The position numbers and the translations under genes were made by a program. A stretch of 64,000 nucleotides of DNA from Macrostomum hystrix (taxonomy: Eukaryota; Animalia; Platyhelminthes). The notes under the pieces are model-generated. The model made no database searches, was not told where the DNA came from, and saw nothing but the letters and a program-made list of their open reading frames with translations. The DNA lies in the NCBI GenBank assembly GCA_950097015.1, contig CATNEN010000024.1, positions 5,642,001-5,706,000 on the forward strand, written 5' to 3'. This document shows, piece by piece, positions 1 through 64,000 of this stretch (position 1 is the stretch's first letter; the number at the start of each line of letters is the position of its first letter).

Positions 1-178
1 CTACAAGAAAATCCTAATCCTACAAGAAAATCCTAATCCTACAAGAAAATCCCGATCCTAGAAGAAAATCCCAAGTCTACAAAAATCCCAATCCTACAAA
101 AAATCCCAATCCTACAAGAAAATCCCGATCCTAGAAGAATATCCCGAACCTAGAAGAAAATCCCAATCCTAAAAGAAA
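1..178. repeat. Degenerate ~20-bp tandem repeat (ctacaagaaaatcccaatc)
   Basis: Direct inspection; intronic. Confidence 0.85.
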
Positions 179-242
179 GTTACAATACCAGAATAAGATC
201 ACGGACTCATTCAATTTACACCTGTACAATCCGAGAACTCAC

Positions 243-3200
243 CAACTCAAGAATGCTCAAAGCGTTATCTTTCGTGGCAAAGATCACGTTGAATCGCACC
301 TGAGTCTTGGCCAGCGTGGTGAGGATCTCGCTGACATTTCTGCCAGAGTCCAGCTGGAAGGCCATCACGCTTGTGCCCCTAGCTGACAGGAGATTTTGAA
401 AGGCCTCGACCTGCTGCAGACCTTGGATTTCGGGATCAGTTTTATGGGTCGAGAGAGATTTTGAGGCTCTATAAGTAACAATGTGAGATTTTGAGGCTGT
501 ATAAGTAGCTATGTGAGTTTTGAGGCTCTATGAGTAACAATGTGAGTTTTGAGGCTCTATAAGTAACAATGTAAGTTTTGAGGCTCTATAAGTAACAATG
601 TGAGTTTTGAGGCTCTATAAGTAACAATGTGAGTTTTGAGGCTCTATAAGTAACAATGTGAGTTTTGAGGCTCTATAAGTAACAATGTGAGTTTTGAGGC
701 ACTATAAGTAACAATGTGAGTTTTGAGGCTCTATAAGTAGCTTTGTGAGATTTTGAGGCTCTATAAGTAACAATGTGAGATTTTGAGGCTGTATAAGTAG
801 CTATGTGAGTTTTGAGGCTCTATGAGTAACAATGTGAGTTTTGAGGCTCTATAAGTAACAATGTGAGTTTTGAGGCTCTATAAGTAACAATGTGAGTTTT
901 GAGGCTCTATAAGTAACAATGTGAGTTTTGAGGCACTATAAGTAACAATGTGAGTTTTGAGGCTCTATAAGTAGCTTTGTGAGATTTTGAGGCTCTATAA
1001 GTAACAATGTGAGATTTTGAGGCTGTATAAGTAGCTATGTGAGTTTTGAGGCTCTATGAGTAACAATGTGAGTTTTGAGGCTCTATAAGTAACAATGTGA
1101 GTTTTGAGGCTCTATAAGTAACAATGTGAGTTTTGAGGCTCTATAAGTAACAATGTGAGTTTTGAGGCACTATAAGTAACAATGTGAGTTTTGAGGCACT
1201 ATAAGTAACAATGTGAGTTTTGAGGCACTATAAGTAACAATGTGAGTTTTGAGGCTCTATAAGTAGCTTTGTGAGATTTTGAGGCTCTATAAGTAACAAT
1301 GTGAGATTTTGAGGCTGTATAAGTAGCTATGTGAGTTTTGAGGCTCTATGAGTAACAATGTGAGTTTTGAGGCTCTATAAGAAACAATGTAAGTTTTGAG
1401 GCTCTATAAGTAGCTTTGTGAGATTCTGAGGCTCTATAAGTAACAATGTGAGTTTTGAGGCTCTATAAGTAACAATGTGAGTTTTGAGGCACTATAAGTA
1501 ACGATGTGAGTTTTGAGGCTCTATAAGTAACAATGTGAGTTTTGAGGCTCTATAAGAAACAATGTGAGATTTTGAGGCTGTATAAGTAGCTATGTGAGTT
1601 TTGAGGCTCTATGAGTAACAATGTGAGTTTTGAGGCTCTATAAGTAACAATGTAAGTTTTGAGGCTCTATATGTAGCTTTGTGAGATTCTGAGGCTCTAT
1701 AAGTAACAATGTGAGTTTTGAGGCTCTATAAGTAACAATGTGAGTTTTGAGGCTTTATAAGAAACAATGTGAGTTTTGAGGCTCTATAAGAAACAATGTG
1801 AGTTTTGAGGCTCTATAAGAAACAATGTAAGTTTTGAGGCTCTATAAGTAACAATGTGAGTTTTGAGGCACTATAAGTAACGATGTGAGTTTTGAGGCTC
1901 TAAGGAACAATGTGAGTTTTGAGGCTCTATAAGTAACGATGTGAGTTTTGAGGCACTATAAGTAACGATGTGAGATTTGAGGCTCTATAAGTAACAATGT
2001 GAGTTTTGAGGCTCTATAAGTAACAATGTGAGTTTTGAGGCTCTATAAGTAACGATGTGAGTTTTGAGGCTCTATAAGTAACAATGTGAGTTTTGAGGCT
2101 CTATAAGTAACAATGTGAGTTTTGAGGCTCTATAAGTAACAATGTGAGTTTTGAGGCTCTATAAGAAACAATGTGAGTTTTGAGGCTCTATAAGAAACAA
2201 TGTGAGTTTTGAGGCTCTATAAGAAACAATGTGAGTTTTGAGGCTCTATAAGAAACAATGTAAGTTTTGAGGCTCTATAAGTAACAATGTGAGTTTTGAG
2301 GCACTATAAGTAACGATGTGAGTTTTGAGGCTCTAAGGAACAATGTGAGTTTTGAGGCTCTATAAGTAACGATGTGAGTTTTGAGGCACTATAAGTAACG
2401 ATGTGAGATTTAGGAAACCCAGCTGACAGGATACTATATTACTTTTTTGATTTCATAAAGTCTTACAGATTTTACTGTTTTCTGAGAAACATTTGATGAC
2501 CAGATTTTTTAGCAAAAAAGCTCCCAAGGCAAGCGATGATGGCGACTCACTCTGGAACCTGTCAAATAGAATGGCAGCCATTGAAGCGTTGTGCAGCCGG
2601 AGCGCTTCAACTGAGGCCGTCAGCAGCAGCTCCGGATCAGCGGCGGCGATGAACTCGAAGGCTGCAACGGTAATTCGGATAGTGGGGCTGGCGATGAAAA
2701 TGTTGGGGAAGGGCTTTTCGTCAATTTTTTTAAGTTTTTAATAATCGGATTACAGACTTATCCAGATTATAAGTCTAACAAAGCATGATTATTTTAAGAT
2801 CCAGTATAATCAATTATTACACTTGGGATTTCCTAGGATTTAGATGTTTTGGGATTTTGGGTTTTCTAAGATGTAGGATTTCCTGCGAGTTAGGATTTCT
2901 TGGGATTAAAATGTTTCATGTGATTAAGAATTTCCTGGAGTTTTTAGTATTAATGGAATTTAGGACTTCCAGAGACTTTGGATTTCCTGAGATTTAGGAT
3001 TTCCTGAGATTTAGGATTTCCTGAGATTTGGGATTTCCTGAGATTTAGGATTTCCTGAGATTTAGGATTTCCTGAGATTTGGGATTTCCTGAGATTTGGG
3101 ATTTCCTGAGATTTAGGATTTCCTGAAATTTCGGATTTCCTGAGATTTTGGATTTGCTGAGATTTTGGATTTCCTGAGATTTTGGATTTGCTGAGATTTT

Positions 3201-6200
3201 GGATTTGCTGAGATTTTGGATTTCCTGAGATTTTGGATTTGCTGAGATTTTGGATTTGCTGAGATTTTGGATTTGCTGAGATTTTGGATTTGCTGAGATT
3301 TTGGATTTGCTGAGATTTTGGATTTGCTGAGATTTTGGATTTGCTGAGATTTTGGATTTCCTGAGATTTTGGATTTGCTGAGATTTTGGATTTGCTGAGA
3401 TTTTGGATTTCCTGAGATTTAGGATTTCCTGAGATTTAGGATTTCCTGAGATTTGGGATTTCCTGAGATTTAGGATTTCCTGAGATTTAGGATTTCCTGA
3501 GATTTGGGATTTCCTGAGATTTAGGATTTCCTGAGATTTAGGATTTCCTGAGATTTAGGATTTCCTGAGATTTAGGATTTCTTGAGATTTAGGATTTCCT
3601 GAGATTTAGGATTTCCTGAGATTTGGGATTTCCTGAGATTTAGGATTTCCTGAGATTTGGGATTTCCTGAGATTTAGGATTTCCTGAGATTTAGGATTTC
3701 CTGAGATTTGGGATTTCCTGAGATTTAGGATTTCCTGAGATTTAGGATTTCCTGAGATTTGGGATTTCCTGAGATTTGGGATTTCCTGAGATTTAGGATT
3801 TCCTGAAATTTCGGATTTCCTGAGATTTTGGATTTGCTGAGATTTTGGATTTGCTGAGATTTTGGATTTGCTGAGATTTTGGATTTGCTGAGATTTTGGA
3901 TTTCCTGAGATTTTGGATTTGCTGAGATTTTGGATTTGCTAAGATTTTGGATTTGCTGAGATTTTGGATTTGCTGAGATTTTGGATTTGCTGAGATTTTG
4001 GATTTGCTGAGATTTTGGATTTGCTGAGATTTTGGATTTGCTGAGATTTTGGATTTGCTGAGATTTTGGATTTGCTGAGATTTTGGATTTGCTGAGATTT
4101 TGGATTTCCTGAGATTTAGGATTTCCTGAGATTTGGGATTTCCTGAGATTTGGGATTTCCTGAGATTTTGGATTTCCTGAGATTTTGGATTTCCTGAGAT
4201 TTTGGATTTGCTGAGATTTTGGATTTCCTGAGATTTTGGATTTGCTGAGATTTTGGATTTGCTAAGATTTTGGATTTGCTGAGATTTTGGATTTCCTGAG
4301 ATTTTGGATTTGCTGAGATTTTGGATTTGCTGAGATTTTGGATTTGCTGAGATTTTGGATTTGCTGAGATTTTGGATTTGCTGAGATTTTGGATTTGCTG
4401 AGATTTTGGATTTGCTGAGATTTGGGATTTCCTGAGATTTTGGATTTCCTGAGATTTTGGATTTCCTGAGATTTTGGATTTGCTGAGATTTTGGATTTCC
4501 TGAGATTTAGGATTTCCTGAGATTTGGGATTTCCTGAGATTTAGGATTTCCTGAGATTTAGGATTTCCTGAGATTTGGGATTTCCTGAGATTTAGGATTT
4601 CCTGAGATTTAGGATTTCCTGAGATTTAGGATTTCCTGAGATTTAGGATTTCTTGAGATTTAGGATTTCCTGAGATTTAGGATTTCCTGAGATTTGGGAT
4701 TTCCTGAGATTTAGGATTTCCTGAGATTTAGGATTTCCTGAGATTTAGGATTTCCTGAGATTTAGGATTTCCTGAGATTTGGGATTTCCTGAGATTTAGG
4801 ATTTCCTGAGATTTAGGATTTCCTGAGATTTGGGATTTCCTGAGATTTGGGATTTCCTGAGATTTAGGATTTCCTGAAATTTCGGATTTCCTGAGATTTT
4901 GGATTTGCTGAGATTTTGGATTTCCTGAGATTTTGGATTTGCTGAGATTTTGGATTTGCTGAGATTTTGGATTTCCTGAGATTTTGGATTTGCTGAGATT
5001 TTGGATTTGCTAAGATTTTGGATTTGCTGAGATTTTGGATTTGCTGAGATTTTGGATTTGCTGAGATTTTGGATTTGCTGAGATTTTGGATTTGCTGAGA
5101 TTTTGGATTTCCTGAGATTTAGGATTTCCTGAGATTTGGGATTTCCTGAGATTTGGGATTTCCTGAGATTTTGGATTTCCTGAGATTTTGGATTTCCTGA
5201 GATTTTGGATTTGCTGAGATTTTGGATTTCCTGAGATTTTGGATTTGCTGAGATTTTGGATTTGCTAAGATTTTGGATTTGCTGAGATTTTGGATTTCCT
5301 GAGATTTGGGATTTGCTGAGATTTAGGATTTCCTGAAATTTCGGATTTCCTGAGATTTTGGATTTGCTGAGATTTTGGATTTGCTGAGATTTTGGATTTG
5401 CTGAGATTTTGGATTTGCTGAGATTTTGGATTTCCTGAGATTTTGGATTTGCTGAGATTTTGGATTTGCTGAGATTTGGGATTTCCTGAGATTTAGGATT
5501 TCCTGAGATTTGGGATTTCCTGAGATTTGGGATTTCCTGAGATTTTGGATTTCCTGAGATTTTGGATTTCCTGAGATTTTGGATTTGCTGAGATTTTGGA
5601 TTTCCTGAGATTTTGGATTTGCTGAGATTTTGGATTTGCTAAGATTTTGGATTTGCTGAGATTTTGGATTTCCTGAGATTTTGGATTTGCTGAGATTTTG
5701 GATTTGCTGAGATTTTGGATTTGCTGAGATTTTGGATTTGCTGAGATTTTGGATTTGCTGAGATTTTGGATTTGCTGAGATTTTGGATTTGCTGAGATTT
5801 TGGATTTCCTGAGATTTTGGATTTGCTGAGATTTTGGATTTGCTGAGATTTTGGATTTCCTGAGATTTAGGATTTCCTGAGATTTAGGATTTCCTGAGAT
5901 TTGGGATTTCCTGAGATTTAGGATTTCCTGAGATTTAGGATTTCCTGAGATTTGGGATTTCCTGAGATTTAGGATTTCCTGAGATTTAGGATTTCCTGAG
6001 ATTTAGGATTTCCTGAGATTTAGGATTTCCTGAGATTTAGGATTTCCTGAGATTTGGGATTTCCTGAGATTTAGGATTTCCTGAGATTTCGGATTTCCTG
6101 AGATTTAGGATTTCCTGAGATTTAGGATTTCCTGAGATTTGGGATTTCCTGAGATTTAGGATTTCCTGAGATTTAGGATTTCCTGAGATTTGGGATTTCC

Positions 6201-8535
6201 TGAGATTTGGGATTTCCTGAGATTTAGGATTTCCTGAAATTTCGGATTTCCTGAGATTTTGGATTTGCTGAGATTTTGGATTTGCTGAGATTTTGGATTT
6301 GCTGAGATTTTGGATTTGCTGAGATTTTGGATTTCCTGAGATTTTGGATTTGCTGAGATTTTGGATTTGCTAAGATTTTGGATTTGCTGAGATTTTGGAT
6401 TTGCTGAGATTTTGGATTTGCTGAGATTTTGGATTTGCTGAGATTTTGGATTTGCTGAGATTTTGGATTTGCTGAGATTTTGGATTTGCTGAGATTTTGG
6501 ATTTGCTGAGATTTTGGATTTGCTGAGATTTTGGATTTCCTGAGATTTAGGATTTCCTGAGATTTGGGATTTCCTGAGATTTGGGATTTCCTGAGATTTT
6601 GGATTTCCTGAGATTTTGGATTTCCTGAGATTTTGGATTTCCTGAGATTTTGGATTTGCTGAGATTTTGGATTTCCTGAGATTTTGGATTTGCTGAGATT
6701 TTGGATTTGCTGAGATTTTGGATTTGCTGAGATTTTGGATTTGCTGAGATTTTGGATTTGCTGAGATTTTGGATTTGCTGAGATTTTGGATTTGCTGAGA
6801 TTTTGGATTTCCTGAGATTTAGGATTTCCTGAGATTTGGGATTTCCTGAGATTTGGGATTTCCTGAGATTTTGGATTTCCTGAGATTTTGGATTTCCTGA
6901 GATTTTGGATTTCCTGAGATTTTGGATTTGCTGAGATTTTGGATTTCCTGAGATTTTGGATTTCCTGAGATTTTGGATTTGCTGAGATTTTGGATTTGCT
7001 GAGATTTTGGATTTGCTGAGATTTTGGATTTGCTGAGATTTTGGATTTGCTGAGATTTTGGATTTGCTGAGATTTTGGATTTGCTGGGATGTAGGGTTTA
7101 CTGCAGTCAAGGTTTTTTGGGATTCAGCATTACCGGGTTTCTAGATTACCTGAGTTTTAGGTTTTCAGGATTTTAGAAGCTGCTCACTTCCTCCGATAAT
7201 AAATAAGAAAAACATAAGAAACACATGAGAAGGACATGAGAAACACATGAGAAACACATGAGAAACAGGACGTGACCAGGATCACTGACCAGACTGCGAG
7301 GCCAGGCTACAAATGTCGTTGGGAATGACGATGGTTGGCAGGGCCAGAGTCCCGCCGAGCCTCAGCAGACTCTCCGCGAGGGCGCAGCCGCCAACGCCGA
7401 TGATGCCGTTGAGGCCGACCTCCTGGCACACTGCGGATTTTGAATGGCTTTGACATGAGCTGATTTGAGATGCTGGAATAGAACTCATACTTTGATGCTT
7501 CCATCATCCTGAAAACAACGACCCTCTCATCATTTCCTATCCCATCCCATCCTATCTTATTTTATCCCATCACACTCCGTCCCTTCTGATCCCATCGGAT
7601 CCCATCCTATACCCTCAGATTCCGTCCCATCGGATCCCATCTGATCCCATCCCATCTGATCCCATCCCATCTGATCCCATCCCATCTAATCCCAACCCAT
7701 AAAACCCCATCCGATCCCACTTGATTCCATTTGATCCCATTCGATCCCATTCGATCCCATTCGATCCCATCCGATCCCATTCGATCCCATCCGATCCCAT
7801 CCGATCTCATCCGATCTCATCCGATCTCATCCGATCTAATCCGATCTCATCCGATCCCATCCGATCCCATCCGATCCCATCCGATCTCATCCGATCCCAT
7901 CCGATCCCATCCGATCCCATCCGATCCCATCCGATCTCATCCGATCCCATCCGATCTCATCCGATCCCATCCGATCTCATCCGATCCCATCCGATCCCAT
8001 CCGATCCCATCCGATCCCATCCGATCCTATCCGATCCCATCCGATCCCATCCGATCCCATCCGATCCCATCCGATCCCATCCGATCCCATCCGATCCCAT
8101 CCGATCCCATCCGATCCCATCCGATCCCATCCGATTCCAATGCAACCTATATTTCGATATATTCAACCTTAGCCCATCGAATCAATTTTTGCCAGTTCTT
8201 ATCGAGCAAGAGATCAAGCAACAAACTTATCCTGGCTAATCTTCCCATTAATATGGAAATCGGAGATTAGCCTCGAACAGTCTGATGCCATTTGGCTCAC
8301 CTTGTCTCACCGCGCTAACTGCTTGGCCTCTGGTAGCGTTCATCAGCCGGTAATCGATATATCGATCGGATCCCGCAGGAAATATGCGCCAATTATTGTT
8401 CACCAATCGACTGACGGACAGGCGGACTGTCTCGCTAGACACCGCTTCGTCCTCGATCACCATGGCAACCTTGAAGATTGCGCAGTTAATCGGAGCGGCG
8501 AACCAAAGCAGAAGGATGAGCAGTACGACTGCCAT
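243..8535 (-). CDS. ANF-receptor-family (iGluR amino-terminal domain-like) receptor, 5' part; continues off the left edge
   Basis: Exons (minus strand) 8535-8301, 7430-7290, 2661-2551 and 421-243, with canonical AG/GT sites and phases 1,1,1,0. Translation: signal peptide MAVVLLILLLWFAAPINCA, then ...AVRQVCQEVGLNGIIGVGGCALAESLLRLGGTLALPTIVI...DPELLLTASVEALRLHNASMAAILFD...SLQQVEAFQNLL...VRFNVIFATKDNALSILEL. This matches the C-x(4-6)-aiiG...iP pattern of LIVBP-like ATDs. Intron positions correspond to those of the iGluR gene at 51280-60379. The membrane part is outside the window, so a class C GPCR or receptor guanylyl cyclase is not excluded. Confidence 0.8.
455..2410. repeat. 29-bp minisatellite (gtgagttttgaggctctataagtaacaat) with higher-order variant blocks
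   Basis: About 67 copies; the variant ctgtataagtagct recurs every 8-10 units; intronic. Confidence 0.97.
2965..7085. repeat. 17-bp minisatellite (gatttcctgagatttag / ggatttgctgagatttt), ~4.1 kb, with higher-order blocks
   Basis: Two alternating variant classes; the marker cctgaaatttcgg recurs 5 times. Confidence 0.97.
7530..8135. repeat. 5/10-bp satellite (ccgatcccat)
   Basis: Direct inspection; intron 1 of the left receptor gene. Confidence 0.95.
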
Positions 8536-8816
8536 TCGCTCTCTCGCTGACGTATCAGTGCTAAAAAATGGGACTTGTTGACAATAGGAGCTCTGTATTT
8601 ATCCTACCGCTTGTGTCCCACAGGTTGCTTTGGGGGGTGGGGTTCGATGATCGGGCTGTCCTGCTGCTCGATCCCCTATTGGTTGAGAGCAAATCCAACC
8701 AACTATACACCCTTCATCTGTTGCTCTACTATTCTCAAATAATTTTCTTGAACCCTTTAGCTTTGTTCAAATTTTTTTCAAAACATTTTAACCCATAGCA
8801 GACAATGGTAAAAGAC

Positions 8817-8945
8817 AATTCGGTAACAGACTATTCGGTAACAGACAATTCGGTAACAGACTATTCGGTAACAGACTATTCGGTAACATACTATTCGGTA
8901 ACAGACTATTCGGTAACAGACAATTCGGTAACAGACAATTTGGTA
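8817..8945. repeat. 15-bp tandem repeat (ttcggtaacagacta)
   Basis: About 8 copies between divergent genes. Confidence 0.9.
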
Positions 8946-9011
8946 ATTGTGTCGGTAATTGTGTTCGGTAACAAACAAAATTGTGTCGATATTGGTCCTG
9001 CTTAGTTGAAT

Positions 9012-9184
9012 CCAGACAACCCGACCAGAATAGTTGAATATCACGACGATGCCGATGTTTTGTGGTTCCGGAAGTTGTTGTTTAATCGGATAGAGCGTTA
9101 AGTTTTAGCACGTGTTCTGGACTTTATGGCGATTGGTTGAATATTTTGGGAAATACAGAAAAAATGTGGGTATTTGAAATTCCC
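9012..9184 (+). mobile_element. Interspersed repeat, copy 1 (~170 bp)
   Basis: Collinear with 34759-34936 (gttgaatatc.cgacgatgccgatgtttt ... tggcg.ttggttgaa.attttggga ... ggtatttgaaat.ccc). Confidence 0.75.
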
Positions 9185-9688
9185 CTGTAGTCTTTCTACT
9201 GTTTAGTTGCAAATAATTTACTCACCTGATAAAAATCATGCACTTCCATGCTAAACTGTATCTGTACAGCAGTCCCAGCCTCTAACCTCGCCCAAGGCGG
9301 TGAATCATGCTCATGTTCAGTGTCATCATCATCCGTCATCACTGCTGCCAGACAGCCTGTGCGTCCATTGTTAAATTTTCAAGACGCAAATTGTCTGTCC
9401 CGTCAGAGACACAATTCCTAGTAGTGAGCTCAGTGTCTAAGAAGTCAACATTGAAGTTTCTTATATTTGAGCAGTACCGGCCTGTAGTACCAACCAGTGT
9501 TGTGGTCACTTCAGCTCATTAATCTTTTATTCCCCGCCTCTCCCGCCCATGTATATTCAATTGTTCTCTTAGTTTCTATTGGCTTAGAATAACTTTTAGG
9601 ATTATATATTGGGATAAATTCAGCACAATCTTCTGTGTTGACGTTGTTGAGCTACAGCAAAAGGTCATTTCTAAAGTTAACTGGTGAC

Positions 9689-11941
9689 ATGGTCCAACGA
9701 GCTGTACTCGCGCAAATTATTTGGTTTGCAGCTTTTGGTGAGTTGCAGTTCTGAAATCTATCACCGCCTGTGACAGATGCTTCATGTTGAAGCCACATTC
9801 GACACATTCGATCATCGCATCATCGCATCATTCACAGGTTCTGCGAGCTCAAGCAATCTCCGCCTGGAAGCCAATGTGAGTGTACCCAGCACACTTCAGC
9901 TGTTCCTTGCGTACAACAGTTCCGTCAACATTGATGCTGCTCTTCTGAACTTGCTGGCAGATAAACTGTTGGCGAGTGGTGACAGTCGGGCAAGTCAAGC
10001 GGTTGCAAAACTGAGTTTGTCTGTTCTGTTAACAGCGGGACCGTTTAATGTGACCCAGGTGCGTACTATAGTTGGCATTTTGCCATTTACTACTAATCTA
10101 ACTTGTTTTGTAATGCAAAGATTTTACGCTTGATGCAAATTTTGTAGGTCATCGATGACACTAAGAGCATTAGCACAACTATAACTCCAACGACCACAAC
10201 TCCAACGACCACAACTCCAACGACCACAACTCCTACGACCACAACTCCTACGACCACAACTCCAACGACCACAACTCCAACGACCACAACTCCTACGACC
10301 ACAGCTCCTACGACTACAACTCCTACGACCACAACTCCTACGACCACAACTCCAACAACCACAACTCCAACGACCACAACTCCAACGATTACAACTCCTA
10401 CGACCACAACTCCAACAACCACAACTCCAACAACCACAACTCATACGACCACAACTCCAACAACCACAACTCCAACGACCACAACTCCAACGATTACAAC
10501 TCCTACGACTAAAACTCCAACGACCACAACTCCTACGACCACAACTCCAACAACCACAACTCCAACGACCACAACTCCAACGACCACAACTCCTACGACC
10601 ACAACTCCTACGACCACAACTCCTACGACCACAACTCCTACGACCACAACTCCTACGACCACGACTCCTACGACCACAACTCCTACGACCACAACTCCTA
10701 CGACCACAACTCCTACGACCACAACTCCTACGACCACAACTCCTACGACCACGACTCCTACGACCACAACTCCTACGACCACAACTCCTACGACCACAAC
10801 TCCTACGACCACAACTCCTACGACCACAACTCCTACGACCACAACTCCTACAACCACAACTCCAACGCCCACAACTCCTACAACCACAACTCCAACGCCC
10901 ACAACTCCAACCACAACGAAAACCACAACACTAATCACCACAACATCAACGGCCACAACACCAATCGCCCCAACAACGACCACAACACCTACCACCACAA
11001 CACCAAAGGCCACAACACTAACCACTACACCATCAACGGCCACAGCACCAACGACCACAATACCAACGGCCACAGCACCAACGACAACAACACCAACGAC
11101 CACAACACCAACCACCACAACACCAATTACCACAACACCAACGACCACAACTTCAACAACTACCACTCTAATGACAACAAGTATGACGACGACAGCTGCA
11201 GCTACAACAACTGCAGCAACTACGACCCAGACAACTACCTCGTCAAATAAAATTTCGGAGACCACAGCTCAAGCAACTACAGCCATAAAGACCGCAACTC
11301 CAGCAACACAAACTATGAAAATCACGAGTTTTACGACCACAGCCGCAACGATACCAACTACTCGTATATTGGAAAGTCTAGCCACAATTCTGAAAACTCA
11401 ACTGGTCACAACTGCAACGAGATATACAACAGTGACTCCAAGGACCACTCAAGAAAGAACAGGTCAACCGATCGTGACACCGACTGCAATAACTAAAACT
11501 TCAACTTTAACGAGCCCCACTAGTACAAATACTTCGATAAAAAATCCCAAAACTTCAACAATAACAACCAAAACATCAGCCATCATGACGTCTACAAACA
11601 CGTTAGCAGTGATTTCAGAAGCTGCTGAGAGTACTACCTACAGAAGCATGGTGAAGACATCGGAAGCTCCACGAATGAGTGGCCTGCAGATTGGTCTTGT
11701 GGTGGCTTGTTCGGCTTTAGTTGTTATATTTGTGACATCCTTCGCGATAACAACAATACTCGCCACCCGCTGGTCCGTCGGCTGGCTGAAGGCGGAACCG
11801 GCCGACTATGAGTCGAGGACGTCGACAACAACTCGGCATGGCAACGTCGATTATGTCGATCTGCAGCTGCAGCAGTGGGTGACAGAAATCAGCGTGGAAA
11901 TTTTGGGAGACGATATCGACGATGGCTTTATTAACTGGTAG
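9689..11941 (+). CDS. Type I transmembrane mucin-like protein (~687 aa)
   Basis: Exons 9689-9737, 9838-10058 and 10148-11941 (phases 1,0). Signal peptide MVQRAVLAQIIWFAAFGSASS, a ~75-aa N-terminal globular segment, a long PTTTT (15-bp) and T/S-rich stalk, TM helix GLQIGLVVACSALVVIFVTSFAITTILA, and a short tail ending DDGFINW*. Confidence 0.85.
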
Positions 11942-12662
11942 CGGCACGTTGGATACTACTGTTAGTATTCAATACATCACACTTAAATCCTCTTAGTAAC
12001 TTAGGGTACAATTTTCATTTGTCCTTCTTGTGAGAAGTGAAATTACCACTGGCTGTAGAAATTGCTAAATTTCGCTCGTGTGTTGCTTCTATTCAATCTG
12101 TAAATTCCTTAATTTTGCTATATAAACGGTCCATTCAAGGCCAGGTATCATCAGCTGCAGCTTGAGTCCAATTAGAACAAGAAACTCAAATAGTGCACTG
12201 GAGGGCTGCTCCATATTTTCATGGAGAAGAAGACGGAAAAATTCTCATAAAAGAACAAAAAGAGGGAAGGAAAAAACATTTTCCTAAATTCAGCAGCAAA
12301 TTGTGCGTTGAGCGCTGAGCCAGATGCCTTCTCAAGGTGTGGCAAATGAAAGCAGGGCTCCACCCACACATTTCAGCCGCAGCCAACAGCGGTGGAGGAT
12401 AGAGTATGCGAAGAAAGATGTATGTGAGTAGAGCAAGGACAACAATTTTCTACCAAGAGATGCAGACGAGGAGAAACACCAAGTATTGATTTTCCATTCC
12501 GCTCTTCCCTGGCAAGTCCGCAGCCTCTCCGTGTTATGCAGACTTCCAGCCCATGACGGAAAGCCATAAAAAAACAAGGCGATGAGAAGGCGATGGAGGG
12601 CCAAGACAAAAAAGCGACAGCCCTATTGCACCAGCTGCCCCGCCCTGCATAGGTAGACGACG

Positions 12663-13508
12663 ATGCTGAAACTGCAGCAGCAGCAGCAGCAGCAGCCGCT
12701 AGCTTCTGAGAAGAAGCCGCGTCACTACCAGGTGGCTGCCGAGCGGCGCAACCGCTTCGAAGAGGAGGCTTTGCGCCGAAGGCTAGACTTTCTCCAATGG
12801 CGCGAGACCAACCTGCTGGCCAAGCACGCCATGCGGTACAATGACCTGCGTCGCAGCCTGGCCCTCTACAAGGTGACGTCCGGCAGCAGCGGCCACTCGG
12901 AGCCGTGTCCTGGACAGCCCAGCGGCTACCCGAGGCTACACCTTGGCCTAGCATATCACGAGCGAGCCGCTGCGGCCGCCGCTGCAGCCGGAGCGCCTGG
13001 CGGTCGATACAGGACGCCTAACCTGGTGCGCGAAGGTCGGCACTCTATCAAGTGGGATCTGCAGCGTCTCCGTCCGTTGGAGGCGGTCAGCCCGGCCGAT
13101 AGAGAACTGTTCTCCTTGGACAATATGACCCGCTGGCGCGGTCGTGAGGAGGGCTATGGACGTCAGGCAAAGTACATCCGTCTGCCGGCGCTGGACTCCC
13201 TGCCAGGCGGCTTTCAGCAGAGCGTGCGCAAGGCCGAGTTCACCGTGGCCAAGGCGCGGGGCTGCTCCGGCCGGCTGGCGCAGCACCTGGACTCGCTGCC
13301 GGAGCTGCAGCGCCAGCGAGACATCCGGCGAGCCAAGCGCAAGAATCCGGAGCGCCAGTTTATCGAGGAGCCGACGGTGGCAGCGGCGACGCGAACTGGG
13401 AAACTGCACGGCGGCGCCAGAGACAGCGTCGATGACGAGAAGGACAACGCAGATGGGTCCGACAGTGAAGAGGAGATTGGAGACAGCGATCGTAGGGGCA
13501 AGAAGTAG
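12663..13508 (+). CDS. Uncharacterised single-exon protein (281 aa) with polyQ and N-terminal coiled coil; weak CCDC190-like resemblance
   Basis: Non-repetitive GC-rich ORF with an in-frame stop 9 nt upstream of the ATG. ERRNRFEEEALRRRLDFL is helical, and the C-terminus is acidic then basic. The family resemblance is from memory and has not been searched. Confidence 0.7.
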   Translation: MLKLQQQQQQQPLASEKKPRHYQVAAERRNRFEEEALRRRLDFLQWRETNLLAKHAMRYNDLRRSLALYKVTSGSSGHSEPCPGQPSGYPRLHLGLAYHERAAAAAAAAGAPGGRYRTPNLVREGRHSIKWDLQRLRPLEAVSPADRELFSLDNMTRWRGREEGYGRQAKYIRLPALDSLPGGFQQSVRKAEFTVAKARGCSGRLAQHLDSLPELQRQRDIRRAKRKNPERQFIEEPTVAAATRTGKLHGGARDSVDDEKDNADGSDSEEEIGDSDRRGKK

Positions 13509-13571
13509 AGAGGGCTAGTAGACATTGTTTTTCATCTAGGATGAGTTGGTAGGTGTTGTGAGCCATGATCA

Positions 13572-14165
13572 TGACCCTCTCTCCCGGGTCTCTCGGTTGG
13601 TCATGACCCTCCCTCCCCAGTCTCTCGGTTGGTCATGACCCTCCCTCCCCAGTCTCTCGGTTGGTCATGACCCTCCCTCCCCAGTCTCTCGGTTGGTCAT
13701 GACCCTCCCTCCCGCGTCTCTCGGTTGGTCATGACCCTCCCTCCCCAGTCTCTCGGTTGGTCATGACCCTCCCTCCCCAGTCTCTCGGTTGGTCATGACC
13801 CTCCCTCCCGCGTCTCTCGGTTGGTCATGACCCTCCCTCCCCAGTCTCTCGGTTGGTCATGACCCTCCCTCCCCAGTCTCTCGGTTGGTCATGACCCTCC
13901 ATCCCCAGTCTCTCGGTTGGTCATGACCCTCCATCCCCAGTCTCTCGGTTGGTCATGACCCTCCCTCCCCAGTCTCTCGGTTGGTCATGACCCTCCATCC
14001 CCAGTCTCTCGGTTGGTCATGACCCTCCCTCCCCAGTCTCTCGGTTGGTCATGACCCTCCCTCCCCAGTCTCTCGGTTGGTCATGACCCTCCCTCCCCAG
14101 TCTCTCGGTTGGTCATGACCCTCCATCCCCAGTCTCTCGGTTGGTCATGACCCCGATCCCTCCCC
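13572..14165. repeat. 32-bp minisatellite (atgaccctccctccccagtctctcggttggtc)
   Basis: About 18 copies; the unit junction forms the palindrome GGTCATGACC. Confidence 0.95.
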
Positions 14166-14809
14166 AGTCTCCCCTTCTGGGTCATAACCCAGAATGGTCA
14201 TAACCCATATTTTTTCTCTTCGCAATATCTGGTGTATAAATATTGTAACTACAATATACGAGTAGAAATAAAAAGGAGAAATTTGCAGCAATGTTTCTTT
14301 GCACTCTGTTCTGGAAAACACTCACTCGTATACAAAATCTTGCAAAACTATATTATAGCTACGACTTGTACATAAAATAAAAATCTCGGCTAACAGTCAA
14401 GTGTGCAATTTTTCTACACAATATATTTTACCATTCTGCACCCGATAAAATCAGGCCAGAGTCTGTATAACTAAAATTCACGACGGCATTGTCTGAAATC
14501 TGTGCCGCGACATTTGTGAACTTTCTCAAATGTCATATTTTAGGCTTGATGTGTGGGAAAATCTGTTTTTTTTAATTAATTATTTCTATTGGAAACTGCA
14601 GAGAAGACAGATATCACACTGTTGCCGTAGCGGACGAACAATGTAGCTGGCCCTCAAAATATCATTTGATATCATTCGTGCTATAGTGACATAAAGCCAT
14701 GTCAAAGTGGCATTTGTAGCAAAGTGGCAGTTGAGTCAAGTGGCGTTTGTTGCAAAGTGGCAGTGTCAAAGTGGGATACTCCATCGAAAAAATAGCAGAC
14801 TGTCTTGTC

Positions 14810-15285
14810 AGAGTGGCAGAGACTGCACAGTCAGAGGAGCAGAGACTGCACAGTCAGAGTGGCAGAGACTGCACAGTCAGAGTGGCAGAGACTGCACAGT
14901 CAGAATGGCAGAGACTGCACAGTCAGAATGGCAGAGACTGCACAGTCAGAATGGCAGAGACTGCACAGTCAGAATGGCAGAGACTGCACAGTCAGAGGGG
15001 CAGAGACTGCACAGTCAGAGGGGCAGAGACTGCACAGTCAGAGGGGCAGAGACTGCACAGTCAGAGGGGCAGAGACTGCACAGTCAGAGGGGCAGAGACT
15101 GCACAGTCAGAGGGGCAGAGACTGCACAGCCAGAGGGGCAGAGACTGCACAGTCAGAGGGGCAGAGACTGCACAGTCAGAGGGGCAGAGACTGCACAGTC
15201 AGAGGGGCAGAGACTGCACAGTCAGAGGGGCAGAGACTGCACAGTCAGAGGGGCAGAGACTGCACAGCCAGAGGGGCAGAGACTC
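14810..15285. repeat. 21-bp minisatellite (ggcagagactgcacagtcaga-g)
   Basis: About 22 copies. Confidence 0.95.
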
Positions 15286-15958
15286 TGCGAAGAAAGCAGC
15301 AGCAAAAGGTATTTTTGCAAAACAAGAAAATAAGTGTAGACTGGCGAGCATTAGGCAGCAATGAAACATAAAAGTAGCGGCATCTACTGGCGGCGGAGGC
15401 TGGCGTGAAATCAAACGGGAAATTTATGACGATTTCGGCACCGCCCACAGTTGTAAACCCCACGCTCTCTTGCATACAGTCTGATGGTATTCGCTTTATA
15501 GTTGAAGCTTTTGGCAGTAAAAAATATGGCCTATTAGAAAGCATATAGGAGCATTTGCGACGTCAAAAAGCCAGACCGCAAGGAGCCCCTCCTGACTCCG
15601 AAACAACCTGCGATCATAAAACATCCCGGCCACCACCGTGTCACCCACCTCTGCAGATTCCAGATATGCGATAGTTCTAGCAGTGTTTTTGGCTGACCCA
15701 ACCAGTGCCACACACAGTGAACTGCAAGCATTGGTTGGCTGAAATTCGAGAAGATAAATACTGAGAAATATACTTCCAATAGGCGCTTCTTGTTTCTTTG
15801 CAATGTGACTAAATAAAACTGAGATTACTGCCACTTTTCTAAGACAGCTATTTCAGCTTGTTTGCCTAGGAAAAGGAAAAGAACTGATTTGAAAAAAATC
15901 AGTGAGACATCGTTCCACCTGACAATTTAAAATTAACGGGCGCAAGGCACCCCAACAC

Positions 15959-18517
15959 ATGTGGTGTCCGCTGCAGCCACTGCCGCAGCCACCACAGCTG
16001 ACGCTGCTGCTGCTACTGCTGTTGTCTGCGAGCTGTTGGGACTCCTGTTCGGCAATAAAATGGCTGTGAGTAAATAATGACAACTGTTTTTCCTCCTTTA
16101 AAGTTTTGAGAGGCTGTTGGGTGAGAGGCTGTTGGGTGAGAGGCTGTTGGGTGAGAGGCTGTAGGGTGAGAGGCTGTAGGGTGAGAGGCTGTAGGGTGAG
16201 AGGCTGAAGGGTGAGAGGCTGTAGGGTGAGAGGCTGAAGGGTGAGAGGCTGTAGGGTGAGAGGCTGAAGGGTGAGAGGCTGAAGGGTGAGAGGCTGTAGG
16301 GTGAGAGACTGTAGGGTGAGAGGCTGAAGGGTCAGAGGCTGTTGGGTAAGAGGCTGTTGGGTGAGAGGCTGTTGGGTGAGAGGCTGTAGGGTGAGAGGCT
16401 GTTGGGTGAGAGGCTGTTGGGTGAGAGGCTGAAGGGTGAGAGGCTGTAGGGTGAGAGGCTGTAGGGTGAGAGGCTGTAGGGTGAGAGGCTGAAGGGTGAG
16501 AGGCTGTAGGGTGAGAGGCTGTAGGGTGAGAGGCTGTAGGGTGAGAGGCTGAAGGGTGAGGCAATGTAGGGTGAGAGGCTGTAGGGTGAGAGACTGTAGG
16601 GTGAGAGGCTGAAGGGTGAGAGGCTGTTGGGTAAGAGGCTGTTGGGTGAGAGGCTGTTGGGTGAGAGGCTGTAGGGTGAGAGGCTGTTGGGTGAGAGGCT
16701 GTTGGGTGAGAGGCTGAAGGGTGAGAGGCTGTAGGGTGAGAGGCTGTAGGGTGAGAGGCTGTAGGGTGAGAGGCTGTTGGGTGAGAGGCTGTAGGGTGAG
16801 GCTGTAGGGTGAGAGGCTGTAGGGTGAGAGGCTGAAGGGTGAGAGGCTGTAGGGTGAGAGGCTGAAGGGTGAGAGGCTGTAGGGTGAGAGGCTGAAGGGT
16901 GAGAGGCTGAAGGGTGAGAGGCTGTAGGGTGAGAGACTGTAGGGTGAGAGGCTGAAGGGTCAGAGGCTGTTGGGTAAGAGGCTGTTGGGTGAGAGGCTGT
17001 TGGGTGAGAGGCTGTAGGGTGAGAGGCTGTTGGGTGAGAGGCTGTTGGGTGAGAGGCTGAAGGGTGAGAGGCTGTAGGGTGAGAGGCTGTAGGGTGAGAG
17101 GCTGTAGGGTGAGAGGCTGAAGGGTGAGAGGCTGTAGGGTGAGAGGCTGTAGGGTGAGAGGCTGTAGGGTGAGAGGCTGAAGGGTGAGGCAATGTAGGGT
17201 GAGAGGCTGTAGGGTGAGAGACTGTAGGGTGAGAGGCTGAAGGGTGAGAGGCTGTTGGGTAAGAGGCTGTTGGGTGAGAGGCTGTTGGGTGAGAGGCTGT
17301 AGGGTGAGAGGCTGTTGGGTGAGAGGCTGTTGGGTGAGAGGCTGAAGGGTGAGAGGCTGTAGGGTGAGAGGCTGTAGGGTGAGAGGCTGTAGGGTGAGAG
17401 GCTGTTGGGTGAGAGGCTGTAGGGTGAGGCTGTAGGGTGAGAGGCTGTAGGGTGAGAGGCTGAAGGGTGAGGCAATGTAGTGTGAGAGGCTGTAGGGTGA
17501 GAGGCTGTTGGGTGAGAGGCTGCAGTGTGAGATACGGCAGGGTGAGATACTGAAGGGTGAGACAATGAAGGGTGAGGCAATGAAGGGTGAGACTCTGAAA
17601 TGGGAGAAGGGTGGAAACAAGCGTTAGAGCCCCCTGCAGAAGAAGGTGCATCGGGATGTTCAGTGTGACCAGCCGCCGCTGCCCGCTCTCGCAGAGGATT
17701 GTCCAAGTTTGAAGCACTGAGCGATGGCGCCTCCCTGACAGACTTTTGCAACGCGATGCAGCGGCAGTCCATATTCGACTCACGGCAGAGCAGGCTCTGT
17801 AAGAATTCGTCTTCTCGAGCGGACAACGCTGCGATCGTGTCCGCCCTCATCGATGCCTCAAAGCAGACTTTGGCACTGTGCCAGCATCAGTTACGGGGCT
17901 TCAGATGGAACTGCGGAGTGCTGGAGCACGTGCCGCAGCTGGCGCCAGAGCTGAGGACCCGTGAGTTGGTTTCCGCTGTGCCCAATCGCACCAGTCTGTT
18001 GGTTTCCGCTGTCCCCAATCACACCAGTCTGTTGGTTTCCGCTGTCCCCAATCACACCAGTCTGTTGGTTTCCGCTGTCCCCAATCACACCAGTCTGTTG
18101 GTTTCCGCTGTCCCCAATCACACCAGTCTGTTGGTTTCCGCTGTCCCCAATCGCACCAGTCTGTTGGTTTCCGCTGTCTCCATTCACACCAGTCTGTTGG
18201 TTTCCACTGTCTCCATTCACACCAGTCTGTTGGTTTCCGCTGTATTCACCCACACCAGTCTGTTGGTTTCCGCTGTCTCCACTCACACAGTGACTGCAGA
18301 GCAGGCTCTGGTGCACGCTTTGTCTGGCTTCGTGTTGGCCACGAGCCTTGCCAACGATTGCGCCCGTGGTGCCATCGCGGACTGCCCGTGCGGCGCTGAG
18401 CCCACCTGGCTGCGGGATAAATGGCCAGGTGTACCATTCAGCTTGGAGGCCTGCCACACCAATCTGCAGATGGGCCAACGGCTGGCTCGCCAGTTTCTTA
18501 TCGGAGGCGGCAGAGGC

Positions 18518-18556
<39 letters not shown>

Positions 18557-21500
18557 AGAGGCGGCGGCGGCGGCAGCGGCGGCGTCAGCAACGGCGGCGA
18601 CAGACGACAGCGGCGTCGTCGGCCACGACCCCGCCAATCCGGGGCCAGCGACGCCTCCTCGGGCCAGATCTACAGGAAATTTGCGCGCAAGGTGAATCGG
18701 CACAATTACCGGGTTGGCATCAAGGCCACGAAGCACAGCGAGGCTGTGCGCTGCAAATGCCACGGCACCAGTGCCTCCTGCACAATCCGCACCTGTCACA
18801 AGGTGCTGCACCAGCGCGGCCTTCAGATGCGGCCAACGGATTATGTGCGACGAACTGAAAAGGATCCGATCGATTTGCTAATCAACATGTATGATAAGGT
18901 GAGCTGCGGCATCTGACAGATTAGATTGACGGCTGGGAAGAGCAACTAACCCTGCTAGACAATGGCTAAGATGCTTATTCTGCTTAAGAGGCACACCTGC
19001 TAGATAAGAGGTACACCTGCTAGATAAGAGGTACACCTGCTAGATAAGAGGCACACCTGCTAGATAAGATGCACACCTTCAAGATAAGATGCACACCTGC
19101 TAGATAATAGGCACACCTGCTAGATAAGATTCCGACCAGATAGATAAGAGGCATATCGTCTAGATGAGGTTCACACCTGCTAGATGAGGTTCACACCTGC
19201 TAGATGAGATTCACACCTGCTAGATGAGGTTCACACCCGCTAGATGAGGTTCACACCTGCCAGATGAGGTTCACACCTGCTAGATGAGGTTCACACCTGC
19301 TAGATGAGGTTCACACCTGCTAGATGAGGTTCACACCTGCTAGATGAGGTTCACACCTGTTGGACAATATGTATACTTGCTAGACAAAGTGTTCATATCA
19401 GAAAATCCATCACACTTGCTAGATAGGGCATGAATATATTAGCTATGCAATAATAGTTAGGCTAAATTCGTTATTGAACTCAAGCAAAACCTGCGGCGAA
19501 CCATATTCGACGAGCGAGGCTATCAGGGCTACGAGGAGCGCTGTACAGAGGCCGACCGGAACGCTGCCAACAACCCTCTGAATGCCAAGCAGCGCTGCGA
19601 GTTCTACAGAATTGTCAAAGGCCTGCCCAGCTCTGACGTGCTGCTGTTCAAGGAGCACTCACTCGACTACTGCTCACTGAGGGAGGGCCTCTACCCGGGA
19701 ACTACCGACAGGTGCGTCCAGCGCATCTCCTTTCCGTGTCTTTCTTGTCTGCTCTTCCTTGTCTCCTCTTCCTTGTCTCCTCTTCCTTGTCTCCTCTTCC
19801 TTGTCTACTCTTCCGTGTCTGCTCTTTCTTGTCTCCTCTTCCTTGTCTGCTCTTCCTTGTCTGCTCTTCCTTGTCTGCTCTTCCTTGTCTGCTCTTCCTT
19901 GTCTGCTCTTCCTTGTCTGCTCTTCCTTGTCTGCTCTTCCTTGTCTGCTCTTCCTTGTCTGCTCTTCCTTGTCTCCTCTTCCTTGTCTCCTCTTCCTTGT
20001 CTCCTCTTCCTTGTCTCCTCTTCCTTGTCTGCTCTTCCTTGTCTGCTCTTCCTTGTCTGCTCTTCCTTGTCTGCTCTTCCTTGTCTGCTCTTCCTTGTCT
20101 GCTCTTCCTTGTCTGCTCTTCCTTGTCTGCTCTTCCTTGTCTGCTCTTCCTTGTCTCCTCTTCCTTGTCTCCTCTTCCTTGTCTCCTCTTCCTTGTCTCC
20201 TCTTCCTTGTCTCCTCTTCCTTGTCTGCTCTTCCTTGTCTGCTCTTCCTTGTCTCCTTTTCCTTGTCTCCTCTTCCTTGTCTCCTTTTCCTTGTCTCCTC
20301 TTTCTTGTCTTCCTGTCTCATCTTCTTGTCTTTTCTTCCTTGTCTCTTTGTCTCCTCTTTATTTTATTTTTGTCTTTCTTGCATAATAATGCAAGAATTG
20401 CAGCAAACAAGCTCGGCGTCTCTCTCTCTCTCCCTCTCGCTCTCTCATCTCGGTGTCATTAATCAACGGTCACGCTGTAGTCCGAGTCGGCAGTGCTGTT
20501 CGTTGCAGTTTTCTCTTCGAAGATTCATTTAATATTCCTTCGTCTAGTTTTTGTCTGGTCGTTCAGGTGCTTTTCCACCGGGCCAGCCGCTGAACTCGAT
20601 CGCATTCGACAAATTTATGACCGCCGTTTCCTATTACTCGCTTAGCCTAATCAAATTGCGAATTCCGAATCTCCCAGACATTGCCTATTCAAGCATAAGC
20701 ACATACGAGAATACACATTATATTTGGAATATTGTGAAGCGCAAAAAATATTGGCCCTAGCAGAAGTTGGGCAATTCCCGGGGCCGGAAAGACTAGTTAA
20801 ATTCTAGGAAAAGCGGGCGGCGAGGGTACAGGCGGGATGGGTAGGCCGCGATTCCATGATTGATTGTCAGGCTATGGCCTGTCCAATGCCGGATCAGCCA
20901 CCGTCTCGCATACTTTCCTTATCAGACTTGAAATATCTGCGCTACTCCATTGCGGCGTCCAAGCGGCCCTTCAAAACCCACTTAGAAAACAATTCCAGGT
21001 GGCCTGAAAATGAGACACCCGGTCATTGGGGATCATCGTGAGACTGAGCGACAGTTTGAACTAGCCTCCGATCCAATCGGCTCCCGCGTCCGCCCATCAT
21101 CCGCCCCTCATCCGCCATCCCATCGAATCTAATCCATTCTTGCATACGCCACTGATCCGCCCCTGACTCATCATCATCCGCCCCTGAATTACCCTTATCC
21201 GCAAATCAGCCGCCCCCTGTCTCACTATCATCCGCCCCTCATCCGACCCTCATCCGACCCTCATCCGACCCTCATCCGCCCCTTATCCACACTTGTCTCA
21301 CCATCATCCGCCCCTCATCCGACCCTCATCCGACCCTCATCCGACCCTCATCCGACCCTCATCCGCCCCTTATCCACACTTGTCTCACCATCATCCGCCC
21401 CTCATCCGACCCTCATCCGACCCTCATCCGACCCTCATCCGACCCTCATCCGCCCCTTATCCACACTTGTCTCACCATCATCCGCCCCTCATCCGACCCT

Positions 21501-22083
21501 CATCCGACCCTCATCCGACCCTCATCCGACCCTCATCCGCCCCTTATCCACACTTGTCTCACCATCATCCGCCCCTCATCCGACCCTCATCCGACCCTCA
21601 TCCGACCCTCATCCGACCCTCATCCGCCCCTTATCCACACTTGTCTCACCATCATCCGCCCCTCATCCGACCCTCATCCGCCCCTCATCCGACCCTCATC
21701 CGACCCTCATCCGACCCTCATCCGACCCTCATCCGCCCCTTATCCACACTTGTCTCACCATCATCCGCCCCTTATCCACACTTGTCTCACCATCATCCGC
21801 CCCTTATCCACACTTGTCTCACCATCATCCGCCCCTCACCCCGCACAGGGAGTGCCTGCCAGACGGCAGCCCGGAGGCGAAGCGGATCCTGTCCAGCGAC
21901 TCTGGCGATCGCCGGCGCGAAATCCTCTGCAGCGTGATGTGCTGCGGCCGGCCCTACAGAAACCTGACCGTGGTTTACCCCGGCAGCCATCGCGACTGCA
22001 AGGCCAAGTCCTGCCGGCTGCTGCAGAACCCCTTCCGGGTTGAGTGCCAGCCGTGCAGCGTGGCCAAGTCCCTGTGCAGCTGA
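15959..22083 (+). CDS. wnt11: Divergent Wnt ligand, Wnt11-like (~488 aa)
   Basis: Exons 15959-16065, 17695-17960, 18291-18898, 19461-19711 and 21849-22083 (phases 2,1,0,2). Signal peptide then IKWL|GLSK (Wnt11 has IKWLALSK), followed by RWNC, EQALVHALS, HNYRVG, CKCHGTSASCTIRTC, DYC...GTTDR and CSVMCCGRPY. Confidence 0.9.
16108..17592. repeat. 15-bp minisatellite (gggtgagaggctgta)
   Basis: Fills Wnt intron 1. Confidence 0.97.
17961..18290. repeat. 33-bp x 10 array forming the whole of Wnt intron 2
   Basis: 330 bp = 10 units; the first unit starts GTGAGT and the last ends CACAG. Confidence 0.92.
18985..19362. repeat. 20-bp tandem repeat (cacacctgctagataagagg / ggttcacacctgctagatga)
   Basis: Wnt intron 3. 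Confidence 0.92.
19730..20355. repeat. 14-bp pyrimidine repeat (cttgtctgctcttc)
   Basis: 5' part of Wnt intron 4. Confidence 0.95.
21095..21838. repeat. 11-bp repeat (catccgaccct) in an 87-bp higher-order unit
   Basis: 3' part of Wnt intron 4, ending at the acceptor. Confidence 0.92.
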
Positions 22084-22344
22084 GGCAATGCCAGACTCAA
22101 GCATTGAAAGCGTGTATTATTTAGTCAAGCTGTGCAAGTTTTCGTGCAACCTGAGAGTTTTATTGTGGAGCTATTTTTTCAAGTTTGCCCGCCTTACCTC
22201 ATCTGCTGTCATCTGTCTGGCCTAATTCAAGAAACAATTGATTAACCTAATTCACTTACGTTATAATTATATTTTAAACAACTAACCCAAGGTGCGACAA
22301 TTGCAGATTCAATACTTATGTGGTGCACTGCATGTTCTAAGCAA

Positions 22345-22826
22345 TTAGTTTAATCCAAGATCTCCAGTTTCGTGCAGATAAATTAGATGAAATCCGGGGG
22401 TCAAGACCCGTCAGCCATTCAGCAAACTCCCGCCTTCTCGCAAACGTCTGCAGGCTGTTGCGTACCGTTGGAATATCTGCGTCTCTTCAATGCAACGTCA
22501 ACAGAGGGTTTCTCTTGATTTCATTGAGTAGCAGTTGGACCTGATGCTCAAGCAACTTGCTCTGGCGATTCCACCTCTTCGCAGACGACTTCTTCTGCCA
22601 GTGGTTTCAACGCGCAGATGGCAGATGGTAAACCGTATTTTCGTTAACATTCAGCAACCTTGCAATGTCCTTTGGGTGTTCACCTCTGTCGAGCGCTTCA
22701 ATCACCAGCCTATGGTGCTCGTTCGAGAGTCTAGCATATGGTCCACGATTCTGTTGCTGATCTGGCTCTTCCGCAGCAGTTGCAAATGAGGAATTGCTTC
22801 CGTCCTCACTGACTCGTGTCAGTCAT
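22345..22826 (-). mobile_element. Degraded Tc1/mariner (IS630-Tc1) transposase remnant
   Basis: Minus-strand fragments across frameshifts: YARLSNEHHRLVIEALDRGEHPKDIARLLNVNENTVYH (HTH), TGRRSRLRRGG, SKLLEHQVQLLLNEIKRNPLLTL and RNSLQTFARRREFAEWLTGLDPGFHLIYLHETG (DETG motif, first Asp read as His). Stops and deletions are present; no TIRs identified. Confidence 0.8.
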
Positions 22827-23102
22827 GCCTAAATTTAAATCTAAGAAGGAAACTAAGAAAACGCTATGGACCCAACTGGTGCTTCTTGGACCGAATTAAA
22901 TGCCGCTAATGAAATGGCATCCTTTTGGCCATAGACTAAAGCTGCAATATTCTAGCAGGCACATCTTGGATTAAATCATCTATATACTATACACTTTTTA
23001 TGTAACACGGTTGAGGACGCAATTGGTGGCCCATTTTTTTCTAACTAGATTTGTTTGAATCATAGAATCAATGAAACAATTAAATCATTGTTTCATTGAC
23101 AA

Positions 23103-23404
23103 AGACTTTGATGGAGTGACACAGACTTTGATGGAGTGACACAGACTACGATGGAGTGACACAGACCTGGATGGAGTGACACAGACAATGATGGAGTGAC
23201 ACAGACCTGGATGGAGTGACACAGACTATGATGGAGTGACACAGACTATGATGGAGTGACACAGGCCTGGATGGAGTGACACAGACTATGATGGTGTGAC
23301 ACAGACTATGATGGTGTGACACAGACTATGATGGAGGGACACAGACTATGGTGGAGTGACACAGACTATGATGGAGTGACACAGACTATGATGGAGTGAC
23401 ACAG
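23103..23404. repeat. 20-bp minisatellite (gatggagtgacacagactat), family A copy 1
   Basis: Same unit as 27866-28640. Confidence 0.95.
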
Positions 23405-23981
23405 TAATCTAAAAATTACATCAGATTTTAGTATCTATGGATAAAAATTAACTGCTTGTAAGACCCAATGGGTTGCAAGAAGCATTATTTTTTGTAGAAC
23501 ATTTACAGTAGAAATAGCACGGTTGTATTTCAAATACCAATTTAATTTTTTCTGTCTCGCAAAATATTCAAACAATGTCAGCTATCATTTTTTACTATTT
23601 TGGATTGATTAAATTGTGAATGATTTCAAATTTTTAAAGAGGGCTTTAAAAGTCAGTTCATCGAAAAGGCGGAATATTTTGATCCATATGGTTTCTCTGC
23701 CAGTGACTATTTTGTCTATGGCCCAACCATTTGGCCTAACCAACCTACCTAATCTTTAGTTTTTAACTAGCTCATAAAATGTCAAGTCGTTATAAAATAA
23801 GATTAAAAATCGATTTACAAATCTTCTGTGTGACAGTTTTTCGTTATAACGGTTTGCATCGTTCACCTGCTTTCGCTTGCTTTCGTCATTTACGTTGTTT
23901 CTCGTTTACCGCCTCCCTCAATACCTCACTACCCTACTGCTAGTACTGTATCACAGTCTTTTTTGTAATAATACGCTCGCC

Positions 23982-24242
23982 ATGAAAGATAAACGCGAAT
24001 TGCATCACAATTTCTGGTCTCGATGTTCGATGCTTGTTTATTCAAAAGGTTGATGAAAACTCGAGTTAAGCGTTAAAAAAGATCCCATTTTTTTTCTATT
24101 TGTTAATCCGTGTGTCAATTATTTTTCAGAAATTTTCTAAATAATGATATTGTTTGTTTTTTTATCTTTTTTAGTGATTCCCGATGCTAACAACTTGCCA
24201 GAGGAGAAATCTGTGGCACTAAAAAAAGTTCAACCTTGCTAA
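23982..24242 (+). CDS. Possible two-exon 44-aa small ORF
   Basis: Exon 23982-24048 (weak donor G|GTTGAT) and exon 24175-24242 (strong T-tract acceptor) join in phase to give MKDKRELHHNFWSRCSMLVYSKVIPDANNLPEEKSVALKKVQPC*. AATAAA follows. No homology recognised. Confidence 0.2.
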
Positions 24243-24519
24243 TAAACACTATCAAATCCTATTGACTATTTTTGCACTGTTCAATCATGTTTTAGGCGCA
24301 GTGACAACTGGAACTACTAGAAGTAGTATTGAAAATATTCTTCTGGACGAAAAATTGTTCAGCTTCTAATAAAAATGTTGCTACTTGTGTACTGTGCAAT
24401 AAAATAAATATATATTAGATTGCTGTCGAAGTAAGTAGTATAGTTTGGCATTCTTTTAGAGTACATAAGTAAAAGTACATTTTACTTAGGCAAAGTACAT
24501 ACTTACCATGTGAGAAATT

Positions 24520-24996
24520 GTGATGGGAGAGATTGTGAAGGGAGACATTGTGAAGGGAGAGATTGTGAAGGGAGAGATTGTGAAGGGAGAGATTGTGAAG
24601 GGAGAGATTGTGAAGGGAGAGATTGTGAAGGGAGAGATTGTGAAGGGAGAGATTGTGAAGGGAGAGATTGTGAAGGGAGAGATTGTGAAGGGAGAGATTG
24701 TGATGGGAGAGATTGTGAAGGGAGAGATTGTGAAGGGAGAGATTGTGAAGGGAGAGATTGTGAAGGGAGAGATTGTGAAGGGAGAGATTGTGAAGGGAGA
24801 GATTGTGAAGGGAGAGATTGTGAAGGGAGAGATTGTGAAGGGAGAGATTGTGAAGGGAGAGATTGTGAAGGGAGAGATTGTGAAGGGAGAGATTGTGAAG
24901 GGAGAGATTGTGAAGGGAGAGATTGTGAAGGGAGAGATTGTGAAGGGAGAGATTGTGATGGGAGAGATTGTGATGGGAGAGATTGTGATGGGAGAT
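24520..24996. repeat. 15-bp minisatellite (gggagagattgtgaa)
   Basis: About 32 near-perfect copies. Confidence 0.97.
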
Positions 24997-25208
24997 ACCT
25001 AAATGATGGATAACATATTAACAGGGAACATGGGAGAAAAGTGGATGAAGAAACAGACGGCATCGACGAATGTCTCCCGGAGAGGTCGGGTTTGCTTCGG
25101 TCACTCGAACTAGACTTCACTTTCTGCCTGTTGCAAGAAGTTTTTCTTCCCTTGGATCTTCTGTGAGGATTGAAATGCCCTTCGGCAAGAATGCTCGCAG
25201 TAAATTAG

Positions 25209-26045
25209 TCAGAGGGAGGAAGAGATTGGAGGGCCTTGGGCAGCGGCAGGTGACACACTGGTAGCACAGCTGTCCTTGACGACACGACAACTCGACGCCA
25301 GCTGCTCCTGGATTGGGCTGGCGGCGGAAACCCGCTGCGGCTTCTTCTGCCAGTTAGTCGCTGTCCTGTTACCCGCGGCAAAACAAAAGCCAATTTCGCC
25401 TTCCCTTCTGATCCGGGCCTCCATGGGGCCTTACTTCACCATGACGACAAGCTGGGATTCGGCTGGAGATTGACGGTCACATTGCGGAGGAGGGGGCGGC
25501 TGCTGGGCGAATGACTGGTTATCGAACAAACTCGTGGTAACATAGGAACATACTGGGGGGGGCGAGTGAAAATGCGCATTTCACTGACTCATGGCCGGAG
25601 CCTCCGCTTCATCTTGCCAGCAAATTATTCCCATCTCACTAGTCCCCATCACACTTATCCCTATCTCACCCACATCCATTTCACTTATCAACATCTCAGC
25701 CAACGAGGTTAAGTAAGTAAAAAAAGCTCAATAGCAGCATGAAAATATTCTAAGTGAGCCAATTATCTTTTTCTGACTGTCGTCTGATATTTTCCTTCCC
25801 ATTTTCGAATTCCCAAAAATTTATTGCTCCCCTCCTCGCTCATGTTTTAAGTGGGGATCGCTTCTGACGGGCAGAGTTTCCCAGGTGGACCAGAAGTTAG
25901 ACTGATCCCATGCAGTTTTTGAACTGCTGTCCAAAATTCGCTTCAGCTCCCTCTGGCTCCGAAGTTCTTTCTGGGAAAGGCAAATTCTCGGGAGTACTGT
26001 GGCGGCTGGGGTGGGTGCTGGGGTTCTGGCCGCCCTTCCTGGCTG
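25209..26045 (-). CDS. Fragments of an unassigned low-complexity gene (3' exons)
   Basis: Exons 25552-25435 and 25365-25209 splice in phase across a 69-nt GTAAGG..CAG intron: CSYVTTSLFDNQSFAQQPPPPPQ...VMVK|TATNWQKKP...PISSSL*. An open exon-like segment starts at a CTGCAG acceptor near 26042 (LSQKELRSQRELKRILDSS), but I could not join it in phase. Confidence 0.35.
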
Positions 26046-26105
26046 CAGAAATCATTACGAACTGTAAGTCGAGAGTGCAGTCAAAGAACTGGATAGAATG
26101 AACAG

Positions 26106-26140
<35 letters not shown>

Positions 26141-26444
26141 ACTGCTAGAACTGTGGGATCCTACGCTAGCCTATCCTGCGTGACTGGGTGGCAGTAAAGG
26201 AAGAACCCTAAAAGAGACCGTTCGAGTATTATTTTAACAAAGATTTCGTCACAGAATATAAAAACTAGAGGCATATTCACAAAGCATCTAATTGTGTGCT
26301 CTTCAGCCGAACGTTGCAATTTTGCAGACAAAAAAATTACATCAGTTTGGGCTACGCACGTGAGTAAATTGTGGACTCGACATGCACTAGACTACCAGTG
26401 GAACAATGCTCCGAGGATTCGGGACTAGGGAAAATGTTCTGTTA

Positions 26445-27300
26445 GGGATTAGGGAAGATTAGGGAGGATTAGGGAATGGTTCTCTGAGGATTGAGGATTA
26501 GGGAATGGTTCTCTGAGGATTGAGGATTAGGGAATGGTTCTCTGAGGATTGAGGATTAGGGAATGGTTCTCTGAGGATTGAGGATTAGGGAATGGTTCTC
26601 TGAGGATCGAGGATTAGGGAATGGTTCTCTGAGGATTGAGGATTAGGGAATGGTTCTCTGAGGATTGAGGATTAGGGAATGGTTCTCTGAGGATTGAGGA
26701 TTAGGGAATGGTTCTCTGAGGATCGAGGATTAGGGAATGGTTCTCTGAGGATTGAGGATTAGGGAATGGTTCTCTGATGATTAAGGATTAGGGAATGGTT
26801 CTCTGATGATATAGGATTAGGGAATGGTTCTCTGATGATATATGATTAGGGAATGGTTCTCTGAGGATTGAGGATTAGGGAATGGTTCTCTGATGATATA
26901 GGATTAGGGAATGGTTCTCTGATGATATATGATTAGGGAATGGTTCTCTGAGGATTGAGGATTAGGGAATGGTTCTCTGATGATATAGGATTAGGGAATG
27001 GTTCTCTGATGATATATGATTAGGGAATGGTTCTCTGAGGATTGAGGATTAGGGAATGGTTCTCTGAGGATCGAGGATTAGGGAATGGTTCTCTGAGGAT
27101 TGAGGATTAGGGAATGGTTCTCTGATGATAGAGGATTAGGGAATGGTTCTCTGATGATATATGATTAGGGAATGGTTCTCTAAGGATTGAGGATTAGGGA
27201 ATGGTTCTCTGATGATAGAGGATTAGGGAATGGTTCTCTAAGGATTGAGGATAAGGAGATAATGCTCTAAGATATGAGGATAAGGGGATAATACTTTAAT
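26445..27300. repeat. 29-bp minisatellite (gattagggaatggttctctgaggattgag)
   Basis: About 28 copies. Confidence 0.95.
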
Positions 27301-27865
27301 ATATGAGGATAAGGGGATGATGCTCCTAGGATTGGGGAATTAATGCTCTTCTGAGATGTTCTGAGATTTCGGGATTAAGCGATGAGGATTGGTGGATCAG
27401 GCCAAGGAATAGGAGTGATTTACGAATGAGGCTCCAGGAACGAATATTTACTTTGAAACGGATGGCAGGTGGTCTCATTTAAATGCTGCTCCAGCTTTAG
27501 TTGACGCATGCATGAAAAACAGATAAGCAGAACAATCTGGGCACAAACAGTTTGGGATGTGACGGGATGAGCGGAAGAAGAAGCAGAAAAAAACAGGAGC
27601 AGGGACATTGCGAATAGTAACTCGGGCGGAAAACGATCTGTCATTCTCTCTTGACCCAAGTCTTGAAGCGAGGCTAGCAGAGAGCGCGTAAACACTCTGT
27701 GCGTGCCATGCATTCAAGCCTGCTTTCTGGAGCTGAAGAAAAAATGTCACCAGGAAATCGCTTTCTCTGAAATCAGCAGAAGCAACTGGGTCTATTTTAG
27801 TTCCAAAAAAAATCAATTTGGTGCGAATTTGATTTTTCAGCCGATGAGCCAGTGATAATTTCGAT

Positions 27866-28640
27866 GAAGTGACACAGACCTGGATGGAGTGACACAGACT
27901 ATGATGGAGTGACACAGACTTTGATAGAGTGACACAGACCTGGATGGAGTGACACAGACTTGGATGGAGTGACACAGACTTTGATAGAGTGACACAGACC
28001 TGGATGGAGTGACACAGACTTGGATGGAGTGACACAGACTATGATGGAGTGACACAGACTTGGATGGAGTGACACAGACCTGGATGGAGTGACACAGACT
28101 TGGATGGAGTGACACAGACCTGGATGGAGTGACACAGACTTTGATGGAGTGACACAGACCTGGATGGAGTGACACAGACTATGATGGAGTGACACAGACT
28201 TGGATGGAGTGACACAGACTTGGATGGAGTGACACAGACCTGGATGGAGTGAAACAGACTTAGATGGAGTGACACAGACTTTGATGGAGTGACACAGACC
28301 TGGATGGAGTGACACAGACTATGATGGAGTGACACAGACTATGATGGAGTGACACAGACCTGGATGGAGTGACACAGACTATGATGGAGTGACACAGACT
28401 TGGATGGAGTGACACAGACTTTGATAGAGTGACACAGACCTGGATGGAGTGACACAGACTATGATGGAGTGACACAGACTATGATGGAGTGACACGGACT
28501 TTGATGGAGTGACACAGACTTTGATGGAGTGACACAGACTTTGATGGAGTGACACAGACTTGGATGGAGTGATACAGGCTTGGGTGGAGTGAAACAGGCT
28601 TGGGTGGAGTGACAAAAGCTTGGGTGGAATGACACAGGCT
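27866..28640. repeat. 20-bp minisatellite, family A copy 2
   Basis: About 38 copies. Confidence 0.95.
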
Positions 28641-29172
28641 GGTAGGGGTAGCGTTCAAATGTTATACAGGTGCGGACCACCAGATGACAAGTGTCCAGGT
28701 CGAAAGTTCCGAGTCTAAAAGTCTAGTGGGGCAGCAGAGTAAAAGGGTGTGGGATGCTGCCTTCTGTCAATCAGCTATAGGCGGATCCTGCCAGGTGAAT
28801 GTTGTGATGCCTATCAGCTGCTGATAAGATTCTACGTGAAGTTGGCCGTTAAAAAAGGTGAAATCTACTGCGCAAAAGCTGAAAATTTCCGTCGTTCGTT
28901 ACGCACAGTTTTTATTGTTAACGCACGATTTCTATCGAACATTGCAATGTCTTTTTGTGGGTGGGTCTAGTGCACCGCTGTTCATTAAAAAATTCAACTT
29001 AAAAATCAATCGATCTCCCGCAGATTAACGCCGATTGTCGCAGCGCGAGATTCTGATAAAATCAGAAATGTGTCTCACTGCGCACTTCTGTTGATTTCAG
29101 CGTCTCTGTGTTTTCTCAGTACCGTTAATACTAAAATTACACATTACTGAATATATTAGTAGCATTGGGCTG

Positions 29173-29265
29173 ATGCCGGCGCCAGCGCAGACAAATTTGA
29201 AAAAGTCCTCCACCGGCGGTGGAAGCGGACATTCAGCATCTCCAGCCATGGCTAAAAATAGAAAT

Positions 29266-29296
<31 letters not shown>

Positions 29297-32200
29297 TGCA
29301 GCCAAGGCAAAGTTCAGTAGCAGCTTCTTCGGCATCGTGCCAGTCTGCTGCATCGGCGGTTGTAAGAAACTTAACATTTAGATACATTGTACTTTCTTAC
29401 TTAATCTATTTTAAAGTACACTTACTTAGGTAATTTATTGCTATTTTTAGCAACAAGCAACAGCAAAACAATCACGTGATGCTTCCCTGTACGTGATTGG
29501 CTGTTGTAGCTCATTCAGTATATTGATTCTATTTTTAGCTCACAAGGTCAACTTTCACGTGATACTTACGTGACACTCGGACTCCCTGTAACTAAACCCT
29601 TAGTTAAACAGTAGAACTACCAAGGGGTGGAAATTCCCCCCTGACAATTTTCTTTGATGCACCCGAACGGAGCATTGCAAGCACACGGAACTCAAGAACA
29701 GGGGCCAACTTTTTGCTGCGCATCTTCTGAAACAAGAATGAAGTCGCCAGCTCTTCAGACAGTCGAGATATTCAGTGGTTCTGGCCAAAGGTTGAATTTT
29801 TCCCTTAAGCGCTAGTGTATTTCATACACCCCTATACGAGACGTAAAAATTTATCAGCATGTCACCCGAATGTGCCTTCATCATCTCCGTCTTCGTTGGT
29901 CACCTACCTCTATCTAGATAGACTGCTGGACCTTCAAAGGCTACAGAAGGTTGAAATTGGTCTCTATGGACACCCTGACGCGAATTTCTCAATTTTTAAT
30001 GCTCAAGCCTAAATATTAGGCGCAGCTCAACCACAGTACACCATCGCCTAGTCTGTCAACCAATCAGTCACCAGCCAACGCTGCTAGCATATAAGATGGG
30101 CGGCAAAATGGCTTGGTAGTCCTACTGTTAATAGGATAATTAGCAAGCAGCAAGGTTATATCGTATTTCCAAACACGCATTTATCGACCGGTCTGTGAAA
30201 GTCCAACTCATTATCGGATTTCAATTGACCAAAAATAAATATTAATTGGACCTTGTAAGAACTGCTTTGTCATAGAAAATGATTTTTGTGCAGCACATGA
30301 ATAAGAGAGACGGATAACAGCGAATAATGATAGACAGTGCATTCCAAAGTGTTATGTGCAGTCGTATCGCTTCGTTCCACATTTCGCATTCTTCTCTCTA
30401 TTATCTGCACAGCACTTTGTATAATGTAACAAAACTGTTTCGGGTTATGTTCGAATATTTTTTGGCGATCCACTTGTGTTTTTTTTACTTTTGGCCTCTC
30501 ATTCTGCGCTTCTACCTGGCCGCCGTGCATTACTCGGAAACTATGGATGCACGAAACTCGCCAGCCAGACCCTGGGTGCTCGCAACTGAAGATAAAATGC
30601 GAAATAGGCAGGCAAATATCCCTCACTGGCGGTACAATGTCTGAAGAGTGCAAGTTGGATAGCTAGACTTACCTATCCCCTTGCCTCTTATTTATGTATA
30701 TTTTATCTCAGTTTTCTGTTTGTATCAGTTTGTCCCCTGTCCCTCCTGTTTGTCTTATTGGGCCTTCTGGTCATCTCATTATCCCTCCTGTTTATGTCAT
30801 TGTGCCTTCTGTTTATCCCATTGTGCCTTCTGTTTATCCCATTGTCCATCCTGTTTATCCCATTGTCCATCCTGTTTATCGCATCATCCACCCTGTTTAT
30901 GCCATTGTCCGTCCTGTTTATCCCATTGTACATCCTGTTTATCCCATTATCCATCCTGTTTATCCCATCATCCATCCTGTTTATCCCATCATCCATCCTG
31001 TTTATCCCATTGTCCCTCCTGTTTATCCCATTGTCCCTCCTGTTTATCCCATTGTCCCTCCTGTTTATCCCATTGTCCATCCTGTTTATCCCATTGTCCA
31101 TCCTGTTTATCCCATTGTCCATCCTGTTTATCCCATTGTCCCTCCTGTTTATCCCATTGTCCCTCCTGTTTATCCCATTGTCCATCCTTTTTATCCGATT
31201 GTCTGTCCTGTTTATCCCATTGTCCATCCTGTTTATCCCATTGTCCCTCCTGTTTATCCCATTGTCCCTCCTGTTTATCCCATTGTCCATCCTTTTTATC
31301 CGATTGTCTGTCCTGTTTATCCCATTGTCCATCCTGTTTATCCCATTGTCCATCCTGTTTATCCCATTGTCCATCCTTTTTATCCGATTGTCCCTTATGT
31401 TTATCCTATTGTGCCTTGTGTTTATCTCATTATCCTTCTGTTGATCCCGTTGTTTCTTCTGTTTTTCCTTTTTCCCAAAATATTCATCCCTTGTTCCCAC
31501 CTGTCTATTTATATCCGCATGTCTGGCATAGTGACGCAGTTTCACCTTCCCCTATGCACACCTGCAGAACGGAGGAGACGGCTGCTTCTCAGCTCGGCAG
31601 CTGAAGAGTAAGCATTTGAGATTTCTCTACTCTTGTTTTACTTCTATTTCTCTCCCTCTGTCTGTGCAGCCCAGGCGAATCACCAATGACTTGGATTAGC
31701 AAATGAGGGCCTGCTAACCTGTGCTAAACCATGTCCTCTCTATGAGGAGAATCGCAAACTGGGAAAATGGGAAGGAGACAGAGATGGGTGGGTAGAGTGC
31801 GGTCAGAGGCTCATTTGAGAATTGCTCAGCAAATGAACGAGCCTTTTTTTCATGGGAAAATTAGTTTAAGTTCCCGATTTTTTCACAAAAATCTAACTAG
31901 TTAACTCCTTGAAGACTCAATCTTAAAGAAGAATATGACAGAGAAATTGCCGGCTGCTACAGAAAGCACGAGCGAGAACTCCGAGCTATGAGTGCCAGTC
32001 AGAAGAGAGGAAACCGAATGGAGGGCGCCCCCACTGACAGCGGTGAGATGAGAACCTTCGGGCAAGAATCCTCGATTTTCCTGAGGTACAGGCAATATAG
32101 AAACCAACCTGCTCATCTAGAAACCAACCAGCTTATCTAGTAACCAACCAGCTTATCTAGAAACCAACCAGCTTATCTAGTAACCAACCAGCTTATCTAG

Positions 32201-35200
32201 AAACCAACTAGCTTATCTAGAAACCAACCAGCTTATCTAGAAGCCAACCAGCTTATCTAGTAACCAACCAGATTATCTAGTAACCAACCAGCTTATCTAG
32301 TAACCAACCAGATTATCTAGTAACCAACCAGCTTATCTAGTAACCAACCAGCTTATCTAGAAACCAACTAGCTTATCTAGAAACCAACCAGCTTATCTAG
32401 AAGCCAACCAGCTTATCTAGTAACCAACCAGATTATCTAGTAACCAACCAGCTTATCTAGTAACCAACCAGCTTATCTAGAAACCAACCAGCTTATCTAG
32501 AAACCAACCAGCTTATCTAGTAACCAACCAGCTTATCTAGAAACCAACTAGCTTATCTAGAAACCAACCAGCTTATCTAGAAGCCAACCAGCTTATCTAG
32601 TAACCAACCAGCTTATATAGAAACCAACCAGCTTATCTAGAAACCAACCAGCTTATCTAGAAACCAACCAGCTTATCTAGAAGCCAACCAGCTTATATAG
32701 AAACCAACCAGCTTATCTAGAAACCAACCAGCTTATCTAGAAGCCAACCAGCTTATCTAGAAGCCAACCAGCTTATCTAGAAGCCAACCAGCTTATCTAG
32801 AAGCCAACCAGCTTATCTAGAAGCCAACCAGCTTATCTAGAAGCCAACCAGCTTATCTAGAAGCCAACCAGCTTATCTAGAAACCAACCAGCTTATCTAG
32901 TAAGCAACCAGCTCATCTAGTAACCAACCAGCTTATCTAGTAACCAACCAGCTTATCTAGAAGCCAACCAGCTTATCTAGAAACCAACCAGCCTATCTAG
33001 AAGCCAACCAGTTTATCTAGAAGCCAACCAGCTTATCTAGAAACCAACCAGCTTATCTAGAAGCCAACCAGCTCATCTAGAAGCCAATCAGCTCATCTAG
33101 AAGCCAACCAGCTTATCTAGAAGCGAACCAGCTCATCTAGAAGCCAACCAGCTCATCTAGAAGCCAACCAGCTTATCTAGAAGCCAACCAGCTTATCTAG
33201 TAACAAACCAGCTTATCTAGAAGCCAACCAGCTTATCTAGAAGCCAACCAGCTCATCTAGAAGCCAACCAGCTTATCTAGTAACCAACCAGCTTATCTAG
33301 AAGCCAATCAGAACCCCACGAATGCCCCCCGACCCGCAGAGCTGAAGGACGCGTTTGATTTCTTCGACATCGACAACGACGGCCGAATCTGCTGCGCGGA
33401 GCTTCAGAAGGTGCTGCGTTTCTTGGGAACCAAGGTCAACGAGGAGGAGGTCAAAGCGATGATCGCCGATGTAGACACCAATCGTGAGTCTGCCTCTCCA
33501 AAATTTCCCACCTCCTCAGAATCCCCACCTCCTCAGAATCCCCACCTCCTCAGAATCCCCACCTCCTCAGAATCCCCACCTCCTCAGAATCCCCACCTAC
33601 TCAGAATCCCCACCTCCTCAGAATCCCCACCTCCTCAGAATCCCCACCTCCTCAGAATCCCCACCTCCTCAGAATCCCCACCTCCTCAGAATCCCCACCT
33701 CCTCAGAATCCCCACCTCCTCAGAATCCCCACCTACTCAGAATCCCCACCTCCTCAGAATCCCCACCTACTCAGAATCCCCACCTCCTCAGAATCCCCAC
33801 CTCCTCAGAATCCTCCTGCTCCTCAGAATCCCCCACCACCCCAAAATCTCCCACCACCCAAGAATCCCCCACCACACCAGAATTCTCCCACTTTAAACAA
33901 ATTCCTTGACCTCCTCAGAATCCCCCACCTCCTCAGATTCCCCCAACTTTCTTGGAAAAAAAGTCTGCTGAGTCACAAAAATTTCCAGGAAACGGCACGG
34001 TGGAATTCAACGAATTCCTGCGCATGATGCGCGCCTACCACCATCGACACTGCGGGGGCCACTCCGAGGACGCTGAAATGTGGGAGGCCTTCAAGGTCAG
34101 CTGCAATGGGAAATTTTACCTCGCTTTAGCACATGTTTTTGTAGTGAATAGCCATCTGTTTGACGATTGAAATATTGGGATAATAATATTTTAGAATACA
34201 CTTTTCAAGTCTGCAAGTAGTTGGGGCCGCATGCTAGACAAAGAAATAACCTGTTAGACAAAGTAATAACCTGTTAGACAGGGAAATATCCTGTTAGACA
34301 GGGAAATATCCTGTTAGACAGGGAAATATCCTGTTAGACAGATAAATAAACTGTTAGACAGTGGACGAACTTGTTAGAAAGGGAAATAAAATGTTAATAC
34401 AGATCGTATTATCGAAAAATAATAGCCGTAGTGCTACTGGCAGTAGTAGCACTACAGACATTTTGCCGCTATTTTCATGCTCTTCACCTACTTCTCTTCT
34501 TCTCTCAACTAAAGGCTTTCGATCACAATGGCGACAACTACATAGATTTCACTGAGATAAAAAAGACTATGCAATTTCTTGGCGAAGAGGTGACAGACGC
34601 CGATGTGAAATCCATGATCAAAGAGGCCGACGTGGATAAAGACGGCCGAATCAATTTTGAAGGTAAGAAAATTTATATTATCAATGATACCTATCAAAAG
34701 TATAAGTATTTTTGATACAATAAACCAAAAATGATACCTATATTTGTGGTTTTTTCTACCAGACACACCGACGAGAATCGTTGAATATCTCGACGATGCC
34801 GATGTTTTATGATTCAGGAAGATGTTTTATCGGATAGAGAGGAAAATTTTAGCTTGTGTTCAGGATTTTCATGGCGGTTGGTTGAACATTTTGGGAGATA
34901 AAGAAAGAAGAACTATGTGTGGTATTTGAAATACCCAAATCGTCACTTGACTGTTGACGCTCTCAAACTCACACCGATAAAGAAAAATAAAAGAGAGTGA
35001 CAGGTGAGATAGAGGAACATCAAAGAGAGGGACAGGTGAGATAGAGGAAGATCAAAGAGAGGGACAGGTGAGATAGAGGAAGATCAAAGAGAGGGACAGG
35101 TGAGATAGAGGAAGATCAAAGAGAGGGACAGGTGAGATAGAGGAAGATCAAAGAGAGTGACAGGTGAGATAGAGGAAGATCAAAGAGAGGGACAGGTGAG

Positions 35201-36139
35201 ATAGAGGAAGATCAAAGAGAGGGACAGGTGAGATAGAGGAAGATCAAAGAGAGTGACAGGTGAGATAGAGGAAGATCAAAGAGAGGGACAGGTGAGATAG
35301 AGGAAGATCAAAGAGAGGGACAGGTGAGATAGAGGAAGATCAAAGAGAGGGACAGGTGAGATAGAGGAAGATCAAAGAGAGGGACAGGTGAGATAGAGGA
35401 AGATCAAAGAGAGGGACAGGTGAGATAGAGGAAGATCAAAGAGAGTGACAGGTGAGAAAGAGGAAGATCAAAGAGAGGGACAGGTGAGATAGAGGAAGAT
35501 CAAAGAGAGTGACAGGTGAGAAAGAGGAAGATCAAAGAGAGTGACAGGTGAGATAGAGGAAGATCAAAGAGAGTGACAGGTGAGATAGAGGAAGATCAAA
35601 GAGAGTGACAGGTGAGATAGAGGAAGATCAAAGAGAGTGACAGGTGAGATAGAGGAAGATCAAAGAAAGTGACAGGTGAGATAGAGGAAGATCAAAGAGA
35701 GGGACAGGTGAGATAGAGGAAGATCAAAGAGAGGGACAGGTGAGATAGAGGAAGATCAAAGAGAGGGACAGGTGAGATAGAGGAAGATCAAAGAGAGTGA
35801 CAGGTGAGAAAGAGGAAGATCAAAGAGAGTGACAGGTGAGATAGAGGAAGATCAAAGAGAGTGACAGGTGAGAAAGAGGAAGATCAAAGAGAGTGACAGG
35901 TGAGATAGAGGAAGATCAAAGAGAGTGACAGGTGAGATAGAGGAAGATCAAAGAGAGTGACAGGTGAGATAGAGGAAGATCAAAGAGAGTGACAGGTGAG
36001 ATAGAGGAAGATCAAAGAAAGTGACAGGTGAGATACGTCATCAATTTGCGTTTTCGCTGAAAGTGAAATCTTTGACGCCGTTGCAGAATTCAAGAAGATG
36101 CTGAGCCTGCTTCATCAGAGGGCCGATCGAGCATCGTAA
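29173..36139 (+). CDS. Calmodulin-like protein with four EF-hands and a Q/S-rich N-terminal extension (~226 aa)
   Basis: Exons 29173-29361, 31568-31607, 33340-33483, 33989-34095, 34515-34662 and 36087-36139, all phase-consistent. EF loops DIDNDGRICCAE, DTNRNGTVEFNE, DHNGDNYIDFTE and DVDKDGRINFEE. Too divergent to be canonical calmodulin. The first two exons are less certain than the EF-hand exons. Confidence 0.88.
29471..29573. promoter_or_regulatory. E-box/CCAAT motif cluster in intron 1 of the calmodulin-like gene
   Basis: CACGTG at 29473 and 29556, TACGTG at 29490 and 29567, ATTGG at 29496. Confidence 0.3.
30715..31435. repeat. 21-bp minisatellite (cccattgtccatcctgtttat)
   Basis: Calmodulin-like gene, intron 1. 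Confidence 0.95.
32100..33310. repeat. 20-bp minisatellite (aaccaaccagcttatctaga)
   Basis: About 60 copies, intron 2. Confidence 0.97.
33505..33945. repeat. 17-bp minisatellite (cctcctcagaatcccca)
   Basis: Intron 3. Confidence 0.93.
34225..34380. repeat. 20-bp tandem repeat (cctgttagacagggaaatat)
   Basis: About 7 copies, intron 4. Confidence 0.85.
34759..34936 (+). mobile_element. Interspersed repeat, copy 2 (~175 bp)
   Basis: Diverged same-orientation copy of 9012-9184, in intron 5 of the calmodulin-like gene. Confidence 0.75.
34995..36034. repeat. 32-bp minisatellite (gacaggtgagatagaggaagatcaaagagagg), family B copy 1
   Basis: Intron 5; related to 44445-45030. Confidence 0.96.
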
Positions 36140-36954
36140 ATGATGCAGAAGATCTGCTTGAGAAATGGCTCGAGATTTACAAAAAACGATCCTTTATCTT
36201 GATATTAATTCGTATTATTTCCAAGTGGTATTTTCTAGTCTAAAAAATTTCAACACTCGCAAAATAAATAAATATTAAGTTTTTAAGTGCAAGCTAAAAT
36301 AGGCGGACATTCTCGTTGCTCGACATCTGCAGCTAAATGCTTACGAGCAAAAGCCGAAGAAAAAACTTTCAGTGTCATATCCACAAAACACTACTCATAG
36401 AATTAGGCTAGGAATATATAGTTCCGAAAAGCATTCAGGCAAAAAAAAAATTCTGCGCTCCAACGCACACACAATTGTACACATATTCCTATTTTTTGTT
36501 TTTAAATCTTTGCGTTCTTTGTTAATATGTTTTAGTCAATTGTGATGCAATCTTGTTCACTTCTGATGATTTTCTATGCGATTGTATGCTTGCAATAATG
36601 ATTTAAACTTTTAATAAGAACCTTTAAACCTGTTAATAACAGTTGAGATTCTCTTGCATGCAAAGGTCATTTTATGCACAATTTACTGCCCCTATAACGC
36701 TAGCACAAATACAAGTTTGTTGTTATTACAACATTTTACTCATGAATAAATAATTTCAGTGTTGATTATTGACTGTTGCGTTTGCCTGATTTGGCGAGAC
36801 AGTGGCTTGTGTATTAATACACGGCTATTGGTAAGCTTCAAAACTAAATACTTTGATTGGTTCCCGATTCCTGACCAATCAGAAGCTTTTATGCGGAATG
36901 GAATATGAAGGAAAATGGGGAGAATCGTGAGAAGGAAGTCAGCGACGATTTGAA

Positions 36955-39838
36955 CGGGGAGACACTGTGAGAACGGTGAGAGTCAGGGAAGATGAGAATG
37001 AGGAGACACTTTGAGAAGGGTGAGAGTCAGAGAAGGTGAGAATGAGGAGACACGGTGAGAAGGGTGAGAGTCAGGTAGATGAGAATGAGGAGACACGGAG
37101 AGAACGTTGATAGTCAGGTAGATGAGAATGAGGAGACACGGTGAGAAGGGTGAGAGTCAGAGAAGGTGAGAATGAGGAGACACGGTGAGAAGGGTGAGAG
37201 TCAGGTAGATGAGAATGAGGAGACACTTTGAGAAGGGTGAGAGTCAGAGAAGGTGAGAATGAGGAGACACGGAGAGAACGGTGATAGTCAGGTAGATGAG
37301 AATGAGGAGACACGGAGAGAACGGTGATAGTCAGGTAGATGAGAATGAGGAGACACGGAGAGAACGGTGATAGTCAGGTAGATGAGAATGAGGAGACACG
37401 GAGAGAACGGTGATAGTCAGGTAGATGAGAATGAGGAGACACGGTGAGAAGGTTGAGAGTCAGGTAGATGAGAATGAGGAGACACGGAGAGAACGGTGAT
37501 AGTCAGGTAGATAAGAATGAGGAGACACGGAGAGAACGGTGATTGTCAGGGTAGATGAGAATGAGGAGACACGGTGAGAACGGTGAGAGTCAGGGTAGAT
37601 GAGAATGAGGAGACACGGTGAGAAGGGTGAGAGTCAGGGTAGATGAGAATGAGGAGACACGGTGAGAAGGGTGAGAGTCAGGTAGATGAGAATGAGGAGA
37701 CACGGTGAGAAGGGTGAGAGTCAGGGTAGATGAGAATGAGGAGACACGGAGAGAAGGGTGAGAGTCAGGGTAGATGAGAATGAGGAGACACGGAGAGAAG
37801 GGTGAGAGTCAGGGTAGATGAGAATGAGGAGACACGGTGAGAAGGGTGAGAGTCAGGGAGATGAGAATGAGGAGACACGGTGAGAAGGTTGAGAGTCAGG
37901 TAGATGAGAATGAGGAGACACGGTGAGAAGGGTGATAGTCAGGTAGATGAGAATGAGGAGACACGGTGAGAAGGGTGAGAGTCAGGGTAGATGAGAATGA
38001 GGAGACACGGTGAGAAGGGTGAGAGTCAGGAAGATGAGAATGAGGAGACACGGTGAGAAAGGTGAGAGTCAGGGTAGATGAGAATGAGGAGACAAGGAGA
38101 GAACGGTGAGAGTCAGGGTAGATGAGAATGAGGAGACACGGTGAGAAGGGTGAGAGTCAGGTAGATGAGAATGAGGAGACACGGTGAGAAGGGTGAGAGT
38201 CAGGTAGATGAGAATGAGGAGACACGGAGAGAAGGGTGAGAGTCAGGTAGATGAGAATGAGGAGACACGGTGAGAAGGGTGAGAGTCAGGTAGATGAGAA
38301 TGAGGAGACACGGTGAGAAGGGTGAGAGTCAGGTAGATGAGAATGAGGAGACACGGTGAGAAGGGTGAGAGTCAGGGTAGATGAGAATGAGGAGACACGG
38401 TGAGAAGGGTGAGAGTCAGGTAGATGAGAATGAGGAGACACGGAGAGAAGGGTGAGAGTCAGGTAGATGAGAATGAGGAGACACGGTGAGAAGGGTGAGA
38501 GTCAGGTAGATGAGAATGAGGAGACACGGAGAGAAGGGTGAGAGTCAGGTAGATGAGAATGAGGAGACACGGTGAGAAGGGTGATAGTCAGGTAGATGAG
38601 AATGAGGAGACACGGTGAGAAGGGTGAGAGTCAGGGTAGATGAGAATGAGGAGACACGGTGAGAAGGGTGAGAGTCAGGGTAGATGAGAATGAGGAGACA
38701 CGGAGAGAAGGTTGAGAGTCAGGTAGATGAGAATGAGGAGACACGGTGAGAAGGGTGAGAGTCAGGTAGATGAGAATGAGGAGACACGGTAAGAAGGGTG
38801 AGAGTCAGGGTAGATGAGAATGAGGAGACACGGTGAGAAGGGTGAGAGTCAGGGTAGATGAGAATGAGGAGACACGGAGAGAAGGGTGAGAGTCAGGTAG
38901 ATGAGAATGAGGAGACACGGAGAGAAGGTTGAGAGTCAGGTAGATGAGAATGAGGAGACACGGTGAGAAGGGTGAGAGTCAGGTAGATGAGAATGAGGAG
39001 ACACGGTAAGAAGGGTGAGAGTCAGGGTAGATGAGAATGAGGAGACACGGTGAGAAGGGTGAGAGTCAGGGTAGATGAGAATGAGGAGACACGGAGAGAA
39101 GGGTGAGAGTCAGGTAGATGAGAATGAGGAGACACGGAGAGAAGGGTGAGAGTCAGGGTAGATGAGAATGAGGAGACACGGTGAGAAGGGTGAGAGTCAG
39201 GTAGATGAGAATGAGGAGACACGGTGAGAAGGGTGAGAGTCAGGGTAGATGAGAATGAGGAGACACGGTTAGAAGGGTGAGAGTCAGGTAGATGAGAATG
39301 AGGAGACACGGTAAGAAGGGTGAGAGTCAGGGTAGATGAGAATGAGGAGACACGGTGAGAAGGGTGAGAGTCAGGGTAGATGAGAATGAGGAGACACGGA
39401 GAGAAGGGTGAGAGTCAGGTAGATGAGAATGAGGAGACACGGAGAGAAGGGTGAGAGTCAGGGTAGATGAGAATGAGGAGACACGGTGAGAAGGGTGAGA
39501 GTCAGGTAGATGAGAATGAGGAGACACGGTGAGAAGGGTGAGAGTCAGGAAGATGAGAATGAGGAGACACGGTTAGAAGGGCGAGAGTCAGGTAGATGAG
39601 AATGAGGAGACACGGTGAGAAGGGTGAGAGTCAGGGTAGATGAGAATGAGGAGACACGGTGAGAAGGGTGAGAGTCAGGAAGATGAGAATGAGGAGACAC
39701 GGTTAGAAGGGCGAGAGTCAGGTAGATGAGAATGAGGAGACACGGTGAGAAGGGCGAGAGTCAGGTAGATGAGAATGAGGAGACACGATGAGAACGGTGA
39801 GAGTCAGGTAGATGAGAATGAGGAGACACGGTGAGAAT
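36955..39838. repeat. 43/44-bp minisatellite (gatgagaatgaggagacacggtgagaagggtgagagtcaggta), ~2.9 kb
   Basis: Intergenic array. Confidence 0.97.
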
Positions 39839-40884
39839 GTGGCATTCGAATGAGAGTTATTTAGCATGGCAGGAGCCACAAAAGAAAAAAGAAAGACAAG
39901 GTTAGGTGGAGTGAGAGCATAACGAGTGGATTACCTATACAGGTGCTTGTCGCTGCAGATTAATTGGCACCGGGTACCATGTCCACAAAAGAAGTTGCTT
40001 CAACTCTATGAGGCGACAACTTTGTTCTGGTCAGAATTTTTAATTAACTGATGCAGAATTGCAAAGGAAAGACTGTACACAGCTTTAATTAGTCAAGAAA
40101 GACATGCAGGTAGACAAAGAGATTTCTGGGAACAAAAGGAATTGGGGATTAGGGATTAAACTGGTCTAATCCGCCAGTTTTGAATCGTTCACAGGAATTT
40201 TCGAATCCTCGGGTCAGAATGCAGGCGTTTGAGGCTAAAAATTGGGAAGAAAAGTTTTTGAGTCGATCTCAATTTAGGCCAGTTTTAGAGACTAAATTGA
40301 GGACTGGTGTTACATTGTTTATGTTTCTTAATTAAATTTTTAGTTTAAGAGAATTGCTTTAACACAGCAATCTGGAAGAACAGATTTTTTAAGTCAGTCA
40401 ACTTTGTCCAAAGTTATCATATGAGCAGTCTCGAGCTAATGAACTAGCCACTCAAATGCTCTTAAAATATTGTGTGCTAAAAGCATTTTCGACCAAAGTC
40501 GACCCTAATGCTTCCGGATTTTCTTATTTATTTACGCTGAAGCCTTCGTCGACCACTTGAGAAAAGTAGATCTGATATTGAATGCGATTTTAAAATATGT
40601 TTACAAGGGTAGAGACAAATTGAACCCTATTTGCAAGTGGGCACCGCTGTTTTATTAGCAATTTTGCAAGACATTGCAAACAGGCTTACTTATGCCGCAA
40701 TGAAAGATTGAAAAACATAGTCAATGAATATAAATGAAAAATCGACAATGATGATCTAAAAACAATAAATGCCTAATTTAGAAGGAAGAGAAAATGGATA
40801 GAACAGAGGTGACAAGACAAAAGGGCAAATAGGGGATAAGAAGTAGGAAAAAGAAAAGAGAAGGGGTAATAAAAATATCTTTTG

Positions 40885-42025
40885 GGAGAGGAGAGGAAGA
40901 TGAGAGACGAGAGACGAGAGGGTGGAAAGAGAAGAGAGGAGAGAGGAGAGAGGAGAGAGGAGAGAGGAGAGATGAGAGAGGAGAGTGAAGAGAGGAGAGA
41001 GGAGAGAGAAGAGTGAAGAGAGGAGAGAGGAGAATGAAGAGAGGAGAGAGGAGAATGAAGAGAGGAGAGAGGAGAGAGGAGAGAGAAGAGAGGAGAGAGG
41101 AGAGAGGAGAGAGGAGAGTGAAGAGAGAAGAGAGGAGAGAGAAGAGAGGAGAGAGGAGAGAGGAGAGTGAAGAGAGGAGAGAGGAGAGAGGAGAGTGAAG
41201 AGAGGAGAGAGGAGAGAGGAGAGAGGAGAGAGGAGAGTGAAGAGAGGAGAGAGGAGAGAGGAGAGTGAAGAGAGGAGAGAGGAGAGAGAAGAGAGGAGAG
41301 AGGAGAGTGAAGAGAGGAGAGAGGAGAAAGGAGAGTGAAGAGAGGAGAGAGGAGAAAGGAGAGTGAAGAGAGGAGAGAGGAGAGAGGAGAAAGGAGAGTG
41401 AAGAGAGAAGACTGAAGAGAGGAGAGAGGAGAGAGGAGAGAGAAGAGAGGAGAGAGGAGAGAGGAGAGTGAAGAGAGGAGAGAGGAGAAAGGAGAGTGAA
41501 GAGAGGAGAGAGGAGAATGAAGAGAGGAGAGAGGAGAGAGGAGAGAGGAGAGAGAAGAGAGGAGAGAGGAGAGAGGAGAGAGGAGAGTGAAGAGAGAAGA
41601 GAGAAGAGAGGAGAGAGGAGAGAGGAGAGTGAAGAGAGGAGAGAGGAGAGAGGAGAGTGAAGAGAGGAGAGAGGAGAGAGGAGAGAGGAGAGAGGAGAGT
41701 GAAGAGAGGAGAGAGGAGAGAGGAGAGTGAAGAGAGGAGAGAGGAGAGAGAAGAGAGGAGAGAGGAGAGTGAAGAGAGGAGAGAGGAGAAAGGAGAGTGA
41801 AGAGAGGAGAGAGGAGAAAGGAGAGTGAAGAGAGGAGAGAGGAGAAAGGAGAGTGAAGAGAGAAGACTGAAGAGAGGAGAGAGGAGAGAGGAGAGAGAAG
41901 AGAGGAGAGAGGAGAGAGGAGAGTGAAGAGAGGAGAGAGGAGAAAGGAGAGTGAAGAGAGGAGAGAGGAGAAAGGAGAGTGAAGAGAGAAGACTGAAGAG
42001 AGGAGAGAGGAGGTAGGAGGAGGAG
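40885..42025. repeat. Polypurine 7-bp-based satellite (gaggaga)
   Basis: Almost pure A/G strand, ending ~430 bp upstream of the NPF ATG. Confidence 0.95.
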
Positions 42026-42234
42026 AGAGGGAACAGGAGAGTTTAAATATCTTGACTGGATAAGACGAAATGAGCATACAAGAAAAGAAGCGAGACAATG
42101 TCTACGAATTCGCAAAATAAATTATTAGATGCATTCTTTGTTGCGCAGATTGAATCTAATGTTTCTAAATTCCTCCGAGAACAGTCAAGCAATAAATACA
42201 CAAAATCAGGTCCCAGATACTCGTAACTAGTAAG

Positions 42235-42322
42235 CCAATGAGCAATCAGCTGCAGCTGCCCCCGCACAGTCAGGTCCAGCTCAGTGAGGCGGCCAATGGC
42301 GTGGAGCTGGCTTCCAGCTGGA
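42235..42322 (+). promoter_or_regulatory. Putative NPF proximal promoter
   Basis: CCAAT at 42235 and 42293, CAGCTG E-boxes at 42247, 42253 and ~42317, 130-220 bp upstream of the ATG. Confidence 0.3.
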
Positions 42323-42453
42323 GCTCCAGATTAGGACCGGCGCTGTGACGGCTCCGACCCGCTCGCGGCGGCATCTCATAGGCTTTAGCTGCTGTTCAGT
42401 GCCAGAGAGCGACTCCTTGCAGTAAATATTCGATAATCCGAGTTTAGCAAATC

Positions 42454-44093
42454 ATGGCAGCAACCCGCTTGCCTGGCCTAGTGCTGTTTTCGCTGCTGCT
42501 GCTGCTGCCCCTTGTTCTGATGTCGCCAGCCAGCGAAGCCAGGCCGACATTCGGCGACGAAGACGATAGAGTAGCCCAACTGGCGCGCCTCGGCCTCGGC
42601 GGCGTTGGAGTCGGCAGCAGCGGCGTCGAAGGGGGCGAGTTCGCATTCCTTGGCGGCGTGGTCGGGCCGACTGGATCCGGCGGGGAGCAGCTGCAAGACC
42701 CGAACAAGTTCAGATCACCGGAGGCGCTCAAAGAGTACCTGGAGAGACTGCAGCTCTACTATGCGCTGGTTGGAAGGCCGAGGTTTGTAGCTGTCAACGG
42801 ACCGCACTGATCTGCTGAGAGGGAAGATCATGGGAGATCAGGGGGAGATCAGGAGGGAGAAGGGATATCAGGTGAGAAGGGAGATCAGGGGAGAAGGGAG
42901 ATCAGGTGAGAAGGGAGATCAGGGGAGAAGGGAGATCAGGGTATAGGGGAGATCACGGGAGAAGGGAGATCAGGGGAGAAGGGAGATCAGATGAGAAGGG
43001 AGATCAGGAGGGAGAAGGGAGATCAGGTGAGAAGGGAGATCAGGGGAGAAGGGAGATCAGGTGAGAAGGGAGATCAGGGGAGAAGGGAGATCAGGGGAGA
43101 AGGGAGATCAGGTGAGAAGGGAGATCAGGAGGGAGAAGGGAGATCAGGTGAGAAGGGAGATCAGGAGGGAGAAGGGAGATCAGGTGAGAAGGGAGATCAG
43201 GGGATAGGGGAGATCACGGGAGAAGGGAGATCAGGGGAGAAGGGAGATCAGGGGAGAAGGGAGATCAGGTGAGAAGGGAGATCAGGTGAGAAGGGAGATC
43301 AGGAGGGAGAAGGGAGATCAGGTGAGAAGGGAGATCAGGGGATAGGGGAGATCACGGGAGAGGGGAGATCAGGGGAGAAGGGAGATCAGGGGAGAAGGGA
43401 GATCAGGTGAGAAGGGAGATCAGGGGATAGGGGAGATCACGGGAGAAGGGAGATCAGGGGAGAAGGGAGATCAGGGGAGAAGGGAGATCAGGTGAGAAGG
43501 GAGATCAGGTGAGAAGGGAGATCAGGAGGGAGAAGGGAGATCAGGTGAGAAGGGAGATCAGGGGATAGGGGAGATCACGGGAGAAGGGAGATCAGGGGAG
43601 AAGGGAGATCAGGGGAGAAGGGAGATCAGGTGAGAAGGGAGATCAGGGGAGAAGGGAGATCAGGTGAGAAGGGAGATCAGGTGAGAAGGGAGATCAGGAG
43701 GGAGAAGGGAGATCAGGTGAGAAGGGAGATCAGGTGAGAAGGGAGATCAGGTGAGAAGGGAGATCAGGGGATAGGGGAGATCACGGGAGAAGGGAGATCA
43801 GGGGAGAAGGGAGATCAGGGGAGAAGGGAGATCAGGTGAGAAGGGAGATCAGGTGAGAAGGGAGATCAGGAGGGAGAAGGGAGATCAGGTGAGAAGGGAG
43901 ATCAGGGGATAGGGGAGATCACGGGAGAGGGGAGATCAGGGGGGTGATCAAGTGTAGTGGAGAGATGATAAATTAACGTCAGGGACAGTCGGTCACCTTA
44001 ACTCAAGATACAAGTTAAGTTGAGGAAGTTGAGTTGAGTCATTTCAGTCACATTTCGCCCACCATCCGCAGGTTCGGCAGGAGGAGGCGCTAG
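42454..44093 (+). CDS. npf: Neuropeptide F/Y family precursor (116 aa)
   Basis: Exons 42454-42782 and 44072-44093. Signal peptide, then ...PNKFRSPEALKEYLERLQLYYALVGRPR|FGRRRR*: PP-fold, YY..GRPRF, amidation Gly and basic cleavage site. The phase-2 intron inside the last Arg codon is the conserved NPY/NPF hallmark. Confidence 0.95.
42815..43945. repeat. ~17-19-bp purine-rich minisatellite (gagaagggagatcagg-)
   Basis: Fills the NPF intron. Confidence 0.95.
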
Positions 44094-44444
44094 CGAGACC
44101 CCGGCAACTGTTGCGACTTGGCCGCCAGGAAGTGGAATGGCTCGGCCGCACTTATCAGACATTGTTTCTAGTGTGTTATAACTCCTGACTGATTAGAATA
44201 ATAACAAAATGAAACTTTCTTTTGTTTGCTTTGAAACCATTGACAAAGCTGCCACTCTGCCGCACCGATAAGATTTTGTCAACAAAAAAAGAACTCTGAA
44301 TTCTTTGATTAGGCAGGCATGTCAAAAAACTGGAATAAAGCCGCATCGCTGCCGGTTTCAGCTCTGAATTCATCTGGTCTGATTTCGTTTCGTTTGGTGA
44401 AGCAAACAGCAACATTACTTCAGTGAAAGAGTGAAAGGAGAGAT

Positions 44445-45030
44445 AGGGAATGATCAAAGAGAGTGACAGGTGAAATAGGGAATGATCAAAGAGAGTGACA
44501 GGTGAGATAGGGAATGATCAAAGAGAGTGACAGGTGAAATAGGGAATGATCAAAGAGAGTGACAGGTGAAATAGGGAATGATCAAAGAGAGTGACAGGTG
44601 AAATAGGGAATGATCAAAGAGAGTGACAGGTGAGATAGGGAATGATCAAAGAGAGTGACAGGTGAGATAGGGAATGATCAAAGAGATTGACAGGTGAAAT
44701 AGGGAATGATCAAAGAGATTGACAGGTGAAATAGGGAATGATCAAAGAGAGTGACAGGTGAAATAAGGAATGATCAAAGATAGTGACAGGTGAGATAGGG
44801 AATGATCAAAGAGAGTGATAGGTGAAATAGGGAATGATCAAAGAGAGTGACAGGTGAAATAAGGAATGATCAAAGATAGTGACAGGTGAAATAGGGAATG
44901 ATCAAAGAGAGTGACAGGTGAGATAGGGAATGATCAAAGAGAGTGATAGGTGAAATAGGGAATGATCAAAGAGAGTGACAGGTGAGATATGGAATGATCA
45001 AAGAGAGTGACAGGTGAGATAGAAAAAGAT
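44445..45030. repeat. 32-bp minisatellite (gtgacaggtgaaatagggaatgatcaaagaga), family B copy 2
   Basis: About 18 copies. Confidence 0.95.
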
Positions 45031-45939
45031 CAGATCGAGTGAACTCAAGTAGTCTTACAAATGATGGCTTTTCGAGGTGCTATTTGTGGACAACTATTAT
45101 AATCTACTAAGCTGTCTGCACCATGCACAGAGCAATGAACGATACCATGAGTAATGAGCTAGACAATGAGCGATGTTAGTAGCTCATAGAAATTATGAGC
45201 CACTTAGTCATAAAATATTCGTTAGAACGCATCTGTGAGCAGTGCACGATCCTATGACTGGCTCGGCCTTTCCCGAGTGGGAAGCCAGGAGGCGGTGAAA
45301 CAGATAACCTGAGTCGCTTGATTGGCTTTCTGTTTAAGCTCATCTAGTTTTACCCTCTGAGCAGTTATTTTTCGCCAAGCTCTGCTTTTTTGTTTATTTT
45401 CCTTCCCTCTCGCCGATGCATTCTAGCATCTTCATGCCCAGAGACTGCCGATGTACAGTCCCGAGAGTCGCCATCCTTTTAAGCGCAGTTTCAATGACGC
45501 TCATTCATGCCATGCAAAAGGTCTCATTTCCTAGGCAATTCTTCCTCTGCTGCTGCTGCTGCTGCTGCAAGCAGAGCATTTTGAGCACTATCAACTCAAG
45601 CTCCCGTGCGCCAGGCCGCGGCAATCTGCAGCTGGAAATGGAAACAATCATTCTAAATCGAAGACAATGGCCTATTATTATTACTTACTCGGTATTTCAA
45701 CTGCCTGGAGTTGGAAATATTTCGCCAGTGCATCGCGTGTTTTGTGTGAACCCAGCTTTTCCAAAATGGGCTAATTTTAGCACTAGAAATATTTTCTATC
45801 GGAGCGGCTGAACAAATTTTAGGCATCTCTACGAGCCCATAGCTTCGATTCTATGTAATTTTTAACGGTCGAGGCTGTTTCAGGCATTATCGACGTTTAA
45901 ACACTTCTGTGTCAGCCACAATAGATGCGTCAACTGCTG

Positions 45940-46790
45940 CCGCTACCGCTCTATAACCCGCAACCGCTCCATCATCCGCTAACCGCTACATCACTCGCTA
46001 CCGTTCCATCAGCCGATAACGCTCCATCACCCGCTACAGCTCAATCTTTCGCTAACCGCTACATCACTCGCTACCACTCCATCACCCGCTACCGCTACAT
46101 CACTCGCTACCACTCCATCACCCGCTACCGCTACATCACTCGCTACCACTCCATCACCCGCTACCGCTACATCACTCGCTACCGCTACATCACTCGCTAC
46201 CGCTACATCACTCGCTACCACTCCATCACCCGCTACCGCTACATCACTCGCTACCACTCCATCACCCGCTACCGCTACATCACTCGCTACCACTCCATCA
46301 CCCGCTACCGCTACATCACTCGCTACCGCTACATCACTCGCTACCGCTACATCACTCGCTACCGCTACATCACTCGCTACCACTCCATCACCCGCTACCG
46401 CTACATCACTCGCTACCGCTACATCACTCGCTACCGCTACATCACTCGCTACCGCTACATCACCCGCTACCGCTACATCGCTCGCTACCGCTACATCACT
46501 CGCTACCGCTACATCACTCGCTACCGCTACATCACTCGCTACCGCTACATCACTCGCTACCGCTACATCACCCGCTACCGCTACATCACCCGCTACCGCT
46601 ACATCACTCGCTACCGATACATCACTCGCTACCGCTACATCACTCGCTACCGCTACATCACTCGCTACCGCTACATCACCCGCTACCGCTACATCACCCG
46701 CTACCGCTACATCACTCGCTACCGCTACATCACTCGCTACCGCTACATCACTCGCTACCGCTACATCATCCGCTACCGCTCCACCACCCG
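45940..46790. repeat. 18-bp minisatellite (cgctaccgctacatcact)
   Basis: Direct inspection. Confidence 0.95.
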
Positions 46791-47689
46791 CTTCTTTTTG
46801 ATACCTTAATATGCAAAAAAGATGGCGATAGAACAAATATATTTTGTGGTAATTCAAAAGGCAACAATTTACACGCATATTTTACATAGTGCATCAAAAA
46901 ATCGTTTATTTACGTTTGTAGACTATTATCAAATAAGAGATTTGAAAACAATAAACGCAATTTTACTAGACAAAAACACATTATTTACTGCAAGCTAAAG
47001 GTCTGAACTAAGTTCCAAATAGGTAAATGTGTGACAACAAAGAATAATAAAATTGTGAAACACAAAAAAACATAATTCAATAAACAGTCTACATCAAAGT
47101 ACAGGAAAAATTAACGAAATGATATTTAACGCTAGATAGGAAAAATGATGTCAATTTTATTACACATTTTCGTCATACAAAGGCCGAACCAAATCGCTAT
47201 TGAAATACCGCCTCCAACCAGTTCGTAAGCCGGCAATTTTAATCTGCTGATTGACTGTCCGCAGTTGGTCTCCTTAAAAGCTCTCACACAAATTGCCAGA
47301 TGGAGAAAAAATGACAACAAGTGGAATAGCAATAGGCCAAAGCTGCTAAATTATCTGGCAGTTCTATAGTTTAGATCACGCAGCCTATCCTACTTTCAGT
47401 AATAAGAAACTCTTATTTGATCACTAAATAAGTAAATACATGGCCTCATATTTTATGAATACCAAAGTAAAACAGAAATGTCACATTTTCACAAGAAGCT
47501 ATAAATCAAGCACAACTCTTGTTATCTACAGAAAAGAAGTTGAAAAGCAGACTCTGGACTGTGCAGTATTCATATCTACAAACAAAATACAGAAAGCAAG
47601 GGCCGTAAAAGAGAGCAGATAAACACAAGAAACTGGAAGTCCACGCATTGCCAACGCCATGACAGTGATTGTTATAAAAGTGGAAAAGT

Positions 47690-47955
47690 CTGAAAAACAG
47701 AAAGATGTTTCACAAATTGTGGATGCATCAGTCTGAAAAACAGAAAGATGTTTCACAAATTGTGGATGCATAAGACTGAAAAACAGAAAGATGTTTCACA
47801 AATTGTGGATGCATCAGACTGAAAAACAGAAAGATGTTTCACAAATTGTGGATGCATCAGACTGAAAAACAGAAAGATGTTTCACAAATTGTGGATGCAT
47901 CAGTCTGAAAAACAGAAAGATGTTTCACAAATTGTGGATGCATCAGACTGAAAAA
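47690..47955. repeat. 43-bp tandem repeat, ~6 copies
   Basis: ctgaaaaacagaaagatgtttcacaaattgtggatgcatcag(t/a), with no spacers. Confidence 0.95.
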
Positions 47956-48231
47956 CATAGTGCAATTATTTATAAGCTTATTTTTTAATGAGCACGAGTT
48001 TAGAGCGGTTGAGCAGTGAGGGGTTCGGAAGGATAGAAAAATCTGAAGAGAGAAAATGAGAAGAGGGCTGAATATAATTTGGTGATATATCAAATCAAGC
48101 ATAAATACAAGGACCCATAGAGCAAGCACAAGCATTTGTTAGTGGAACTTAAAGAACGCTAAACACGATGATAACAATTGAGCATGAGCAGTCAGCAGTT
48201 CAGTAGCCAGAAATAAGCATGGCGTCTCAAT

Positions 48232-48825
48232 TTAGCCAAAGGACAGAAGGCGCAGCGGCTTGCTGTAGCGCAGGCAGGTAACGCGTGGCCTTACAAAAGT
48301 TAGCGGACGCACAAAATCACCGCCTGCCACAGCCAGCGGAGCCTTCAGCCGTTGTCTTGGAGCTTCTTGGCCTTCAGGACAGGCAATGTCGCAGTCATAG
48401 CTGGGCAGTTCAGCCTTCATGCACTGCATCAGGCCTGGACAGATGCCCAGCTGACGGAGCAGACTCACTGATAGCGGAGCTGCTGGCCCGCCTGCCTGCT
48501 GATGCTTGTCGGCACCATCAGGCAGCGACTCATCCACTGCAGCACCGTCGTCTTCGTTGACATCGCTGTGCCAAATTGACGACTGCTGAGTGGTGTGAGA
48601 AGGCGACTCCGAGTTGAGTTCGTCTGAGTCCAAGCTGAAGCTGAGGCTGCTGCGCCGGCTACTAAGCTCACTGCTTCTAGCCGACAGGCCGAATTCTGAC
48701 ACGCTGCCTAGCAAAGATATGGAAGATGTGAGCTGGCTGCTAGAGGGTGAGCTTGAACCAGTGAGCTTCACTGGTTTGGGTACTATTGGTCGGTATTTGT
48801 ACCAGTTGCCCGACACTGTGGACAT
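48232..48825 (-). CDS. Uncharacterised Ser-rich protein (197 aa)
   Basis: Non-repetitive GC-rich ORF in an AT-rich background. Acceptor TTTTAATTTTCAG lies 15 nt upstream of the ATG (48841-48842), and a GTAAGC donor at 50054-50049 implies a 5' UTR intron. N-terminal YRPIVPKP motif and RRSS sites. Confidence 0.65.
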   Translation of the reverse strand: MSTVSGNWYKYRPIVPKPVKLTGSSSPSSSQLTSSISLLGSVSEFGLSARSSELSSRRSSLSFSLDSDELNSESPSHTTQQSSIWHSDVNEDDGAAVDESLPDGADKHQQAGGPAAPLSVSLLRQLGICPGLMQCMKAELPSYDCDIACPEGQEAPRQRLKAPLAVAGGDFVRPLTFVRPRVTCLRYSKPLRLLSFG

Positions 48826-50043
48826 TGTAACAGCTGATTGCTGAAAATTAAAACAAGTGATTGTTAACTGCTCATAATTAAGCTGTTATAAGCAACATTA
48901 TTATATAATGCAGCTATTCTGGTGGTAGATATAGGAAATAATAAAATTTATTAGAAAGAAAAAATATAAGCTAATTCATTATAAAATTTTAACATTTTAT
49001 GAAATGGATTCAAAATACATAATCTGTTTCAAATATTTAAAAACTTTAAAGACAAAAAATAGTTATAGTTACAACAAAGTTTGGCTTGCATAATGAGATA
49101 AGATATTTAGGCCTAACTAAAGATAGCCTACTATGACCATTTTCTAACTCCAAAAATTGCAAAGTCTTTAGAACAATGTGTGTCACTAGTAACTTGTAAG
49201 GGCAAAAAAGTAAAGGAATAGCAGAATATTTTCTTCTTTGAAGCTGATGACACTTTTGATAGCTATGACAGTCTTGACCTTAGCTATGCTAGGATTGTGC
49301 CTACATCATATTTTATTATTGGCATTAGGCCTATATTATCACAATATATTCTTAAGGTATGAATGCTCTACAACAAAAAGTACATTTTTAGAAAATGAGA
49401 TAGGGAAAAATATTGTGATAATATTGTAGGTACTGCCATTATTGGGAATGTGCTTAAATTTTCTTGATGCAAAACTTCATTGAAAAATTACTAGGCCCCT
49501 AGCTAAAAATTAATAATAGGCCTAACTGAATTAAGTAATTGTAGGTCATAGGTATAAAAGCTGGATTCTTGGCTTAAGCAACTTGTTATCTGTTCCTCAA
49601 ATAAGCCAAAATTAAGAAAGACAGCCATATAGGCGAATTAACTTTTTTTTACAATATATTATGGGTAGGCCTAGCACAAAAACATTAATAGCCTATACAA
49701 GGCTTATTAGTAAATAAAGCCTATCTGCACAGATATATTAAAAATGTATACATAGATTTAAAACACAATAATAATAAAGAGGACTAAGAAATAGACTAGC
49801 CAGGTCTAGCTTTGTTTTTATCCTAATCCTATCCTAACTTTGTTTCTAGCTAGGCGGAATACTTGTTGTAGGGCCTAGTCTAGGCTTAGGACAGGTAGGC
49901 TACAGTCAACTAATTGCACACTACTCTGAGCTGCGTCTGTGAAGAAACAGGTTGAATCATAATTATCAAGACATTTAAATAAAATTGATAATGGGAATCG
50001 CCAGCCTATCGCAAATAACTACTTTAAAGTCGAATTCAACAGT

Positions 50044-50211
50044 CACGTGCTTACACAACGTTCACTCGCTTAATTAGTGACGTGGCCTCTCCTATTTCTA
50101 AGAAAACATTCCAGAAAGTTAAATGTGCGCACGTGCAAACACAAACAGCTGATCGCGAAAAAACAGAACAATTCAGCATCTAGGACCAAAGACTTAGAAA
50201 GTTGTGATTGG
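50044..50211 (-). promoter_or_regulatory. Putative promoter/5' UTR motif cluster of the 48232-48825 gene
   Basis: CACGTG at 50044 and 50130, TGACGTGG at 50078, ATTGG at 50207, next to the UTR donor site. Confidence 0.3.
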
Positions 50212-51279
50212 CATAGCTAGCTAAAGCGATATTACTACAAAAAGCAAATTTGTGAATGCTATAAACCAACATCAGTTTTTTGGGAATTTGAATAACCAGC
50301 GCATTTCATATAAAATCATCCCCTCGCGTTTTGACTATTCAATAAGTATGCCGGTTGCTGAACAGAACGGTCAGATTTAACCCTCAGTAAAATGATTGAA
50401 TGAAAGCATGCGATTCTGAAAGCACACAAAATACTGATGAGATTTGTACTAGCGTATTTGTGCAGCTATAGATACAAACTAATTCGTACAATATCTAATA
50501 AATGAGCGCAAAATATATTTCAGCAACAGATTCTATAGCTGATGACTTGGATTGATAAAATGTCAGTAAAATTATCACAATTCGCATTTTTCTTCTTACG
50601 ATAATTGTTTTTTAGATCAAATTCGTTCATAATTATATAGTTTTTCTTGTTCAATTCAATAGGTATAAAAATTTTGTTTCGGCATCTATTAAGATAAACT
50701 GTATTGCGAACTCGTATGATGTACATTTTATGTTGTACGCATATGTGTCAAGTGACGCATGCATGGTCATCAAAACAGGAAACTGGCAACACAAAATATC
50801 CATGTTTCACAATATAAAAGCTTAAGCAACGCAGAACAATTGACATAAAATAAGAAATATAGAGAAAGAAATTTCAGAGCTTCACACAAAAAGAGCGAGG
50901 AAAGTATAGACTAAGACAACTACAAGGCCATTGCTTTCGCTGCTATATCTGTGAGTTCTTAGATGACGGCCTATTCGAATGTCATGTGCTCAGCGAGCTG
51001 CGGAAACAATAGCCTCAGCACCTGGTTGGCTGTTACAAGTGTTGACAATCTAAAATGAACATTTCATTGAATTGAATGTACAATTGTACATCGAATTTTC
51101 TGCAGCACAGAGCTTTTAGGCAACTCGTTCATAAAGCGCTTTTTACATCAAACTAGAAAAACAAGGGGCTGTTTTTTGCACAAGCTGGATTTAAAAAGAC
51201 TGCATAAAAATTTCCAAATTAACTGACTTCTTCAAAAAAAACATAAAATAGGAGCTTGATTTTGCTGAGACAGTCTGAG

Positions 51280-54200
51280 ATGGTTTTCTACAGTGCTGGG
51301 CATCAGAATGACTATGCTCAGTTGAAATCTGGACCAGGTGGCAGCAAGCAAGCTGCACTTCAACCTTGGTTTGCTGCGCTGATTTTCATTCTGTTCCTGG
51401 AGACTGGATCGCAAGCTATCAACATCGGTAAGAGCAGCGCAGGCTTTTAATATACGAGTGCTGCTCTAGCAGGCTCGTATAGCAGCTAGAAAAAATACTT
51501 TTTGTGCTTTAACCGTTTACCGAATAAGTGTATTAAGAATCTTCATCATAATAAAATTTGCTCCCTTTCACGCTCAGAACTATTCCAAAGCTTAAAAACA
51601 TCGAAGCTTAAAAATCTCAGAACCACCGAAAGTCAAAGCGTCACAACCTCGAAGCCTAAAAATCTCAGAACCACCGACAGTCAAAGCGTCACAACCTCGA
51701 AGCTTAACAGTCTCAGAACCACCGGAAGTCAAAACGTCCCAACCTCGAAGCTTAACAATCTCAGAAGCACCTAAAGTCAAAACGTCACAACCTCGAAGCT
51801 TAACAATCTCAGAACCACAGAAAGTCAAAGCGTCACAACCTCGAAGCTTAACAATCTCAGAACCACAGAAAGTCAAAACGTCACAACCTCGAAGCTTAAC
51901 AATCTCAGAACCACCGAAAGTCAAAACGTCCCAACCTCGAAGCTTAACAATCTCAGAACCACCGAAAGTCAAAACGTCACAACCTCGAAGCTTAACAATC
52001 TCAGAAGCACCGAAAGTCAAAACGTCACAACCTCGAAGCTTACAAATCTCAGAACCACCGAAAGTCAAAGCGTCACAACCTCGAAGCTTAACAGTCTCAG
52101 AACCACAGAAAGTCGAAACGTCCCAACCTCGAAGCTTAACAATCTCAGAAGCACAGAAAGTCAAAACGTCACAACCTCGAAGCTTAACAATCTCAGAACC
52201 ACCGAAAGTCAAAACGTCACAACCTCGAAGCTTAACAATCTTAGAACCACCGAAAGTCAAAACGTCCCAACCTCGAAGCTTAACAATCTCAGAACCACCG
52301 AAAGTCAAAACGTCACAACCTCGAAGCTTAACAATCTCAGAAGCACCGAAAGTCAAAACGTCACAACCTCGAAGCTTACAAATCTCAGAACCACCGAAAG
52401 TCAAAGCGTCACAACCTCGAAGCTTAACAGTCTCAGAACCACAGAAAGTCGAAACGTCCCAACCTCGAAGCTTAACAATCTCAGAAGCACAGAAAGTCAA
52501 AACGTCACAACCTCGAAGCTTAACAATCTCAGAACCACCGAAAGTCAAAACGTCACAACCTCGAAGCTTAACAATCTTAGAACCACCGAAAGTCAAAACG
52601 TCCCAACCTCGAAGCTTAACAATCTCAGAACCACCGAAAGTCAAAACGTCCCAACCTCGAAGCTTAACAATCTCAGAACCACCGAAAGTCAAAGCGTCAC
52701 AACCTCGAAGCTTAACAGTCTCAGAACCACCGGAAGTCAAAACGTCCCAACCTCGAAGCTTAACAACCTCAGAAGCACCTAAAGTCAAAACGTCACAACC
52801 TCGAAGCTTAACAATCTCAGAACCACCGAAAGTCAAAACGTCACAACCTCGAAGCTTAACAATCTCAGAACTAACACAAGCTCAAAACTCCACCAGTTGA
52901 AAATGTCACAACCTCGAAGTTTAACAAGCTCAAAGCGATGCAGCATCGAAGCCTAAGACAAGCGCGGAGCTATACACAAGCTCAAAGCGCCACGACCTAA
53001 AACCTTAACAAGCGTGCTAAAGAAAATTTTCTGGCACAAAGAAATTTAACAATGGTAGATTTATCGCATTCCTGAGACGAAGAAATCATTAAAGTAAAGA
53101 TTTGTGGAGTGTCCTCGTAAATAACTTTTATGAGTACTGCAGTCTTTTTCTGATCAGAATTCTGAAAACTCAATTGTAATTTACTGCCCTTAATTATTGA
53201 ACAGGCGTTCATAACGACGAACAGATCCTCAGTTTTCTATCGAGTTTGAATGGCTCGGAAGTGGCTCGCAGATTCAATGCGACACCGGGTGGGACTGGCG
53301 GAAAATTTATCAACGCCAGCAGATTCGCGGTTGGCCCAGATCCCGAGACTTTGGAGCAAATGCGGTCATGTGAGTTACGCTAACGGGAAGGGAGTGAGGT
53401 AGGTGGAGCAGTAAGCTGGGTGGGTTAATGAGGAGGGTGGAGGAGGATAGAGAACTTTAGTTGAGTAAAGTAGTAAAGTGGATAAAGTAGTAAAGTGGAT
53501 AAATGAGTGATGCGGGTGGAGGAGTGAGGTGGGTGGATGAGTGAGGTGGGTAGAGGAGTGAGGTGGCTAGAGGAGTGAGGTGGCTAGAGGAGTGAGGTGG
53601 GTGGAGGAGTGAGGTAGGTAGAGGAGTGAGTTGGGTGGAGGAGTGAGGTGGGTGGAGGAGTGAGGTGGATGGAGGAATGAGGTGGGTGGAGGAATGAGGT
53701 GGGTAGAGGAGTGAGGTGAATTTAGGAGTGAGGTGAATTTAGGAGTGAGGTGGGTAGAGGAGTGAGGTCGCAGGATGAGTGAGGTGAATTTAGGAGTGAG
53801 GTGGGTAGAGGAGTGAGGTCGCAGGATGAGTGAGGTGAATTTAGGAGTGAGGTGGGTAGAGGAGTGAGGTCGCAGGATGAGTGAGGTGAATTTAGGAGTG
53901 AGGTGGGTAGAGGAGTGAGGTCGCAGAAGGAATGAGGTGGGTAGAGGAGTGAGGTGGCTGGAGGAGTGAGGTGGGTGGAGGAATGAGGTGGTTAGAGGAG
54001 TGAGGTGAATTTAGGAGTGAGGTGGGTAGAGGAGTGAGGTCGCAGGAGGAGTGAGGTGAATTTAGGAGTGAGCTGGCTGAGGGAGTAAAGTGGATGGACG
54101 AGTGAGTTGGCTAGAGTAGTGAGGTAGATAGAGGAGTAAAGTTGATGAAGGACTGAGGTGGGTAGAGGAGTAAGGTCGGTGGAAAAGTGAGGTGGTTGGA

Positions 54201-57200
54201 GGGGTGAGTTCAGTTTAAGAGTGAGCTGCTTGAAGGAGTGAAGCGAGTGGTTGCCGCAATGAGATGGGGGGCAAATCGACAAAAAAAATACGCTTTTCTT
54301 TCCGTTGCAGACATCGAGACAGTCAGGAAGAATCCTCCCGATTTGATAATCGGCAGTTTTAACGGCACCATAGCAGCCATAGCCAGCGAGCTGGGCATTC
54401 CATGTTATTGCACCAGTCCCAGCCATCAAAACAGGGTCCTGGAGGATTTCAGCTACCTTCGCGGCAGCTCCCTACTTTTAATGAATTCTTACACCGAGGA
54501 CATGGTGGCGGCCTCGCAGAAGCTGACTAACACCGTCCTTCAGCGACGGGCTCTTATTGTCATTGCAGACACCGTCAGCGACAGTAAGGAACCTCTTCTT
54601 ATTTTTGTTTATCTCTTCTATTGAAGGGTTGCGAAGGATATAATCGTCTTTTTTTGTCCGATCTCTTGAAGGACTAAGGCTGGAGTGGGGTGGGGACCAT
54701 TGGGTTGAGTACAGGAAGGGGTGAGGTGGGCGCAGTAGTGAGGTGGGCGCAGTAGTGAGGTAAGCGCAGGAGTGAGTTGGGCGCAGGAGTGAGGTAAGCG
54801 CAGGAGTGAGTTGGGCGCAGGAGTGAGGTAAGCGCAGGAGTGAGGTAAGCGCAGGAGTGAGTTGGGCGCAGGATTGAAGCGGGACCTACTGATGAATCAT
54901 TTAACATTAGGCTCCTAATTTTTCTTTCCAGGCTTGAATTATCTGCTGAATTCTCTGTCAAATCAGGAACTTCATGTGGTACTTCTTCGCAACTCCAGCA
55001 ACGCCAGCTTTATTCACGAATCATTGTACAACACCAGCCAAAGAGCTAACATTACTGCGGCCGTGTTCCAGACATTGTTCTCGTCTGCACCTATGTTGGG
55101 GAATGTACTGCCTGAGGTAGGTGTCCAGTAAATGCTTTGAACTACTTTGCATGACAGCTGAAGTTGGAATAGACTAAAAAGTGATCTAAAAAAGGCTCGT
55201 GACAAGCTCCACAAAAGAAGCAAGAATTCCTCAATAAATTGTTTTGCTTGCAGGCCGCCGCGCTAAGTCTGATGAAGAACACAACATACTGGATTGTCAC
55301 AGACTTGGTAAGAATTTCCGCAACAACTTTAAGTCTTGTTGGTTCGCTCACACTTTAATATTAGTTGGAAGCCCGCTGTTTATGTATGTGACACTCATAA
55401 GAATGGCCTCTACTCATAATCGGAAAGAAATAAATAGCTAGGTTTGTGTCAATCGGTTGCAACAAAGACCTCAGGGTTTCCAAATTTGTGAGAGGAGATG
55501 ATACTGAAGCCCGAGCCAAACTATCCACGGCTTTCAGTTCCCTGATGTCGCGCAGCTGATGGCCTACCGCAGAACCGGTTGTGCGGTCTTCTCGTTCGCC
55601 CTCTCGACAGCAAATGTGACCTCAGCTGCCAAGCTGTCGCTTGCCATGGCGGAGGACGCAGTCGGGCACTTTCTAAAGGCAACTGCGGGCGGAGCCGCGT
55701 TCAACTTTAGTGCGGCTTCGACAGTGAGTCTGATCTGACACTCACTATATAAGCTTTTCTTAAAGTATTTTTCTTTTATGGAAGCCCTTTCTCAAGATGG
55801 CCACAACCCCCACTCGAGCTGTTAATGAACACAACCCCACTCGAGCTGTTTATGGCCACAACCCCACTCTATCTGTATAAGGGCCGAAAAAGAAATTAGA
55901 GTAATTTAAAAAAATTAGATTAAAGTTAAAGAGACAGTTTCATGAAAAACTGGGTAACTATCCGCAGACCAGCTACTCGGGTGTGCTGGGACAGCTACAG
56001 TTCAATGTCGTCACTAGGCGAAATCAATTGAGTCGTCTGAAAATTATGATGACGTCACATAAACTTCCTTACATAGACGAGGTGAGTATGCTGTCGCGCA
56101 CCATCATTCATTATGTCTCTTACGGTATTGATCTCCATCAATATTCTTCTCGTATTGAACTTTCAGTTCGGAATTTGGGCCAAGAGCAATGCGGATGGCA
56201 TCACACTGCTACACGGCGGCTTAACTAATAAACTTCCCAGTCTCAAGGTGCTGGCGTTCATGGTGAGTCCGAAAGCTTCTGGAATAGAGTCAAAAAATAG
56301 TCTCACGGATAAAAAATAGCATTGATAATCAACAATCTAACATAAGACAATCGATGATCTACCAGAGACAAGCAATCTTCTATGACTATTCACTCAAACA
56401 TTCTACGGTAGACGACAAGAGTTATGCCATAGACGATCAAATATTTTACGGTAGATGACAAGAGTTATGACATAGACGAACAAATATTCTTCGTTAGACG
56501 GCAAGAGTTATGCCATAAACAATCAAATATTCTACGGTAGACGATCCACATTCTTCCATCGAAACAAGAGTTATGCCATAGACGATCAAATATTCTACGG
56601 TAGACGATCCGCATTCTTCCAAAGAGAGACAATCAAAAGTTCACCACAGAAAACCATCTTGCTACGAGCGTACCTGAAGCAATCAATAGCCTACCTTTGG
56701 ACGATAATCAACGTCAATTTCAGCAAGAGCCATTCATGATGAGCTCAGCCACTGAGTACTATGGCTTTAGCGTCAGTGTGCTGTCGGACATCAGCAACGG
56801 GTTGTTCGACCTGGATATTGTGCCAGTTTCGGAATTCTCCAGTCTGCTGCCTTTACTGCGCCAAGGGGTCTGTCATACCAGATACTCATACATTAATTGT
56901 AAATATTTCTAATAGAAGCATAAAAGCTGCTTAATAAATCCCGATGAAAATCTCCTAAAGGTGGGCGACATCATCGCGAATCCCATACAGCTGCCGTTGG
57001 ACAGCAGCAAGAATGACTCGAACGTGAGCTATTCTTCCTGGCCGCTGATGTACACAAGCGTGACGGCCCTAGGCTTCGCCGAGACGCCCGCGCTGGACTT
57101 CCTCAGCCCGCTCTATCCGTTCTCCTGGAACGTCTGGCTAGCCGTGATCGTCGCCTTCGTAGTGTTGTCGGCAACTCTCTATTCCACCGACAAGATCAGC

Positions 57201-60200
57201 CCCAACGATTACAGGCGGCCAAAGTTCAGCATAGCCGAGTCCGTCTTCTTCGTCTATTCGTCCTTCATGATGTCAAAATTGCGCGCCACTGCCGTCAAGC
57301 CATCGTCTCGCATCTTCATCCTGATCCTGTGGTTCGCCTCGCTGATGTACTGCACAACCTACGGCACCAACGCCTTCTTCATGCTGATCCGCAGCAATCG
57401 CGGCCTGCCGTTCACCTCGCTAACCACTCTGTACAACCAGAGCAGCCAATTCTACCGGGTGATGGTGGAAAACAGCACCAGCTTGCAGGTGCTGGCGGCC
57501 CAGCCGGAGGGATCTGTGTACAAGTCTCTGGTTCCGACCAGCCTGCTGGTCGAGTCCGCAGATGCCGCCGTGTCGTTGGTGAATAACCAGACGAGACTGC
57601 CGGATGGCCGGCGGCCAATCTACGTCGGTGACGGCGCCACAATCAACTACATTGTGGCCAAGTCGTGTGATTTGACAACCACCGGATCTGACGAACTGCA
57701 CCGGCCTTTGCACCTGGCAATGAGGACCGGATTGAATGCCAGACTGCGGAGACTTATCAGCGATCGGATACAGGTGATGTCCGACCACGGCCTGCTGGAC
57801 CAGTATCAGGACATGTGAGCGGAAGCTGCCTTACTGCTGCGGATGACAGACAAGATAAGAAGCAATTGCTAGGCATCATAAGGAATAGATACTTGGACAA
57901 CATTGGAGGGATCAGGGCCAAAGGGCAATAAAAGATAAGTGCCTGAAAGCGTTGGGAAGCAAGCCGCATTGGGATTAGTTGGGGATAGCTGGCAAGCATG
58001 AAAGATTTTTACCTGGATATTCACTAATTTAAATATATTCTAACCTGGGTTGCTACTTGCTGTACTTGCTGTCTTTGGGGTATGCACTTGCTGTCTTTGG
58101 GGTATGTACTTGCTGTCTTTGGGGTATGCACTTGCTGTCTTTGGGGTATGTACTTGCTGTCTTTGGGGTATGCACTTGCTGTCTTTGGGGTATGTACTTG
58201 CTGTCTTTGGGGTATGCACTTGCTGTCTTTGGGGTATGTACTTGCTGTCTTTGGGGTATGTACTTGCTGTCTTTGGGGTATGTACTTGCTGTCTTTGGGG
58301 TATGTACTTGCTGTCTTTGGGGTATGTACTTGCTGTCTTTGGGGTATGTACTTGCTGTCTTTGGGGTATGTACTTGCTGTCTTTGGGGCATGTACTTGCT
58401 GTCTTTGGGGCATGTACTTGCTGTCTTTGGGGCATGTACTTGCTGTCTTTGGGGTATGTACTTGCTGTCTTTGGGGTATGCACTTGCTGTCTTTGGGGTA
58501 TGTACTTGCTGTCTTTGGGGTATGTACTTGCTGTCTTTGGGGCATGTACTTGCTGTCTTTGGGGTATGTACTTGCTGTCTTTGGGGCATGTACTTGCTGT
58601 CTTTGGGGCATGTACTTGCTGTCTTTGGGGCATGTACTTGCTGTCTTTGGGGTATGTACTTGCTGTCTTTGGGGTATGCACTTGCTGTCTTTGGGGTATG
58701 TACTTGCTGTCTTTGGGGTATGCACTTGCTGTCTTTGGGGTATGTACTTGCTGTCTTTGGGGTATGTACTTGCTGTCTTTGGGGTATGTACTTGCTGTCT
58801 TTAGGGGTGATAATAATACCTACGGGAGGGCTGTGCTCACTGGCACATAATCTGATGACACTAGACCCGCAGCCAGCGAGGTGGCAATTCTGTCCATTCC
58901 GCTGACTCCCGAGCACACACGCACACAGATACTGTATGCCGGCACACACTCACAAAGGGTATCTCTAAGAATAAATGTAAGAGTAGAATTGTGATAATAA
59001 TAATTAATATGTTTCAATGCCACAGGTACTGGTCAGCCGTTAAATGCTCCTCAAATGACAACCTTATCAATGTCAAGGAGCTGAGCTCGATTAGAATCGA
59101 ACAAGTCTCCGGCATTTTCATTGTGCTGGCCTGCGCATTGGTACTGTCCTTCTTTGTCCTGCTGCTGGAGTATGCTGTACACCAGCTACAGCTGTACTGG
59201 CACCGCAATGCAAGTGCTGCCTCATCAACTGTCTTTCTGTACCGGGTGTCTGTCCTTCTGTACTGGGTGTCTGTCCTTCTGTACCGGGTGTCTGTCCTTC
59301 TGTACCGGGTGTCTGTCCTTCTGTACCGGGTGTCTGTCCTTCTGTACCGGGTGTCTGTCCTTCTGTTCCGGGTGTCTGTCCTTCTGTACCGGCTGACTGT
59401 CATTCAGTACCGGGTGTCTGCCTTTATATCTTTCAATCGACACTTCGAACTTTGAATTTAAGGCAACAGAAATTCATTAAATTCAAACCATCCAGAAAGT
59501 GAATGCCCGCCTGGAATTCATGACGCCATACCGAGCAGAGGTTACCTGCGTCTCACCTCTTGGAATTTACATCCGGGTGCAGGGCTGGCAGGAATTCCTG
59601 CCGAACCAGATGCTATCGCCTGATCCCAACAAGGTTTGTACACTCTGTTCTATTCCATTCTATTTCATTCTATTACATTCCATTCCATTATATTACGAGC
59701 TACATTATATTCATTTCTATTCCATTCTATTTCATTCTATTACATTCTATTCCATTCTTTTCAATTCTATTCACTTCTATTACATTCTATTCACTTCTAT
59801 TACATTATATTCCATTCTATTCCATTCTATTCCATTCTATTCAATTCTATTACATTCTATTCCATTCCATTCAATTCAAGCCCGTATTCTAGGTCTGCAG
59901 GATAGATGTGGAATTCTATGTATCTTTCAGCCGCATCTACTCTATTTGTTAGCTGAAATTTCACCGCATAAACAATGAGCTCTGCTAGCCACAGATGACA
60001 TCACTTAAAACAAAAACTGTAGCAGTCGCCAGCCAGAACATCTTTATTCAGTAAGCCGTGTAACAGAAATGTCACATCGCTGGAAGTCAAGTTGAAAGGT
60101 GATCCGTCACGAGCACGCACGGCTTTGCTGCTGCTGGGCGCTTCATCTGTCTTCCGTGTTTTTACCATGTGTATTCCTTCCGATTTTCAGTTTAATAATG

Positions 60201-60379
60201 GTCAATTGCAAAATCGGAAACACAGAGACAGTGATTTCAGGTTTCTGTTCGCTAATTTTTCAATCCCGCAGAAAATCAGCGCCGCCGATCTGCAGATTCG
60301 CAACGGTGACACAGTGGAAGTTGTGTACTTTGGCAACGACCCCAAAACTGGAGAGCGACTGTTTAAGAGGAGCGGCTGA
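51280..60379 (+). CDS. Divergent ionotropic glutamate receptor-like channel with a predicted C-terminal PNPase-type S1 domain (~880-895 aa)
   Basis: Exons 51280-51427, 53205-53369, 54311-54583, 54932-55116, 55254-55307, 55538-55723, 55968-56081, 56167-56262, 56724-56867, 56961-57814, 59026-59209 (or -59245), 59496-59633 and 60272-60379, all phase-consistent. Signal peptide; ATD (LIIG..IP, YWIVTDL, GVLGQLQF); S1 lobe (EPFMM..YYGFSV); M1 PFSWNVWLAVIVAF; pore FSIAESVFFVYSSFMMSK; M3 SRIFILILWF; S2; YWSAVKC; M4 EQVSGIFIVLACALVLSFFVLLLEY. The iGluR call is strong; the join to the last two exons is inferred. Confidence 0.88.
51595..52925. repeat. 48-bp minisatellite, ~27 copies
   Basis: aacctcgaagcttaacaatctcagaaccaccgaaagtcaaaacgtcac; iGluR intron 1. 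Confidence 0.96.
53385..54235. repeat. ~17-bp purine-rich repeat (gaggagtgaggtgggt-)
   Basis: iGluR intron 2. Confidence 0.9.
54715..54875. repeat. 17-bp repeat (gcgcaggagtgaggtaa)
   Basis: iGluR intron 3; related to the intron 2 array. Confidence 0.85.
56340..56625. repeat. Degenerate ~45-bp repeat (tagacgatcaaatattctacggtagacgacaagagttatgcca)
   Basis: iGluR intron 8. Confidence 0.75.
58060..58802. repeat. 22-bp minisatellite (tacttgctgtctttggggtatg)
   Basis: iGluR intron 10. Confidence 0.96.
59233..59420. repeat. 21-bp repeat (ctgtaccgggtgtctgtcctt)
   Basis: Immediately after the M4 exon. Confidence 0.9.
59496..60379 (+). CDS. S1 (OB-fold) RNA-binding domain of PNPT1/PNPase type, encoded by two exons
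   Basis: Exons 59496-59633 and 60272-60379 give KVNARLEFMTPYRAEVTCVSPLGIYIRVQGWQEFLPNQMLSPDPNK|KISAADLQIRNGDTVEVVYFGNDPKTGERLFKRSG*. As recalled, metazoan PNPT1 S1 reads [24 protein letters not shown]...LLHNTQL...[28 protein letters not shown]. Confidence 0.8.
59645..59880. repeat. 5-bp satellite (attct/attcc)
   Basis: Intron splitting the S1 domain. Confidence 0.9.
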
Positions 60380-60454
60380 TTTGAAAGTTAACGATTGCGC
60401 ACTTTGATTGTTACAACTGCTGCTTCTAGTACAGTAAAATCTAACTGAACATTC

Positions 60455-61240
60455 ATGGGAGAAAGGAGAGAGTTGGGGAGAACGGGAAGTGTTGGGGGAG
60501 AAAGGAGAGAGTTGGGGAGAAAGGGAAGTAGTGGGGGAGAATGGAGAGAGTAGAGGGAATGAGAAAGTATAGGGGAGAAATAGGAGAGTTATGAGAGTTA
60601 TGGGAGGAAGGAGAGAGTAGGGGCAAAAAGGAGAGAGTAAAGAGAAATGAGAAAGTAGGGGAGAAATAAGAGAGTTAGGCGAGAAATGTGAGAGTTGGGG
60701 GAGAAAGGAGAGAGTTGGGGGAGAAATGTGAGAGTTGGGGGAGAAATGTGAGAGTTGGGGGAGAAATGAGAGAGTTGGGGGAGAAATGAGGGAGTTGGGG
60801 GAGAAATGTGAGAGTTGGGGGAGAAATGAGAGAGTTGGGGGAGAAATAAGAGAGTTGGGGGAGAAATGAGAGAGTTGGGGGAGAAATGTGAGAGTTGGGG
60901 GAGAAATGAGAGAGTTGGGGGAGAAATAAGAGAGTTGGGGGAGAAATGAGGGAGTTGGGGGAGAAATAAGAGAGTTGGGGGAGAAATGAGAGAGTTGGGG
61001 GAGAAATGAGGGAGTTAGGCGAGAAATGAGAGAGTTGGGGGAGAAATGAGAGAGTTGGGGGAGAAAGGAGAGAGTTGGGGGAGAAATGAGGGAGTTGGGG
61101 GAGAAAGGAGAGAGTTAGGGGAAAAATGAGAGAGTTGGGGAAAAAGGAGAGAGTTGGGGGAGAAAGGAGAGAGTTGGGGGAGAAAGGAAAGAGTAAGTGG
61201 AGAAATGAGGGAATTGGGGGAGAATGGACAGAGTGGGAAA
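60455..61240. repeat. 20-bp purine-rich repeat (gagaaatgagagagttgggg)
   Basis: Downstream of the iGluR-S1 stop codon. Confidence 0.93.
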
Positions 61241-61919
61241 GTAGGAAATGAATTTCAGCAGACTATTTTTTCGCATATCACAATGTAATTAATACGAATT
61301 CTTTTCCTACGGCATTAAGGCTGACTGCAACGTCAAAACAAATAAAACTGATTGTACAGAGAGCAGTCAAAGCTTCTCAGCAGAAATTTAAGCCAGTGAG
61401 CGTATCCACTGTCATACTACTAGCAATTTTTCCTCTGCACTTGTCCACCCAGCTGAGCTGATTTGCAGTTGAGTTGGAATGTGAGACAAAGTGTATTGAG
61501 GCCAGCGGCTCAGAGTGAGCAGTGAAGCGTTTGAGCACGGGAGATGGGAAAAGGTTTGGAAGAAGATCCTAAGAGTGTGGCGACCGGTTTCCCCTTAGCA
61601 TTCTTTAGGCGTCTATTTTGTCGAGCAGAAAATGAGTAAGGAGAAGCATTAAAAATGGGATATCGTCAATTACATGCAACCAACCAGCCTGGAACTTGTG
61701 TACGCTCACTCTGTGGGCAGCCTATGACTCGTTCTTTAATGACCAAAATCATGTCTGAAAAGCACAAGATTCTCGGCCAAAACATCATCTCAACATCGGA
61801 AATAATTTTTTCAAACTCAGCGTTTCTATGACAAATTCGAATATTCATTTTTTGTTCTCACTATTTTCTCATTTATATTAACTCCTAGCATTGATGTTTT
61901 CGAAAATAACGACTTGTTG

Positions 61920-63460
61920 TCATTCTCATGATTATAATTCTCGCGATTCTCATTCTCATGATTCTCATTCTCATGATTCTCATTCTCATGAATCTCATTC
62001 TCCTGATTCTCATTCTCCTGATTCTCATTCTCATGATTCTCATTCTCCTGATTCTCATTCTCCTGATTCTCATTCTCATGAATCTCATTCTCCTGATTCT
62101 CATTCTCATGATTCTCATTCTCATGATTCTCATTCTCCTGATTCTCATTCTCATGAATCTCATTCTCCTGATTCTCATTCTCCTGATTCTCATTCTCATG
62201 ATTCTCATTCTCCTGATTCTCATTCTCCTGATTCTCATTCTCATGATTCTCATTCTCCTGATTCTTATTCTCCTGATTCTCATTCTCATGAATCTCATTC
62301 TCCTGATTCTCATTCTCCTGATTCTCATTCTCATGATTCTCATTCTCCTGATTCTTATTCTCCTGATTATCATTCTTATGATTCTCATTCTCCTGATTGT
62401 CATTCTCCTGATTCTCATTCTCATGATTGTCATTCTCCTGATTCTTATTCTCCTGATTATCATTCTTATGATTCTCATTCTCCTGATTCTCATTCTCCTG
62501 ATTCTCATTCTCATGATTCTCATTCTCCTGATTCTTATTCTCCTGATTCTCATTCTCATGAATCTCATTCTCCTGATTCTCATTCTCCTGATTCTCATTC
62601 TCATGATTCTCATTCTCCTGATTCTTATTCTCCTGATTATCATTCTCATGATTCTCATTCTCCTGATTGTCATTCTCCTGATTGTCATTCTCATGATTGT
62701 CATTCTCACAATTGGCATTCTCATGATTGTCATTCTCATGATTCTCATTCTCATGATTCTCATTCTCCTGATTCTTATTCTCCTGATTCTCATTCTCAAG
62801 ATTCTCATTCTCATGATTCTCATTCTCATGTTTCTCATTCTCATGATTCTCATTCTCCTGATTCTCATTCTCATGATTCTCATTCTCCTGATTCTTATTC
62901 TCCTGATTCTCATTCTCATGAATCTCATTCTCCTGATTCTCATTCTCCTGATTCTCATTCTCATGATTCTCATTCTCCTGATTCTTATTCTCCTGATTCT
63001 CATTCTCATGAATCTCATTCTCCTGATTCTCATTCTCCTGATTCTTATTCTCCTGATTCTTATTCTCCTGATTCTCATTCTTATGATTCTCATTCTCCTG
63101 ATTCTCATTCTCCTGATTGTCATTCTCCTGATTGTCATTCTCATGATTGTCATTCTCACAATTGGCATTCTCATGATTGTCATTCTCATGATTCTCATTC
63201 TCATGATTCTCATTCTCATGATTCTCATTCTCTGATTCTCATTCTCAAGATTCTCATTCTCATGATTCTCATTCTCTGATTCTCATTCTCAAGATTCTCA
63301 TTCTCATGATTCTCATTCTCATGATTCTCATTCTCTGATTCTCATTCTCAAGATTCTCATTCTCATGATTCTCATTCTCTGATTCTCATTCTCATGATTC
63401 TCATTCTCATGAATCTCATTCTCCTGATTCTCATTCTCAAGATTCTCATTCTAATGAGAA
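61920..63460. repeat. 15-bp minisatellite (tctcattctcctgat)
   Basis: About 100 copies. Confidence 0.96.
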
Positions 63461-63806
63461 TCTGTTAATTTCTGTTCACTTCTGTTCATTTTGGGATTGC
63501 CAAATCCCATTTTGCATTTTTGTTCCCAGATGAAGGAAAGTCGAGAGGAGTCATGATTGCATTCAGTCATGACGCTTCTCTCCATAAAAATGAATGCTGG
63601 AATTCCAGAACATCGCAAGCAATGAAGGCAATCGCGAGACAGACACGCAATGATCAGTTTTTCACTTCAGCGCGGGGCAAAAGAAAAAAGTCTGGTTGGA
63701 AGCTGTGCGGCGCCTGGAACCGAAAGACACAACAGCAATTTGCGCAGTGCTGTGAGGGCTAGATGGCAAAGCACTTTGCAGCGCTACTGACATCGCAACT
63801 GTTTTG

Positions 63807-63998
63807 TCAAGCCTCCGGGTCACTGAAATACTGCGACCTTCCGGCTGCAAGAAGATGCATATTAGCCTTTTTTGCCGAGGTGGAATTTCTCGACGGGGGC
63901 AAAGTCAGGGCTGGCACAGTCTCTGGAATATTCTCGGCGTCAGTCAAAGAAGAGTGCCTGTACGCGCCACAGAGCAATCGGAATATGGACCCGGAAAA
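63807..63998 (-). CDS. Possible C-terminal exon of a gene entering from the right edge (GPCR helix-8-like)
   Basis: Open frame from the window end: FSGSIFRLLCGAYRHSSLTDAENIPETVPALTLPPSRNSTSAKKANMHLLAAGRSQYFSDPEA*. FRLLC resembles a 7TM receptor tail; weak evidence. Confidence 0.25.
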   Translation of the reverse strand, partial: FSGSIFRLLCGAYRHSSLTDAENIPETVPALTLPPSRNSTSAKKANMHLLAAGRSQYFSDPEA

Positions 63999-64000
63999 TA

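Follow-up and report, generated by a model that had tools for sequence, protein, structure and literature searches.

Does the last coding part of a flatworm glutamate receptor gene encode an RNA-binding-type domain? The window analysed here is a 64,000-nucleotide stretch of Macrostomum hystrix DNA, in which an iGluR-like gene on the forward strand is followed by two short exons. The first-pass annotation had read these exons as an S1 domain of the PNPT1 type, spliced in frame behind the last membrane helix (M4) of the receptor. This observation was confirmed, and every testable part of its interpretation held. We regard it as nearly certain that an intact gene is expressed from this locus and that it encodes a divergent AMPA/delta-like iGluR subunit with a PNPT1-type S1 tail, which begins about 25 residues past the M4 membrane helix. 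A folded, selected RNA-binding-type domain at an iGluR C-terminus appears to be without precedent in print, as a literature search found no paper describing an iGluR-plus-S1 architecture.

Gene structure and transcripts

Upstream exons of the iGluR-like gene, placed by tblastn and a splice model, lie on the + strand at 53205-53369, 54311-54583, 54932-55116, 55254-55307, 55538-55723, 55968-56081, 56167-56262, 56724-56867 and 56961-57814. They code for the amino-terminal region, the ligand-binding lobes, M1, the pore loop, M3 and the S2 lobe, and are collinear in tblastn with residues 34-714 of the M. lignano protein P0011. No signal-peptide exon of this gene was located in the window. The splice model, which uses canonical sites and an open frame, yields a product of 833 aa that shares 585 identical residues with P0011.

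The M4 exon (59026-59209, +; ..DM/YWSAVKC..VSGIFIVLACALVLSFFVLLLEYAVHQLQLYWHRN) is defined by transcripts, by its match to P0011 and by an alignment of that orthologue to GluA2 that continues through M4. It closes at a phase-0 GC donor (AAT/GCAAGT). The GC..AG intron that follows (59210-59495, +; 286 nt), whose flanks 59209 and 59496 are joined in X2, X3 and X4, holds a 21-bp minisatellite (59229-59424) and an unused read-through stop at 59455. The first tail exon, S1 exon a (59496-59633, +; 46 codons, phase 0-0), encodes a linker and beta1-beta3 of the S1 barrel (KVNARLEFMTPYRAEVTCVSPLGIYIRVQGWQEFLPNQMLSPDPNK) and translates as KVNARLEF...SPDPNK. It is separated by a GT..AG intron of 638 nt (59634-60271, +), inside which a 10-bp unit (TTCTATTCCA) is repeated in an array at 59648-59877, from S1 exon b (60272-60379, +). 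The latter encodes beta4-beta5 (KISAADLQIRNGDTVEVVYFGNDPKTGERLFKRSG), translates as KISAADLQ...FKRSG and ends with the stop TGA at 60377-60379. Both exons were identified by transcripts, profile and model, and each has the coordinates and the exact translation that had been proposed for it. The minimum 3' UTR in RNA is 60380-60409 (+), the contig from X3 reaching 60409. A 20-bp minisatellite begins at 60457, downstream of the 3' UTR seen.

In each of three public runs from a single study (X2, X3 and X4), one assembled contig (856-937 nt, depth 8.7-23.5) spans the channel-to-tail splice chain, which leads from the upstream iGluR exon (end at 57814) to 59026-59209, 59496-59633 and 60272 onward. 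The library type of these runs is unrecorded ("?"), and we infer their RNA nature from the precise splicing of the contigs. Of the iGluR exon 56961-57814, the contigs include the last 473 nt; the 30 nt displayed are 57785-57814. Because the same contigs carry this upstream exon, M4 and the tail share one RNA with the channel core.

In the assembled transcripts of all three runs the acceptors ..CCATCCAG (before 59496) and ..TCCCGCAG (before 60272) and the donor after 59633 (GTTTGT) are used, so that the M4 exon is joined in phase 0 to two phase-0 tail exons, as had been predicted. The predicted joint from 59633 to 60272 is likewise present in every run, reported there as 59631 to 60270 with the cut at +2; the repeat at 59643-59885 was left out of read placement. 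Two donors had been suggested for M4, and the contigs use the one at 59209 and not the one at 59245. No read-through form with the stop at 59455 was seen, and 59253-59476 is covered by no contig in the three runs. An Rfam search gave no credible match for a highly covered intronic segment (58856-58936).

The channel core

M1, a re-entrant pore loop, M3, the S2 lobe and M4 follow each other in iGluR order, and the region 56961-57818 matches Pfam Lig_chan (PF00060) with E=6.1e-15 and 55.8 bits (cut-off 30.8). The orthologue P0011 matches Lig_chan with 66.9 bits over residues 485-753; it also matches GluA2 (E=2e-20, aligned through M4) and GluD1 (4e-18). The likeness to these AMPA/delta-type receptors includes the collinearity of M1 to M4, the conserved Cys and the pattern ..LD.Y...YW..C before M4.

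The gate is different: YGTNAFFM takes the place of YTANLAAF of GluA2, and Met stands at the Q/R position. The gate segment of the window reads CTTYGTNAFFML. When GluA2 ssYtaNlaaf is aligned with ttYgtNaffl of the orthologue, Tyr and Asn alone are kept, and the SYTANLAAF motif as such is absent. Since both the gate motif and the Q/R position are atypical, we call the channel function putative. P0011 gives no match to PF10613 (Lig_chan-Glu_bd) and only a weak one to SBP_bac_3; its paralogue P0010 has PF10613. In lobe 1, the ligand-contacting Arg seems to be replaced by Asn, as judged from an ungapped extension of the GluA2 alignment.

No hydrophobic segment follows M4, and the tail is therefore predicted to be cytoplasmic by standard iGluR topology, in agreement with the earlier reading. 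C-terminal tails of iGluRs are usually disordered and carry short docking motifs. The tail described here is instead a folded S1 domain, unlike the disordered tails with short linear motifs of AMPA/delta-type receptors. That the locus is not an intact PNPase gene, as had also been claimed, is argued from the transcript and from Pfam architecture: the S1 exons are joined directly to M4, the two RNase PH domains and the KH domain that precede S1 in a PNPase have no Pfam match in P0011 and P0010, and full-length P0011 has Lig_chan, SBP_bac_3 and S1 as its only Pfam domains.

Identity of the C-terminal tail

When the tail exons were queried singly against PDB and Pfam, nothing useful was returned; the S1 signal appeared only in the joined tail, and most clearly in the profile of the tail family. 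The tail (81 aa) scores 18.6 bits (E=0.0026) against Pfam S1 (PF00575), under the gathering cut-off of 22 bits, and its relatives are also under that cut-off (19.6-20.2 bits for the orthologue, 14.4 for the paralogue). A phmmer search of PDB with the single tail sequence gave E=0.19. Because single-sequence scores stay below the Pfam cut-off, the S1 assignment is not based on them.

A profile built from six tails matches human PNPT1 residues 630-701, its S1 domain, with E=2.8e-11, RNase II being second at 0.36. Two motifs, LEFG..Y.A.(I/V)T and YFG.DP..G, are common to the tails and PNPT1. The AlphaFold2 model of the tail (pLDDT 86) has five strands (11-20, 23-28, 31-36, 60-68 and 75-79), which in the model form an OB barrel (beta1-3 / gap / beta4-5) superposable on solved S1 domains. 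The Foldseek matches listed for PDB are S1 or S1-type OB folds (TM 0.6-0.72) and include bS1, eIF2alpha, RNase II, PNPase KH-S1, SPT6, Tex, DHX8 and Rpb7. In AFDB/Swiss-Prot, the top three matches are mouse, human and orang-utan PNPT1 673-750 (TM 0.82-0.83, rmsd 1.7-2.2 A), and those listed below them are all bacterial PNPases; PNPT1 and PNPase S1 domains together range from 0.7 to 0.83 in TM against the tail model. The resemblance to the PNPT1 S1 domain is well beyond chance at the profile and fold level and marginal for a single sequence. The proposal that the tail is an S1 OB fold nearest to metazoan PNPT1 is borne out by the six-tail profile and the structural matches alike.

Another type of small beta barrel was considered. 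In a representative search, tail residues about 29-77 matched the multi-repeat proteins P0002, P0003 and P0006, and P0006, the only one of them scanned, bears Tudor_5/Agenet repeats; the tail also has a weak match (E=0.036) to Pfam hSH3. It is nevertheless scarcely credible that the tail is a Tudor/Agenet/SH3-like barrel and not an S1 domain, as the Tudor/Agenet-type matches span only its second half and are summed across many repeats, whereas the whole-domain profile match is to PNPT1 S1, the modelled topology is that of an OB fold (beta1-3 / gap / beta4-5) and the structural neighbours listed are S1-type folds. In the light of the fold searches, the matches to P0002, P0003 and P0006 were put down to a partial similarity between beta barrels.

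The tail and the human PNPT1 S1 domain (PDB 9kjr/9njb) are five-stranded OB barrels of equal length, each C-terminal in its protein. They differ in sequence, with identity of about 26-27% and Pro in the tail in place of the His of human LLHNTQL, and in context: the tail is attached to a membrane helix, the S1 domain of PNPT1 to a phosphorolytic core. Their locations would differ as well, the tail being expected in the cytoplasm at the plasma membrane and PNPT1 residing in the mitochondrial intermembrane space.

Conservation and origin of the fusion

The window gene is collinear with, and 70% identical to, the 867-aa P0011 (signal peptide to tail), and the M. lignano locus L001 has the same exon structure, GC donor included. 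Fusion members in M. lignano are P0011, P0001 and the paralogue P0010/P0005, the tail of which is 35% identical, and at least two genes of that species have the channel-plus-S1-tail arrangement. The same arrangement is found in P0004, which comes from another transcriptome and is 53% identical to P0011, and P0007, from long-read metagenomes of Tara Pacific corals, is an uninterrupted 298-aa ORF (S2 lobe, M4 and tail) on DNA contigs. A transcript of another species (L002) retains an intron at the same place as in S1 exon a (DASK followed by GT). The suggested search for other channel-plus-S1 architectures has thus found an orthologue, a paralogue and further members; word-index protein searches returned nothing beyond the query itself and proteins of M. 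lignano.

The tail is under purifying selection. In the comparison of the window with L001 (dS about 1; about 1.3 for the tail), the tail has a dN/dS of 0.107 and M4 one of 0.106, the value for the core being 0.155.

These data bear on the possibility that the M4-S1 junction stems from a read-through or chimeric transcript of no function, in which the iGluR gene is joined to a leftover piece of a duplicated PNPT1 and the real protein ends elsewhere. The weak S1 signal of any single sequence would fit it, as would the in-frame stop at 59455, available if the GC donor is skipped, and among the M. lignano gene models P0009 is a clear chimera that includes a downstream GPCR. We consider it very improbable and close to refuted: the spliced form is the sole form seen in three runs, M. 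lignano has the same exon structure and GC donor, the fusion is kept in a 35%-identical paralogue and in more distant members, one of them a single ORF on DNA, and dN/dS of the tail is 0.107 at a dS of about 1.3.

In public proteomes, the tail is without annotation. The novelty is one of recognition, not of sequence, as the public M. lignano proteome already contains the architecture, though without annotation. Sub-threshold Pfam matches hide real domains in flatworm proteomes.

As to origin, we infer that exon shuffling supplied the S1 tail and that its source was the mitochondrial PNPase (PNPT1) of the same animal. In such a process, with which the phase-0 intron and the symmetric 0-0 exon are consistent, the S1-coding end of a copy of PNPT1 would have been placed behind M4 in a transfer predating the divergence of the paralogues. 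If exon shuffling took place, part of a mitochondrial RNA-decay enzyme was moved onto a neuronal-type receptor.

Potential function of the tail

In the S1 domains of E. coli PNPase and bS1, the RNA-contact face is formed by two aromatics in beta2/beta3, by a His that follows beta3 and by the beta5 residues Asp and Arg. The beta5 pair (G-N/K-D...R-L/I-F) is kept in every aligned member that includes beta5, and the beta3 G-x-[YW] position is aromatic in four of five members. The first aromatic position is variable among tails, with Tyr of the window aligned to Arg of the M. lignano orthologue, and in the tail family Pro, Ala or Thr replaces the canonical His, which in human PNPT1 lies within LLHNTQL. 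RNA binding has, in our estimate, about an even chance of being the job of the tail. In a tetramer, four S1 domains would lie below the inner membrane face and could bind single-stranded RNA or RNP; the bound RNA might be held at the receptor, or its occupancy might affect trafficking or gating.

S1 folds can also act as protein-docking modules, for example in eIF2alpha. A doubtful but credible reading is that the S1 barrel was re-used, with no RNA involved, as a protein-binding or assembly module, which might dock a scaffold, a kinase or a trafficking factor or might hold the tetramer together as a cytoplasmic cap. The tail would then take the role that the PDZ-ligand and other C-terminal motifs have in other iGluRs. 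Loss of the conserved His of the nucleic-acid face in all members and the variable first aromatic position are in its favour; eIF2alpha, an S1 fold with a protein-recognition surface, is among the structural matches, and strong purifying selection on the tail is compatible with any specific ligand. Against it, the tail is nearest to the genuine RNA-binding S1 domains of PNPT1 and PNPase, the beta5 Asp/Arg pair is kept, the beta3 residue is mostly aromatic, and the proposed module has no known partner.

The most far-reaching form of the RNA-binding reading is rather unlikely, in our estimate. The protein would then be the first among ligand-gated channels to have an RNA-binding domain of its own, its four sub-pore S1 domains binding cytoplasmic single-stranded RNA or RNPs and either anchoring specific mRNAs (e.g. 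for local translation) or letting RNA occupancy set trafficking or gating. If the tail does bind RNA, fast chemical signalling at the membrane would be linked directly to RNA localisation or sensing.

TRPM7 and TRPM2 are TRP channels whose catalytic or nucleotide-binding domains have demonstrated roles. Like TRPM7 with its kinase and TRPM2 with its NUDT9-homology domain, the subunit described here combines a channel with a folded cytoplasmic domain from an unrelated enzyme family. The host in this case is an iGluR, however, and the guest is a non-catalytic fold of the RNA-binding type. The question of RNA binding is tractable: M. lignano is a laboratory model, transgenic and RNAi-amenable, a description in line with the title of PMC3447372.

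Gene structure and transcription

The iGluR-like gene lies on the forward strand of a window that is eukaryotic in character, rich in minisatellites and marked by short introns. A large exon matching Pfam Lig_chan (56961-57814, E=6.1e-15) is followed downstream by an exon encoding a hydrophobic M4-like helix (59026-59209) and by two forward-strand exons, S1 exon a (59496-59633) and S1 exon b (60272-60379). They translate to 46 aa and to 35 aa with a stop codon, identical to the peptides given in the first-pass annotation. Residues 34 to 857 of P0011, the full-length (867 aa) M. lignano orthologue, were collinear with the window in tblastn, and a splice model with canonical sites joined 12 exons from 53205 to 60379 into an open 833-aa product, 585 residues of which are identical to P0011. 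These matches place the window in a Macrostomum-like flatworm distinct from M. lignano. Neither approach found a signal-peptide exon for the window gene. Long, fairly pure minisatellites with 10-40 bp units fill introns and intergenic DNA of the window (58061-58808, 59229-59424, 59648-59877, 60457-61234 and many other places, for example 51592-52836, 53500-54230 and 61885-63280) and produce numerous spurious long ORFs in either orientation.

A run search found 41-47% of sampled words of 56900-60450, about the exon share of this region, in four small runs of a single study; one further run with a different label was also found. We compared reads of four public runs (X1-X4) with 58805-60460, skipping the repeat at 59643-59885. 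X2, X3 and X4 each yielded one fusion contig (856, 937 and 856 nt; depth 23.5, 8.7 and 16.2, respectively), consisting of 473 nt from upstream of the compared region, then 59022/59026-59209, 59496-59631/3 and 60270/2-60328, the last block extending to 60409 in X3. Thirty upstream letters (CCGACCACGGCCTGCTGGACCAGTATCAGG) equal window positions 57785-57814, where the Lig_chan exon ends. The contigs skip a 286-nt GC..AG intron and a 638-nt GT..AG intron, and from this exact intron removal we infer that X2-X4, all from one study, are RNA. Two donors had been proposed behind M4; in the assembled contigs the one at 59209 (AAT/GCAAGT, the slash marking the splice boundary) is used and the one at 59245 is not. 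Depth was zero across 59365-59476, and 59307-59357 was touched solely by a 51-nt repeat-matching contig in X4; X1-X4, in which contigs lose rare isoforms, thus showed no read-through as far as the stop at 59455.

Two other signals fall within introns. A 245-nt contig in the second tail intron (59937-60181, depth 3.8, X2 only) may stem from pre-mRNA, from an independent transcript or from an antisense one; a minus-strand 55-aa ORF (60001-60168) lies within its span. Between the exon end at 57814 and the M4 exon, contigs of 32-54 nt match an 80-bp segment (58856-58936) with a word depth of up to about 6600 (X2) and loose ends on both sides. This segment occurs once in the window and returned no credible Rfam family; it probably belongs to a dispersed repeat, or to an abundant RNA whose gene lies elsewhere.

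Identity of the C-terminal tail

Searched as a single sequence, the 81-aa tail fell short of the Pfam S1 cut-off of 22 bits (18.6 bits, E=0.0026), and its top PDB sequence match was human PNPT1 632-704 (E=0.19), which is marginal support for an S1 domain; the two exons searched individually gave no match. An exhaustive phmmer search of the tail against 1.84 billion representatives returned eight proteins, five of which carry it at the C-terminus of iGluR-like sequence. A profile of the six-tail alignment (A1) matched the human PNPT1 S1 domain along its entire length (630-701) with E=2.8e-11, followed by the RNase II S1 domain (E=0.36). AlphaFold2 on A1 (pLDDT 86, pTM 0.72) predicted strands at 11-20, 23-28, 31-36, 60-68 and 75-79, an OB pattern. 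The matches listed by Foldseek against the PDB were S1 domains and S1-type OB folds, namely ribosomal protein S1, eIF2alpha, RNase II and R, a PNPase KH-S1 construct, SPT6, Tex, DHX8 and Rpb7. The top three AlphaFold/Swiss-Prot matches were mouse, human and orang-utan PNPT1 residues 673-750 (TM 0.82-0.83, rmsd 1.7-2.2 A, 26-27% identity), and the remaining ones listed were all bacterial PNPase S1 domains. Together, the profile and structure matches identify the tail as a predicted S1 fold of one particular type, that of PNPase/PNPT1, in agreement with the original proposal. Multi-repeat proteins, among them P0006 with its Tudor/Agenet repeats, match the second half of the tail only; these partial matches were set aside.

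Orthologue, paralogue and distant members

The M. lignano orthologue is also represented by a partial protein, P0001 (PAA64932.1), and its locus matches the window in exon-intron structure around the tail. The GC-AG donor behind M4 is conserved (window 59209/59210, M. lignano locus 5103/5104, where the M4 exon ends ..CGA ATG/GCAAGT). The first tail exon starts ..TTCCAG/AAGGTGAAC and ends ACCAAG/GTTGGT, and the second is reached over a long intron with the acceptor ..CACCGCAG/AAAATGACG. For another M. lignano entry, P0009 (UPI0007A2BE68), predictors chose a GT donor 12 nt downstream of the GC, giving 'MASSSKVN'. This 974-aa model, in which iGluR-S1 is joined to a downstream aminergic-type GPCR (7TM), is almost certainly merged or chimeric, and hints at a GPCR gene immediately downstream of the orthologue.

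The paralogue P0010 (881 aa, with P0005 as a shorter model) comes from a further M. lignano gene. It combines Lig_chan-Glu_bd and Lig_chan domains with a signal peptide, and its tail shares 35% identity with the tail in the window. P0004, from a SRR28338165 contig, is 53% identical to P0011 and ends three codons into a retained intron, exactly at the boundary of the two S1 exons (DASK/GTAGAG..). P0007 (298 aa) holds the S2 lobe, M4 and tail within a single uninterrupted ORF and aligns with P0010 over all three. Its contigs derive from ERR14224704-6, which PMC13083261 lists as long-read coral metagenomes from Tara Pacific. In these contigs the fusion is DNA-encoded without a splice. P0008, from an ENA contig, is a 60-aa fragment of a similar tail; with P0007, it indicates that the fusion may extend beyond Macrostomum.

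The architecture appears to be lineage-restricted, to Macrostomum and at least one further organism. Public M. lignano members are named 'hypothetical', 'PBPe domain-containing' or 'Ionotropic glutamate receptor', and precomputed Pfam gives no S1 for them. We did not find the fusion in full-text literature on Macrostomum iGluRs, iGluRs with an S1 domain, or flatworm iGluR architecture. While the M. lignano sequences themselves were already public, an iGluR with a folded C-terminal domain of this kind appears to be unprecedented.

Selection and the channel part

Nei-Gojobori comparison of the window with the M. lignano locus gave dN/dS of 0.107 for the tail (80 codons, dS 1.34), 0.155 for the channel-core exon (283 codons, dS 0.97) and 0.106 for the M4 exon (60 codons, dS 0.99), ratios that are approximate because dS is close to saturation. 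The synonymous excess is nevertheless plain, and constraint on the tail is at least as strong as on the channel. That M4 and S1 form a meaningless chimera is nearly excluded.

The nearest solved structures to P0011 are GluA2 (E=2e-20) and GluD1 (E=4e-18). The M3 gate reads YGTNAFF(L/M), whereas typical iGluRs have YTANLAAF, and the Q/R site of GluA2 aligns with Met. When the GluA2 alignment is extended without gaps, Asn seems to take the place of the lobe-1 Arg. Pfam Lig_chan-Glu_bd gave no match in P0011 but matched the paralogue P0010. On these sequence features the protein is a putative ligand-gated and conducting channel.

Proposed role and origin

After the channel core and M4, the mature mRNA encodes some 14 residues that are probably helical (EYAVHQLQLYWHRN), a linker of roughly 10 and finally the S1 barrel; the protein stops three residues past strand beta5. 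Because iGluRs assemble as tetramers and their chains end in the cytoplasm behind M4, four S1 barrels would be suspended directly below the inner leaflet. Among the tails in A1, the beta5 G-(N/K)-D...R-(L/I)-F element is conserved and the beta3 position is usually Tyr or Trp, whereas a His of the PNPT1 S1 domain is lost. Given these features, binding of single-stranded RNA or RNP is the likeliest role, although we consider it only an even prospect; the main rival, re-use of the barrel for protein docking or assembly, is a tenable but doubtful explanation. The tail may well derive from a PNPT1 copy, whose terminal S1-coding portion would have been captured behind M4. Three features point to such a capture: the specific PNPT1 affinity of the tail, the phase-0 junction with a 0-0 exon, and a captured segment that begins immediately ahead of LEF, the opening motif of the PNPT1 S1 domain.

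Other candidate genes in the window

An ORF at 17699-18916 (+) with a Wnt-like motif at its end (..RCKCHGTSASCTIRTCH..) probably marks a Wnt family gene; a poly-Gly stretch and an array of peptides encoded by repeats also fall within this ORF. An EF-hand-like exon at 33411-33480 (+; ..LGTKVNEEEVKAMIADVDTN..), followed by a repeat array, may belong to a calmodulin-like or troponin-C-like gene.
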